Positions 1-64,000 of a stretch of 64,000 nucleotides of DNA are shown piece by piece. The notes beneath the pieces were generated by a model that saw nothing but the letters and a program-made list of their open reading frames with translations, was not told the DNA's origin and did not search any database. The position numbers and the translations under genes are program-made. This DNA is from Adineta vaga (Eukaryota; Animalia; Rotifera), in the NCBI GenBank assembly GCA_021613535.1, contig CP075495.1, positions 8,308,001-8,372,000 of the forward strand, written 5' to 3'. Within the stretch, counting starts at the first letter, position 1; each line of letters begins with the position of its first letter.

Positions 1-20
1 TTAGCTAGTAATTTGTTCTA

Positions 21-763
21 TTATTGCAAAGAACATGATTCAGTCTTAGGTGGTTGTTTTCGAGGAGAATTTTCAGTCGATTCTAATTCTGGTTCTTCTA
101 AATCGAAAAACGTCAGAAAATTTCAAAATCTTATCATGATTGCGAATCAAATTCCTCAGATTATAGCGACATTAATCAGTTACGGATCTTACCTATGGGA
201 TATGGTTGCTGTGGTTGGGTTTCTTTGTGAACAGCTTTTTCTTTAGCATAAATAAGATCATCCCAAATAATTTGATCACTTAATTCTGTATGTAATTCCA
301 CCGTAATTGGCTCATTGATATGTTTTAATTCCTTATTCAATTCGTGAACTTTATGTTTCAATCGAGTTAAATCAGCTTCAATAAAATTTTCTGTTTCTTT
401 CAAATTATTCAATTCATAAGAAAATCTTGTAAAATTTTCATTGAGTTTAGTTCGTTTCGAATTCAGTAATTGAGTTACTTGTCGACGAGTTTGTTCAGCA
501 ACGAGTTGTACTTTTTCAATCATCATTTCTTGCCATTCATCAATTTGTAGAAGAAGTGGACTATGTAAGTCATTAGATTTTATTAATCTCTCAATTCTAT
601 CTCGAAGTGTATTGCGATGCGTAATTACACCAGCCATTTCATTAGATAGAGCTTTCCGATGAGTTTTAAAATCTTTCGTACAGAAACAAGTTCCACATCC
701 TGTGCAATAGCTTGTACCAAGTCCTTTGTGACATACCGAGCATCGATTCGTTGTTTTTGTCAT
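21..763 (-). CDS. B-box-like zinc finger + coiled-coil protein (2 coding exons: 763-193, 97-21)
   Basis: CSVCHK..YCTGCGTCFCTKDFKTH zinc-binding motif followed by heptad coiled coil. ATG at 763 follows a TGTAG acceptor. Donor GTAAG at 192 and acceptor TTTAG at 98 give an in-frame last exon ending ...ESCSLQ*. Confidence 0.75.
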
Positions 764-1499
764 CCCTACAAAAGAATATAATAGAACATGTGACAATTTA
801 TCTCATAAATTATACGTTAATCAAGACATATATGAAATGAATTAATTTCAGTTTTACTTACTCGATCAATCGAAAAAAAATTTGTTTTAAAGTATAGAAA
901 TACTTTCACGTACTCGAGAAGAATAATAAATGAATGATGAATTTACATTAGTATTATACTGATCGGACGAACAGAAGCAAAAACAACTCATTTCGATTTT
1001 CTCTTTCTCTCCTTCAAAATTCTTTTGGTTACATGTGATGAAAGTATGAGCATGTCTGCCAAAAGACAACCTATAAATATTAGTGCAATATTGTTAAATG
1101 GCAACACTTCAATTTCGAGGTATGAGAAGCTAGTTATTAAAAAGAAACCATCAATTTTCTTTTTACAAGTGCTTCTTATTATTTGATGTAGGAAAATCAC
1201 ACGAAGCTTATTAACATACGAACGAAAAAACATGCAAGTGAATGAATAAATTACTTTTCTCCTTTAAGGACACACTAAAATCAAGTTTATAAAAAATATA
1301 GTGGACAAATTTCTAATACGTATTTCAATCTATTGATAACAACACATTTTGTTGAAGTGTAAAAGATTGTCAAGTATACATTGAATACTAAAAGAATAGT
1401 ATGATGATGTATTCTTATATTGGACAAAAATTTGATTTCATTTTTGATTCAACATCAAAATAAACAAAATTTTGAAATTCATCGATTTCTATCAGCTAA

Positions 1500-2282
1500 C
1501 TAATCATACTCAAGTAATGTTGTCTTCGATCGTATTACTTTGTTTGATGTGGTGTTATATGGATGATAGCTATGTCGATGATTTGATTTCTTTCGAATAT
1601 TATCTTCTAAATGTGATGGCTCCGGTAAAATGAATTTATCTGTATCATTTGTTGGAGTAGGTTTACATTCAAATTTTAATGTATATTTTGGTGTGATGGT
1701 TGATGGTAAATCAATATGTATTGTTACTTCGTAGGTTTGAAGCTTTTCCTGAATACTATTGAGTTGATACAATAAAGCTTCCATTCGGTTCGGTTGAAAA
1801 TCGATTCTTTAGCAAGTGTTGAAATATCGCTTTTAACGGTTTGTAATTCTAAGCTAATTTGTCTTAAATATTTCTGAAAAGAAGATAACTAAAAGAATGA
1901 ATCAATTCATTACATATCTTAATTCAGTGTTTTGTTTTTCATTTTTAATTCCAATCGTTATCTCCTGATTTATTTCTAATAAATCATTTTGGCATTTTTT
2001 AAGATATTCTTTCACTGTTTGTTTCGACTGAATAAGTTCCTCTTGTACTATGTCTTGTTTCGTTTGCAGTAATTCTTCAAGATCATGTAGTTGTTTTGAA
2101 AGTTGTCCAACATTTTGTGGTAATTCATTAGTGTGAATGTTCATACATTCGGAGCATAATGAACGTGAACAGTGATTACATGTACATGAAGATAAACGTT
2201 CGCGTTGATATCGATTTAAACATAACCAGCAACGTTCAGGTTCTGTCCATGTTCCTAGTGATCTTGCTTGAATTATCCCCAT
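1500..2282 (-). pseudogene. B-box-like/coiled-coil gene with a frameshift in exon 2 (pseudogene, null allele or assembly error)
   Basis: Exon 1 has CWLC...CTCNHCSRSLCSECMNIH. Putative intron 1913-1874. Exon 2 reads KYLRQISLELQTVKSDISTLAKESIFNR and joins the MEALLYQLNSIQEKL ORF (1500-1784) only if the 5-bp tandem duplication at 1785-1794 is removed. Confidence 0.55.
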
Positions 2283-2492
2283 ACGATATATCTTCTCGTT
2301 GTATTAATTCTAAGAAGAAAGTTTTTTTAACATGTTTAATACAAGCGTCTTTTTTCCGTATTCTTTCTTTTTGTTCTAGACTATTGACACGAACACTTCC
2401 TTTATTGTCTGTATGCAGAACACAAACTAATACATATAAATATAAGTAATGACAAAATATAATATATATATAATAGGTCTTGATAAAATCAA

Positions 2493-2638
2493 TACAAAAC
2501 TTGAATTTACATAGTTTTATTGTACTAGTTTTCTAATAATACTGATGATGGCACTTGATGTGCTGGAAGCTCTAATTCATTTCAATTTATTGTTATTATA
2601 AAACTAGTACAATAAACTATGTAAATTCAAGTTTTGTA
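2493..2638. mobile_element. Short foldback/MITE-like element with ~48-bp terminal inverted repeats
   Basis: TACAAAACTTGAATTTACATAGTTTTATTGTACTAGTTTT (from 2493) is the near-perfect reverse complement of AAAACTAGTACAATAAACTATGTAAATTCAAGTTTTGTA (ending 2638). Short internal spacer; TA at both ends. Confidence 0.65.
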
Positions 2639-3125
2639 AATATAAGTATGTCAATAATTATAATACATAATACATAATAAAAGATAAGATTATGTGAAGC
2701 CGTTTTCATTCATTAACTAATCATTTTTCATATTTCTATATCATAACTGTTACCTAGAATATCTCATTAATAAATTCATTTTTGTATTAACTATAAATAT
2801 ATCTTGCAGAAGTTCATATTCCAAGCATCTCTGACAAATTATTATTACATAAGGAATTTTCATTGTCGTAAGTGAGTAAAACTCTCCGCACGGGTTGAAA
2901 ATTTTCGAATTCCTACCAAATAATGAAAGAACCACATTTCGTCCTTTCTTCAATTTGTTTTTCGTTCGTTCGAGGAAAATGATGATTCATACGTCATTGC
3001 AATAACCACTAATCGTATCGTATTTTGTTTTCCTTATTATCTGTTAAACAAGTTGTCTTTATCATACTTGTTATAAAACGCAAGTTAAATTTTACTAGAT
3101 TAATTCATTCTCTTATTGTGAAATC

Positions 3126-4649
3126 ATGCATGCTAGTCAGAAATTTCAAGGTGCTAAACCACCTCGGTAATAAATGAATTAATTTTAATAGAAATTTGAT
3201 TTTCAACTGTTTTTATTCAGTATTCCAACTCGATCAGGTCTTGTTCAACAACCAACACAAGTTGCGCCCGTAAAACGTTTGGCAAGTAACACGCCTGTAA
3301 CTAAAAATAGAGCTTCAACAATGGTCAAATCTCAATGTTTGTTTCAATTTCTAATTAAATAATTACTCTTTATTATCATTTGACTTATTTCATTCCAGCG
3401 GCATACAATCTTCCACGAGCATCTACGGCAACAGTTACTGCTCCGATTGTTTCACAGATGAAAAAAGTTTGTTGAAAATCAAAAATGGATATAGCTATAA
3501 ATATTTCTCTTCTGTTTAAGTCAATTAGCGAACAAGATCTTGTTAATGTTGTAGCTCGAACACAAAAATCTCGATTTGGATTTGTAAAGAAACCTGGTGA
3601 ATTGGCTGGTTAGTAAACAAACTTGAATCGAACATTTCTATTTGATATTTTTTCAGTTCTTCGAGAAGATGGTCAACATATCTCACCAGCTAAACCAGTT
3701 GCTTCATCACGTGTTAGTGGCGCATGGAAAAAGGTTCGTATGGTGATGAGTAGAAGAATAGAGGAAAATATAGATTGTTGAGATTTTTTCTAGAATGGTG
3801 ATGATCTTGCTGATGAACGTGATCGACGTGAACTTCTTCTTGCTCAAAATGAACTTTTACAAATCGTCTTTACCAATCAATTATTTAATGAAATAATTCA
3901 ATCAAATCGACAGATGCAAACCGTATGAAAAAATGAATAAAACGAACATGTCATTTTTTGATAGAAAAAAAGAAACATTTTTAGGCACGCTTTGGTAAAT
4001 TACATCGTATTGCTTATAGAATTATCAATGATATTAATAATTTACAAGAAACAAGAAAGAAAGCTGTAGTTGATAAAATCGTTGGAAATATGATTAAAAC
4101 TTTGGTTTGTTATTTTTTCAAATTTATTCATTCTGCATCAACTAAATTATTGTAGGGTGAAACATTGAGTAAAATTGTTCGTTTATTTAATGATTATGAT
4201 CAAAAACAACAAACACTTGATATTTGTCTTTCAAGTAAACTTGATCGATTAAATATTCAAGGTGTATCGAATGATATTACAGATGACAATAAAGGTTTTG
4301 TATGATTAATAGTTTGAAATCATTAATTTGATTCTGCCATATTTTCTAGAAAATTGGACTCGTCAATGTGATCAATTGATTGAATTAATTGAAGCAAATG
4401 ATCTAGCACAAATGAATACAACAGATTTAGAAACATATTCAAAATTAATTCGTGAACTTGATTCAGCCATTGCTTCATTTAAACGAACAATTGCTAAGTA
4501 GGAAACACTATTGATTGTACATGAAATCTTATCTAATTGAGGTTTTTCTTTTTCTTTGTAGTCAAAAACATGTCGTATCTGCTAGTGAAAAAGCGATGTT
4601 AGAAGTATGTGTTCGACTTATTGATCAATATAACAATAACAAAAAATGA
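3126..4649 (+). CDS. 10-exon gene, probable HAUS8/augmin subunit 8 (QWRF-like) protein; absent from ORF track
   Basis: Nine GT-AG introns splice to one open frame MHASQKFQGAKPPRIPTRSG...LIDQYNNNKK*. Basic S/T/P-rich N-terminus, then a helical region ELLLAQNELLQIVFTN...LSSKLDRLNIQGV that resembles the HAUS8/QWRF core. Gene structure is well supported; family call is from memory. Confidence 0.7.
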
Positions 4650-4855
4650 AAATTTATTTCTTCTTATTCAATTGTGAACATTAAATCGATTTTTTTTCTG
4701 TCAAATAATATTTGTCATTAATTTACGTCATATGAAAAAAAAGAACATATCAAATCGAAACTATTTTGCAAATGATAGAGTCTTTAAATATCATAGTACA
4801 TGGATTTTGTCTCTCTTACCTACCTAGACTTCGTTTAATCATAAAACAGTACGGG

Positions 4856-4868
4856 AGCGCCATCTGTG
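4856..4868 (+). promoter_or_regulatory. AGCGCCATCTGTG motif (CTCF/YY1-like core) upstream of the ZNF511-RPS12 cluster
   Basis: GC-rich motif in AT-rich DNA ~210 bp upstream of ATG 5081; variants recur upstream of other housekeeping genes in the window. Confidence 0.4.
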
Positions 4869-5080
4869 TAATTAAATTAATTTCATTTTCAGAATTTCAT
4901 TTATTATATTCTTAAACTCTTATGTTTTGTCAATTGTATATAACTGAAACTAATCTCAAATGTAATAATCACTAATTGTATAAAATGTGATTGAAAGAGG
5001 AGTTCATAATTAGTGGATTTTATCCATGAATAATACAGCTGCCGTTGATTATATTTATTTCCATATTTCGTTGAATAGAA

Positions 5081-5602
5081 ATGGAAATCAATCCTAGTAT
5101 AAGTTCGAAACGTCTTCGTACCGAAGATTCTTCGATGAATTCTCATTCTTTTTTATCCGATGATCTTCTACTTTGTCCATTTTGTACATTTAATACGATT
5201 TCACAAGTTGATTTTGATTTTCATAATCATATTCATCATCAACATTTATGTTCACAATGTTTACATATATTTCCCAGTTATTTTCTTCTTGAACTTCATA
5301 TGGATGAAGTACATAATACCTATACTGCTATTCAAACCTATCGTTGTTTGATTGAAACATGTTCAACCAATTTTTCAAGTATGGATCAACGTTTACAACA
5401 TATGCATACTGAACATCATACAAAAAATCAGTCAATCAATCATATCTATTCTTTATTTTCCAATCAACAACTAAATGAAACGAAAACTACTAAACAAGAA
5501 AACAAATTTGGTTGTGATAGTCAGAAAACTTTTATACGAAATTCACGTTTAAAACCACGCGAAGATCTTTTTTCACATTGGGATGGTGATGATAATCAAT
5601 AG
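5081..5602 (+). CDS. ZNF511: ZNF511-like C2H2 zinc finger protein
   Basis: Three C2H2 fingers including [22 protein letters not shown] and [21 protein letters not shown], plus a C-terminal FG..SQKTF motif typical of ZNF511; intronless ORF. Confidence 0.75.
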
Positions 5603-5660
5603 TAATAATAATAGTAGATGTTCTTTTCTTTCTAGATTTTTAAACGTTATCCATATCAAC

Positions 5661-6074
5661 ATGTCGGACGTCGAGATGGACGAGACGCCACGCGGCTCGG
5701 ATGAAGTCGACTTGAATAAGTCGCTACAAGAAGTTCTTAAATCAGCTGCACGTAATGACGGTCTTGCACGTGGTTTACGCGAATCTGTCAAAGCTTTAGA
5801 TCGACGTGAAGCACATCTTTGTGTTTTAGCATCCAATTGTGACGAAGCAAATTACGTCAAATTAATCGAAGCATTATGTGCTGAACATACCATCAATTTA
5901 TTACGTGTTGATGATAATAAAAAACTTGGTGAATGGGCTGGTTTATGCAAATTAGACAAAGATGGCAAGGCACGAAAAGTTGTTCGTTGTAGTTGCTGTG
6001 TTGTTCGTGATTTTGGTGATGAAACACAAGCTCATGATCAATTATTGGAATATATGAAGAAAACCAAACAATAA
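5661..6074 (+). CDS. RPS12: 40S ribosomal protein S12 (eS12)
   Basis: MSDVE...[52 protein letters not shown]...[27 protein letters not shown]; the true start is ATG 5661 after the TTTCTAG acceptor at 5636. Confidence 0.97.
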
Positions 6075-6524
6075 GCAGAGAGACAAACAACAAACATATA
6101 TATATTCACAAGATCAGATGCTTTTTGTTTTGAAAATTGGTTGCTTTTAACCAATAATTATTTTACATCAATAAAATAAAAAGAAGAAAATAACTCGAAT
6201 GATAGAATTTCGATAAAACTTATTAGATATTAATCCTTGATTATCTGTAATGCTTAGTATCAATGTAAAAGTTTTATTCAGTTGAGATTGCTTAGTTCAA
6301 ACTACATATTTGCAATAGATCTGAACATAGAATTTTCTCAGACTTCTGTTTTATTTGTTGTTTATGTAAATGTATTGTTTTTTCGCTTTACTCTTTATAG
6401 CCATACATCTGAAGTTCAAGAAAAAAGAAAACTAAAAAATTCAATCCATAACAAATAACAAAAACAAATGTAAAAAAGATGCAAGAAACAACACTAATAA
6501 TAACACTGTATGGATTACTGTGTT

Positions 6525-7938
6525 CTATGGTGTAGGAATAACAACGGAACTTTGTTGAATTTCTTCTAATATACTATCGGCACCTAATTGCATCAATTTA
6601 ACAGCAAGATTAGTACCGCATAATTCCGCATTTTCTAATAATGTTTCATTAATATTGACTCCACATACATGAGCATAATGACGAAGTAAAGGTATAACGT
6701 CAGTTTCTGTTAACGTTGCTGTCGTTGTTATTGATGGAATTGTCGCTGAAGTCGTTGATGATGGTGGTGTAGGTGGCTGTTGTACGGGCGGAGGAATTAA
6801 AACAGAATCAATATCAGATTCTGTACGTTTTCGTTTTAAATTTCTTTGATTTGAAGATCTATTTGTTAATTGTGTTTCATCCTCAATTGATAAAAGTTCA
6901 TCATCAGAATTTGACACAAAAAATGTTGTAGCATGTTTTGTTGTTGTCATTGGAACAGTTAAATCCAAATTTTCCACATGATCTTTAACGAAACGTGAAC
7001 CATCAAGATTCAATAACATACCGTCCATCACCAATCCTTTCTCATTATATATAGTACGTACGGCATTTGGAATACTACAACCACCACCAACTAATAAAAA
7101 AAGAAATCTAAGAAAAATTTCGATCAAATTGAAGAAATTACTTCGTCTTAGAAATGCACGTTCAGCAATACAACGAATCACTGTTGGTTCATGATTTAAT
7201 ACAGATAACATTCGAATTGTATCAATATCATTATGTCGACATTCAATACCCAATGCACCTTGTCCAATAGCATAAAGAACTCGATCGGGTTCTATGATTT
7301 CACTAATTCTATCGTTCCATTTTAATCGTTGTAAACCAGCAACAGCTGCAATCATAGCATCATATCCAAGTTCTCGATTATTTAATTTTTCCCAACGTGT
7401 ATTCATATTTCCGCGTATATTCTTATAAATAAATTGAGGATAATTTAATTTTAATTGTGCAATACGACGTGTTGAACTTGTACCAATTACACTTCCATGT
7501 GGTAATTCATTCAAAGAATTTTTCTTATGCCATGGAGCAATAACAACAGCATCACGAGGATCAGCACGTTCGAGTATAGCACCTATAATCATATTCGGTG
7601 GTAAAACAGTTGATGGAACATCTTTTAATGAATGAACAACAAAATCGATATTGTTTCGATCAAGTTCAACTTCCAGTTCTTTTGTAAATAAACCTTTATC
7701 ACCAATATTAGCTAGTGGATCTAGTAGATTTTTATCTCCTATTGTTTTAATTTTAATTACTTCATATTCAATATCTGGATAAAATTTATGAAGTTGGTAA
7801 ATAACGCTAACAAATGAAAACACCAAGAAATTGAATACAAAATCAATTGATATTACTATACCTTTCAGTTTGCACAAGTGCCAATTCACTTTGTCGAGTG
7901 CCAATTTTATATTTCGATCTTAATGGCACATACTGCAT
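6525..7938 (-). CDS. HMBS: Porphobilinogen deaminase / hydroxymethylbilane synthase (3 coding exons)
   Basis: Exon 1 MQYVPLRSKYKIGTRQSELALVQTE; motifs GDKGLFTKELE, VVHSLKDVP, GTSSTRR, IRGN, GQGALGIEC, GGGCSIP (cofactor Cys). Introns at about 7860-7808 and 7142-7091. Confidence 0.95.
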
Positions 7939-10232
7939 AATAATTAATTTATTTGAATATCTATTTTCTAAGTTTTGAGATTCTCTATCTAAAAGAATAA
8001 CATTATACAATAATTTCTTATTTGTACTGTGTGACGATTATTTCGATCTACGTCTCAATAGATCATGTACTTACTGAAGAAAGAATATACATTATAATAT
8101 GAAGACTAACAATCTTTCTTCATAGATAAAAAGAAAAGAGGTATGGAGTTCAAATATATATCTCTGTCATGAATAGAAATAAATTTCTTATATCTAGGCA
8201 TTTGTACTGACATAGAATATTTTTCACAAGTAAAACGTAGTATCTGATATATATATATATATGAAAGTTGACAGGATAGGTTTTTTTGTTTCTTTCGTGA
8301 TTAAATCACGTAGACATGTATAAAAAATCTGTTTTGAAGCATCAAATGACGATGATAAGAAAAAAGAATGTGAAAGAAAACGAAAAGAATTAGTTATCTA
8401 CCCACGATTTTCTCTCTATAACATTGATGATATCATTTCGAGAATCTTTTTGGCATGCTCTACTAAACAAAAAAAGATTAGATGAAAGATGATTGAGGAA
8501 TGACAAAAAAATACATAGATATATAAAGAAAGAAATTTTCAATGTTTGAATTCGTAGAATATGTCGATAAACGATATTTTCATCATACCAGCACGTTGTA
8601 TTTCTTTTTATCATCAATCGGTTGATCTATATATGGAATGGAATGAATGGTCTCAGCATGATATAGTGAGTCATCACCATGTTTCTCTAGCTAGCCAGGT
8701 CAGTCGAACAATCTTCTTTCTATACCAATGAATAAGGATTAGTTCTAGTTATGTAATAAAGCGGCACCATCATTCTAATATTACGAAGGATGTCGCCACA
8801 CATAGGAAAACAAGGGACTTAGATGAATAAAATACTGTATAGAGATAATAAGATAAGTAGATTTTATTTTCATTAGCATATTTTATGACAATGTATAAAA
8901 AGACAGGCCTGAAGTCACTATTATATATCTTCTCATGAAAATTAAAGTTTACTTCCGTTCATGTTGCATCTTCAATGCTAATCTTATCTGCTCATCACTA
9001 CAGGTGATGTTGTCTTGATTAAATTTTATTTCTGTTTTCAAACTATCTTATCTATGAGGTAGAATTCAAAAAATATTCATGTAATCCATTGAATCTTATA
9101 GAAATATGACACAGACTATAAATACATTCTTTGATACGTATATTTACATAAGTTTTCTCTGGATTTTAAATAATAACTTTCAATTATTGACTCTTCATGT
9201 TTTCTGACAAAATTTCGATGGTAACAAATTGATACTATTATTATAAGAAAATGAAAATGATTAATATAATTATCCATATCATTGTTATAGATACTTTCAT
9301 TTGTACAACTTCAATTAAGATTGTTTTGCTCATATGAAACAAAAAAGTATTTGAAAAAAAGAACTTGAGATAGAAAAATTACAATACATAAATAAGTTAA
9401 CTTGTCATCGACTATTGTATGCTTTTATAATAAATGTTAAGTTAGCTTTCAACTTACATCCGGTTTCCTAGCATGAACATGTTCACACTCGCACGAGAGA
9501 GCAATTGAATCGTTTAAATAGGCGAATCAGATTAACAGTAGTTGTAGTAGAAAGTAGTGTATTCATCACACAGGAAGTCAATAGAGAGTGAGCCTCAAGC
9601 TGTAACATGCACGACACATATACACATATATAGACATGTTTTCCTTGTATTTCCACTTCATTTGTGATAGTGCTGGTATATTATTGCACACATACGTTTG
9701 TCACGGAAACTAGCATAGGTTAACTTCCGAATGAAAACTTGTTGCATTTGATTTAAAAAGCCGCTCACTAGAAGAATTCATGCACGAAAAGTAAGCAGAT
9801 GTTATTCTTCTTTTCCACTCTTCATCATCCTAGAGAAACAATGTTCGTTTCTTTCTAATGTTTCTCTTTCTTCCATACTAGAGAGAAAGTGAGTGAGTGC
9901 GTGTGTCTCTGTATGTAAAGAAAAAAAAACACATCGATATATACACATATCCAAGTAACGGATATTCGAATTACGCTCGATGTCATCACTTCCTCACTGC
10001 ATGTCGATTAGTCTCTCCATTTTCTTCTAAGTGGAATACATTCTTTTGCTTCTCATTGATCCCTATTGGGTGTTGAAAAAAACTTTCTCATTTTCATTGG
10101 TCTATTTAACGAGAAAATAAGCGAGCGAGAGAAAGAGAAGAGCAGAATATTTAGCTTGTTTTCCGGCAGACGATTAGAGTTTTTTTAATTCGCAGTTTTC
10201 ATGTGTTAATCAACATCGATTAATATATTCAA

Positions 10233-11330
10233 ATGAAGAATTTTTCTGTACAATATTTACTCTCTCATACGGAAGACAAAAAAGATGTTATACCATCCGT
10301 TATAACAACAGCACTACCAACATCAAATACACCAAATGTTAGTTCGTCCGATGATATTGGTAAGATATGATAGTATTCGAAAATTGAAGACAAATCGTTT
10401 CTTTTATCTTTTTTTTCAGAAGATGATAATCGTTCATCTGTTTCATCATCATTTTATGATTCATCGAATGATGAAGATGATGAACAACAAGTATCAAATC
10501 GAACTCTTGCCGATAGTGGAACAACATCCGAAGATAGTCAAACATCGAAATATCTTAATCAAGAACGAAACAACAATACTAATACTAATACTAATCATCG
10601 TCATCATGAAACATCAAAACGACGTAAACGACGAGTTCTATTTACTAAACAACAAACATTTGAATTGGAAAGACGTTTTCGACAACAACGATATCTTTCT
10701 GGTAAAAAAAAATCGTTTCTTTCTTTTTCAAATGATCATATCGATCTTTTTCTTCTATTAGCACCAGAACGAGAACATTTAGCAAGTGCAATTAATCTTT
10801 CTGCTACTCAAGTTAAAATTTGGTTTCAAAATCGTAAGTTTTGTTTTTTCATCAATGACTAAGTAATCGAAAATGCTACTTTTTTTAAAGATCGTTATAA
10901 AATGAAACGTTCACGATTGGACAATAGTATGTTGAAAACCATTTCATCGATTTATAATTCTAGTATTTACTTATGATCTTTTCTTCAAATTTTAGATCTA
11001 ATTGATACATCAATGTCTTCACCTCGACGTGTAGCAGTCCCAGTGCTTATTCGAAATGGTAGACCATGTCATCAACAGCGTTTTCCTCTCCCGTCATCAT
11101 CTTCAACAGCCGTTTCAACTCAACACCTTCACGGTCAACCATCAGCAAACAGTAACAACTCATTAGTTGTAACATCATCATCATCATCATCGTCATGCAA
11201 GAATGATACTCCTTCTAATATACTATTTAATGACAGACAACATCTGAAATGTGACAATATTGATCTATTCCAACAGTTTCTTCTTTCGCAATGGGCACTT
11301 TCGAAAAAATTATTTTTTCCAACAACTTAA
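10233..11330 (+). CDS. NKX2-2: NK2-class homeobox transcription factor, Nkx2-2/vnd-like (5 exons)
   Basis: N-terminal TN/eh1 motif [10 protein letters not shown]; spliced homeodomain [58 protein letters not shown] (Tyr54); NK2-specific domain [17 protein letters not shown]. Confidence 0.92.
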
Positions 11331-12028
11331 TCAATATCAAGCAATGAAGAAGTAAAACAATTGATCAAGTTTTATCATAAAAAATATCTTCTCTTGTTTT
11401 TTCTTCTCTTTTCTTTTTCGTTTGCGTTTTATTCGAAAATTTTATATTATTATTATTATTACTATTATTATGATTAATCAAAAAACAAAAATTTATTATT
11501 TCATCATTCAATAAAAAAAGAAAAGAAAAGCGTTAGTATTTAGCTTCTTACATCACAAGATATAAACTTTAGTTTTCCAAAATTTACTGCTTGAAAAGTC
11601 TTCTATGTATCTTTCTCTATAGTCGAACTTCAAGTTCATTTTGAGAAATGAAACACATCGGAAAATACATTGTCGGTCGTTGACTGTTAGATTTAATTGC
11701 TATGAAAAAGTTAAATCGTTACAATTTTAAAAGATATATAAACTATAAAGTAAAAATTATCGTATTAGTTAGTCTTGAATACTTCTATTCATACTTCCTA
11801 TCATGCAAAGATAAAATAAATTAAGTCTTTATAATTAATATAGATGCCATTTCCGATTTATAAGCATAATATGATGTGTATAAGAATAAGTTAATTCTTT
11901 TTTTATTAGAAAAAAGTTTGAATGTTATATTGTTATTGCGCTTCTCAGATCGATTATATTTTGATTTTGACTTTCTTAACAACATAACAATAGATCTTAA
12001 AGAAATGACTGTGCTGTGTTTTCTTTTT

Positions 12029-13320
12029 TCATTTAGATATTTGTTTCTTTATTCGAATTTTATTCTTTAATTTCCTTTCTTTCTGTTCAACTTCTTTTAT
12101 ATTTGATTTGGGAGAAACATTACCAGACGATATTGTACCCGTAGTTCCATTTAACATGTCAAATAGTCGTTCAAGATTTTCATTTCGATGAAAATTTTTT
12201 GGTTTGATAATCTGTAAAAAATAATCATATATCAGTTGTAATCTATATTCTAAATCTTTACTTTCGACATAAATAATGATTGTGTTTTTATTTGTATAAT
12301 AGATTTATAGAGATCATCCCAATTTTGATTTTGTAACATATCTTCCAAATATTTTATATTTTCAATTGCATGTAATCGTTCGTTGTATTCGTTTAATAAG
12401 CTATTCATTTCTGATAAATATCGATTTCGATTAGATATTAATTCTAAGACGTTTTTATACGATTTTTCTAGAGAATCGCTAAAAAGATGATCGTCGAATT
12501 CAGTTTTTTATTAAAAAAAAAACAAATAAGCGAACCGTTTGACATGAATTTGTTTTAATTTAGTGACATATTCAACTGCTGATCTGTTGAATAGAGTCAC
12601 TGATTGATTATCAATATAACCTTGCATGATAATCGGTTGTTGATGATTATTTTCTAATTGAGATGAAGATATAGGCGAAGATTCGGTATGATATACGACA
12701 TCAGTCGGTGCATTATTGTTGTAACTCAATGATGAGATAATATTCGATTTGTTCAATGGAAGACATGTTTGTTGACAATGTCGGCAAGATCTAGTTAAAT
12801 ATTGTTCAAGACGTTGAATACGATCAAGTAAATTGTTGTATATACAAGGATTAACAAAGTGTGATGAATTTTCTATGTAAAAAGTAAAAATAGTGTAGAA
12901 ATAATATGATATATTGATCTTACTTGATGGTTGTATATGAAAATCATCCATAGTTGTGGATGATACTTGAGAGAAACAGTCATCATCATCATCATCATCA
13001 TTTTGGACATTTGATTCTCCTTGATGATATGAAGATCTTGTCGATGTATCTCAATCAATCGAGAAAACGAAACTACCTATCTGATTTTTTGATGTTGATT
13101 GCACATCAAGTTCTTTATTAGTATGTTGTGCTTTGATTGAATCAATGGCAATGAAAGTTTGTCGTAAATGTTCATTGGAATTCTGTCGACGTAAATTTTC
13201 AAGAAAAGATAAAATATCTCGTTGCTTTTGATGATTTTTATTCAATATGAAATCAAGATGTGAAATTTGATTTCGTAAAGTTTGTATTGAATCCGATCTT
13301 ATCGTATGATAGGAAGACAT
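12029..13320 (-). CDS. Multi-exon coiled-coil protein of unknown function
   Basis: ORFs 13051-13320 and 12511-12951 plus further exons at ~12480-12262 and ~12212-12029 are linked by short GT-AG introns; no family recognised; exon limits approximate. Confidence 0.55.
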
Positions 13321-13474
13321 TGGTAAATTGTATCAATTTAGAATTTCAACATGATCAATAGTTTGATTAAACATCTATGTTTGATCGCGTCAATTCATAT
13401 GTAGTGATACATAAAATGATAGCGCTAAAAATTGAACAAAAAAATCGTTTTATTGAAGAAATGTCTAGTTTAAG

Positions 13475-13864
13475 TTATCGAATACAGAAAAAATGTGGTG
13501 GATATTTTAATTCAACTTGTCGATGAGGACGTGCACATAAACGTAATAATGGTTGCTTAGGATAGTTTTGTTGTGGAGTAAAAATTGGCATATGAATAGC
13601 TAATTGTTGTAATGTCTTTTTTGTATGAGTTGTATGCAGAATAGCTAATTGGTCACATGTTTCAGCACGTTGTTGATCTTCTGTATCATCATAAATAAAG
13701 TCTGATTGTTTACAGAATGCTGGTGGTTGAAGAATAGGTAGAACTGTTGGAGCAATTCGAGGACGTTGTCGTGTAGGAAAACGAGCAACTGTACGATGTA
13801 ATGATACTGGTGGATGAAAATGAAGCACTGGAGTTGCTCGATGTACAGTACCAGTAAAAGGCAT
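13475..13864 (-). CDS. Small Pro/His/Arg-rich hypothetical protein
   Basis: Single ORF from ATG 13864 (MPFTGTVHRATP...) with coding-like composition; AATAAA just downstream (~13450). Confidence 0.55.
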   Translation of the reverse strand: MPFTGTVHRATPVLHFHPPVSLHRTVARFPTRQRPRIAPTVLPILQPPAFCKQSDFIYDDTEDQQRAETCDQLAILHTTHTKKTLQQLAIHMPIFTPQQNYPKQPLLRLCARPHRQVELKYPPHFFCIR

Positions 13865-16800
13865 CTTTTTTTTATTCAAATGAAGTGATTGTAGGCAGAC
13901 AGCTAGTGTTATATAGTAGTATTTACCTTGCTTCGTCTCTATACGGTAGTTATACCGTCATCGTTTTGCCTGTAGAAAGAAAAGATTGACAAGTTCAAAG
14001 GACATCATGCGTGACAATGTCATCAGAATGTTACATACCAAGAAGAAAAAAGTCCAATGACATACATTAACACATAATTATCCTAAAATAGATTAGTAAA
14101 AACTACAATACGAAAATGAAACTTGTCAATCAATTACGAATAATTTTTCTTTCGAGCAAAGAAATTTTTTTCATAAATCTTATTACAAAATCAATGAAAA
14201 AAATGACTAACAAAGATTATTCAACGAAGCGTAAAAGTTTAATTAGTAAAAATTCTAATAGATAGATTTGAGAATCATTTTCCTTTGTATTTCTTCTTGT
14301 AATAAAAGAACATTCTTTCGCGTTGATTAAATAAATCAAATCAACCTTGATAGGTAGTGAAATCAATAAATCCGAGATATTTTTTTTCTTGCATATATGA
14401 TATTATGCCTAAATTACCATCATCGTATATTTCGTTCTTTTCCTTGATCGCAAGTGATTAAAGAAGAAGGAGAAAAAGAATCTAACAAAGTCTCGAAGAT
14501 ATTTACTTATGATTAATACATAAAGGGTGTTGAAGAAAAAGATGAACACGAACACGTACATGAACAGATAACAATAATGATTGAATTGATATTACGACAT
14601 CAGAATAGAGAGAAAGAAAAAAACGTTCGTTACTTTAGAAAATTAAATAACAATAAAAGAATAAATACCATTGAAAGTTTGTTTATCTTACGCAACTTAC
14701 TATTTAATCATCGTTGACATTATTCTAACTGTTCAAATCAATGAAAAATGTCTAATTAAAAACGAAATAAAAGAATTCACTCAATAATTAATATACAATT
14801 GGACATGAATGAAAAAAAAAGCCTGGAACATATTTTCATCTATAGAAATGCTGATAAATCAAGAGCTCTTGTAATTTGAGTATGTTTGCTCGACTGAAAA
14901 ACTTTAGCTTTTATTTCAATACGTGTACATATATATATATATATGTATACGCATTCTATGAAATATGTACGTTCGTCATCGACAATATTTATATGAAACA
15001 GGTAGATGATTTATTCCAAGTGAATTATCGTTTTTTGGCACAAATTGAAATTCATTTTGTTAATAATGATATCGATGAGTTTCATATTGTGTCGAAATCG
15101 ATAAATTTAAAACGGATTTTACACATTTCTTTTTCACTCTCACTTATGAATTATCATTGAATATAGATGTTGATTGTTCGATTCAGTGTAAGAAATCATA
15201 CAAATGTATGAATTGATGAGAAAGTCACGTTCATTCGATTTCAGTTTTACAAATAGATGAAGAATAGCATTTTATTTCTCTTACGAAATTAATTTCGTTC
15301 AACTATCACATATTGATCTATATTCTTAGACATTTTTCTAACAGATGAGTACATATCTCAAGACGTATATGTCAAAAGGTAGTAGACCATTTTGTTTAAC
15401 CAGATTAGCCATTGTCCAAGTATTATACTCGTATAACAAATATAGAAGCTTACATGTCTCTTACGAAAAAAAAAGAAAGAATGAATTTGACTTTAAAGTA
15501 GAGATATAGTATAGATACATATTTCGAGTGGACTATTGAGCTCAGCTGAGCTGCTTACATTTCTCTATTGTTACATGTGTAAAAAATTTGATCTTGTACA
15601 AATATCGTCGTTCAATCAATATAGAATATCTCTAGTTGCGTCAGCTTAAGAACCCTACGATTCAATTATTGAGAATATACAATACAATCGTATAAAAATA
15701 ACAAGATGATAATAACGATTATGTAGATTGAGACAACGAGAAAGGCATTTAAGAAGAAAACGAAGAGATCTGTATTGAACAATAGGAGAGGAGGTAAAGG
15801 GATAAAGTGTACCATAGTCAGGATTTAACCAAAATGAATTAATAGATAGAAGAAGAGAGAAAAAAAGCGAGACAATATATTACAATTTATTCTCAATTGA
15901 TCATTTAAACAACGAAACATAGTTTGGATATAAAGAAAAAAAAAGTATTTTCAAACAAGTTGAAATCGAATATCGATTCGAAGAAAACGAAACAAATTTT
16001 TATTTGTCGTTTCTTGTTTATGTGTTTTCTATTTGAAAAACAATGATTACAATGTATTATCAACTGTATCTTTTTACAAGTAAGTGTTTATTATTGTTGT
16101 AGTGTTCATTCTTATTTTAAATATCATCTGGTGACATTGACACGTTTTTTACATGAAGATATATTTGAAAAATGTCATTGAAATATCGATCCGTATTCAA
16201 ACTATGATGGATCATGATCATTCTCTATCGCTCTTATTAGTAAATGACCTCGAATGAAAAATTTGACCTTCTGATACTTTCTTTAATTAATCATAATCTT
16301 CTCGATGTTCTTTTTTTTTCGACTATCGAAAATTGAATGAGTAATGAGAGATGATGTGCATGTACATATGTATGTGTTAACAAGGTCATCTATCTCAAGT
16401 ACATATTTTCTAAAAGTAATTCTTTTTATATATTTGACTACGGATTTTCGTCTTTAGTTTCTTGTTAATTAATCGAATAAATACAAAGTCTTGTCAACCT
16501 GTATACGGATGAGATAGAACGAAAAACAACTCAGACAGTGAAATGATTGATATATATATGTATACGAAGAGTCTCTCAGCTAGTGGACGTGTATGTCGAA
16601 GAACTACTAAGATTGAGCTCGTCAATATTGACATCATAGACTATAGATAAAAATGTGACTACTAGTTCATGATGTTAGTAATGACGACAATCGAAAGATA
16701 AAGAAGACTAGAGAAACAGATCGATCTAGTTAATATATTTTACATGTTATATGAGTGATCGAGCAGAAATGACGAAGATGCAGAAATAACGGACATCACA

Positions 16801-17444
16801 TGTCGGCTTACGGCGGTGACGCCGTGCTGCTGAGAAAAATATGATGCAATTGGAGATCATCGGGAACATGAAAACGCACAAAAAATAACGAGAGAAAGAG
16901 CGAACGAAATCTAGCTATTCGTGTGTAATTGTTCGATGACGCGTCACGTACGCAATGTATGTAATGTCGCATGCCTAGGAATGGTACGGAAGGTCAGTAA
17001 TTGAAAGACTTAAGCAACAACGAAATAAATAAATAGAAAAGAGCCATAGCAAAGATGAAATTCTTCTTCGTATGTCTCTCCAATTAATTTCACTGTATTC
17101 GCTTTAATCCTTCTTCTCTCATCGTGTTAAGAAGAGGAGAGTGAGAGAGACGGTAAGCTAACTGGTTGGTGATGGTATTTGATAGTGAATTAGAAGAAGT
17201 GACTTTACCAATGGAATTCGGTCGCGTAAAGAAGTAGGCGGTAGAGATAAAGATTGAAAGAGAAAGAGAGAGAGAGGGGAAGAGAGAGAATGAAAGCGAG
17301 CGACAGAGAAAAAAGAGATAGAGAAGAAACATAAAGTTGTGTGACAGTCAACAATTTGTCAACTTCCGAAGTGAGCGACAGCTGAGTTCACTATCACTCA
17401 CTTTACCTAGTCTCTTCAGACCATAGATACATTTTACGTATATA

Positions 17445-20400
17445 ATGATGAGACGAAACTTTATTATTGGTAAGTAAATGAACAAGAAAAAGAATATTTG
17501 ATTGAATAAACATTGAAGAGTATAACTATTTATTTATTTATTAAAAACAGGTTTAATAAGTGTCTTATCAGCAATAACAATTTATTTACCTGATGGAGTT
17601 TCATCATTTGCACATTGTCCTGAACGTGGTACGACGAATGTTCCAACAATTATCTACCATCCAGATGAAAAATTTTGCAATGTTTATCATCAATGTAATT
17701 GTACATTAACACAATGTCAGGTTGTTGAATCACATGTTTGTCCAATTGCAAAAGTTTATTCGAAAACTAGAAGCACTTGTTTAGGTATATTGATAAAGAA
17801 ATATAACTTTCTCATATCATTGCAATATTCTAGACATTGAAGAAGAAGGTTGTGAATCAACGTATGTACAATGGGTTCAAACACATAGTAGCAATACTGA
17901 CAATGATATTAATCAAGTTGCTATTATGGTTTCTGATTCTCTTCTTCCATCGACATCCAGTAAAGATTTCGAATGTGAACAAGGTCAACCAGGCAAATTT
18001 AGGTAAAAGAATTATATTTAATTATAAGATTAATACATTCATTATCTTCTTCTTCTTTTTAGTGATCCAAATATTTGTAATATATTTCATGTGTGTATCA
18101 CTCGAAATGAAAAAACAGTTGATCAACCATTTATGTGTCCATATCCAACGGTATTCAAAAGTGGACCATCAGGCAAAATGTTCTGTGCTCGACCAGAACC
18201 GAATGATTGTCGTGGTAAAGCTTTCTATCGTACAACAGAAGATTCATCCAATTTAGCTAAAAATATCAATACAAATACTGATGATATAACAAGTTATCAT
18301 CTTCCAGAAAACACTCTTATGATTGAAAGATGTACCGAACCAGGTCTCTATCCTGATAGTCTCTATTGTAATGCCTATCATAAATGCACAAATAATGGTG
18401 AAGATCAACAATATTTATGTGAAAATCAATTACTTTTTAATCCTGAATCGAATATTTGTGATTATCCAATAAATGTTGTTTGCGGAGGTAAGATAGAAAA
18501 ACAAATGATTTATGACATAATCGATGATATTCTTATATGTCATGTTTAGGTAAAGGTTTACTTCGTCGTCCATCAGGTTTTTCAAATGGTACTCTGGTTA
18601 ATTCTTCATACATTATGGTTTATGGTAGTGAATTACGTCCTGATTGTCCATCAGATGTTTCAAATGTTCTTGTTGCTGATATGAATTATTGTAATGTTTT
18701 TTATCATTGTCAATCAGGTCGTGGATCAGTTTATATGTGTCGTGAAGGAACAGTATTTGATTCAACAAATCAAGAAGGTGTTAGTTCATGTCGTTTGGAG
18801 GAATTAATCGATTGTGGTAATCGATTAATTTTAACTTCGCAAGGTAAACGTCCATCAACATATATTAAAAAAGAGAAAACATTTACAAATTTAAATTTAT
18901 TTGGTTTTGAAAATAATCAACCACGAGAACAAAATATGTTTTTAAATAAGAATATTCATCCAAAATATTCAAATTTTATTTTATTACCACCACCAATGCA
19001 AAATCAAAAGGTTGTTGTTAATGTTCCATTCGATTGTAAAGGACGTATTGATGGTCATTGGCGTGATACACGTTATTGTGATGTATTTCATGCTTGCATT
19101 GCTGGAGAACAAAAACGTTCCTATGGTTGTAATCAAATAGGTGAACGATTTTATTTTGATGATGCATCGCAAAAGTAAAAGAAATTAGGGAATTTGACGA
19201 TGATTTTTTGTACATGTTGTTGTTGTTGTTTTTATTTAGATGTGAGTTTGCTAGTAGAAATCAAAACGGTTGTCAATCAAATCAATATTATACAGCAATT
19301 GAACCAGTTCCATCTGTACCCGGAGCACAATATGTTACAGGTAAGATAAGTGTTTATATTGTTGAAGGAAAGGAAAAATAAAAGGAAATGTTCGTATTTT
19401 AGAAGCACCAACAGAACCATGGAAGATATTTATACAATCTCGTGAACAATTTAGTTGTTCAGGTAAAAAAGAAGAGTACATCCGTTGTGTTGGATAAATA
19501 TGAATTTTTTGTTTTGTATAAATAGGAAAACAAGATGGCTTTTATGCTAGTCGTTGGTGTAATGTCTTCTATCGATGTTATACTGGTATTGCTAGTGCTT
19601 TTCTTTGTCCAAAAATGCCAAGTGGCGCTCGATTATGGTGGGTACAACATGGTTCACCACAAGGTGTTGCACAAGAAACAGCACAATGTACATGGCCATG
19701 CGAAACCGGTCGACGATGTGCAAGTTCAGGTGGAATTATTGTTGATTCTGGTTCAACAGTTAGTGAGAGTCAACAAGAAGCAGAAACAGTTTTCTCGCAA
19801 TCACTTTGTACAACTTCGTCATCATCAGGTGGTTCCAATCCAGGAGCGGGTGCAAGCGGAAGCTCTGGACAACAACCAATTTCATCGGGTGGATCTGGAA
19901 ATCCAGGTACTGGAACTGCAGGTGGACCTTCAGGAAATGTCGATGGTAAGTTTATAGTAATGAAGAAAATAAATTTTCATTTTTGTTTTCTAGGATCATT
20001 CTATGTTGATTCTGATGTCAGTTGTATCAGTCAAGCTGATGGTGTTTTTGTTGGAAGTCGTTATTGTAATGTATTTCATCGTTGTGTTAGTGGTACACGG
20101 CGAGATTTTCGTTGTCCTCGTGCTACCAATACACCATATGATCTTTGGTGGAATCAACAAACTCAACAGTGCGATTGGCCATGTAAGCTAAACATTTTTT
20201 TCTCGAAAATTATTATTCGATGCAATTCATTTTAATTCTTTGTTTAGGTCGAATTCAATGTTCAGGTTCTGTTTTCGGTACCACAACAACATCTCAACAA
20301 GTTCGCACAGAAAATGCTTTATTATTTAGTAATGAATGTGCTGGTTATCAACTTAATATAAATTCAAACATTAATACTGCAATTCTTAATAGTCAAGCCA

Positions 20401-23400
20401 TGGTTTATTCATCTCTACCACACGAACCAGAACCAACACGTAGTGCAATGTCAAAATTAATTGAAAATCCTGATCCAAATTTCATTTGTACACAGTCAGG
20501 TAAATTTCCAACTCGACGTTATTGTAATGTTTATTATGAATGTTCTGATGCCGGTTTACCACCAACACAAACATTTGAATGTGTCGATAGTTTCTTTGAT
20601 CGAAGTCAAGGTTTATGTATGCCTAAAGATCAAGTACCATGTTTAGGTGGTATTTATCCTTATGATTCAGTTCCTATTGATCGTAATCCAGATTCATTAC
20701 AATGTTCAACAAATTCTGGTTTTCAATTACATACATCTAGACAATTCTGTAATATTTATTATCTTTGTGATGGTACACAAAGTACACCGACCACATTCCG
20801 TTGTTTTGATCGTCAAACTCAACAAGAAGGTATTTATGATCCATTTGCTGAACGTTGTGATTCACGACGCAATTCCAATTGTCAAAATGGCATCTTAAAC
20901 TTAAGTCAAACACAACTATATCGTTCAATATCTATTGATCATACACGTTTACCTGATTTATCAATATTACCATGTAAATACGATCAACAATATGTTATTG
21001 AACATGAACAATACTGTAATTTATATCATGTTTGTAAACAAGGTGATTATCATTTATATGCTTGCATATCTAATGGAGAAGATAATCAACCAACATCATA
21101 TTTCTATCAACCAAATGGTCAATGTGCTGCACCATTATCAACATTATGTCCAAAAACGAAAAGTGTTTTTAGTTATGGACGTTTATTAGCTACTGCTAAT
21201 AGTGAAATTTTTCAACCATTCATCATGCCAGAACAGCAACAGCAGACACAACAACATAATTATGGTTCCATACCAATTCAAGAACGTGTAGAACCAATTC
21301 CGAAATGTCGTTCAACAGATAATTATATTATTTCACATGAACGTTATTGTAATTTATTTTATGGTTGTAAAGAAGGTGAACTTATACTGTATGCATGTGT
21401 TGATCGCTTGACTAATGCTTATGGTGGAATTTTTCAATCATCAACTGGTAATTGTATAGCACCGGAAGGTAATGCTAAAGAATGTCCACGAAATGAATTC
21501 TATCGTCCAACAGTAATGGCAACAACACGAATGTATCCTAATGTATCATTTCGTTCTTATACAATGCTTGAAACATCCAATGAAACATTATTAAATCAAC
21601 ATGATAAAAAATTTAATGAAACAAACGAAATAAAATCATCCTTTTCTTGTCTAAATCGTATTGATGGTTATTATGAATCGGAATGGTGCAATATTTTCTA
21701 TCGTTGTGTAGCTGGAAAACGTATTAATGAACGTTGTCCATCAGCTGCTAGTCAACCATTACCAAATTATGATCTCTGGTGGAGACATCAGAATACTGTT
21801 TATAATGCTAGTAATCCACAATATTTTGGTGGTTTAGATTATTTAGTACGATGTGAATGGCCATGCAAAGTTGAATGTAAGAAACCAATTTGGATATCAT
21901 CAGATAAAACAAATGGTGCTGCTGAAAAAGTACTTAAACAAGATCAAGAACTTCGACCTGGTTGTGCATTAGTTGCTAATAGAAAAATTGAACAAACAGT
22001 TCCAACAACGCAGACAATGCTTATGTTTTCTGATATACCAAATCCAACAAATTTCACATGTCCATTGAATTTACAGGGTATAAAAATTCGTTTAGCTGAT
22101 CCAAAATATTGTAATGTTTTTCATGTATGTATTAATTCAAAATTAATTTCTTCATATCTTTGTATTGAATCACAATTTGATACAAAAGAAAAAGATTGTG
22201 TACCATTTACAACAACAAATACTTGTCCAGAAGATCGACGTTATTCATATTCACGTTCACGTTTTGCTGCACAAACAACACCATCCGCATATTTTGAAGC
22301 TGTGGAAGTTCGAAGTGTTAATCCAAGTGGCTATGAATGTATCACAGATGGTATTCATACGGATCCAATGTTTTGTAATATTTTTCATGCTTGTTCGGGT
22401 CGTACACGACGAACATTTCAATGTCGTCAAACAGGTACAGATGGTATCAATGATGGCGTATCAACATTTGATCTAAATACAAAAAGTTGTACAAAATTTT
22501 CATCCTATTCATGTCCAACATTACTCTATAACCAAGAATTCGTTATTTTACCTGTTATGTTCAAACCACCAACAGTATCACCATGTGGTAAAGAAGGTTT
22601 CTTTCCTGTATCTGATATAACTGCACAATATTGTAACATGTTTGCATGGTGTTCAAAAGGACATGGTGAAGCAAAAGTTTTTGAATGTGTTCCATCAGTT
22701 TCTGGTGCACATTCAGGTGCATTTGATATATCTCGACGATCATGTTCATCACGTACTACATGTCCACGTGCACGACATTCATCACCATATAATACAAGTC
22801 TACTTGCCATGACATTACGACCAAAAATAGTCAGTATTGGTAAACGAAAACAGTTTTCATTAACAAGTACAATGCTTGAAAATGGTTACATTGCATTGGG
22901 TGTTGATTTTCAAACATCATTTACATGTCCGTTAGGAACAGCAGGATTTCATGCTAATCCAAATTATTGTGATGTCTTTCATTATTGCTATGAAACAGGT
23001 GAATTAGCATCATTTGTTTGTGCATCAATGCCAAATCGTTATCAATTATGGTGGAGTCATCAAAATGAACCTGGTCGACCAGATGTAAGATCAATAATAG
23101 AAGTCTTTATAGACAACGAAATCTTTTTTCTTTGCTTTCTTTCTAGAATGTATTCTGTGATTGGCCATGTAATTTACAAGGTGTCTACGCTTGTCCAGCA
23201 CATAAATCAAATCTTATGCGTGATCGACAACCTGTGGGTAATGTTGCACAACAAGAAGTTATTGAAGCAACATGTTCATCAGCTCAAGTACCAACTGTTG
23301 CAGTTATTGTTAATGGTATAACACCAGATCCTGTGGGTGTTATGACACCAACATTTTATCCTGCACCATCGCCAGGTCTGAACAATATACCATTATCGCC

Positions 23401-24663
23401 TGGTATCAACAGTATTCCACCATCACCTCAACCATCAAGTAAAATAAAAAGAGAAAACAAATACTCTTTGAAAAAAACTGATTATTATGTATAAAATTTC
23501 TTGTTAGTTCCATCATCTGTTCTTGGTTATCAACCATGTACTTCATCAAATGAATGGTATGTGAGCTCACCAAATATTCGATGTAGTCCATCATTTGCTG
23601 CTACTGGTTTCGCACCTGATCCAAAAGATTGTTCAAAATATTATGCTTGCGATGCATATGTCGGTAATGATGGCATGTCATCAGGTGAGATTTGTAAAAA
23701 TAGAAGTAAAAGAAAATTGATTTTTGCTATTAATATCAATAGGTATTTTAATGCAATGTTTGGCTGGCTTATGGTGGGATCAACAAAGACGTACATGTGT
23801 ACTTCCATCAGAAGTAGCATGTAATCCATACAATATTATCAATTCACAAGGACAAGCTCCAATGATTGATAATAATCCAAATGGTAAGAATTTTTCTAAT
23901 GAGAAATATGAATTTGAATATGATGAGCTACTTTTTTCAGTTATTTATCAACCAATATCACCAGGAATTTCATTTCCATCAATGGATACCACACCTATTG
24001 TTTTCTATCCACAACAACAACCACAACCACAACCACAGCCACAGCCACAACCGCAGCCACAACCGCAGTCTCCTATTCAAGGTGTACCAGGTTCATATAT
24101 ATATAAATAATAATAACAAAAATAAAACAATTTTGTGTGTTTTTTGTTTTAGCTGGCTCGACTGGACCACCATGCCGCGGAGGCCCATTATGTATTGATG
24201 TTGGTCTAAATATTCTTCAACAAATGAAAGGCATTCCTGGTCGACCAGGCTGGTTGTATGTATCTTATTAAGTTCTTATTCTTTTCAGTTTCATTTTCAT
24301 GAATTTTTTCCCTATAGTTATAAATGTGACAGTCAATGTGCTCTCGAAATGCGTTGTCCACCAGGTTTAGTATTTGATGATGTATACCAACGTTGTGAAT
24401 GGCCTGGTGCTGGTTCTCAAATACCAAATCAACGTTTAGGTAGTTTAAGAGATAAAAAATCTGATGATACCAAAAATGCAACTAAAACTAAAGTTAAAAA
24501 ATTACGTGTCATGTCTGCAACATTATCAACACCAACAACAACAGTAGCAGCAAAACAAATGAATATAACAGCAACAACTTTATCATCGTCATCATCTTCA
24601 TCAACAACAACAACAACAACAGTATCATCAAAAAATCAAACAGCTAAGCTTGTTGAACCATAA
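17445..24663 (+). CDS. Giant secreted multi-domain chitin-binding protein (~18 peritrophin-A/CBM14-like modules, ~2,000 aa)
   Basis: Spliced signal peptide MMRRNFIIGLISVLSAITIYLPDGVSS; repeated C-x-G-x-(Y/F/W)CN(V/I)(F/Y)(H/Y)xC...C...F...C modules; canonical ends such as CENQLLFNPESNICDYP and CPPGLVFDDVYQRCEWP; Gly/Ser, PQ and S/T-rich linkers. The ORF-track pieces at 18091-24663 are exons of this one gene. Confidence 0.85.
24012..24068 (+). repeat. Coding (CARCCR)n hexamer repeat encoding a QQQ(PQ)n linker
   Basis: caacaacaaccacaaccacaaccacagccacagccacaaccgcagccacaaccgcag. Confidence 0.85.
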
Positions 24664-25161
24664 ATCAACAAGAAGTTTCTATGCATATATATGCTGTCAT
24701 ACAGTTCATGCATTCATTGAAGACATATTTAGATATATATTTAAATTCTTCTTCTTCTTCTTTATTTATTTGTAGAGAAAGAAAAAAGAAACACTTTCCT
24801 TCTTCTTCTTCTACTAATAGCCATTTTTCTGTTTGTTTGTTTCTCTTTTCTTTTCGACCTTTGTTTTTTCGTGTATATAAGTCTAGCTATGCTTTTCATG
24901 ACGAATTTAATTAATTTCAGTTGCAATTGTTGCAGAACCAAAAACTTCCTTTCATTTTATTGATAAAATTATTATTATTATTTATTATCCTTACAATTTT
25001 TCTTGAAGAAATAAAAGAATGACAGAAAGATACAATCTTCTTTAAAGATTAATCATATAACTATTGACTCAAAACATTCATCACAAATGTAAACTTTTCT
25101 TTTACATAATACACATTGATATTTACCAAAGAAGATAAACTAAATCAATTTGTTATTTTTA

Positions 25162-25545
25162 TCAACGTTTCAACTTAATCTTATGTTTAGTTTTGAAATT
25201 TATCTTTTTTGAACGATGACATAAACATTGAATAAATAAACTATCTTTGTTTGATGAATAAAATTGTTGACGATGGAAATATTTTAGAGAATGCCATGGA
25301 TATTGTGGATCGAATTCTAATGAATCAATATGTGTAAAAAGAACTTTACGATGTGTTATCGATTGAGTTAAACTAATTGAATTATTTTGATGGAATGAAG
25401 TGATCTTCTCAGATGCTTTTCGTAAAATAGATTTCAATGGTGTCTGATGATGTTTTGTAAGAATAACTAAATGATTTAATTCTATTGATAAATGTTTAAG
25501 AAAAAGAAATAGAAATCTAGCTAAGATTTCTTCTATTGTAATCAT
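25162..25545 (-). CDS. Small basic hypothetical protein with SILK and RVxF (PP1-docking) motifs; 5' end uncertain
   Basis: ORF contains PLKSILRK then HRKVLF. A possible acceptor near 25482 suggests an upstream exon that I could not resolve. Confidence 0.45.
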   Translation of the reverse strand: MITIEEILARFLFLFLKHLSIELNHLVILTKHHQTPLKSILRKASEKITSFHQNNSISLTQSITHRKVLFTHIDSLEFDPQYPWHSLKYFHRQQFYSSNKDSLFIQCLCHRSKKINFKTKHKIKLKR

Positions 25546-26311
25546 TCAAAAATTTAGAAAAAAACAAAAATGTAAAAATCATTTTGCGCTAACCTCTAAT
25601 GATGCACAAGTTTTAAACATATATTTCGACGAGATCTAATCTTCGTATTAATTCTATGTATAGAAAGCAAATTCTCCTTTCATAATCACCATTACTTCGA
25701 ACGAAGAAAGGCAATTAATCAAGACGCGCATATTGTAATACACATAGATAAATGACGACAATAGTTCTATAAACGTCGCAACTCAACATAGATTGTTGAA
25801 AAATTTTTAAACAAATGCTTTTCATACTTAACTCTGATTTTCTCACATAATATTACAATAATTAGTGATCGTTCACCCATGTTGATGGATGTGTAACTGA
25901 AGCAAGCAATTCAAAGACTTTTTCCAAAACTTTTCATTACTTAGTTGAATAAAGGATTAAAAAAAATTTTTATTCTTGTTATTAATGAGAATGTGAGTAA
26001 ATATGTCTTATCTCTGGCCGCACTCTCAATAATATTCTCGAAAAATACAAATGTTGAAATATTTCACTATATAAAAAGTTAAATTCATCTTCCGATTTTG
26101 ACACTATTGATTCAATCTGCAGAAATCACTGTGAACTTCACTCTTACCATCTTACACCTACACATAATCGATTCATCATACTCAGTTTTTCAAATATGCA
26201 CGGAAAATAACATATTCGATTAACCGAAAAGTACCATGTATCTATATTTCCATACAAAGTATTTTATTAACTCTAGTTACAAAATCAACAAAGATAAAAA
26301 TGATATATGTT

Positions 26312-27325
26312 TTATGAAGTATTTGTTGCAATCGATGTATCACTACCACCAGATACACGTCCTCGACGAGGTGCACGTCTTCTTGGTGATGGAAGAGGAC
26401 GTCGACGCCGGCGACGGCAGCAGCAAAAATAAATACTAATACTACTAAAAATAACAATAACAATAATCAATATGATCAGACCAATAATAAGACTATCAGA
26501 ATTATCCTGTGATGGTTTTTCCTCTGGTGTTTTATTGATATAAACATCTCTAATTGAATCTTCATTCGAGTTGCCATTATTTAATAATGATTTCAATTCT
26601 ATTTCCATATCAGCGATGGATGGTGCAGTATTATCACCGATCTGTTTCAGTGATAAAAATTGTATTTACATAGGAAAAATAATCAACGAAATTACTCTGT
26701 AATAGCAAGTATAAGAGAAGTTCTTCTTTTGAGTTGTCGCCAGACATGGATTTTTCGATGCTGGATATCGTTCTCGACAAAGAATAGGTCGTTCAGTAAA
26801 TGCATAAAACACTGTTGTAAAATTTTCAGTATTACTGATTGATGATTTTCCTCCGATATTTTCGAAATATAGGCTTGATGTCTTCTTGACCTCTTTAATA
26901 TAAACGCCACCAACTGATCCCAAACGTGTCAAATGAAGCTTAAGATCTTTATATACCTTTTTAGGCCTGTGTTTGATGTTAAGATATGTTGTTTCTGTTA
27001 TTTTCGAATTTTTACATTTAGTTTCTGTAAAACGCCATTCTAGTAATGCAATTTTTTCAAGATGATTTTCCGGTAAAAATGAATCCCTATTTGAACATTT
27101 AATATAGCCGAGCTTTTCAATTGAGATATCACGTATTACATGACGTTCATATGGATTGCAACGAATAATAGTCAAACTATTTGTAAATAAAAGATCAATA
27201 ACATAGTTTTCCGGTTTAGGTTTCGACTTTTTTGCCGAACAAGATTTGAAATTAATCATCAAAAGAAAAAGAAAAATGAACTGAAGACTAGAATGGAAAT
27301 ACATAATTGAAAAGATTCTCAACAC
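26312..27325 (-). CDS. Type I single-pass membrane protein of unknown family (2 exons)
   Basis: Hydrophobic signal peptide (LQFIFLFLLMINFKSCSA), Cys-containing ectodomain, short intron (~26695-26643) joining in frame to IGDNTAPSIADMEIE, TM helix LIIGLIILIIVIVIFSSISIYF, then CCCRRRRRR cytoplasmic tail. Start codon is approximate. Confidence 0.75.
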
Positions 27326-28536
27326 AAGAAAATCAAGCGCTTTTTCTTCGTCAAAGAAATTTAAAGTATACTAAATTTGTATGTAATTACACTCTACGTT
27401 TCAATGTACATCTCTCTAATTTCAAGTGTTTATACATCCGTGCATGATTTTATCCCTCCACTCACATCGATACTTGAGAATCGTACTTTTTCTTTTAATA
27501 CATAGTTGAAATATATGCTTTGAAGATGTGGTAAAGGTAAGAATATCTGACAAATAAAAAATTGTCGTAGTTAATTTTAGTTAACAAAAGTAACAGATAT
27601 CATCATTGCTCTTAAATTGAAAATAAACTGCTAAAAATGAGATATTCGTCTATCTATTTCATACAAAATCTCTTCCCTCATCATATTTTATATACTAGTT
27701 TATCGAAAATTGTATATGACGATTTTTATAGCAAAGATGCTTGCAATTATTTTGTTGCACCTATTGGAAACTGGTTATTTACTACTTTTTTTAGCTTCGA
27801 TGACGTCTATAACTGGGGGTAAACAAATGTTACCGAATATTTTAATGAATAGATTTTTCACAGTGATAATATTTTTTGACATATTGTATGAGATAAACAA
27901 AATAGAAACAAGTCAAAGATGTATGATTACCTACCAGTAATAGAACTGATGCAATATTGATCAAATGAATCATCAGTTTTATCTGCTCTTCATACTGTTC
28001 AGAAATACTTTTTTTTCTATTCACTCTTTTCAACAATTATGGATAGTATTTATTTATCCAATTAAGTTTTTCAAGCATTATTTTTCGTTCATCCGACCTT
28101 GATAAATATAAAAATAAAAATAAAAATGAGTGCATTTCTAATAAGCAAGAAATAAACATGATTGATTTGACGTGGGGTATATAGGGCGCAACATACCATC
28201 GTTATTGCATCTATATTCAATAAAATAATCTATTAGTAACCTTTTGCATCAGTGACGTAAGCAAATCTTCATGTCAGCTGATGTTTTTTTATCGAAGATA
28301 TGCACGAAAATTGCAAGTTTTTGTAAAAGTTGAAGGCCATGTTTAAAGTATACAACCTTTTTTTTTGAAAAATATGATGGTAATCAACGAATAAGATTCT
28401 TGACAGGACATTTGTTGATAGCTATTTTCGTTTTGCTTGATTTTCCTTGTATGTATATAAATAGAGAGAAGAAAATCAGAATACATTCATTGATTTCTTC
28501 ACAAGAATCTGTTACGAGTGTGCATACCGTTGCAAG

Positions 28537-30352
28537 ATGAATTGGCAATTGTTGGTCAATTGTTGTTTTCTCCTATCTATGTCATGTTCATGTTTGGCGC
28601 AACAACAACCAGCTGATAGTTCAGCTAATACTAAAACAAGACAAGTTCTTACTTATCTCGCTGGATTACCTCAACAAGGTAATTTTTTTAATGATGAAAT
28701 TTCAACAGATTGAAATTTATATCTATCTGTAGGAAAAGTACTCTCTGGTCAGTTTGCTGGTTATAGTCCGGATACATTCAGTACAAGTAACATTGATCAA
28801 ATCACACAACAAATTGGTCAAACACCAGGCATTCTTGGTTGTGATTGGGCATGTGGTTGGAATTATAAAACACCACCTGAAGATTTAATCAATTATGCAT
28901 GTAATTCTGCATTAAAAACTCATTGGAGTTTAGGTGGTTTAGTTACGGTTAATATGCATTTACCAAATCCTGTTTCATCAAATGGTGGTGGATATAAAGA
29001 TCGATGGAATGTGAATTTTGCTGATCTAACAAATACAGCCACTCAAACTGGTCAACGATGGCGTCTATTTCTTGATCGAATGGCAGCCGGTTTCGACGAT
29101 TTACAACAATCTGGTGTGACTGTTCTATTTCGTCCATTTCATGAAATGAATGGTGAATGGTTTTATTGGGGTAATCAGGTAAGCAAACAAACAAACAAAC
29201 AATGTTCTTTCACTCATCAATAGGATGCACAAACATTCAAAAATGTGTGGATAGATATGTTTAATTATTTGACAAATACAAAGAACTTACACAATCTTCT
29301 TTGGGTTTATTCACCAGATCATAGTCGTGGAAATCGATTGGCTTATTATCCTGGCAGTGCATATGTTGATATTGTTGCACTTGATGTTTACACAGATGAT
29401 CCAGTAAGGAATAGAATTTTGAATTATATTTTTATGTTGATTGTTACTTTTGTTTTAGAATAATATGAATGGATATGATGAAATGATCACTTTAAATAAA
29501 GTTTTTGCTCTTGGTGAAATTGGACCAAGTACAGTCAATAATCAATTTGAATATACTCGCTGGTAATTAGAAACAAAATAAACGATGTTTTTTTTTTCTT
29601 CAAGTATAATATCTGTTGTATTAAGGTTAACTGCTATTGAAACGAAATTCCCTCAAGTGGCTTATTTCTTAGCTTGGAATGATGGTTGGGCACCTATTTC
29701 TAATAAATATGCATGTGCTTTTTATAATCATCATCGAGTAATCAATCGAGATGGAATGAGTTTGAACAATAGTTTAATTACAACAACAACAACAATAACA
29801 ACAACCATTTCAACTACAAGTCAATCGACTGTTTCATCAACAGGTTCAACTACATCTTCAAGTAGCAGTTCATCATCATCTACAACTGTGATTTATAATT
29901 TTTCAAATGGTATTGGTCAATGGCAAGGTGGAAGTGTAAATGGTGGTCCATGGCAATCAAATGAATTTACTTATTCATCAACTGATAGTCTCAAAGCTGA
30001 TGTTCAATTATATCAAGGTGGTAAATCTTCTATATATACAAATCAAGCATCGACATTTACATTTGGTAGTTATCAACGATTAGTTGTTCGTGCTCGAACT
30101 GCTTCATGGGGATTTTCATCGGGTGGTACCATGGGTGCAAAACTTTATATTAAAAGCGGATCATCATGGACATGGTATGATTCTGGTTTGACACAATTAA
30201 ATAGCAATTCAGCCACACAAGTTGTTCTCAATTTGAATACTATTCCATCATCATCACTATCGGATATAAGAGAAGTTGGTGTTGAATTTACTTCAAGTGC
30301 TAATGGTGGACAAACAGCAGTGTATATTGCATATATAACTGCTGAGAATTAA
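28537..30352 (+). CDS. Secreted GH26 endo-beta-1,4-mannanase with S/T linker and C-terminal bacterial mannanase-type carbohydrate-binding module (CBM59-like); 5 exons
   Basis: Signal peptide MNWQLLVNCCFLLSMSCSCLA; GKVLSGQFAGYS, GCDWACGW, RPFHEMNGEWFYWG (acid/base Glu), YYPGSAYVDIVALDVY, KVFALGEIG (nucleophile), YFLAWNDGW. C-terminal AKLYIKSGSSWTWYDSG...DIREVGVEF. Introns 28679-28732, 29179-29223, 29404-29458, 29563-29625. TATA-like box near 28455. Confidence 0.92.
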
Positions 30353-30913
30353 CTTTGATTTTGATAAAAACATCTCCTTCCTACTAACAAATCTTCTCTT
30401 CGCTAACAATAGTAGTTGTATGACATGTACATGTGTATTGCTGTAAAATGATCATATCTCGAGTTTGAATAGTGAAAGAATCCATTTTGCTGAATAAAAT
30501 CAATAAATATCTTTACTTTATTTCGTATTTATCTATTTATAAGACACAATGAGAGAAATAAATGTGATTAAAAAATCGATTTCACATGATTATCTAATTA
30601 GCAAATTGATTACTTATAAAAAATTTCAGTTTGATCAATCGAACGTTTGACTGATGTCGCCAGTTACCGAGGTGATCCATTCTATGCCTCTGTTTTATCC
30701 AACCATAAAGCTTGACACGCTTCTTTTTTCATAAGTAAACAGCTGATTGATCGAAGAATTAGTTCATTTCCATTAGAAATACAAAACACTATTTTGATTT
30801 AGATCTTCATGTTCGTGTTACATTCAATTTTAATTATTAAAATAAGATAAAAGAATTCTTTTTCTTCGCGACGTGTAAATCATAATCGTTTTTTGTGTGA
30901 ATTAATATTCACA

Positions 30914-32605
30914 ATGCCAATGTGGTATTATGAAAAAAAAGATCTCAAATCAACACCATCTATTCTTGAGGGTGTCGATCTTGAAACGGAACAACGTTAT
31001 CGACGAGAAGGTTGTCGTTTTATTCTTGCTCTTGGTGTTCGACTTGGCTTGTAAGTTAGATTAATTCCAAGTTATACGTAATTTTCATTCAAATTTCTTT
31101 AGACGATCGGAAACAATGGGTACGGGTGCTGTTTTTTTTCATCGTTTTTATATGTTTCATTCATTTCGACAATATCCAAGATATGTAAGTGAATAATTTG
31201 GTTTTTTTTTGCATATATTCTTCAATGGATTGCTTTTACTTTTAAGGCAATGGCAACATGTTGTTTATTTCTAGCTGGGAAAGTCGAAGAAACACCGAAA
31301 AAAATTCGTGATATCATGAAAACAGCACGACAAATATTGGAAGGTGCTCGTGAACGTTATATTCCAACATTAGGTGATGAACGAGGAGATTTAATCTTAC
31401 AATATGAACGTATTCTATTGCCGACTGTAAAATTCGATTTTTGTATTGCAAGTCCGTATTCGTTTTTGAAACAATACGCGAAAACAATTATAGGTGATAA
31501 GGAACAAATACGACAAATGTTTCAAATGGCTTGGACATTTGCTAATGACAGGTATGAATTAGTGTTTACACTTTTTTTTCTACTTTGACATAAAATTAAT
31601 CTTATTTTCTTTTTGATAGTTATTGCACAACATTATGCTTACAATGGGAACCAGAAATCATTGCTATAGCGGTTCTGTATCTGGCATGTAAATTATCGAA
31701 ATTTGAAATTACTGATTGGACAAATAAAAAAGAAAATAATAAACAAAAATGGTGGGAACAATTTGTTGATGGTTTAACAAAAGATATTATCGAAGGTTTG
31801 TATTTTTATTTTTGAAAAATATATTCTATGCTGTTTTTTCCAATTAGATATTTGTCATCAACATCTTGATCTTTATTCAAAAGGTGATTTAGCATCACCA
31901 GGAAATGGAACAGTTAATAATACATCAATTATGTTAACACCAACACAAACAAATTCAACAGTCACTTCGCCAATTCAACCTATTCTAATTGAATCGCCGT
32001 CAACATCGCGATCAATACCATCTTCTAAACGAGTATATTTTTATAGGTCATTTTTCTATGATTCATTTGTTTTTTCATTCTACTTGTATTTAGCCAAGAA
32101 ATGATGATGAATCAAATTATCGATCATCACGTAATAATCATCATCATTCATCAAATGTAAATTCAAACAATTCAGGTATCCCAACAAATCCTTCTATTCC
32201 GCCGATACCTTCAGCAACATTGTACCATCATGTATAAGATTTACATTTGTGTTTTTTTCTTATAATCAATTTCATTTTCCTCTCTGCTTTTTCAGACATC
32301 ATCGCACGATGAATTATCTCGACGATCTTTAACTGCACCACCTCCACCACCACCGCCACCGCCACCACCACCACCTCCACCACCACCTCTACCTCCTCAA
32401 TCGACTGCTGTACCACCACATCAAAACTTTTATATGAGGCCGCCAATGCCACCACCAAACATGCCTCCGTAAATAAATTTTTGTTGAAATTTTCATAAAA
32501 TAAACTTATATTTTTCGTTTCAGTATGCCACCATCGATGTTTGCACAAACTCTTCGCGGTCCAATCCCTTCCAGTAATGCATGGCCACCGCTACCACCAA
32601 TGTAG
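30914..32605 (+). CDS. CCNK: Cyclin K (multi-exon, Pro-rich C-terminus)
   Basis: [28 protein letters not shown]; [15 protein letters not shown]; [15 protein letters not shown]; QMAWTFAND; [14 protein letters not shown]; WWEQFV; poly-Pro tail. Confidence 0.93.
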
Positions 32606-35600
32606 CGTGTGCGTGTTTTTTTCTCTTGATTGTCATATGATTATTGTTATACATATATATAATGAAATGTGAAATTTTGTTTTCTTTTTCGTTTCGTTTC
32701 AAACTTATATTCAATCGGGATATAACACTGGTAGACATATATATTGTCTCTTTCAGATTTGTATGGAACATGTCATATCATTTCTTTATCAAGCTATATT
32801 ATTTGGAGTCATTGTTACGTTGTTCAAGTGGAAAAATACCACCTGATCGTCGTGAATAAGATAGCAAAGAAATCAATTTTGGTATTTATCTATTCTTTAT
32901 GTAACAAATTTTTTTAATATTTGACTAGCATCTGTTTTTTTCTAGATGGTGTTTACTTGATCAGTATCGCGAGATATAAATAGTATTAACTGGAAAAGTA
33001 CGTGCTTGTTTGATTAATTTTATCGCTATGCTTTCCTATCGTTAGAATAATTTCTTGTCTATTACGTTTGTTGTATGTTATTCTAGTTTGAGGTTTTATA
33101 TAATTCTTCGATTAACCTTCGCATTTACTAATCTGATGAAATAGATTTCGAGTATCAACCGATGATTATTCAAATGACCTTTTTTCTTTTCTTCTTGTCG
33201 AACGATATAATCAATCGAACTACTGTTTATATCATACGATTAACTACAAACGAAAGGAAGATTGATAAAGGTTATATATATATATAACTAATTATTGTCA
33301 TTCATACAGATGACACGAGTATGGTTGATTGGATATATATTCTTCGTCCTATTTCTTATACAATGATTGAAATTTTGTCTATAGATCTAATCAAATCTAG
33401 ATATTCTATTTATATAAGTAAATGACATTGAACAATGGGGTCAATATTGACTCGAGAAATAAGAACAAATGACCAAGTTGTTATTCTTTCTTTTTAAACT
33501 TGTTAGTGAAAAGATATAAGATGTACAAATGTGCTCATTCTCATACTATCATCTTAGAGTCAAGTTTATTCTCTCGGGAGTTTGCCGTTATCTAAGTATG
33601 CAATATAGAAGATAAAAATTTTCTTCACTCATGAAATCAAAGAGAGAAAAAAGAAACGATTGCATTTACTGATTAATAGCTGTCAACTGGTCGATTTCTT
33701 TCGATCTATGCTAAAAAAATAAATCTTAATCTAACTTTCTACTTCATGCTTTTATGAAAAGTAAAGAAATATGAATTTTCGAAATGTTTTTTAAACACTT
33801 CATACTTCGATATTTTCGATTGTTCGTTATTAGAAGAACCTGAGAGAAAAAAACAAGGCATATGAACTCTAATTATTTGCCTAGCAACATCTGAGAAAGA
33901 AACAGAATACAAGAAAACAATCGTATATAATCTTAGAAAGATTCAATGTAATGCCATTTCATGGTCTTGACATATTCATCACGATCTAATTATATTTCTT
34001 TAAAACCTTTTTTATTTGATATTCTTTAAATGTATGATCAAACATCGGATCTATTTTTTTTTCAACGCAATCTATCGTATTTAGACATATTTTCCAACTT
34101 AATAAAAAAAATACGAAAACAAAATTTCTTTTACATGCCATTTTCATGAGTTAATTAGTCATTTTCCGCATTGATTTTATTAGTAGATAAACAAACTAAT
34201 ATACGCAAATTCCAATGAATCTTGTAAGAAATTTATCTGTATATTAAATCTGATGCTTTTGTATACACTCGAATTTTTTCATAGACGACAACTGATACTT
34301 ACAATAGTCTGTTAAGAAAAGATGAACAAGGCTTCATTTTTTAAGTCTCTGGAATACTATTGATTGAAACTCTTGAAATTTTCGAATCTATTTACTTTTA
34401 TTCTAGAAAAGAAAAACCATTATGTGCGCAGTAAACATTTTATCAGCATAATATCTGCATGCTTTCATTTAAATTCATTTTTAACGATGTTTTTCTTTTA
34501 TAGAATATAAAATAGAGTAGGTTATGTCCTTGACACATATGTATATCGTAGCGACCAAATGAACATTTTATGAGTACATCAATGTATACTACTATTCCTT
34601 CGTCTTTTGCTCTCTTCTTTTTACTTCTGCATTTTCTCTTTTTCTCTCTCTCTTCTCACACATCTTCGTCTTTGAATGCATCTATAGAACATGCGTGCTC
34701 GTTTAGTTGCCTGTTTATTTGCCTTTGTGTACCTCATCGTCAGACGAAAGAGAAAAAAAACGAAAAGGTGTTTTATTCGCATATATAACATAACACACGA
34801 AAGCAGTAAATTCGACAAACATCAAATCGGGTAGATGTATATAAAAGACAAAATAACAACAAAGTCTTTTTAAATAAGACATTCACGTAAGATATAAGAG
34901 TAATATTTAATCATTCATTAGATGTTATTAATCGTCAAAACTGGACATTAGATCTCGGTAAAGTTACTAGCTTATTAGCATTCATCTCGTTGTGTTATAA
35001 CATCGATCATCTGTTAGAAAAAGAAAGAGAACACAGAAAGAAAAAGAGAAAAAAAGAATTGAGTACAAGAAAGAGAATGAAAAAGTATGATTTCTCATAT
35101 GGTAATCATCTATCCAACCTACATAGAGTAACTCGTATATGGCGAAAAAAAATAGGAGAGAAAGGAATGGGTAAACCACAAAGAATAGTGTTACTTATTT
35201 CTTCTATCCAACTAACTCGATGGAAATTGTTATTCTACATAATATACATTTATACATATATATAGTTATATGTGTGTGTATTTATATATTTTTTCTTCAG
35301 ACACAATTTATTTAACAATTCAAAAGATCATATTCAATTTCATCGATTTCTCCTTCGATATTTATGGTTTTACAATCAATTGATTTTAATAAAAACGGTA
35401 AAATATTTACAATAAAAGAAAAGACTCGATCATATTTGTAAATATCTCGTCAGCATCATCTGTTTCATAGAAGAGTATCGTGATGATGTTATGAGCTATG
35501 TGCGCAGTGTTGGTGAGAAAAGAAGAAAGAAAAAACGAGAAGAGCAGAGCCTCGAGCGAACTCTTTCTTTCTTTTTTGCGTAGTACCATTCGTCCGAACA

Positions 35601-36650
35601 TTTACGATGAAAACAGAATACATCCTGCTGTTGCTTCTATTATAACTAATGTTAAACAACGATATATATATATACACTTATCTGTATTTGTATACAACTG
35701 TTTTTGATAAAAAGATTTAACCTCTACATATTCTGTATACTTTTCGAATACGTATGATTCTTTCTTTCTTTCTTTCTTCCTTCAATCTTTTTCTCTAATA
35801 TTAACAAACGTGTACATATGTTGCCTTCAATCTCTAAACACAGCTGGTAATTGTCAAGTCGAGTATACTTTAAACTTTTAGTTTTTATTAGTGATCGATT
35901 CTTTTACTTAGCAAAGTTTGCATTTGATTTGTAAAGAACGAGCGAATTTCTTCTATCCACTTATTTTGAACAAAAGAAATATATGTCTATGTATGTATAT
36001 ATATATGATTACTTCTTGAAGACAATGACACCGAACAAACTTGAAACTATATAGAATGACCCAGCTTTTCAGAAGATTATCTAATCGATATGGTTAGAAT
36101 ATGTTCACATAATCTGGTATAACAATAACCTAAGTATTGTTATTTTGCATAGAAATTTAAGTCAATTCTTTATCTATCCATTTCGAATCTTAAGTCAGTA
36201 TAACTTTTCTTTTATAGTTCTTCCATATATATGCATATATATATATCATCGTCAATAAGAATAACAACAAAAAACAAATGTTGTTATCGTTCTATCTCAA
36301 GGCTAATTTCGGCCATGTGAGCAAATGAAAATAGATAGAGAAAAAAATATGGTAACTTTACTGTCGTCTTATCTGGATGACGAAAACGAAGAGATAAAAA
36401 TAGATTCTCACTAATTGGAGAATATATGTGTGTAGAAAAATGGAAAGAATCGTTCAGTCAGCCGATTATAATATTATACGTCGTCATCTTTGTCCGCTTA
36501 ATACAGACTAGAGATAGAGAAAAAGTGGGACGTACAGAGAAATCTGATGATGCATGTGACGGTAGATCGAACGAAGAATAATGTATTTGTAACAGTGACC
36601 GCACGTAACAGCGACGAGAGTGTCTATAATATACTCTCTATCCCCTCTCT

Positions 36651-36668
36651 GTCTCTCTCTCTCTCTCT
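36651..36668. repeat. (CT)n microsatellite in probable promoter/5'UTR region of the Atos gene
   Basis: gtctctctctctctctct at 36651-36668, near a TGACGTC site and a probable non-coding exon ending CAG|GTGAG at ~36883. Confidence 0.6.
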
Positions 36669-38132
36669 CCTACATTCACTCACTTTATCATCGACTAGAT
36701 GTGAGGTGACGTCTTACAGTCATTTGCACACTCACACCACTTTTATTCTCTTTCTCTTTCTCTTTTGTTCATCATATTAAAATATTAGATTTGTTTTTTT
36801 TCTCTAGCATTAATCTCGTCGACAAAAGACACCAATGGGTTATTGAACATTCTCAGTTGACATTACTAATCTTCGGACATGCAGGTGAGAGAATAAAAAT
36901 ATTAAAGAAATCAATCGACGACAACAATCAAACGCTAGTAGTTGTTATCGTTTTTATCATGATTTCTATTTTAGTCAAAAATTATTAGTAAAAACAGGAA
37001 TTTTTAATATAAGTAAAGATAAGAAAGAAATACGAGCTGACGAACGAGAGAAAAAAAGACTGGTCCATCAATTTCTAATAGAAACTACACATATTCACAC
37101 AAGCACACACATTCATAACTATTAAGAAGAAAAAAGAGAGAACGATATAAAGAAGGAGAACATACACTCAGTCAGTTTGTATTCAATACCCGATTGCTCA
37201 TTTACGATGGATGACAAATAATACTCATGAGTATTCGATGATTTTTCTTCTTCTTTTTTTTTCTTTCATGTCTAAGATAGTTTTCTTTCAACAAGCAACG
37301 ATGAATATTATTTGATCTGACACTTTTTTAATCAATAGAATACTTAAAAATATTCATGAACAACAAAAAAAGAAAACAAATCAACTATTATTAATCTATT
37401 CGAAAGACTATCTTTTAACGTTATCAATTGAAGAAAAACGAGATTGATGATTTCTTTTGAAAGATATTTAGAAATCGAATCAATTTGATAAAATAGTACC
37501 ATCACGCAGTATATATTCATAGACGCGAAATATCAGTATTGATTTAATTGAATAGCATATAATCGAATTAAGATATGTATATTTAATCTTATATTGAAAA
37601 GAATCATCAAAGTGTTAGGAATCGAGTTTTCTTCTATTATGCAAACCACATAGTAGTATATACATAGAACAGAGTAATTATCGATGTGACAAACAACCAA
37701 GCTGATTCTTTTTCTATTGACCAAATCTATGTACCAAATAAACTGATTTCATATTTTCATATTCAAATAGAGAAATATTATATTAAATCAAGTTCTTTCG
37801 TTTCGTTTCTTTTCTTTTCTTTTTTTTTATTGAGAAAGGGGTAAAAAAATAAAATGATATGTTATCGCTTAGAATCTTTTTATTAAATATAATGGCAGAA
37901 AAATAAATGTTCGTGATTACCGACGGCGCAAAAACAATTTTATGATTTTCTCGATGTGCAGTTGAGTGTTAGAACTATCTTCATAGAATAGTTTATCATA
38001 TGATAAAAACAGATTAGAAATTTGGTTGTATCACGAAGACAATCAATTCAATTTTTTTCTCGATTTAGATAACTCGTTGATAACGAGGAATGTTTTATTT
38101 TTTCAATCAAATTCACATCAATATTGTTACTA

Positions 38133-41100
38133 ATGGTTTTCGATACTTCTTCACCACCGACTAGTTCATCATCAACTAGTCGAGTTGTTTCATTTGATCA
38201 TACGTATTGTTCATCACATTCATCAACCATCGAACTTCCATTGTCCGATGAACGAGATCTTTCACAAATTGAAGCGGCGCATAAACATCATCAACCATCG
38301 AAATGGAAAATGATGTCCAAACGTCGACAAAGTTGTGCAAATGATATGTATGCAACAGCAAGTCGATATCATCGATTAAAACCTATAACAACTATGAATC
38401 AATTATCATCATCAGAAGAAATTTCAACATCATCTTCACCTTATTTTACAACTTATGATAAATTTTCTAATACAAAATTTTCTCATGATGATACGAAATA
38501 TTTCTCGAATTCATCTGCTTCAATCACAACACGTCGTTCAACCACAGATTGTAATGATTTAACAAATTTTCATCGACGACCATTGGAACAAAAAAACAAT
38601 ACTTTATTGACAATTGTCGATGAAGAATCACGTGATTCATTATGGCCATCTGCAGGTAAAATTAATAATAAAATTATTAATTGAATTAGTTGAAAAGTAT
38701 TTGTCTTGATATATATTTAGATGAACATCATTTATTAATGCCTACGTCAAGATCTTCCCATATTTCGGATTTATCATCGTCCTCATCTTCATTAGCAATG
38801 TTTTATTCAGATCCTTCAATCAATCCCTGTTCATCCACATCGTCTTTCAATTCACATTCGAACAGTACTGATCTTCATGCAGTATCATCATCTTCCTCTT
38901 CACATTATTCAACGTCAATTTCATTTTATCACAATATTCCTAAAACTCCCAAAACTCTTTCATCACCATCATCATCCTCTGGCTATGAATCAACTATTCC
39001 AACATCAGATTCATCATTAAATTCAATATCTGATCATCTCTTTCTTTCACCACCAGATTCAATTATGATGCCTCCACCACCCGTACCATCTCCTAAACTT
39101 CCATTGAATTCTGATCATAATCTTGTCGAACAATTTATTGATTTACATCTTCAAAAACAAACTTCATTTGATCAAGAAGTTACTTATTCTCCTCCATCTT
39201 CATTTAGTTCAACGTCAAGTTCATTTCTTTCTCAAACACCTATATCAACAATGAATTCCCCAATTTGTTGTCGAAAATGTGTTAATCATGATGATAAAAA
39301 TCAATTATCAAGTGATACTGAAGATGATTCTCAATCAACAACAATTACTCCTAGTTTCGTCCCATTACAACAACAACCACAACAACAACAGCAACAACAA
39401 AATAAACGACCACGAAGTTTACCAATTGCTATTCAACAACCCAAAGGTGTTTCAATCGGTTCTGCTACGATAACAGGAACTAGTACTAGTTATGATGATG
39501 ATGATAATGATGACGATGACTCAGATAATAGTTTACATAATTCACTTTCTTGCCATTGTCCAATGAGTTCTTCTCGAAAGAAACGTTTTCGAACATGTGA
39601 TATTAATCATCAACCGATATTCAATGGAGCAACATCAGCAAATGGTTTATTTTCAGAAAATACACTGATATCAACAACAACCAATAAATTACATATTAAT
39701 TTAAAAGATATCGATGATCAAAAATCTAGTGATCAAACACCAGTCAAACAACAAAAAAATTCTTTAGAACATTTTATTATGAGTCCAACGGATAAAGTTA
39801 AAGTACAAATGAAATATCCACCATTGAACAATGATAAAGAAGGTGATACTAGAAGTGTAAGTAATCGATTGTTGTCTCATCGATGAGTTCTGATCTAGTA
39901 AGTTTCAAATACAAATCATACGATTCGATTAATTTTCTGGAACGTCATGTTAAATCATTGTTTCATGCGAGATTAGCACTTGTCCTTTCTTCTATCATTA
40001 ACATATAAAGTTTGTTATATGATGGTTGCATAAATATGGTTTTTTGTTTTAGAACGAATTGAAAATATCTCAACCTGAAGATATTGATTTTAAACGATCG
40101 AAACAAAAAGCAATTCGTGTACTTTATCAAAATCGACTCAATCTTAACAGTATTCTATCTCCGGTGCCACCTCAAGTACGTTAGAATACTAATTTCATTG
40201 ATGATGATTATTACAGATATATACGTTTCTTTTTTTAGAATATAAATGTACTTCCGTCGAGAGCAGCAGTAAATCATTGTGATTCTCCTTTGGCTAAAAG
40301 AACTGTTAATCCACGTTTATTTCGAAGGTAACATCATATTGTGATGGTTATCTATTTGTAAGAATTCATTATTTTTAGTGTTTTGTCCTGCAGTGTATTC
40401 GAAGCTGATGATGAACATGAAGTGGTATCATCGACGACTATTGCTAAACAAGCCGGTGTAAATGGAACACGTGAAAAGTCCCATATGGAAACATTTAATC
40501 ATTTGCGTAGTAACTTTACTGTAAGAATTTTCTTTATTTCTTCGTTAATATTTTAACTATACGTGCGTTGTCTATCTTCAAGGAATCATTATTACATGGA
40601 AAAATTCTTCCTTGCGGTATACTTGATGGTTTTACACTTAAATTAGGTGCAAGTGGCCTTTTTATGCCTAAACAAGTTGTTTTACCTGTGACAACATTTT
40701 GGTTTAATGTATCTGAACATCAAGCTGCATCACCTTATCTCGTATGAATTTGATTTTCATTATTTTTTTTCATAACAGATTCATAGAACTTTTTCTTTAG
40801 GGTTTCATTAATTTACAATGTTTACCCAAGCGTGGTTATCATACACCAACAAAAGGCACAATTACATTAGCTTTATTGAATCCAAATGGAACAGCTGTTC
40901 ATTTGTTTTTAATCCTATATGATTTCAGTGATATGCCACCTGACCATCGAACATTTATTCGTCAACGAATCGTTCTTATGCCAGAAAATGCCGGTGATGG
41001 TATAAAAACTGAACAAACATCATCATCATCATCATCATCTAAAGGAAGTCTAAGATATTTAGCTCATATTCGGTAGGATCTATTCATTCAATTTCATTTC

Positions 41101-41290
41101 TAAAAAGCAAAAAAATCTTCTTTTCTACAGATTTGTCACCTCACAAACAGGTAAACTTTATATGCATTCCGATATTCGATTAATTTTTGCACGTAATAAA
41201 CTTGATTATGATGATCGAACAGCAGGTGGTAAAGCACAATTAGTGACATTAACAGATACACCGACACCTAAATATTGGTCACGAAAATAG
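38133..41290 (+). CDS. ATOSA: Atos homolog / FAM214 (DUF4210 + chromosome-segregation domain) with long Ser-rich N-terminus
   Basis: C-terminal exons ESLLHGKILPCGILDGFTLKLGASGLFMPKQVVLPV...SPYLG...KRGYHTPTKGTI..LLNPNGTAV..YDFSDMPPDHRTFIRQR...LRYLAHIRF...GKLYMHSDIRLIF match the FAM214/Atos family as recalled. Confidence 0.88.
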
Positions 41291-42256
41291 GATAATAGAA
41301 ATTGCATACAGTCCCGATTGTATTTATATTTATTTATTTATTATTCTGTTTCCATTTCTTTTTCCTTTTGATCTCGTTCAGTTTTTTGTTTTCTTTCGAT
41401 TTCGTTTTTTCTCTCTCTCTCCCCCGCCTTTGTTTATTTGCGTTTTATGTTCATCTGTTATCTTCTTTCATAATTCGGATTTTCTTTACTCGTACAGTAA
41501 CATTACGTGGCGCATCAGAAAACTGATTGGAAATTTTCTGTTTGTTACCAGTCTTTAATTGATTTTTTTTTTATCCTTGAAAGTTCATTATATTTAAATA
41601 GTCAGCAGAATCGTTTTTAGAAAAGAAAACAGAGCATATTCTATTGTTTGTTTTTTCTGTTCTGTGAATTCCATCGTGAATATTACCTAGAATAAGAATA
41701 GCATTTTAAAAGATAAATTATGATCGTTTGAAAGAAAATATCTTATTCTTTTCTTCTCTTCGAACAGTATGACTGTGGAATTTTTCAATGTTGATCTAAC
41801 ATCAACGAAGAATACGACAAATGATTCTTAGGTCAATCATTCAAATCGTCGAACGGATGAATATTCATTTTTATTGATGAACGAAAACTCGACATCAGTT
41901 TTTATTTTCTCACATCTCTGAACAAAACAAGAAAAACAAAAAAAAATTAGTTCAAAATTGATGAAATCTATTGAAGAAGTGCTGTACATGAATGAACTTG
42001 AGATTTGTCTTTTTCTTCTCCTGTCAAAATCGTTCAGTTCATTACAGTCACAGAACTCCATAGGAGTAAAAGCGGTGAAGAAAAAAGAGAGGGAAATGAA
42101 AACAAATGAAGAGAGAAAAAAACAAGATAAACAAAAAGAACAAGAATATCATCTCAACAAATAATGCGCTACATCATTTTGAGCAAACACACATATATAT
42201 ATATATATGAAAAACAAAAATAGACAGTTGGCATTTACCTATATACAACTAATAAA

Positions 42257-44223
42257 TTATTGCCAGCGAGTCCTGCCACGTTGTCCGTAATTATTGGATG
42301 ATAACCAATGATTCTGTTGATATTGTGGAGTAAAAGATGAAGATGATGCTGGTGGTGGTTGAGTAGGATAGTAACCTGTTGGAGGACGAATAAATGTTGG
42401 AGTTGATGATGATGTTTGTAAAGACGGTCGAATCCTTTGTTGTGTTTGCTTATTATCATGTGTTTCAGAAATTTTTCGTTTATTCGTTGTAGTCGATAAC
42501 GATGATGATGGATTATTTAATAAAGCTATTTGTTGTTCAAGTTTATTCTTTTCTCTTGTGTGATGTTCCATTAAAGTCATGTTTTTTGAAGGAATTATTT
42601 GTGTTTGATTTAAATCTTCCATATCAATTAATAGAGTATCTAATGGTAATTCCTTTTCATCATAATACATTTGTACAAGTTGAAGAAAATCTAATTCATG
42701 TGTGCGAGGTACACGTGCTAATGGTTTTAATTGACTTTGTAAATATGGATATATATTTAAAATATCATTCAATGGAATATACGAATGATTACTTGAACAA
42801 ACAAATGGTACTGTACGATTTGTTATATGAAGAGAACCACCACGTAATGCGAGAACAGTTTTATATTGTCGATTAATTTTTGATGTTGGATTATCTTTTG
42901 GTAAGATTTTAACATAGACAAGATGTTTTGTTCCCACTAATACATGATAAACATTAATCAATGGTGCATTTTCCACGATTTCTTCATTATTTATTTTACA
43001 ATCACGGATCATTCGATTCATAAGTGTTATATCTGCTAAAGTTGCGCGTGTTAATGTTGAACGTAATTCATCGACGTCAAGAATTTTACATGAAACAAGT
43101 ACTTGATATGGAATAAGACGTTGACGATTTTTGATTATAAATGGCAGAAAAACATTATTAATTTGTACCCAACCACTACCATCTATTTTCGCATGATATA
43201 ATGCACTTGGACAAAGTTCAGGTGAAATGGAAGGACTAGATTGTGCAGTGGATGGAGGCGGTGTTGGATATGTTGAGTTTGTACCTAAAGAAATTAAGTT
43301 TCAATAAGAGTTTGATATCTATTCACGAGTAATAAAATTTTATTATTTTAAAATCCATACCTGGTGGTGAGATAAGATTAGGTTTAATTTGAACATTAGA
43401 TGAGAATCGATTAGATGAATCGTATGATGTAGGATGACCATTGCTTTGTGTATTTGAATTGGAAGATTTGCTCGATTGTAGCAGTGATGATGAATTATTA
43501 GTTGAAGGAGCGCATGGTTTAGCGAGTATAGGTTTCACCGGACCCGCTTTTGATGGTGCTGATTGAGATGAAGATGGTATTAAAGATTTTGCTGATGGAG
43601 GTAAAACATAAGATGTATGAATGCTTGGTATAGATGGTATACCAGTTTTTTTGCTTGCTATTGGACGAATATTAGTGGAAGAATTGGAAGTCGAACGAGC
43701 AAATTCTTGAAGACGACGAATAAAATCAAGTAAATCTTCATATTCAATTAATTGATCATTGGCATTAGTAATACGGAAATTTATTGTATTATTGAGATGA
43801 TGTTCTATTATTTTTTGCATAAGTTCAACCTCGTGCGAAGTTAAATTATAAGTACGAACAGGTGGAGATACATTGGAAAAATAAAGTGATAATTGTCTCC
43901 ATCGTTCAGATTGTGCTAAAACTTGTTCGACATAACGTTTAACAACATAACGATCAAGACCATAAGTGCCAGGACTAAAGAAAATATAATTAAATTAATG
44001 GAATGTTTAAAAAAAGCTTTTCTCTTTTTTAAATTCTTTTGAAAGATTTGATTCGATGTTGAGTTCGGATTGAAGTAGAATAGACTGTATGTTTCTTTTT
44101 CTTTTTCTTTTTTTCAATCGATACCTACCGGAAAAGAACAGCAAATGGTTGATTTTCCCATTGTTCCCATGCAAATTGTTTGAAACGGCTCGGCTCATCT
44201 GTTAAATCACTTGAACGATGCAT
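42257..44223 (-). CDS. 3-exon protein with three divergent Ski/Sno/Dac-like repeats and low-complexity linkers
   Basis: Exon 1 MHRSSDLTDEPSRFKQFAWEQWENQPFAVLFR (ATG 44223) splices to PGTYGLDRYVVKRYVEQ..., continues through ORF 43323-43820 and an intron near 43359-43285 into GWVQINNVFLPF... and ORF 42257-43021. Confidence 0.7.
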
Positions 44224-45016
44224 TCACCTATATTTTTTGAAAAGATCAAATTATTTTAAATGATATAGAGAAGTGTTTGACTCACTGTTTTATATTAATT
44301 GTCTAGAAAATCTAATTCTTATTCTAGAAAAATCACAGTACAAATACAAGCGGCATGGTCAATCCACTATTTTCTTGTTCATTTTATTGTTAAAAGTTTT
44401 CAATATGAAAAACATATATGACGTAAATCTAAAAAAAACCTTACTCAGGTTTGTAGTTTTATTCTCTAGTTTTTGAATGGTTCAAATGAAATATAGAATA
44501 GGATTGAAGTTCTAATAGAGGAATTTGTTTAAGCTTTATCAACAACCAACCTGCGTGACCGTTCGAAATTACAACGAACAACTTTTTTTTTCTGCTTCGA
44601 AACTTTTATTTCATTGGTGTACGATGACATTTCAAAAGTTATCTATGCACTTATCATAGATGTCGTTCTATATTGGTTGATCATTGTTCAGAAACAATAT
44701 AGTATATAGACTATCATTGTAACGAGACAAGCATACTTATTTTTACAACGTCCTCTTCTACCCAAAGTGATTTTGTCAAGGAGAAAAAAAAAACAGTTTC
44801 TGATATTTCTCGTCGACTTCAATAGGAAACGTCAGCATTCCCCAGGAACCATGTGATCTAGCTTAGGACGATATGTATGAATCTCTTACTTTTCATACTT
44901 CTGTTCTCTATACATTTCTATATTTATTGAATAATTATCGAAATTTACAAGGACTTTTTTTTCTGTTTATATCATATGTATACGAGATTTTAAGAGTTTT
45001 AAAACGCATGTGCATT

Positions 45017-45028
45017 AGCACCATCTAC
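45017..45028 (+). promoter_or_regulatory. AGCACCATCTAC motif upstream of the PEX12-TMEM129 cluster
   Basis: Variant of the 4856 motif, ~165 bp upstream of ATG 45192. Confidence 0.35.
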
Positions 45029-45191
45029 ATGTTTTACCAATGAAAGAATATGATAATAACGAATGAGATGAAGCAACAAATCTGGTAACGACATATATCA
45101 CGATGAAGTAAACCAAACCAAACTAAAATAATGTCGTTTTGAGATAAGAAATATTATATCCTGAATCTTTGATTTTATTCTTACTATCATT

Positions 45192-46187
45192 ATGTCATCT
45201 TCGAATATTCATTCAACAGTGAATTTTACTTCATCTTCAACTGCTATCACACCTCCCTTACCAAGTGTATTCGAATTACTTGCTCAAGAACGTTTAACTG
45301 ATTTAATTCGTCCTTGTTTACGACAAGTTTTTAAATTTCTTCATGAAATTCGTCCACTTTCCAATCTATTTCGAATACTTTATAAATATAAAGATGAATT
45401 TATTCTATTGATTGAAAGTATTGTTCAATGGCTTTATCTGCACTTTTATTCAGCACTTATTGGGGAACATTTCTATGGTTTAAAACGTACAGCAAATCAT
45501 CGCTTACGTTCATTAATCTTTTCTGTCTTTCTACCTTATGTACAATTAAAACTCGAATTATTACATGAACAATTACGTACAAGTAATAATCAACGTCATG
45601 CAACATTTCATATTCTCTCACAACTTCTACCAAAAATTCAAGTAAGCATAAATTTTTCTATTTCTTATGATATGAATCAAAGTAAAATTGCATTTTTTTT
45701 AAAGATTTTTATCGAAGGTGTTTCTTGGCTGTATCGATTAGGTTATGCTTTCGGTCGAACTGAATACTATAGTCCAATGCTTCAATTAGCCGGTGTTAAA
45801 TTAACATACAGTAAAACACCTTCACCTGTCACACCTCCATCGACGACTGCTGGTCGATTTTTTTCAATTATTAGTCAAATTATGTCGAGTGGTTTATTTC
45901 TAATTCAATTTGTCGATTGGTGGAATAATACGAATGGTTCCAAACAGAAACCGACGAATTCAAATATCATTCCACCATTACCAACTTCGACTCCTACTCG
46001 ACAAGCAATTGGTAAACGTCAATGTCCTCTTTGTCGACAACCATGTAATGTCCCCACAGCAGTACTTGGTTCTGGTTATGTTTATTGTCATTCATGTATT
46101 AGTGATTATGTCAAACGTTATCATCGTTGTCCAACAACGCAACAACCAGTGACAAGTGAACATTTAATTAAAATGTATTTCGATTAA
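45192..46187 (+). CDS. PEX12: Peroxisomal RING E3 ligase subunit PEX12 (one intron ~45641-45703)
   Basis: PSVFELLAQERL, EHFYGLKR, VFLPY, SPMLQLAG, FLIQFVDWW, C-terminal CPLC...SGYVYCHSCI..YV....RCP.T RING variant. Confidence 0.93.
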   Translation: MSSSNIHSTVNFTSSSTAITPPLPSVFELLAQERLTDLIRPCLRQVFKFLHEIRPLSNLFRILYKYKDEFILLIESIVQWLYLHFYSALIGEHFYGLKRTANHRLRSLIFSVFLPYVQLKLELLHEQLRTSNNQRHATFHILSQLLPKIQVSINFSISYDMNQSKIAFFLKIFIEGVSWLYRLGYAFGRTEYYSPMLQLAGVKLTYSKTPSPVTPPSTTAGRFFSIISQIMSSGLFLIQFVDWWNNTNGSKQKPTNSNIIPPLPTSTPTRQAIGKRQCPLCRQPCNVPTAVLGSGYVYCHSCISDYVKRYHRCPTTQQPVTSEHLIKMYFD

Positions 46188-46284
46188 ATGATTTTTTTTT
46201 CCAAAGCAATGTTTTTGTGATTTCTATTGATATTTTTATTTCCATTGATTTGATCTATGTTCTGTTTTGTAGATTCATTTTAGA

Positions 46285-47672
46285 ATGTCTTATTCATTAT
46301 TAACAATTGATACATCTGAACTTTTGATTATTACATTTCTTTATATTCTCATTGCATTTATTATTATTTTACCACCGAGTGAACTTATTTCTGCCGGATT
46401 TTCTATACAAAATATTTTTTCATATTTTCTCAATGAAAATGAAGAAATAACATTTATTAAATATCATATCAAACGTATATCTAGTAAATATTTAGTTCAT
46501 AGTTTTCTTCCGTTAGGATACATTTGTCTTCTAATCTATTATTGCGATTGGTCATCAGGAATTCTTCATGCTTGTCACAGTCTTTTTACCGAAACATCAA
46601 TTATACTTCGATGTATTGCATACATTTGTCTTTTAATCCCAATTTTAACCACAATAATTGTTATTCGTTGGCATTTAAATGATTGTTTTCAACATCCAAT
46701 CGTTCGACAATTACGTTTATTTATTCAAACAAATAATCAAGAACAAACATGGCACACAGTCGAATCATCGATTAATACAGAATTTCGACGATATGATAAA
46801 TTTACATGTGGCTCAACAACATCCAATGTTCGTTGTTATGTATTAGATTCATGGATATTAAAATGTTCTATGTATCATGTCAATATAGCTCAACAATCGA
46901 ATGTACGTGTTGAATTAGATGAAGCACATGATATACATTTACAAGAAACGAATGAAGAAGTAACATTATCAACACAATATCTTAATATATTAATTAAAAG
47001 TAATGATTTACGAATAAAACCATTCTATATCAGGTTAGTAAATTCTTGTCGACGGAACAATATCTTAGTTTGACTAATCAAATGTTTATTTCTTTCTCAT
47101 GAGATTGTTGTTAAGTAAAACACGCAAATCTATATTTAAATTTGCCACTCAATGAAATAGATTATTATTAAAATCTTCAGAATTCTATACTATATAATTT
47201 AGATTGAAAGCGAGTGAATACGATGATCTTCGAGGCAAACTTCAAGCAAATATTGAAAATGTAAAAAATATTGTTATACGTCAATCGTTAAGTGATTTAT
47301 TTCTCGAAGATTTTCGTCAACAAGTTACTAGAAATCCAAAATATCGATTACCATTAAATCATCAAGTAGCAAGAAAAAAACAAAATCTCTTTTACCTATT
47401 CATATTCGATTCATTTTTAGGATTTAGATACATGTATTGGTTGTTTGCAAACAAATGCAAATGTAAAACTTGTAAAAAATTGTGATGCACCAGATATTGG
47501 CCAATGTCGAACATGTTTCTGTCGTCCAATGTGGTGTCTCGAATGTTTAGGTAAATGGTTTGCTAGTAGACAAGATCAAACAAGACCTGATACATGGCTT
47601 CAATCAACTTGTCCATGTCCATCATGTCGGTCGATCTTTTGTATACTTGATATATCAATAGTTGAATTTTAA
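46285..47672 (+). CDS. TMEM129: ERAD E3 ubiquitin ligase TMEM129 (3 exons)
   Basis: PPSELISAGFSIQNIF, FIKYHIKR, HSFLPLGY, HPI, SINTEFRRYDKF, C-terminal CIGCLQ..ANVKLVKNC...CRTCFCRPMWCLECLGKWFASRQDQ..PDTWL...CPCPSCRS.FCILD. Confidence 0.95.
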
Positions 47673-48504
47673 TCAGACAAATGAATCTCATCTATTTAGT
47701 TATTTAAATCGATAAATAAATTATTATGCTATAAGTATTTTGAATGTAAAAAGTTTTTTTTTGTTGTCTTGTGTCTCTCTTGAACTTAATCATTGATGAA
47801 TGAGAACGACGTTACTCGGAAATGGAAATTTATCGTTATCAAAAATACATTAAAAACTTGAGTTTTTTTAAATCGTTTGTATTTTTAATTGTTATTGATT
47901 GATGTGTCAGTGGCTATAATAATAAAAACTAATCTTTATTGTAACTTACAAGGAAAAAGTAATATTAATATAGTGATCTAAAATGTTGTATGGATCGAAT
48001 GCTTTTCTTTTCTACGTGGTAGATCGTCATCGATTGGTATATAATCAATATTCAAGAAAAAGAAAGAAAGAAAGAAAAGATTGTGTGAGTTCATTATTGA
48101 CAAGTTTTAATTATAAGAATAAAACTGAAGAAAAAGGAAAAAAGAGAGAAAAGTCGTCGTTGACGTATATAGGCATTATGCAAACGAGAAAGAGAGAAAC
48201 AAATAAACGAATGCATATTTGATTGTTAGAATAATGATTACAGTAGTTGATTCTGTTTGATCTTTTTTCCTTTCTATACGACTTATTGAAATTCTTATTT
48301 ACCATCGTAAAAAGTGAGTATGTTATTCAGATAAGAATTTATTACTGAAAACGAGTCGAGCAAAAAGAAAAATTCTATTTCTTCCTGTTATTTAGAAGTC
48401 AGACTAACAACATCGAGTTTTTTCTCGGAAAAAAAATAATTTCAATTTCAAATTGTTATTTCTCGATAACAGACAGTAAGTCTCTTGACATCGTGAACCA
48501 AGTA

Positions 48505-49116
48505 ATGAATAGTCTCCTAACGAATCGTGTTCAATCAGCCTATTCACGGGCAACCTATCGTTCGGAAACAGATGCTGACGATAATGATTATCCTCAGCAA
48601 ATTAAACAACGTCCAAAGACAAGTAAAAGTTTACATCGAGCAGGTTCAAATCTCTTCGAACATGATTCGAGAAGAAATGGAAATTCATCAACTCTTTCAT
48701 CAGCAACAAGTCATCGTCGACGATTGAAAACAGCCAGTAGTGCTACAACAACTAGTTCAAGACCAGGATCTCGTAAACTTCGTTCCGATGAAATCGAAAA
48801 TCTTCTACAAACACTTGATCGTGATGATACAGTTATTGTTCAACTTGATTGTTTAGCAAATTATCGAACACTCGTCGAAACAATTGATTTACGTCATACA
48901 CCAATTGATTCTCGATTATTATGTGCATTACAACAACGTGAGAATCGTATTGTCCAAGGCAATGCATGCCGTGATACACGTTTTCATTCTTTACTTGATC
49001 TACTTCAACCGGCATATACATCGGCAACGGCTGAACAAAATAGTTTGAATGAAATTAATGATAAACCTATATTAGAATATCCACATACTGAAATTCCAGT
49101 TGAATATGTTAAATAG
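48505..49116 (+). CDS. Hypothetical protein with basic Ser/Arg-rich N-terminus
   Basis: Intact ~200-aa ORF with coding-like composition; no family recognised. Confidence 0.6.
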   Translation: MNSLLTNRVQSAYSRATYRSETDADDNDYPQQIKQRPKTSKSLHRAGSNLFEHDSRRNGNSSTLSSATSHRRRLKTASSATTTSSRPGSRKLRSDEIENLLQTLDRDDTVIVQLDCLANYRTLVETIDLRHTPIDSRLLCALQQRENRIVQGNACRDTRFHSLLDLLQPAYTSATAEQNSLNEINDKPILEYPHTEIPVEYVK

Positions 49117-49391
49117 ACATTAATTTTTATAAAAAGAATCATCATTAACGTAATGAAAATACGTTTTAATTCTGCGAATAACAATCTTCTTACTACTTCG
49201 ATTTTTATATTTATACTGTTAATCCACTATGATTTGTACTTGACATACTTAATAAAGTCTATAAGGCAAACTATTGATCTGTTAAGTTCTAAATATGAAT
49301 GTTATACTAATTAATATAATTTTAAATAAATAATTCAAAGAAAGAAATCATATGTGATACGATCTTTTGCTATTCAGCACAATCGTTTATT

Positions 49392-49403
49392 AGCGACATC
49401 TGA
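49392..49403 (+). promoter_or_regulatory. AGCGACATCTGA motif upstream of the ERAL1-IMPA-PTTG1IP-TIMM21 cluster
   Basis: Variant of the 4856 motif, ~180 bp upstream of ATG 49584. Confidence 0.35.
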
Positions 49404-49583
49404 TCAAGTTGCTGTTAAAACGTATACTGATAGAACCTAAGAAAAAAATTATGAATCATTAAATTCAAGTGCTCGCTTTGCATTTGCACGTTGAATAGTA
49501 AACGACGTTCTATAAAAGCATTGAGAATCTTCTTCAAAGTATCATTATCTTTTCTTAGATTACTTTATTTGTAATCTAGAACA

Positions 49584-51621
49584 ATGATATTACATCGAAT
49601 CTCTCTTCTTACTCATCGACATACACGATCGATTATTTCAATTCGAGCTATTCAAATTGATTCTGATCCAAATGAAAAAATTATTCCCTTATCTAAGTTT
49701 GATTTAAGTAAACCATTGATTGGACGAACAAATGGTACGTGTTATTGCATGCAATAGGATATAATTTTTCGTGAAAATAAAAACATCTACCTTTGTCAAT
49801 TAGCTGAACAGACTGCTATTTCATTACTACGTCCAGATATGCCTCATGATTCGGAATTACTTAAAGTAGCAATTATTGGAGCACCAAATGCTGGCAAAAG
49901 TACATTTGTCAATCGTCTAATGGGTTGGAGAGTAAGTGAAGAGAACGAATAATAAAAGATGTCAGTTGTGGTTTGAAAATCGAAATATTAATTAAAACGA
50001 TATTTAGATTTCATCTGTATCCAAACGACCACACACTACTCGTCATCGAATAACAGGCGTTTTGACTGATTCTAATAAACAAATTGTAAGAAATGATCTC
50101 ATTCTTTCATTCTTAGCTAATATTTACCATAGGTTTTTCTTGATACACCTGGTTTTGTTGCACCATGGCGTAAAAAACGGTAAATGAAAATAGATTTCGT
50201 TAAACTACTTAGTATCAATCATTATTTCTATTGTCATTCAGACATAATCTAGAGAAATCAATGATTCTTGATCCTCATTCAAGTTTGTGGGATGCGAATC
50301 TAAGTAAAAAGATCGACATATTTTCTTTATTGTATATTTTAATCTGTTCTCCTATCTTAGTTTGTGTCGTACATGATGTTTCGAATCATTGGCTTCGCTT
50401 TAAACTTGATGAAGAAATCCTTAAATGTCTTTATGCACATCCAGAAAAAGAAGCAATTCTTATTCTAAATAAAGTATGAAAGAAAGTTTTTTTTTTCTGT
50501 TCACTTTTAAATACTATCTCACTATTTCAAAGGTTGATTCAATCAAACGCAAACGTATGTTATTAGATGTAACAACTATTCTTACCGATGGTTCACTCAA
50601 TGGTATACCCTATCGTTTGGATTCACCCTATCATCGTAATGGTGAACTTGATATGGAACGATTATTTCTTAAAACTGCTCATGAAATGAATATACCTTTA
50701 CCCAAAAATGAGAATGATATTGAAAAAGAACGTCTATTAGCTGATATGAAAGAATATGAAAAGAAATTATTGAGTATTCAGATGGAAAATATTGATCTTG
50801 ATCTCGAAGAAAATCAAGTGAAAGAATTAATTTCACGTCATGAAGATAAAAGTTTAACATTAGAACAATTATCTGATAACGTATCATCTCATATTCCCTA
50901 TAAATCAATGAAAGATATAAGTCCATTTGAATTCAAAAAAGATCTTATGGAAACAACAAATTGGCATTTATATTATAAAAAATTATCTCAAATTCGTTTA
51001 TTCACAAAAGATCGCTCGACTTGGCCATATTTTAATCAAGTCTTTATGATTTCAGCAAAACAAAATCGTGGTATAGCTGCCATTCGAGTAACTATCTCTA
51101 TCTTACAAACATAATGGTCGATCGAAAATGTTTCATTTTAGAAATATCTTTTCTCACGAACAAAACCAGCTTCATGGATGTTTCATCGAAATTTTGTTAC
51201 TGATCAATATCCACAAGAAATAGCTGAAATGTGTATACGAGAAAAAATGTTAGAATATCTACCGGATGAAATTCCTTATACTTATCTTTTGGTATGACAT
51301 AAAACAAATCTTTGAATACATAATTTAGTATTAAAATGTTTGTCTTAGACAAATGAACGATGGGAATTAGACGAAAATGATGTTCTTCATATGACTTTTC
51401 TAGTTTATCCACGTGCTAAACAATTGAAACGTGATGTTGTATGTAAACATATTCTTTTTTCTTTGAAATATCAAATAATTTATCCGTTTTTCCAGAGTGT
51501 ATTATTAAAAAATCATGGCGAAGCAATTAAATTAATCAGTATTGAAAGTGAAAAAGCACTTTCTACAACATTTCGTTGTGAAATTAAATTAAAATTAATT
51601 GTTAAAACTTCTCATGAATAA
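49584..51621 (+). CDS. ERAL1: Mitochondrial Era-like GTPase (multi-exon)
   Basis: Presequence-like N-terminus MILHRISLLTHRHTRS; G1 KVAIIGAPNAGKST, G2 VSKRPHTTR, G3 FLDTPG, G4 LNK(V)D, VFMISA; KH region IREKMLEYLPDEIPY. Confidence 0.92.
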
Positions 51622-51682
51622 ATCGAAATCTGTTCAATCAAGTTTTTCAACTGTTATTATTTTTGTTTTTGTTTGTTTTCAG

Positions 51683-52996
51683 ATGTTTGAAAATGAAATT
51701 GATATTTGTTATAAAACTATTCTTGATCTTGTATCTTTAGCTGGAAAAGTAAGTTGTAAAATTAACTTGATTCATTAAAGAATTATTCTATTTAGGTTGT
51801 TTGTGAAGGTTTTTCTATAACAAAACGTATAGAAACAAAAAGTAGTGCAGCTGATCTTGTCACTGAATATGACCAGCGTGTTGAAAAAATTTTAATAGAA
51901 AAATTACAAGAAAAATTTCCAACGCATAAGTTCGTACTTTTGAACAGAAAAAAAATAATTTTCTATTTATCAAATATAGATTTATTGGTGAAGAATCAAC
52001 TGCATCAGAAACCGAAATAAAATTTACTGATGATCCAACATGGATTATTGATCCTATTGATGGCACTACCAATTTTGTACATGGGTAAATTGAGCACGCG
52101 AATGGAATATTCTTCAATGAAAGTTTTAATTTATGTACATAGATTTCCAATGGTAGCAATATCTGTTGCATTTGCTATTAATAAAGAAGTAATTATTGGA
52201 GTAGTTTATAATCCAATTTTGGATCATCTTTATTCAGCAATACGTGGCAAAGGAGCATTTAGAAATGGTCGACCTATTCAATGCTCAAAACAAAAAGGTT
52301 AGTATCTTAAAAAACTTAAGAGAGGTGTAAGATAGATGATTGTGACTTTTTTAATTTTGATTTTCACTTCAAAGATATGAATGCTTTTCCTATTAATTGA
52401 GTAATTGATTGTACGTGTATTTTTCTAGAACTTTCTCTATCTCAAGTGATTGGTGCATATGGCCCTAGTCGAGATCCAGATATTCTCAATGCGAAAAATG
52501 AAAATCAACGTAGAATCATTGAAAAAGCTCAAAGGTAAATACAAAGTAGAAGATGAATAGATATGAACATATTCCTTTCTTTGCAGTATTCGTATGATGG
52601 GTAGTGCAGCTTTAAGTTTATGTTTTATAGCTGAAGGTTCTTGCGATGCTTATGTTGATTACGGTGGCTATATTTGGGATTATGGTATCACAAAAAAATA
52701 TGATCTTCTCTTCCTTTAACTAAATTTGTGATTGATTTCTTCAATAGCTGCTTGCGATTTAATTGCTCGTGAAGCTAGTGCTTATACATGTGATCCAACC
52801 GGTAGATAGCAATTTAATTATTTCTAAATAAGATTTTGTTTTCTTAGGTGCACCGTTAAAGCTACATCATCGTCGTATATTATGTGCAGCTTCGAAAGAA
52901 CTTGCTGAACAAATCTCACCATTATTGATACATATCGATTATTTTTCGAATGATAAAAAACCGACAGTTACTTTTGAATCAATTTCAAAACTATGA
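51683..52996 (+). CDS. IMPA1: Inositol monophosphatase (multi-exon)
   Basis: [55 protein letters not shown]. Confidence 0.93.
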
Positions 52997-53036
52997 TCAG
53001 ATATTTTTATAATAATTACACTACTTTTTATTCTAG

Positions 53037-53757
53037 ATGATGAAAACTTCGTTCATTTTCATTTTAATTAGTGTTATCGTTAGTTTAACATCTAGCGATC
53101 CTGTCGACCAATGCAGCGCTTTTACGAATTCAGACTGTAAAACCTGTTTAAAAAATACAGAATGTGCTTTTTGTAAAAATACTAAACGATGTTTTTTACA
53201 TCAATTTTATGAAACAAATCTACCATGTTCACCATCAGATATGCAATACAAAACATGTGTTGGTAAATTATTTGAAATATCTTGATCTATTGACAAATCT
53301 TACTCGTAGGTAGTCTTCAAATATGGCTTATTGTTCTTGGTTCGGCAGGTGGTGTTATTCTAATAGCTGTCATAATTATTATCATTTGTTGTCGTAGAAA
53401 ATGTGTTCGACGTGCACGTCAAAAGTTCGTTGCGGAGATTAAATCAATATTCAAATGTGTTTTTTTCTACTTCTGTTCATTTCTAGAGATCAAGCGAAAG
53501 AAGATGCATATACTCGAAATCTAGAAGATCGACGAACTACCGCTGCAGTTAGGTTAGAATCAATAAATTTTATTCTCAGAAAAAAGTTCTTCTCATAATT
53601 ATTTAGATCGGAAGAAAGAAAGCAATCAGGTGATAATCTTCGTATGAAATACGGTATATGAACAATCTCTCTGAATTTAATTATCTGACTAATTAGTATA
53701 CTTGTAGGTATATTAAAAGCGAAAGATGATGGTACCGATTATAAACGTTTCAGTTAA
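53037..53757 (+). CDS. PTTG1IP: PTTG1-interacting protein (PBF)-like: signal peptide, PSI domain, TM helix
   Basis: Signal peptide, CKTCLKNTECAFC PSI-like domain, TM exon (IWLIVLGSAGGVILIAVIIIIICC), C-terminus LRMKYGILKAKDDGTDYKRFS* matching the PTTG1IP KYG...YxRF end. Confidence 0.85.
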
Positions 53758-53950
53758 ACAATAAAATGATACATCGACAAAATATTTCTTGGCATTTGAT
53801 TCTGTGATTTTTCTTTTGATGTCTTTCATAATTTTTGATTGCAATAATTTTGTTTTAATAATTATTAAGAGAATAATAATTTGTGTTTTTTTTTGTACTG
53901 ATAAAATAAATCAAGATTATACATGTTCAACTTTTTTTTCCCCTATATAG

Positions 53951-54850
53951 ATGATTCTTCCTTCGATCTGTTTTGTTGCTAAGCAATGTCATAATCAATG
54001 GCGTTCATCTTTCTTTCGTACAATTATTGTTATTAATCAAAGACAATTAGCAACATTAGGAAAACAAAAAAAAGATTCGAAAAAACAGGATAATAATGTT
54101 GTTATTCAATCAACAACAGACAATCAAATAGAAGTAGCAACGTTTAAAGAAAAAGGTAAAAGAATATTTTCGTACAAGTCTTCTTTTATTCTGAATATTA
54201 TTTCCCTTGTTTGTAGCTCAACAAGCAGCGAAAGACACGGGTTATTCATTAGTTGTTATTGCTGGTGTTGCAGCATTAGGTGGTTTATGTTATTTAATGC
54301 TACATGAATTATATTCGAGAGAAACACCAAATGGAATTTATAAAGAAGCATCGAAAATGTGTTTAGCCAATACAGAAGTAAATTTTATGCTTAAACAACA
54401 TGTTTAAATATCATAAGCATTTTATTTTCTAGGTCCAAGATGCATTAGGTACACCTATTATGGTTCATACCACACCACAGATTGGTTCAATGCGTATCAA
54501 TAATGTTCGGTACAGAATAATTTCCTGTAAATAGTTTTAACTAATATATAACTATTATTTTAGTGCAAAAATGTTCGATGAAAAAGGTCATCGAGGTATG
54601 ACACTCTCATTTTATTTAACCGGAAAGGAACGAAGTGGTGTTGTTGGTGTAAAAGTTCAGAAAGTAATCCTATGTTTCATTTCTTCTATCAATTATACCT
54701 TTATTTATTTTTACATAGAATATTTCCAATAAATTTGTTTATGACTATATTATTGTTCAACTTGATCGACCGTGGCGTGGTCGTAATATGATCCAAATTC
54801 ATGAAAATCTCGATACATCAAAAACAACACCACAAACACTCGACATATAA
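53951..54850 (+). CDS. TIMM21: Mitochondrial import inner membrane translocase subunit Tim21 (5 exons)
   Basis: Presequence, TFKEKAQQAAKDTGYSLVVIAGVAALGGLCYLMLHELYSRETPNGIYKEA..C....VQDALGTPI; last exon ...FVYDYIIVQLD...TLDI*. Confidence 0.88.
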
Positions 54851-54946
54851 ACATACACACAAAAATCTTCATTTTTTTGTGTACATAGTTATTTTTTAAA
54901 AAGATATATACACATACATATAGGTTCGATTGTTGTTTTGTTATCT

Positions 54947-56220
54947 TCAATAATGTGGTCGAATTGTTGTTACCATGGTTTTTTCTGTTCGAGCATCTTG
55001 ATCAATATGACTATTATGGTATGAAATAAGATGAGGATGTTTTTTCTTTTTACTTGAATGATATCGACGATCGATGATTGGAATTGACGATGATGTTGTG
55101 TTTGTTGTCGCCGTTGGTATAAGACAATATTTACGAAATATAAAGATTGCAATAGCAAGAAGAAGAATCAATAATGTCATGGCCACGAACGCATAAAATA
55201 CATAAAGAATAAACGTTAGAAATGTTATTCGAGATGATAAGACTTCTTCCGAAGTAGAAATCGATGATGAATCATTAAATTTCCAACGAAAACGGAAAAA
55301 TGAACGTCGAAGTAATGATGAATCACTCGTATTGAAATTTGAATATGTTGGCCATGGAACTGTGGTACTACTAATCGTTGGATATCTTTGACTTGAACTC
55401 ATTGTTGTTGTTGTTGAAACTAAAATAGAAGTTTTAATAAATTTCATTCTATTCTTTGTTTTTACATACTATCTGGACAATTTTCAATAAGAATATCATC
55501 AATAGCAAACCAAGTTGTTGAGGTAGTTTTGTTTTCTGGTAAATGTCGAATTTCAATTTCGATCTAAACGGAGGAAAAAATTTTACAGTAGAAATGTTTT
55601 TATTAGAAAGAATTCTTTGTTTTCTACACGAAATTCTTCTGCTGCTTTAAATGTAAGATTTGCTTGTTGCCAAAGGGATTCAATGTCGTCGGATGTATTC
55701 AGATTTTTTTGTGTTAGAGCTTTCCAATGACCCAGAGATAAAATTTGTGTATGATTAGTTTTAATAAGAAAAACTTCAATTTGATCTTGTTCATTTTCAA
55801 TATTAAATTGAAATGTTAATCGAATTGTATATGAACATGAACGCGTTAAATATAACCATGGAGATGTAATAACATCAGTAAAACCTTTTTCTTTATCAAT
55901 ATTACTTTCATCAACAGCAATTAAAACTGACATTGAAAAAACATATTTGTTTTTCTTGCTTCACTTTGAAATCAAATAGTTTACCTTTATCATCACTTTC
56001 ATCCTCGAGATTTTTTATTTGCCATCGTCGACCAAGATTCCATTTGCAAGTATTCAATGAAAATGTACATCGTTGATTATATCGTATTGAAGAAATCGAT
56101 ATCAACATGAAATTTATCATGTAACAAAGAAAATCTTAGAAAAATTAGACAATTATTAAATTTAATCTTATAATTTCAAAGATGAACCTTACATATTTTC
56201 ATTGATGATAATAAAATCAT
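54947..56220 (-). CDS. MAM-domain type I membrane protein
   Basis: Spliced signal peptide MILLSSMKIYFLCYMINFMLISISS; CTFSLNTCKW, ITSPWL, WQQANL, FAIDDILIENCP (MAM hallmarks); S/T-rich stalk; TM segment. Confidence 0.78.
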
Positions 56221-56620
56221 GAATTTCTTCTATGTCAAAATGATACAAATGAATGTACCTAATCATGTCGGTCCTAATCATCAATCGTCCTGCTATTGAC
56301 AAATAGATTATTCTATTAGATAATCGATCTAAATATTTGATAATGTCAACATCGTTGTAATACAACAGTAAGCGATTATTGTGTTATTTGACAAGCACGT
56401 GTAATTTTGTTCTTTTTTTCGGTATCGAAGAAAAAAAATATGAATAAGATCAAAATATTGAATGAAAAGGGGTAAATAAGGGTTTCTTTAGCTTATGTGG
56501 ATAAAGAACAATAATTTATATTTCTATGAATATCTCTATACTACCTTTTATTACTCTCCATTCATTGACATATATAGATAACTAAAGGCATTTATATTGT
56601 ACTCAAACTTATTTTTCAAA

Positions 56621-57595
56621 ATGTGGAGAAATCGAAAAGCTCGTAATTCAACAGAATTAAATGCAAAAGGTTCGTTCATGTTTTAGCTATTTTATTATGA
56701 TGATATTTTGCTTTTTTGTCATAGAAATCGCAGCTTTAGTAGAAGCGTCGAATGTGAATGAACAAGGTAATTATGCATTGAATGATTTATGTCTGAGTAT
56801 ATTATTTTGATTCGTTATAGAAATTCGACGATGGCATACTGTCAGTGTGTTTTTTTCTTCTTAAAAATTCTTTAGAGATATGTATAAGTTTCTTCTATAG
56901 GATTTTCTTCAGCATTATCCATCGGGTCAATTAGATAGAAAGACATTTTGTGAATATTATCAAAAATTATATCCAAGCAAAGAAACAGAAACCTCATTCG
57001 AGTAAAGAATTAATACATTTTATTACGTATTTTTACTTTCATTAATAAATATTTATAGAAATATTTTCAGTATGATCGATACTAATAACGATGGCAAGAT
57101 TGATTTCAACGAACTGCTAGTTGTTATTGTGTTGATGAGTCATTTAAATGCCGTCGAATCACGACTTGCATTTGTATTTGATATGTTTGTGAAAAATATT
57201 GATACTTTCTTTTTTTAATGACAAAAGTTTTCTCGCTGTTGTCTAGGTTTGATAATTCAGGAGATGGACATATTGATCGAGACGAATTAGAAGATGTTAT
57301 CTCTGCTATAGTAAGTTTTTCGTCTTGGATTTGATAATAATTATGATAGATTTATGTATTTAGTATGATCGTGCTGGTGTAACTGATCGTAAAGGTGAAC
57401 GAGATCCAAAGAAACGAGCCAAAGCAATTATTGATAAAATTGATAATACGGGTGATGATAAACTTGATAAAGCAGAATTTATTAAAGGGTAAAATTTAAA
57501 TCGAGAGGATTTATTGGATAGTTTAGAAATTTCTCTTCGTTTTTAGATGTAAAGATGATCCAGTAATTCGTAGTTTACTTGCTCCAAATGCATGA
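56621..57595 (+). CDS. Neuronal calcium sensor (NCS/recoverin family) EF-hand protein, 8 exons; absent from ORF track
   Basis: Splices to MWRNRKARNSTELNAKEIAALVEASNVNEQEIRRWHTDFLQHYPSGQLDRKTF..IFSMIDTNNDGKIDFNEL..RLAFVFDMFDNSGDGHIDRDEL..IDNTGDDKLDKAEFIKGCKDDPVIRSLLAPNA*. Confidence 0.9.
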
Positions 57596-58091
57596 AATTC
57601 TGAACAATTCAAACATCATTTCTATCGATCGAACACTTTTTTTTCGACCAACTGAACTATCAATAATACGAAATAAGAAGTTATCCTTTTTAAATATATC
57701 TGAGAAACAGGAGATAGTAAAACTTGATCTTATCTAGAAATAGAAACTGTGTAACATGGAAAAGCTCTGCTCTTGATTGATATTTTTCTCGTGGTCATTT
57801 TACTTTTGAAAACATTCTAAAAGTTTTTTCTTCTGAAAGAAAAAAGAAAAGCTTTCAAAGAAGAAAATTTTAAGTTGTTGTTATTATTTTTCTTTTCACA
57901 TGATGCAAACACATGTAATGTAACAAACATGATCGTTTTTAACCCGAACAGAAAAGAAATCAGTAAGTTTCAATGAAACGGATATAAGATTTTTATTTTC
58001 CATTATTTCAATCTTCTTATTATCCAACTGCTATAAAAGGAAACAACATTCTCTTTAGGAAATTAGAGAATAGGTATAAGAAAAATATTCA

Positions 58092-58711
58092 ATGCATCGA
58101 TCTCATCCAAACGCCGCTCCTGTAACAAATAAATATCTTGCATATAAAAAGTTCCTTCAAGATCAAGAAGAACATAAACTCAATGTAATATATTCTTCAT
58201 CTTTTCTTATTAATCTGTGAAATTTCTTTCTGATAGCTTAAAAATATTCATGGATTAATAGATCAATCACCTCCAACATCTCGTCCACATATATCTCAAC
58301 GTACCACACAAAGACAAGTATGTTATTCTTTGTGTCAAAATCTATTTCATTTTGATTTCTTCTTATAGCTTCGAGAATATGAATTAGACATGATTCAAAA
58401 TGAAAATGATCGTCTTCGATCAAGAATGATAAGTAATGGAGCATTTACTGATAGCCATAATAATTATCTAGCACGAAGGTAGAGATAGTTGTTGTCGTCT
58501 ATATTCCCAATGAATTTCTTTTAATTGTTCTAGTTTAAATGGAAGAAAACGTTATCGAGATGAAATGCAACATCGACATATAGTTGATCGATTGAAAAGA
58601 CAAATTTATCATGTTCAATCAAATTATTCCATTAAAAAATGTGAACATGATTATGCAAAACAACAGGATATTAAACGACAAATAACAAGATTTCCCTCAA
58701 TTCATAAATAA
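58092..58711 (+). CDS. CFAP97D2: CFAP97-domain (KIAA1430/Hemingway-type) ciliary protein, 4 exons; absent from ORF track
   Basis: MHRSHPNAAPVTNKYL...IDQSPP...IQNENDRLRSRM...DSHNNYLARSLNGRKR...QSNYSIKKCEHDY...ITRFP pattern matches CFAP97D1/2 as recalled. Confidence 0.75.
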
Positions 58712-59417
58712 ACCTTTTTTTTTTTATAAAAGACGAACGATCTTTCGAAATATACACTGTACACTAGTTTCCATGAATTCATCATTATAACAAAAATTTT
58801 TATTGAATGTTAAAAGTGTAATAGTTTTGAGAAGTTGAATACGAACGGATGATCGTTCTTGATGATTATACTTAGCTTTTGTAAAAGATCGAGTAGTCGA
58901 ATGAATTACAAAATTCTATAGCTTATCTAAACATTGACACGAAGCTTTGGAAAGAGAACGGAAAAAAAATGTTTTGTAACAGATATATATATAGGTTGTG
59001 CCATAGAAAAATTAAGTTTTTTAGACCAATTTTGTTTGACAGTTAATAAAGCATTGTCTTAATTTCATCATCATCATCATCAAATAGGAAATCTGTTTGA
59101 TTACGATCAATTTTTATATCAAATAATATAATCTTAAAAACTCGTTTAAAATCTACGTAGTTCTTTATCAAACTATTTGCAAGTCAATCCATCGTTACTA
59201 TCAAATATCAATATATACATTTCGTTATAAAACATTAAATCTTTATCTTTCTCAATCTCCTATAGTTAAAAGTATAAATACATACATCTTGTGATAAATT
59301 CTTTCCTTTTATGATCTTCAAATATATTATTGTCTTGACAATGGTTAAATATTCTCTATAAAAATCCTTCGTTATAAATCGAACGAAGACAAACGAAAAA
59401 CAATCAATCAATCAATC

Positions 59418-61544
59418 ATGGCATCTAGTATCTTATCCTCTACATCATATCTTACTTATTTGAATGATTATGTTCACATTCTTTTGAAATGTACCGATCA
59501 AAGTTTAATTGCACGATTAAATGAAAACTATATGAATGAAATTCAAAATCAATTACATTTAATATTAATTCAATGGTATAATGAACAACATATTGATAAA
59601 TCATTCGCAGTTTTTATTGAAAATATTGGATATCTTTATCGTAGAATTGCTTTCTTAAATCAACGATGTAATTTAAATGAGAAACAATTGGAACGTATTG
59701 AAAATATTCTTTGTAATTCGAAAATCAATCAATTAATGATTTCAATTATTGAATCACTTTTAGAATCAAATCAACGACATCAAGATCCATTTCTTCGTTA
59801 TTTATCAATTTTAATTGATTCGTTTTCAATAATGAAATCATCGAAAACTATGTTTAATGAAATAACTCAACGAGTATTAAAATCGGATTTTTATAAACAA
59901 TATTTGATGGAAATTTTATCATCTGAAATTCAACCAATTCATCTGATTTTCATCGGTGCAATGAATCAATTAGCATTTCCAATAGAAAATTCGACATTAA
60001 ATGGTCTCTATTCACAAATTTTAATCAAATTCTATAAACAAAAATCGATATCAATGAATTTAGATTTACATTATTGTACTTTAGGCATCTTATCACAATT
60101 AGATATATTCTATCTAACGAAAGATTATTCATGTGTATCCGTATTACAATCATTATTCATTAAAATAGCATTCAAACAAACAGATGAAACATTGAAAAGC
60201 TTTCTTTTACCATTATTAACGCTTTTCAATTCACTTTGTATTCAATCAAAAACCATCGCTTGTTATTTAAATACGGATGAGTTCGTTGATATTCTTCTTT
60301 CTTATGTAACAAATCGAAAGAATTCTCAAATTCATCTGTATTCGTGTCTTCTTTTGGGACATATCATAAGTGAAAATCAATTGATTCAATATCGAATTAG
60401 TTATAAATTAACAATGAAATTACTTGAATTATTAGTTTCAGAGAAAAAACAAATCGAAAATATTCTTTCAAGTTTATTATCATTAACAATTCATGAACAA
60501 ATACAATTTCTCATTGCTCAAACATATCAATTAAGAAATTTTATTCAATTAACTGAACAATATTCAATTGTTTATGAGATCATGTGGAAATTATCATTTC
60601 ACTCAGATATTATTGAACAATTAATCGAACGACATGAAGATTTTCTTAAACATTTATCGACATTAACTGATTTACCAGCTGCACAAGGTATTTTAGAAAA
60701 TATTCAAAGAAAACAAACACCACATTTACCGAATACAAATCCGATAACATTTGATTATACACTTGTTTCATCCTTGAAAGATCATGATTTTGTTCAAACA
60801 TTTGAATCCAATCTTCAAAAACATCATCTTCATCCTGGTACAATCGATAATTCCCGTTATGTTATTCTTTGTATAAGTGAAGATTCGAAACATGATTGTA
60901 CATGTCAAACACTTGTTCGACAAACTTTAGTTGATTGTAAAAAACTTCTTCTTTGTATTGTTCAAAAACCATATCGAATCGATGATTGGTTTAATCTATT
61001 AGATCTTCAAGAACGCAAACTTTTCAATCTGGTTGAAACCGGTATGCAGAAAGTTCTGATCGAAATACAAAAGGAATGTCATCCTCTACCTGTTATTGTT
61101 AAACGTACACGAATTGTTACACCAACATTTGAACGAAATTCTCAAACGACTTTTACATTATCACCTTCACCACAATTATTATCAGTAGAAGTTTTACCCA
61201 AAGTTCCGGCAAAGAGAATTCAAAATTGGACGAATCGTGAAGTATTAAAATGGGTTGACAATAATCATTTAAATGGTTTTAATAAAATTTTAACACTTTA
61301 TGATGGTCGAAGTTTACTTGCTCTAGCACATATATCTCGAATGAATGCACCACATACAATTATAAATCATCTGAGAAATGATTGTCGTAAACAAGGTCTT
61401 CGAATAACATTCGTAGAATTCGTTCGATTTCAAGCAGCACTTGATGAACTTCTACGTTTAGAACAAACTTTACGTCGAAGACAATCCGTATCAACATTAG
61501 TTAGTCGATATGCATTCAAAAGTAAAATAAAGCAAAAAACTTAA
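59418..61544 (+). CDS. Intronless ARM-like repeat + degenerate TIR + SAM domain protein
   Basis: Leu-rich helical N-terminal ~430 aa ending IMWKLSF...AAQGIL; TIR-like FDYTLVSSLKD...IDNSRYVILCISEDSK...LLLCIVQKPYRIDDWF; SAM-like IQNWTNREVLKWVDNNHL...YDGRSLLAL. Confidence 0.8.
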   Translation: MASSILSSTSYLTYLNDYVHILLKCTDQSLIARLNENYMNEIQNQLHLILIQWYNEQHIDKSFAVFIENIGYLYRRIAFLNQRCNLNEKQLERIENILCNSKINQLMISIIESLLESNQRHQDPFLRYLSILIDSFSIMKSSKTMFNEITQRVLKSDFYKQYLMEILSSEIQPIHLIFIGAMNQLAFPIENSTLNGLYSQILIKFYKQKSISMNLDLHYCTLGILSQLDIFYLTKDYSCVSVLQSLFIKIAFKQTDETLKSFLLPLLTLFNSLCIQSKTIACYLNTDEFVDILLSYVTNRKNSQIHLYSCLLLGHIISENQLIQYRISYKLTMKLLELLVSEKKQIENILSSLLSLTIHEQIQFLIAQTYQLRNFIQLTEQYSIVYEIMWKLSFHSDIIEQLIERHEDFLKHLSTLTDLPAAQGILENIQRKQTPHLPNTNPITFDYTLVSSLKDHDFVQTFESNLQKHHLHPGTIDNSRYVILCISEDSKHDCTCQTLVRQTLVDCKKLLLCIVQKPYRIDDWFNLLDLQERKLFNLVETGMQKVLIEIQKECHPLPVIVKRTRIVTPTFERNSQTTFTLSPSPQLLSVEVLPKVPAKRIQNWTNREVLKWVDNNHLNGFNKILTLYDGRSLLALAHISRMNAPHTIINHLRNDCRKQGLRITFVEFVRFQAALDELLRLEQTLRRRQSVSTLVSRYAFKSKIKQKT

Positions 61545-61549
61545 TTTAT

Positions 61550-62026
61550 TCATAGAATAGTTAGCGTGAAAACGATCACTACAATTTGATTTACAGGTCC
61601 TTTGAACAAAATTTTATATGATTTTTTTTCAAGTTTTTCTTTCGCTTTACCAATTATTTTGTATCCATTTTCGTTATCATTTATTAAATAAAGATTCTTT
61701 GGAAGTGATTGAAAAAAACAAGGATCCCATAGATAACGCATGATCTCACCCTTTGTTTGATTAGTAATATAAGTTGATGGAATGGTTTCGTTTATTTGAA
61801 ATATCAAATCTGATTGATAATACGTAATATATCGATGAGCGAAACATTTAGATTGTAGAAATTGTTCACAGGTATTACATGCTGAACAGCAATCACATAG
61901 ACATGACTCATTCCTTGGTAAATTACATTGACGTCCCTCTGGAGTACAACTTTTTGATCCGTAACAACCACAAGAATAAACTAAATGAATATTAAGAACC
62001 AAAATCAGATATGTGTATGCGAACAT
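61550..62026 (-). CDS. Small secreted Cys-rich protein with possible C-terminal putative-Ig (He_PIG-like) beta-sandwich
   Basis: Signal peptide MFAYTYLILVLNIHLVYS; 11-Cys cluster; SLPKNLYL...KIIGKAKE...SYKILF...VFTLTIL resembles the He_PIG pattern LP.GL....G.I.G.P....Y.F....FTLTV. Confidence 0.65.
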   Translation of the reverse strand: MFAYTYLILVLNIHLVYSCGCYGSKSCTPEGRQCNLPRNESCLCDCCSACNTCEQFLQSKCFAHRYITYYQSDLIFQINETIPSTYITNQTKGEIMRYLWDPCFFQSLPKNLYLINDNENGYKIIGKAKEKLEKKSYKILFKGPVNQIVVIVFTLTIL

Positions 62027-62525
62027 ATTGAATAAACGATTGTGTTTTTTTTTATCTTTATTCTTAATCCAATCTTATACTTGACATTAAGTTTTCTTTT
62101 TTAAGTATAAAAGGATTAGATTGTTTTTCTGCATGAAAGATTAAATTTTATGCGAATTTTGTAAAATGATTTTTGACTATTCATATGATTAATCATTGAA
62201 AACATGAAACTTTATCTTGAGAACATATCATTGAGTACATATAATGAAAAATAAAATGCTATAAAAGAAGTTTAGTCATATTTATTGATGATATTCATTA
62301 AGATATTGTACAGTGAAAAGAACATAATATGTCGATTCTATTTCATGGTTATGTTTAACATTTGATTGAGAAAGAAAATGTATGTACAAGGAAAATGAAA
62401 ACTTCTCTTCCACACTATTCAAGGTTATCATTGATATCAATTTATATGTATACATACATTTTTCTATGTTTATTTCAGTGACATGTACCTTCTAGTATAA
62501 GTCGTAAGATATAGATAAATAAAAG

Positions 62526-63167
62526 ATGTATTGGTCTTCCTATCCTTATCAGTTATATGGACGAAATTATTACATGGGTCGTTTAATTGGTGAAGTAATG
62601 CCATATACTGGCGCTCATTTTTTAATGCGTCAAGGACGTGAAATGCAAGAATATCCTGATTATATGCTTGCTGCACTAAATATTCAACCAGGTATGGTTG
62701 TTGCTGATATTGGTGCTGGTACTGGTTTTAATTCATTACGTCTTGCACGTCTTGTTGGTCCATATGGACGTGTTTATTCCACAGAAATTCAACCTGATAT
62801 GCTCAATCATTTAATGATGAATGCCTATATATATGGTCATTCACATAACATTGTTCCTGTTGTTTCGTCTCATACAAATGCGAATCTTCCACCAAATTCT
62901 TGTGATCTTATTTTGATGGTTGATACATATCATGAATGTATCAATCCACCAGCTGTCTTGCATGGAATACGTCAAGCATTGAAACCTCATGGTCAACTTA
63001 TTTTAGTTGAATATCGTTTAGAAGATAGTTGGATGCCTAACATGTATGATGATCATCGAATGTCTGTTTCGCAAGCGAAATTTGAATTAGAATCTAATGG
63101 TTTTGTTTTACGCCAAGTTTTAGAATTTCTACCTTGGCAACATATCATGATTTTTAATAAAATATAA
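62526..63167 (+). CDS. Intronless bacterial-type class I SAM-dependent methyltransferase
   Basis: YMGRLIGEVM...REMQEYP...ALNIQPGMVVADIGAGTG...LVGPYGRVYSTEIQPDML...LPPNSCDLILMVDTYHE...ALKPHGQLILVEYRLED...FLPWQHIMIF matches a well-known uncharacterised bacterial methyltransferase family pattern. Confidence 0.9.
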   Translation: MYWSSYPYQLYGRNYYMGRLIGEVMPYTGAHFLMRQGREMQEYPDYMLAALNIQPGMVVADIGAGTGFNSLRLARLVGPYGRVYSTEIQPDMLNHLMMNAYIYGHSHNIVPVVSSHTNANLPPNSCDLILMVDTYHECINPPAVLHGIRQALKPHGQLILVEYRLEDSWMPNMYDDHRMSVSQAKFELESNGFVLRQVLEFLPWQHIMIFNKI

Positions 63168-64000
63168 GCGAGAGCTCTTCAATTGATATACTTACAGTCA
63201 AGAAGTTTAATTTGCTTGACGTTTTGTCTTTCTTTTGTTTCATTGTTTATTCACAACGAAATTGACAAAACGGAAATAACAATCTTGAGAAAAATCAACA
63301 TTATTTTAGCTAGAATATCATCATCATCAGCTCTATATTTTTTTTGTCTTGTTGATCAAGATGATTAGACGTATGTTGACTGACGCAATCAATCTATTTT
63401 TCTTGTCTTTGCTATACGAATACGTAGATGATTTAGCTAAGAGATCATATCGTTTACACGAGATAATTTTGTATATTTAATACGAACTTTGCTCGAGTGT
63501 TAATGAGAGGATATACATATACATACAAACAATGATATTGAGGCTTCACGTGTCTCAATACAATGTATTATTCGTCAAGTAATTATCGGTCAATCAACGA
63601 AACATCCATAGAAAATATATATGTATAATTAGAAAAAATAACAGAAGAGATTCTTTACATTCCATCAAAAAGAAAACGCAGATGCTAATAATAACCGTTT
63701 GAAAAATCAACTTGAAAACGTACTGATTATGTCATGAACATCCTCTGATAATGGGTTTATATGGCGCCTATTGAGTACAAAAACATACACGTGCGGAACA
63801 CCTGCTATTCAGATACAAACGAATGTTAATTATGGCAAAAATTATTCTTATTTTTATTTCACATAAATATGTGTAAATTATATTTTTCAAGAAGAAAAAA
63901 GATAGACTACAAATGACAATATTAACAACAACAAAAAAAATGTTTTTTTTTACCATGGTCTCCAAAGAGACGATGAACGCTCACTGTGATCATCGAATGA

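Follow-up and report, generated by a model that had tools for sequence, protein, structure and literature searches.

Four unrelated genes lie on the same strand within a short stretch of the genome of the bdelloid rotifer Adineta vaga, and the question raised by this locus is whether they are transcribed together as an operon and resolved into individual mRNAs by the spliced leader (SL). SL trans-splicing in bdelloid rotifers has reportedly been known since 2005. Operons in Rotifera were entered as 'ND' in a comparative table from 2008 (PMC2481426) and as 'not reported' in a 2021 paper (PMC7986045); an earlier note on this DNA was aware of no well-characterized rotifer operons. The evidence presented here indicates that the cluster is probably an SL-resolved operon without intercistronic DNA, of the type found in Ciona and in the SL1-type operons of Caenorhabditis elegans, with the case being firm for genes 1 to 3 and weaker for gene 4.

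Table 1. Features of the four-gene cluster, in positions of the window (the whole 64-kb stretch of A. vaga DNA that was analyzed).
Feature	Position	Strand	Description
5' leader of gene 1	49485..49583	+	Holds candidate SL acceptor
Gene 1, mitochondrial Era-like GTPase (ERAL1-like)	49584..51621	+	499 aa, 10 exons; ATG 49584, stop TAA 51619-51621
Junction 1	51622..51682	+	61 nt; serves both as gene 1 3' UTR and, for gene 2, as polypyrimidine tract with AG acceptor
Gene 2, inositol monophosphatase family	51683..52996	+	288 aa, 8 exons; ATG 51683, stop TGA 52994-52996
Junction 2	52997..53036	+	40 nt, without GT; 3' UTR of gene 2 is also the gene 3 acceptor
Gene 3, small type-I membrane protein	53037..53757	+	167 aa, 5 exons; ATG 53037, stop TAA 53755-53757
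Junction 3	53758..53950	+	193 nt; 3' UTR of gene 3, AATAAA 53905-53910, gene 4 acceptor ...CTATATAG
Gene 4, TIM21 (mitochondrial inner-membrane translocase subunit)	53951..54850	+	224 aa, 5 exons; stop 54848-54850

The stop-to-ATG gaps and gene coordinates proposed in the earlier note, which was made from the letters of the DNA, were all reproduced (Table 1), and the spliced models of the four genes are complete ORFs that contain 25 GT..AG introns of 46-131 nt each. A polypyrimidine tract and AG were likewise present directly on every downstream ATG, as had been claimed, with ...GTTTTCAG abutting gene 2, ...ATTCTAG abutting gene 3, and ...CTATATAG abutting gene 4; the shortest gap lacks GT as described, and AATAAA is found both at 51617-51622, where it overlaps the gene 1 stop, and 40 nt before the gene 4 acceptor. 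The cluster therefore consists of co-oriented genes very close together, as is typical of operons, and gene 4 is its last member, the next gene being on the minus strand (minus-strand ORF 54947-55447). When both strands of the window are counted, 11 of 266 acceptor-like sites are directly followed by ATG (4.1%, vs 3.1% for ATG after any AG), and just three of these 11 open ORFs of at least 31 codons, all of them in the cluster, so start-codon acceptors are not general to the window. Over 264 kb (the window plus 2 x 100 kb), a rough survey based on sequence alone returned 19 acceptor-ATG sites with ORFs of at least 40 codons vs 3 in the reversed sequence; its heuristic overlooked the genuine junction at 51683 and, at the remaining two, scored the upstream ORF wrongly.

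To identify the encoded proteins, public databases were searched exon by exon, and joined (spliced) protein models were used only for local tblastn against retrieved loci. Gene 1, which is single copy in the genome, combines a GTPase domain with a C-terminal Era-type KH region, the pairing by which Era/ERAL1 proteins are recognized: its P-loop exon (exon 2) matches MMR_HSR1, and exon 8 aligns at E = 2.4e-9 with human 'GTPase Era, mitochondrial' (PDB 8csp_a), over residues 321-367 of that protein. A weak alignment of exon 8 with bacterial Era was also obtained. Four exons of gene 2 match Inositol_P (E = 8e-8 to 4e-15; up to 56.3 bits, cut-off 27), and in gene 4 two exons match TIM21, exon 2 at E = 6e-9 and also exon 4 (36.4 bits vs a cut-off of 24.1). 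Gene 3 encodes a signal peptide, a Cys-rich PSI-like domain, and one transmembrane helix; its orthologue in Adineta steineri (P0004) also has one transmembrane helix and a sub-threshold match to PSI_integrin (E = 0.0025). No named relatives of gene 3 were found by Atlas feature search, PDB, phmmer against 1.8 billion representatives, cluster names, or word-based search, all matches being uncharacterized rotifer proteins. Of the identities given earlier, ERAL1, IMPA, and TIMM21 are thus upheld by domain or structure matches, while PTTG1IP had no named match in any search; for gene 3, PTTG1IP-like is a tentative name, plausible from the architecture and a likeness to the human protein.

The RNA evidence consists of assembled contigs from four studies (runs X1, X5, X11, and X14) rather than single molecules. 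The joints listed account for removal of 15 of the 25 introns, with examples in all four runs and ten further joints beyond those listed, and the contigs therefore derive from RNA. Two contigs from run X11 have loose ends just before 51681 that place CTTACCAAG before the AG and ATG of the gene 2 acceptor, and the same overhang is found at the gene 4 acceptor, just before 53949, in run X1. Together with AG, CTTACCAAG equals the 3'-terminal 11 nt of the rotifer SL, GGCTTATTACAACTTACCAAGAG (PMC3795323), so that each contig shows 9 nt of SL before the AG, and this visible tail matches the single known rotifer SL. There are 42 SL-exon sites in this genome, and the copy examined ends in ...CCAAGAG followed by a GTAAAT donor. 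A cis exon as the source of the overhang was rejected: the 9-mer occurs once in the window, in a coding exon at 45257 where it is followed by TG, and the 11-mer is absent from the window. At two of the three junctions, those before genes 2 and 4, the unpaired acceptors are thus genuine sites of SL trans-splicing. The assignment of SL to the acceptors in the earlier note was accordingly borne out for gene 2 and gene 4, and no SL-bearing contig for gene 3, or for gene 1, is among the contigs listed. For gene 1, a candidate SL acceptor, ...TTATCTTTTCTTAG, lies in the leader with its AG at 49557-49558, ~25 nt 5' of the ATG, and a contig from X1 terminates exactly at this AG (49557). The motif is conserved in locus L023 and in A. 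steineri (L052), and SL is presumably used here as well. Gene 1 contigs without trans-splicing begin at 49485 (X14) and 49540 (X11), so that the leader measures 99 nt or more; this is the one indication here of a promoter upstream of gene 1.

The 3' ends of the upstream mRNAs coincide with these acceptors. In run X5, a tail of 13 A follows 51683 in one contig of gene 1, and a tail of 9 A follows 53037 in one contig of gene 2; both positions are the first bases past the acceptor AGs, and the genome there is not A-rich. Because the poly(A) of genes 1 and 2 starts exactly at the next acceptor AG, there is no intercistronic DNA, that is, a spacer of 0 nt, at junctions 1 and 2, and it is this start of the upstream poly(A) at the downstream acceptor that characterizes spacer-less operons. 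A nematode-type geometry of poly(A) site, spacer, and acceptor is consequently rejected for these two junctions, which corrects the poly(A)-then-acceptor picture of the earlier note. The only AATAAA at junction 1 is 59 nt upstream of the poly(A) site, and at junction 2 an AATAAT begins 26 nt before the gene 3 ATG. Contigs of gene 3 stop at 53882 and 53901.

RNA also crosses junction 2. Record 3 of X1 runs unbroken from 52847 to 53261 and is spliced on both sides, and in another bdelloid, the contigs L053 (JGI) and L054 (Logan SRR5248462) carry genes 2 and 3 without introns: phosphatase sequence of 243 aa is followed by 64 nt of gap, which closes with ...TTTATTTCAG directly before the ATG, and by a complete 174-aa gene 3 ORF. 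L053/L054 is a fully cis-spliced dicistronic RNA assembly. No contigs crossing junctions 1 or 3 are among those listed. The operon reading put forward in the earlier note is therefore supported by SL at genes 2 and 4, poly(A) on the acceptors, and RNA across junction 2.

The earlier note had proposed that gene order be checked in other rotifers, and both the four-gene order and the junctions with AG abutting ATG recur in A. steineri and in metagenomic bdelloid contigs, the layout being conserved in at least eight distinct sequences. In A. steineri, the genes have the same order and strand; their coding sequences lie 66, 46, and 233 nt apart, and AG is directly on the ATG at all three junctions. 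Order and strand are also kept in L023 and L024, although the 90 nt next to the TIM21 ATG lack an AG there. Across five lineages, genes 2 and 3 are separated by 37-54 nt, the hexamer at junction 1 has the same position in three species, and several orthologous junctions have AATAAA ~15-20 nt before the AG. The neighborhood of 13-19 kb is, however, collinear as a whole between the compared copies, so gene order alone is not operon-specific and was rejected as specific proof of constraint. An old duplicate of the cluster on contig 5 lacks the Era gene and has no remnants of it even at E = 50. Such Era-less copies have a spacer of 1.1-1.7 kb, and the candidate phosphatase acceptor is 6-36 nt upstream of the ATG rather than abutting it.

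The principal alternative is that the genes form separate transcription units that overlap, each downstream gene having its own promoter in the last exon or intron of the upstream gene, in which case the SL would just trim a short outron and the packing would reflect genome compaction. Several observations would fit such an arrangement, which we consider unlikely overall. SL trans-splicing occurs beyond operons, and Pouchkina-Stantcheva and Tunnacliffe reportedly described in 2005 that it serves monocistronic genes in bdelloids too; contigs cannot reveal single molecules; and the phosphatase of the Era-less copies is expressed from its own upstream region, implying that genes of the cluster can use their own promoters. 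The gap 5' of gene 4 is 193-351 nt in every lineage compared, and the 193 nt in A. vaga would leave room for a promoter. Independent units nevertheless leave unexplained why, at two junctions, poly(A) is added precisely at the acceptor AG, why gaps of 37-66 nt and the abutment of AG and ATG are kept across species and in both duplicates, and why the abutment at the phosphatase is lost just where the upstream gene is missing, and junction-crossing RNA in two organisms also speaks against them.

It is far less probable that the signals arose by chance or artefact, with coincidental acceptor motifs and with SL or poly(A) overhangs and bridging contigs produced by assembly chimeras or DNA contamination. 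One X5 contig is indeed chimeric, its loose end at 53045 mapping to contig 6 at 9602917, and no contig displays more than 9 nt of SL. Such errors would not be expected to yield an identical 9-nt overhang plus AG, matching the SL, at two sites in two studies, nor poly(A) at two acceptors; the absence of the listed introns in all four runs is contrary to a DNA origin, and the same layout is kept in the other sequences described above.

For an SL-resolved operon, the following model would apply. RNA polymerase II would start upstream of ~49485 and read through genes 1, 2, and 3, and probably gene 4, after which the 23-nt bdelloid SL would be trans-spliced to the AG abutting each AUG, releasing each downstream cistron. 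With the acceptor AG directly on the AUG, the SL would supply the entire 5' UTR. The upstream mRNA would be polyadenylated at the same AG that is used for trans-splicing, and its 3' UTR would therefore hold the branch point and polypyrimidine tract of the next gene. In this model, we infer one promoter, a single precursor, SL addition to genes 1 and 3, and the membership of gene 4.

Among known operon systems, the closest likeness is to Ciona intestinalis (PMC1488885), where one SL serves the downstream cistrons, there is no intercistronic DNA, poly(A) follows right after the acceptor AG, operon members are unrelated housekeeping genes, and AATAAA is often >40 nt from the poly(A) site or absent, as at rotifer junction 1. 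AATAAA is mostly absent within 40 nt in Ciona operons (Satou et al. 2006, PMC1488885), whereas several of the orthologous rotifer junctions have it close to the AG; the two systems also differ in phylum, SL sequence, and SL RNA genes, and Ciona operons are mostly dicistronic vs three or four genes in the rotifer cluster. In C. elegans SL1-type operons, as far as Williams et al. 1999 is summarized in PMC1488885 and PMC7986045, the upstream poly(A) site likewise adjoins the downstream trans-splice site, with a canonical AAUAAA upstream, and one transcript is thought to yield either the upstream or the downstream mRNA in a mutually exclusive manner; by the same summaries, these are a rare class there beside SL2 operons. 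A second, operon-specific leader is not known in rotifers, and none is visible at the cluster. The SL2-type operons of C. elegans and those of Oikopleura are similar in having co-oriented, SL-resolved genes enriched for mitochondrial and housekeeping functions, but have spacers of ~100 nt and 23-30 nt, respectively, and the nematode SL2 type employs a specialized SL2, in contrast to the 0-nt spacer at two junctions and the ordinary SL tail found here. Kinetoplastid polycistronic units also couple upstream polyadenylation to downstream SL addition; unlike the rotifer cluster, they are genome-wide, their genes are intronless, and polyadenylation takes place upstream of the splice site, not on it.

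These comparisons have several implications. The data provide RNA-backed evidence, at one locus, for an operon in one more phylum of animals, and the spacer-less kind has so far been described as dominant only in Ciona and as rare in C. elegans. This bears on whether spacer-less operons originate convergently wherever an SL exists and on how one phosphodiester bond may act as both poly(A) site and 3' splice site. The paired old duplicates, with and without gene 1, offer a natural experiment on the entry of genes into, and exit from, an operon, and efforts at bdelloid gene annotation and promoter mapping should allow for shared transcription units.

A more speculative proposal, to which we give little weight at this point, is that splicing itself makes the upstream 3' ends: once the SL has been joined to the downstream AUG, the upstream RNA would be left with a free 3'-OH exactly at the AG, and its debranching and polyadenylation would follow with no need for a conventional cleavage signal. 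If true, bdelloids would be a second independent system, besides Ciona, in which to test splicing-coupled 3'-end formation in animals. Junction 1 fits this proposal best, as its tail is at the AG and its only AATAAA lies far upstream, at a position kept in three species.

The four closely spaced forward-strand genes, encoding a mitochondrial Era-like GTPase (gene 1), an inositol monophosphatase (gene 2), a small membrane protein (gene 3), and TIM21 (gene 4), probably constitute an operon resolved by spliced-leader (SL) trans-splicing. All coordinates claimed for this cluster in the earlier note match our reading of 49000-55400 (see table), and its description of the 40-nt gap between genes 2 and 3 (junction 2) as free of GT was borne out; AATAAA is present at 53905-10, in the gap before gene 4 (junction 3). 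Complete gene models, built from RNA joints and GT..AG rules, encode 499, 288, 167, and 224 aa and contain 25 introns of 46-131 nt each, and the cluster ends with gene 4, since what follows downstream is a minus-strand ORF. ATG directly follows 11 of the 266 acceptor-like sites in the 64-kb window, and only the cluster's three acceptor|ATG sites open ORFs of at least 31 codons, implying that the pattern is cluster-specific rather than background. A genome survey based on sequence alone proved too noisy for counting such junctions elsewhere.

Table. Cluster genes (window positions) and SL-exon sites
Feature	Position	Strand	Remark
Gene 1	ATG 49584, TAA 51619-21	+	AATAAA 51617-22 overlaps stop
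Gene 2	ATG 51683 directly after ...GTTTTCAG, TGA 52994-6	+	sequence reading
Gene 3	ATG 53037 directly after ...ATTCTAG, TAA 53755-7	+	sequence reading
Gene 4	ATG 53951 directly after ...CTATATAG, TAA 54848-50	+	sequence reading
SL-exon sites	contig 5:9884356-9925969; 10912931-10934587		G000 (assembly containing the window)
SL-exon sites	contig 2:8684673-8691979		~313 kb outside window
SL-exon sites	L002:1340-1560

Database searches were performed exon by exon, with joined models used only for local tblastn, and the closest named relatives found were Adineta steineri records. The identities of gene 2 as inositol monophosphatase (IMPA; four exons, best E = 4e-15) and gene 4 as TIM21 (TIMM21; E = 6e-9) are supported by exon matches, and that of gene 1 as ERAL1 by one exon with a GTPase P-loop and by exon 8, which aligns with residues 321-367 of human 'GTPase Era, mitochondrial' (PDB 8csp_a, E = 2.4e-9). 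The signal peptide, Cys-rich region, and single transmembrane helix of gene 3 are compatible with PTTG1IP, but this name is a plausible, unconfirmed label, as the database searches returned no named homologues, only uncharacterized rotifer proteins, and PSI matches for its A. steineri orthologue were sub-threshold. Exon 7 of gene 1 (50533-51087) carries an insert of ~120-150 aa between the GTPase-domain motifs NKVD and SAK, with no Pfam match and 82-88% conserved in A. steineri and the metagenomic bdelloid contig L023.

RNA evidence was drawn from Logan contigs of runs from four studies (X1, X5, X11, and X14), which are assemblies throughout, and a contig spanning two genes shows no single transcript. 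Among the 15 joints listed for the 25 introns, introns are absent from contigs in 4/4 runs, so the contigs represent RNA. Among the contigs listed, CTTACCAAG opens those beginning right before the AG at 51681 (X11, n=2) and 53949 (X1); with the AG, it forms the final 11 nt of the rotifer SL GGCTTATTACAACTTACCAAGAG (PMC3795323, Table 1), an end not present in the genomic sequence of the window. The predicted SL addition was thus seen for genes 2 and 4, so that in their mature mRNAs the leader directly precedes the AUG (SL-AUG) and makes up the whole 5' UTR. Poly(A) tails are documented by a single run, X5, in which contigs of genes 1 and 2 stop at 51683 and 53037 and continue with 13 and 9 A, respectively; the genome reads ATGTTTG and ATGATGA there, so the A-runs are real tails starting one base past each acceptor AG. 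Two further X5 contigs, one departing the locus at 53045 to continue as sequence found at contig 6:9602917 and the other diverging at 53402, are probably assembly chimeras.

RNA assemblies running across a gap were seen at junction 2. One X1 contig (record 3) is unbroken from 52847 to 53261, is spliced on either side, and keeps one upstream intron (52685-52747), as expected of partly processed RNA. Contigs L053 (JGI 3300002346) and L054 (Logan SRR5248462) from another bdelloid, 99.9% identical and intron-free, carry the phosphatase (243 aa, one HSP), a 64-nt gap closing ...TTTATTTCAG|ATG with AATAAA beginning 27 nt upstream of the ATG, and a complete 174-aa gene 3 ORF. The assembled RNA is dicistronic and fully cis-spliced. 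The intron at 52685-52747 (phosphatase intron 6, 63 nt, which would add a stop codon) is kept in a high-depth X1 contig and covered at low depth in X11, which suggests that this intron is often retained or that the RNA is partly processed. Gene 1 contigs reach upstream to 49485 (X14) without the SL, so gene 1, the first in the cluster, has an ordinary leader. A TATA-like motif, GTTCTATA(A/C)AA, is found at 49506-49521 in A. vaga and ~3510-3525 of the A. steineri locus L052, ~35-45 nt upstream of gene 1's conserved candidate acceptor in both species; one A. vaga contig begins upstream of it, at 49485.

The polycistronic unit proposed in the earlier note is probable, most firmly for genes 1-3. 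The case for gene 4 is weaker because the gap is 193 nt, the poly(A) site of gene 3 was not located, and L023/L024 lack the AG. The branch point and polypyrimidine tract of each downstream gene sit within the upstream gene's 3' UTR, so transcription has to cross the boundary for either mRNA end. The main rival, in which each gene is driven by an internal promoter and SL trimming only takes off a short outron, is rather unlikely; it does not account for poly(A) sites falling precisely on the acceptors, or for the conservation of this layout. Within the operon reading, the 3' end could be made in two ways: the hexamers of junction 2 and of many orthologues, ~20 nt upstream, favor ordinary cleavage at the AG, and junction 1, where the only hexamer is 59 nt off, favors a 3' end made by the trans-splicing reaction itself.

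Junction 1 (61 nt here) measures 50-66 nt; in 3/3 species it has polypyrimidine-AG|ATG, and AATAAA overlaps the stop codon. Junction 2 measures 37-54 nt in five lineages, with an acceptor 0-6 nt upstream of the ATG in every sequence, and junction 3 measures 190-351 nt, with AG|ATG in all lineages but L023/L024. At many junctions AATAAA or AATAAT begins 21-28 nt upstream of the ATG, which would place ordinary cleavage at or near the AG. A. steineri CAJNOI010000078.1 has annotated GTPase (500 aa), Inositol_P (274 aa), 168-aa, and TIM21 (224 aa) genes on one strand, with CDS gaps of 66, 46, and 233 nt and AG|ATG at 3/3 junctions. One TIM21 exon, used as a query against metagenomes, recovered 14 bdelloid contigs, including L023/L024 with all four genes in order, L025-27 with a three-gene version, four short contigs with genes 2-3-4 or 3-4, and five too short for any neighbor. 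The four-gene order is accordingly kept in A. steineri and L023/L024, but the wider region is collinear as well, and this synteny is thus not operon-specific. At the site of a 54-nt intron in A. vaga TIM21, the A. steineri gene has one of ~1.2 kb (L052:8524-9761), which may be an insertion.

Genes 2-4 and the flanks on either side persist in an old duplicate on contig 5:10050519-10054000 (minus strand), with no trace of the Era gene at 10054000-10055300 (reverse-complement 8880-10002 of the merged locus); the Era gene is single-copy in the genome. A second A. steineri contig is likewise Era-less, with a 1.7-kb spacer. The Era gene is missing in L025-27, A. steineri L056, and probably L055, an absence common to these lineages, and its loss or gain therefore predates the split of these species. 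In Era-less versions the phosphatase ATG is not abutted, a candidate acceptor lying 36, 20, or 6 nt upstream.

The geometry of the cluster is the same as that of Ciona operons, in which cistrons are directly juxtaposed, the AG leads straight into the poly(A) tail, and AATAAA is usually absent within 40 nt (Satou et al., PMC1488885); it also fits the C. elegans operons of SL1 type, a rare class. For Rotifera, operons have been given as 'ND' (PMC2481426) and, in 2021, 'have not been reported' (PMC7986045). A 2025 paper includes rotifers in a list of lineages that show trans-splicing and operonic transcription, the portion consulted giving no rotifer data (PMC12460157), and no other reports of rotifer operons were found in the literature searched, which does not cover every journal. 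The genome contains 42 SL-exon sites, many as divergent (head-to-head) pairs, and the SL copy read ends ...CCAAGAG, then GTAAAT. The sites are grouped in few clusters, and paired exons lie ~155 bp apart with a short central region common to both. The base preceding the leader is T in the genome versus G in the published SL.
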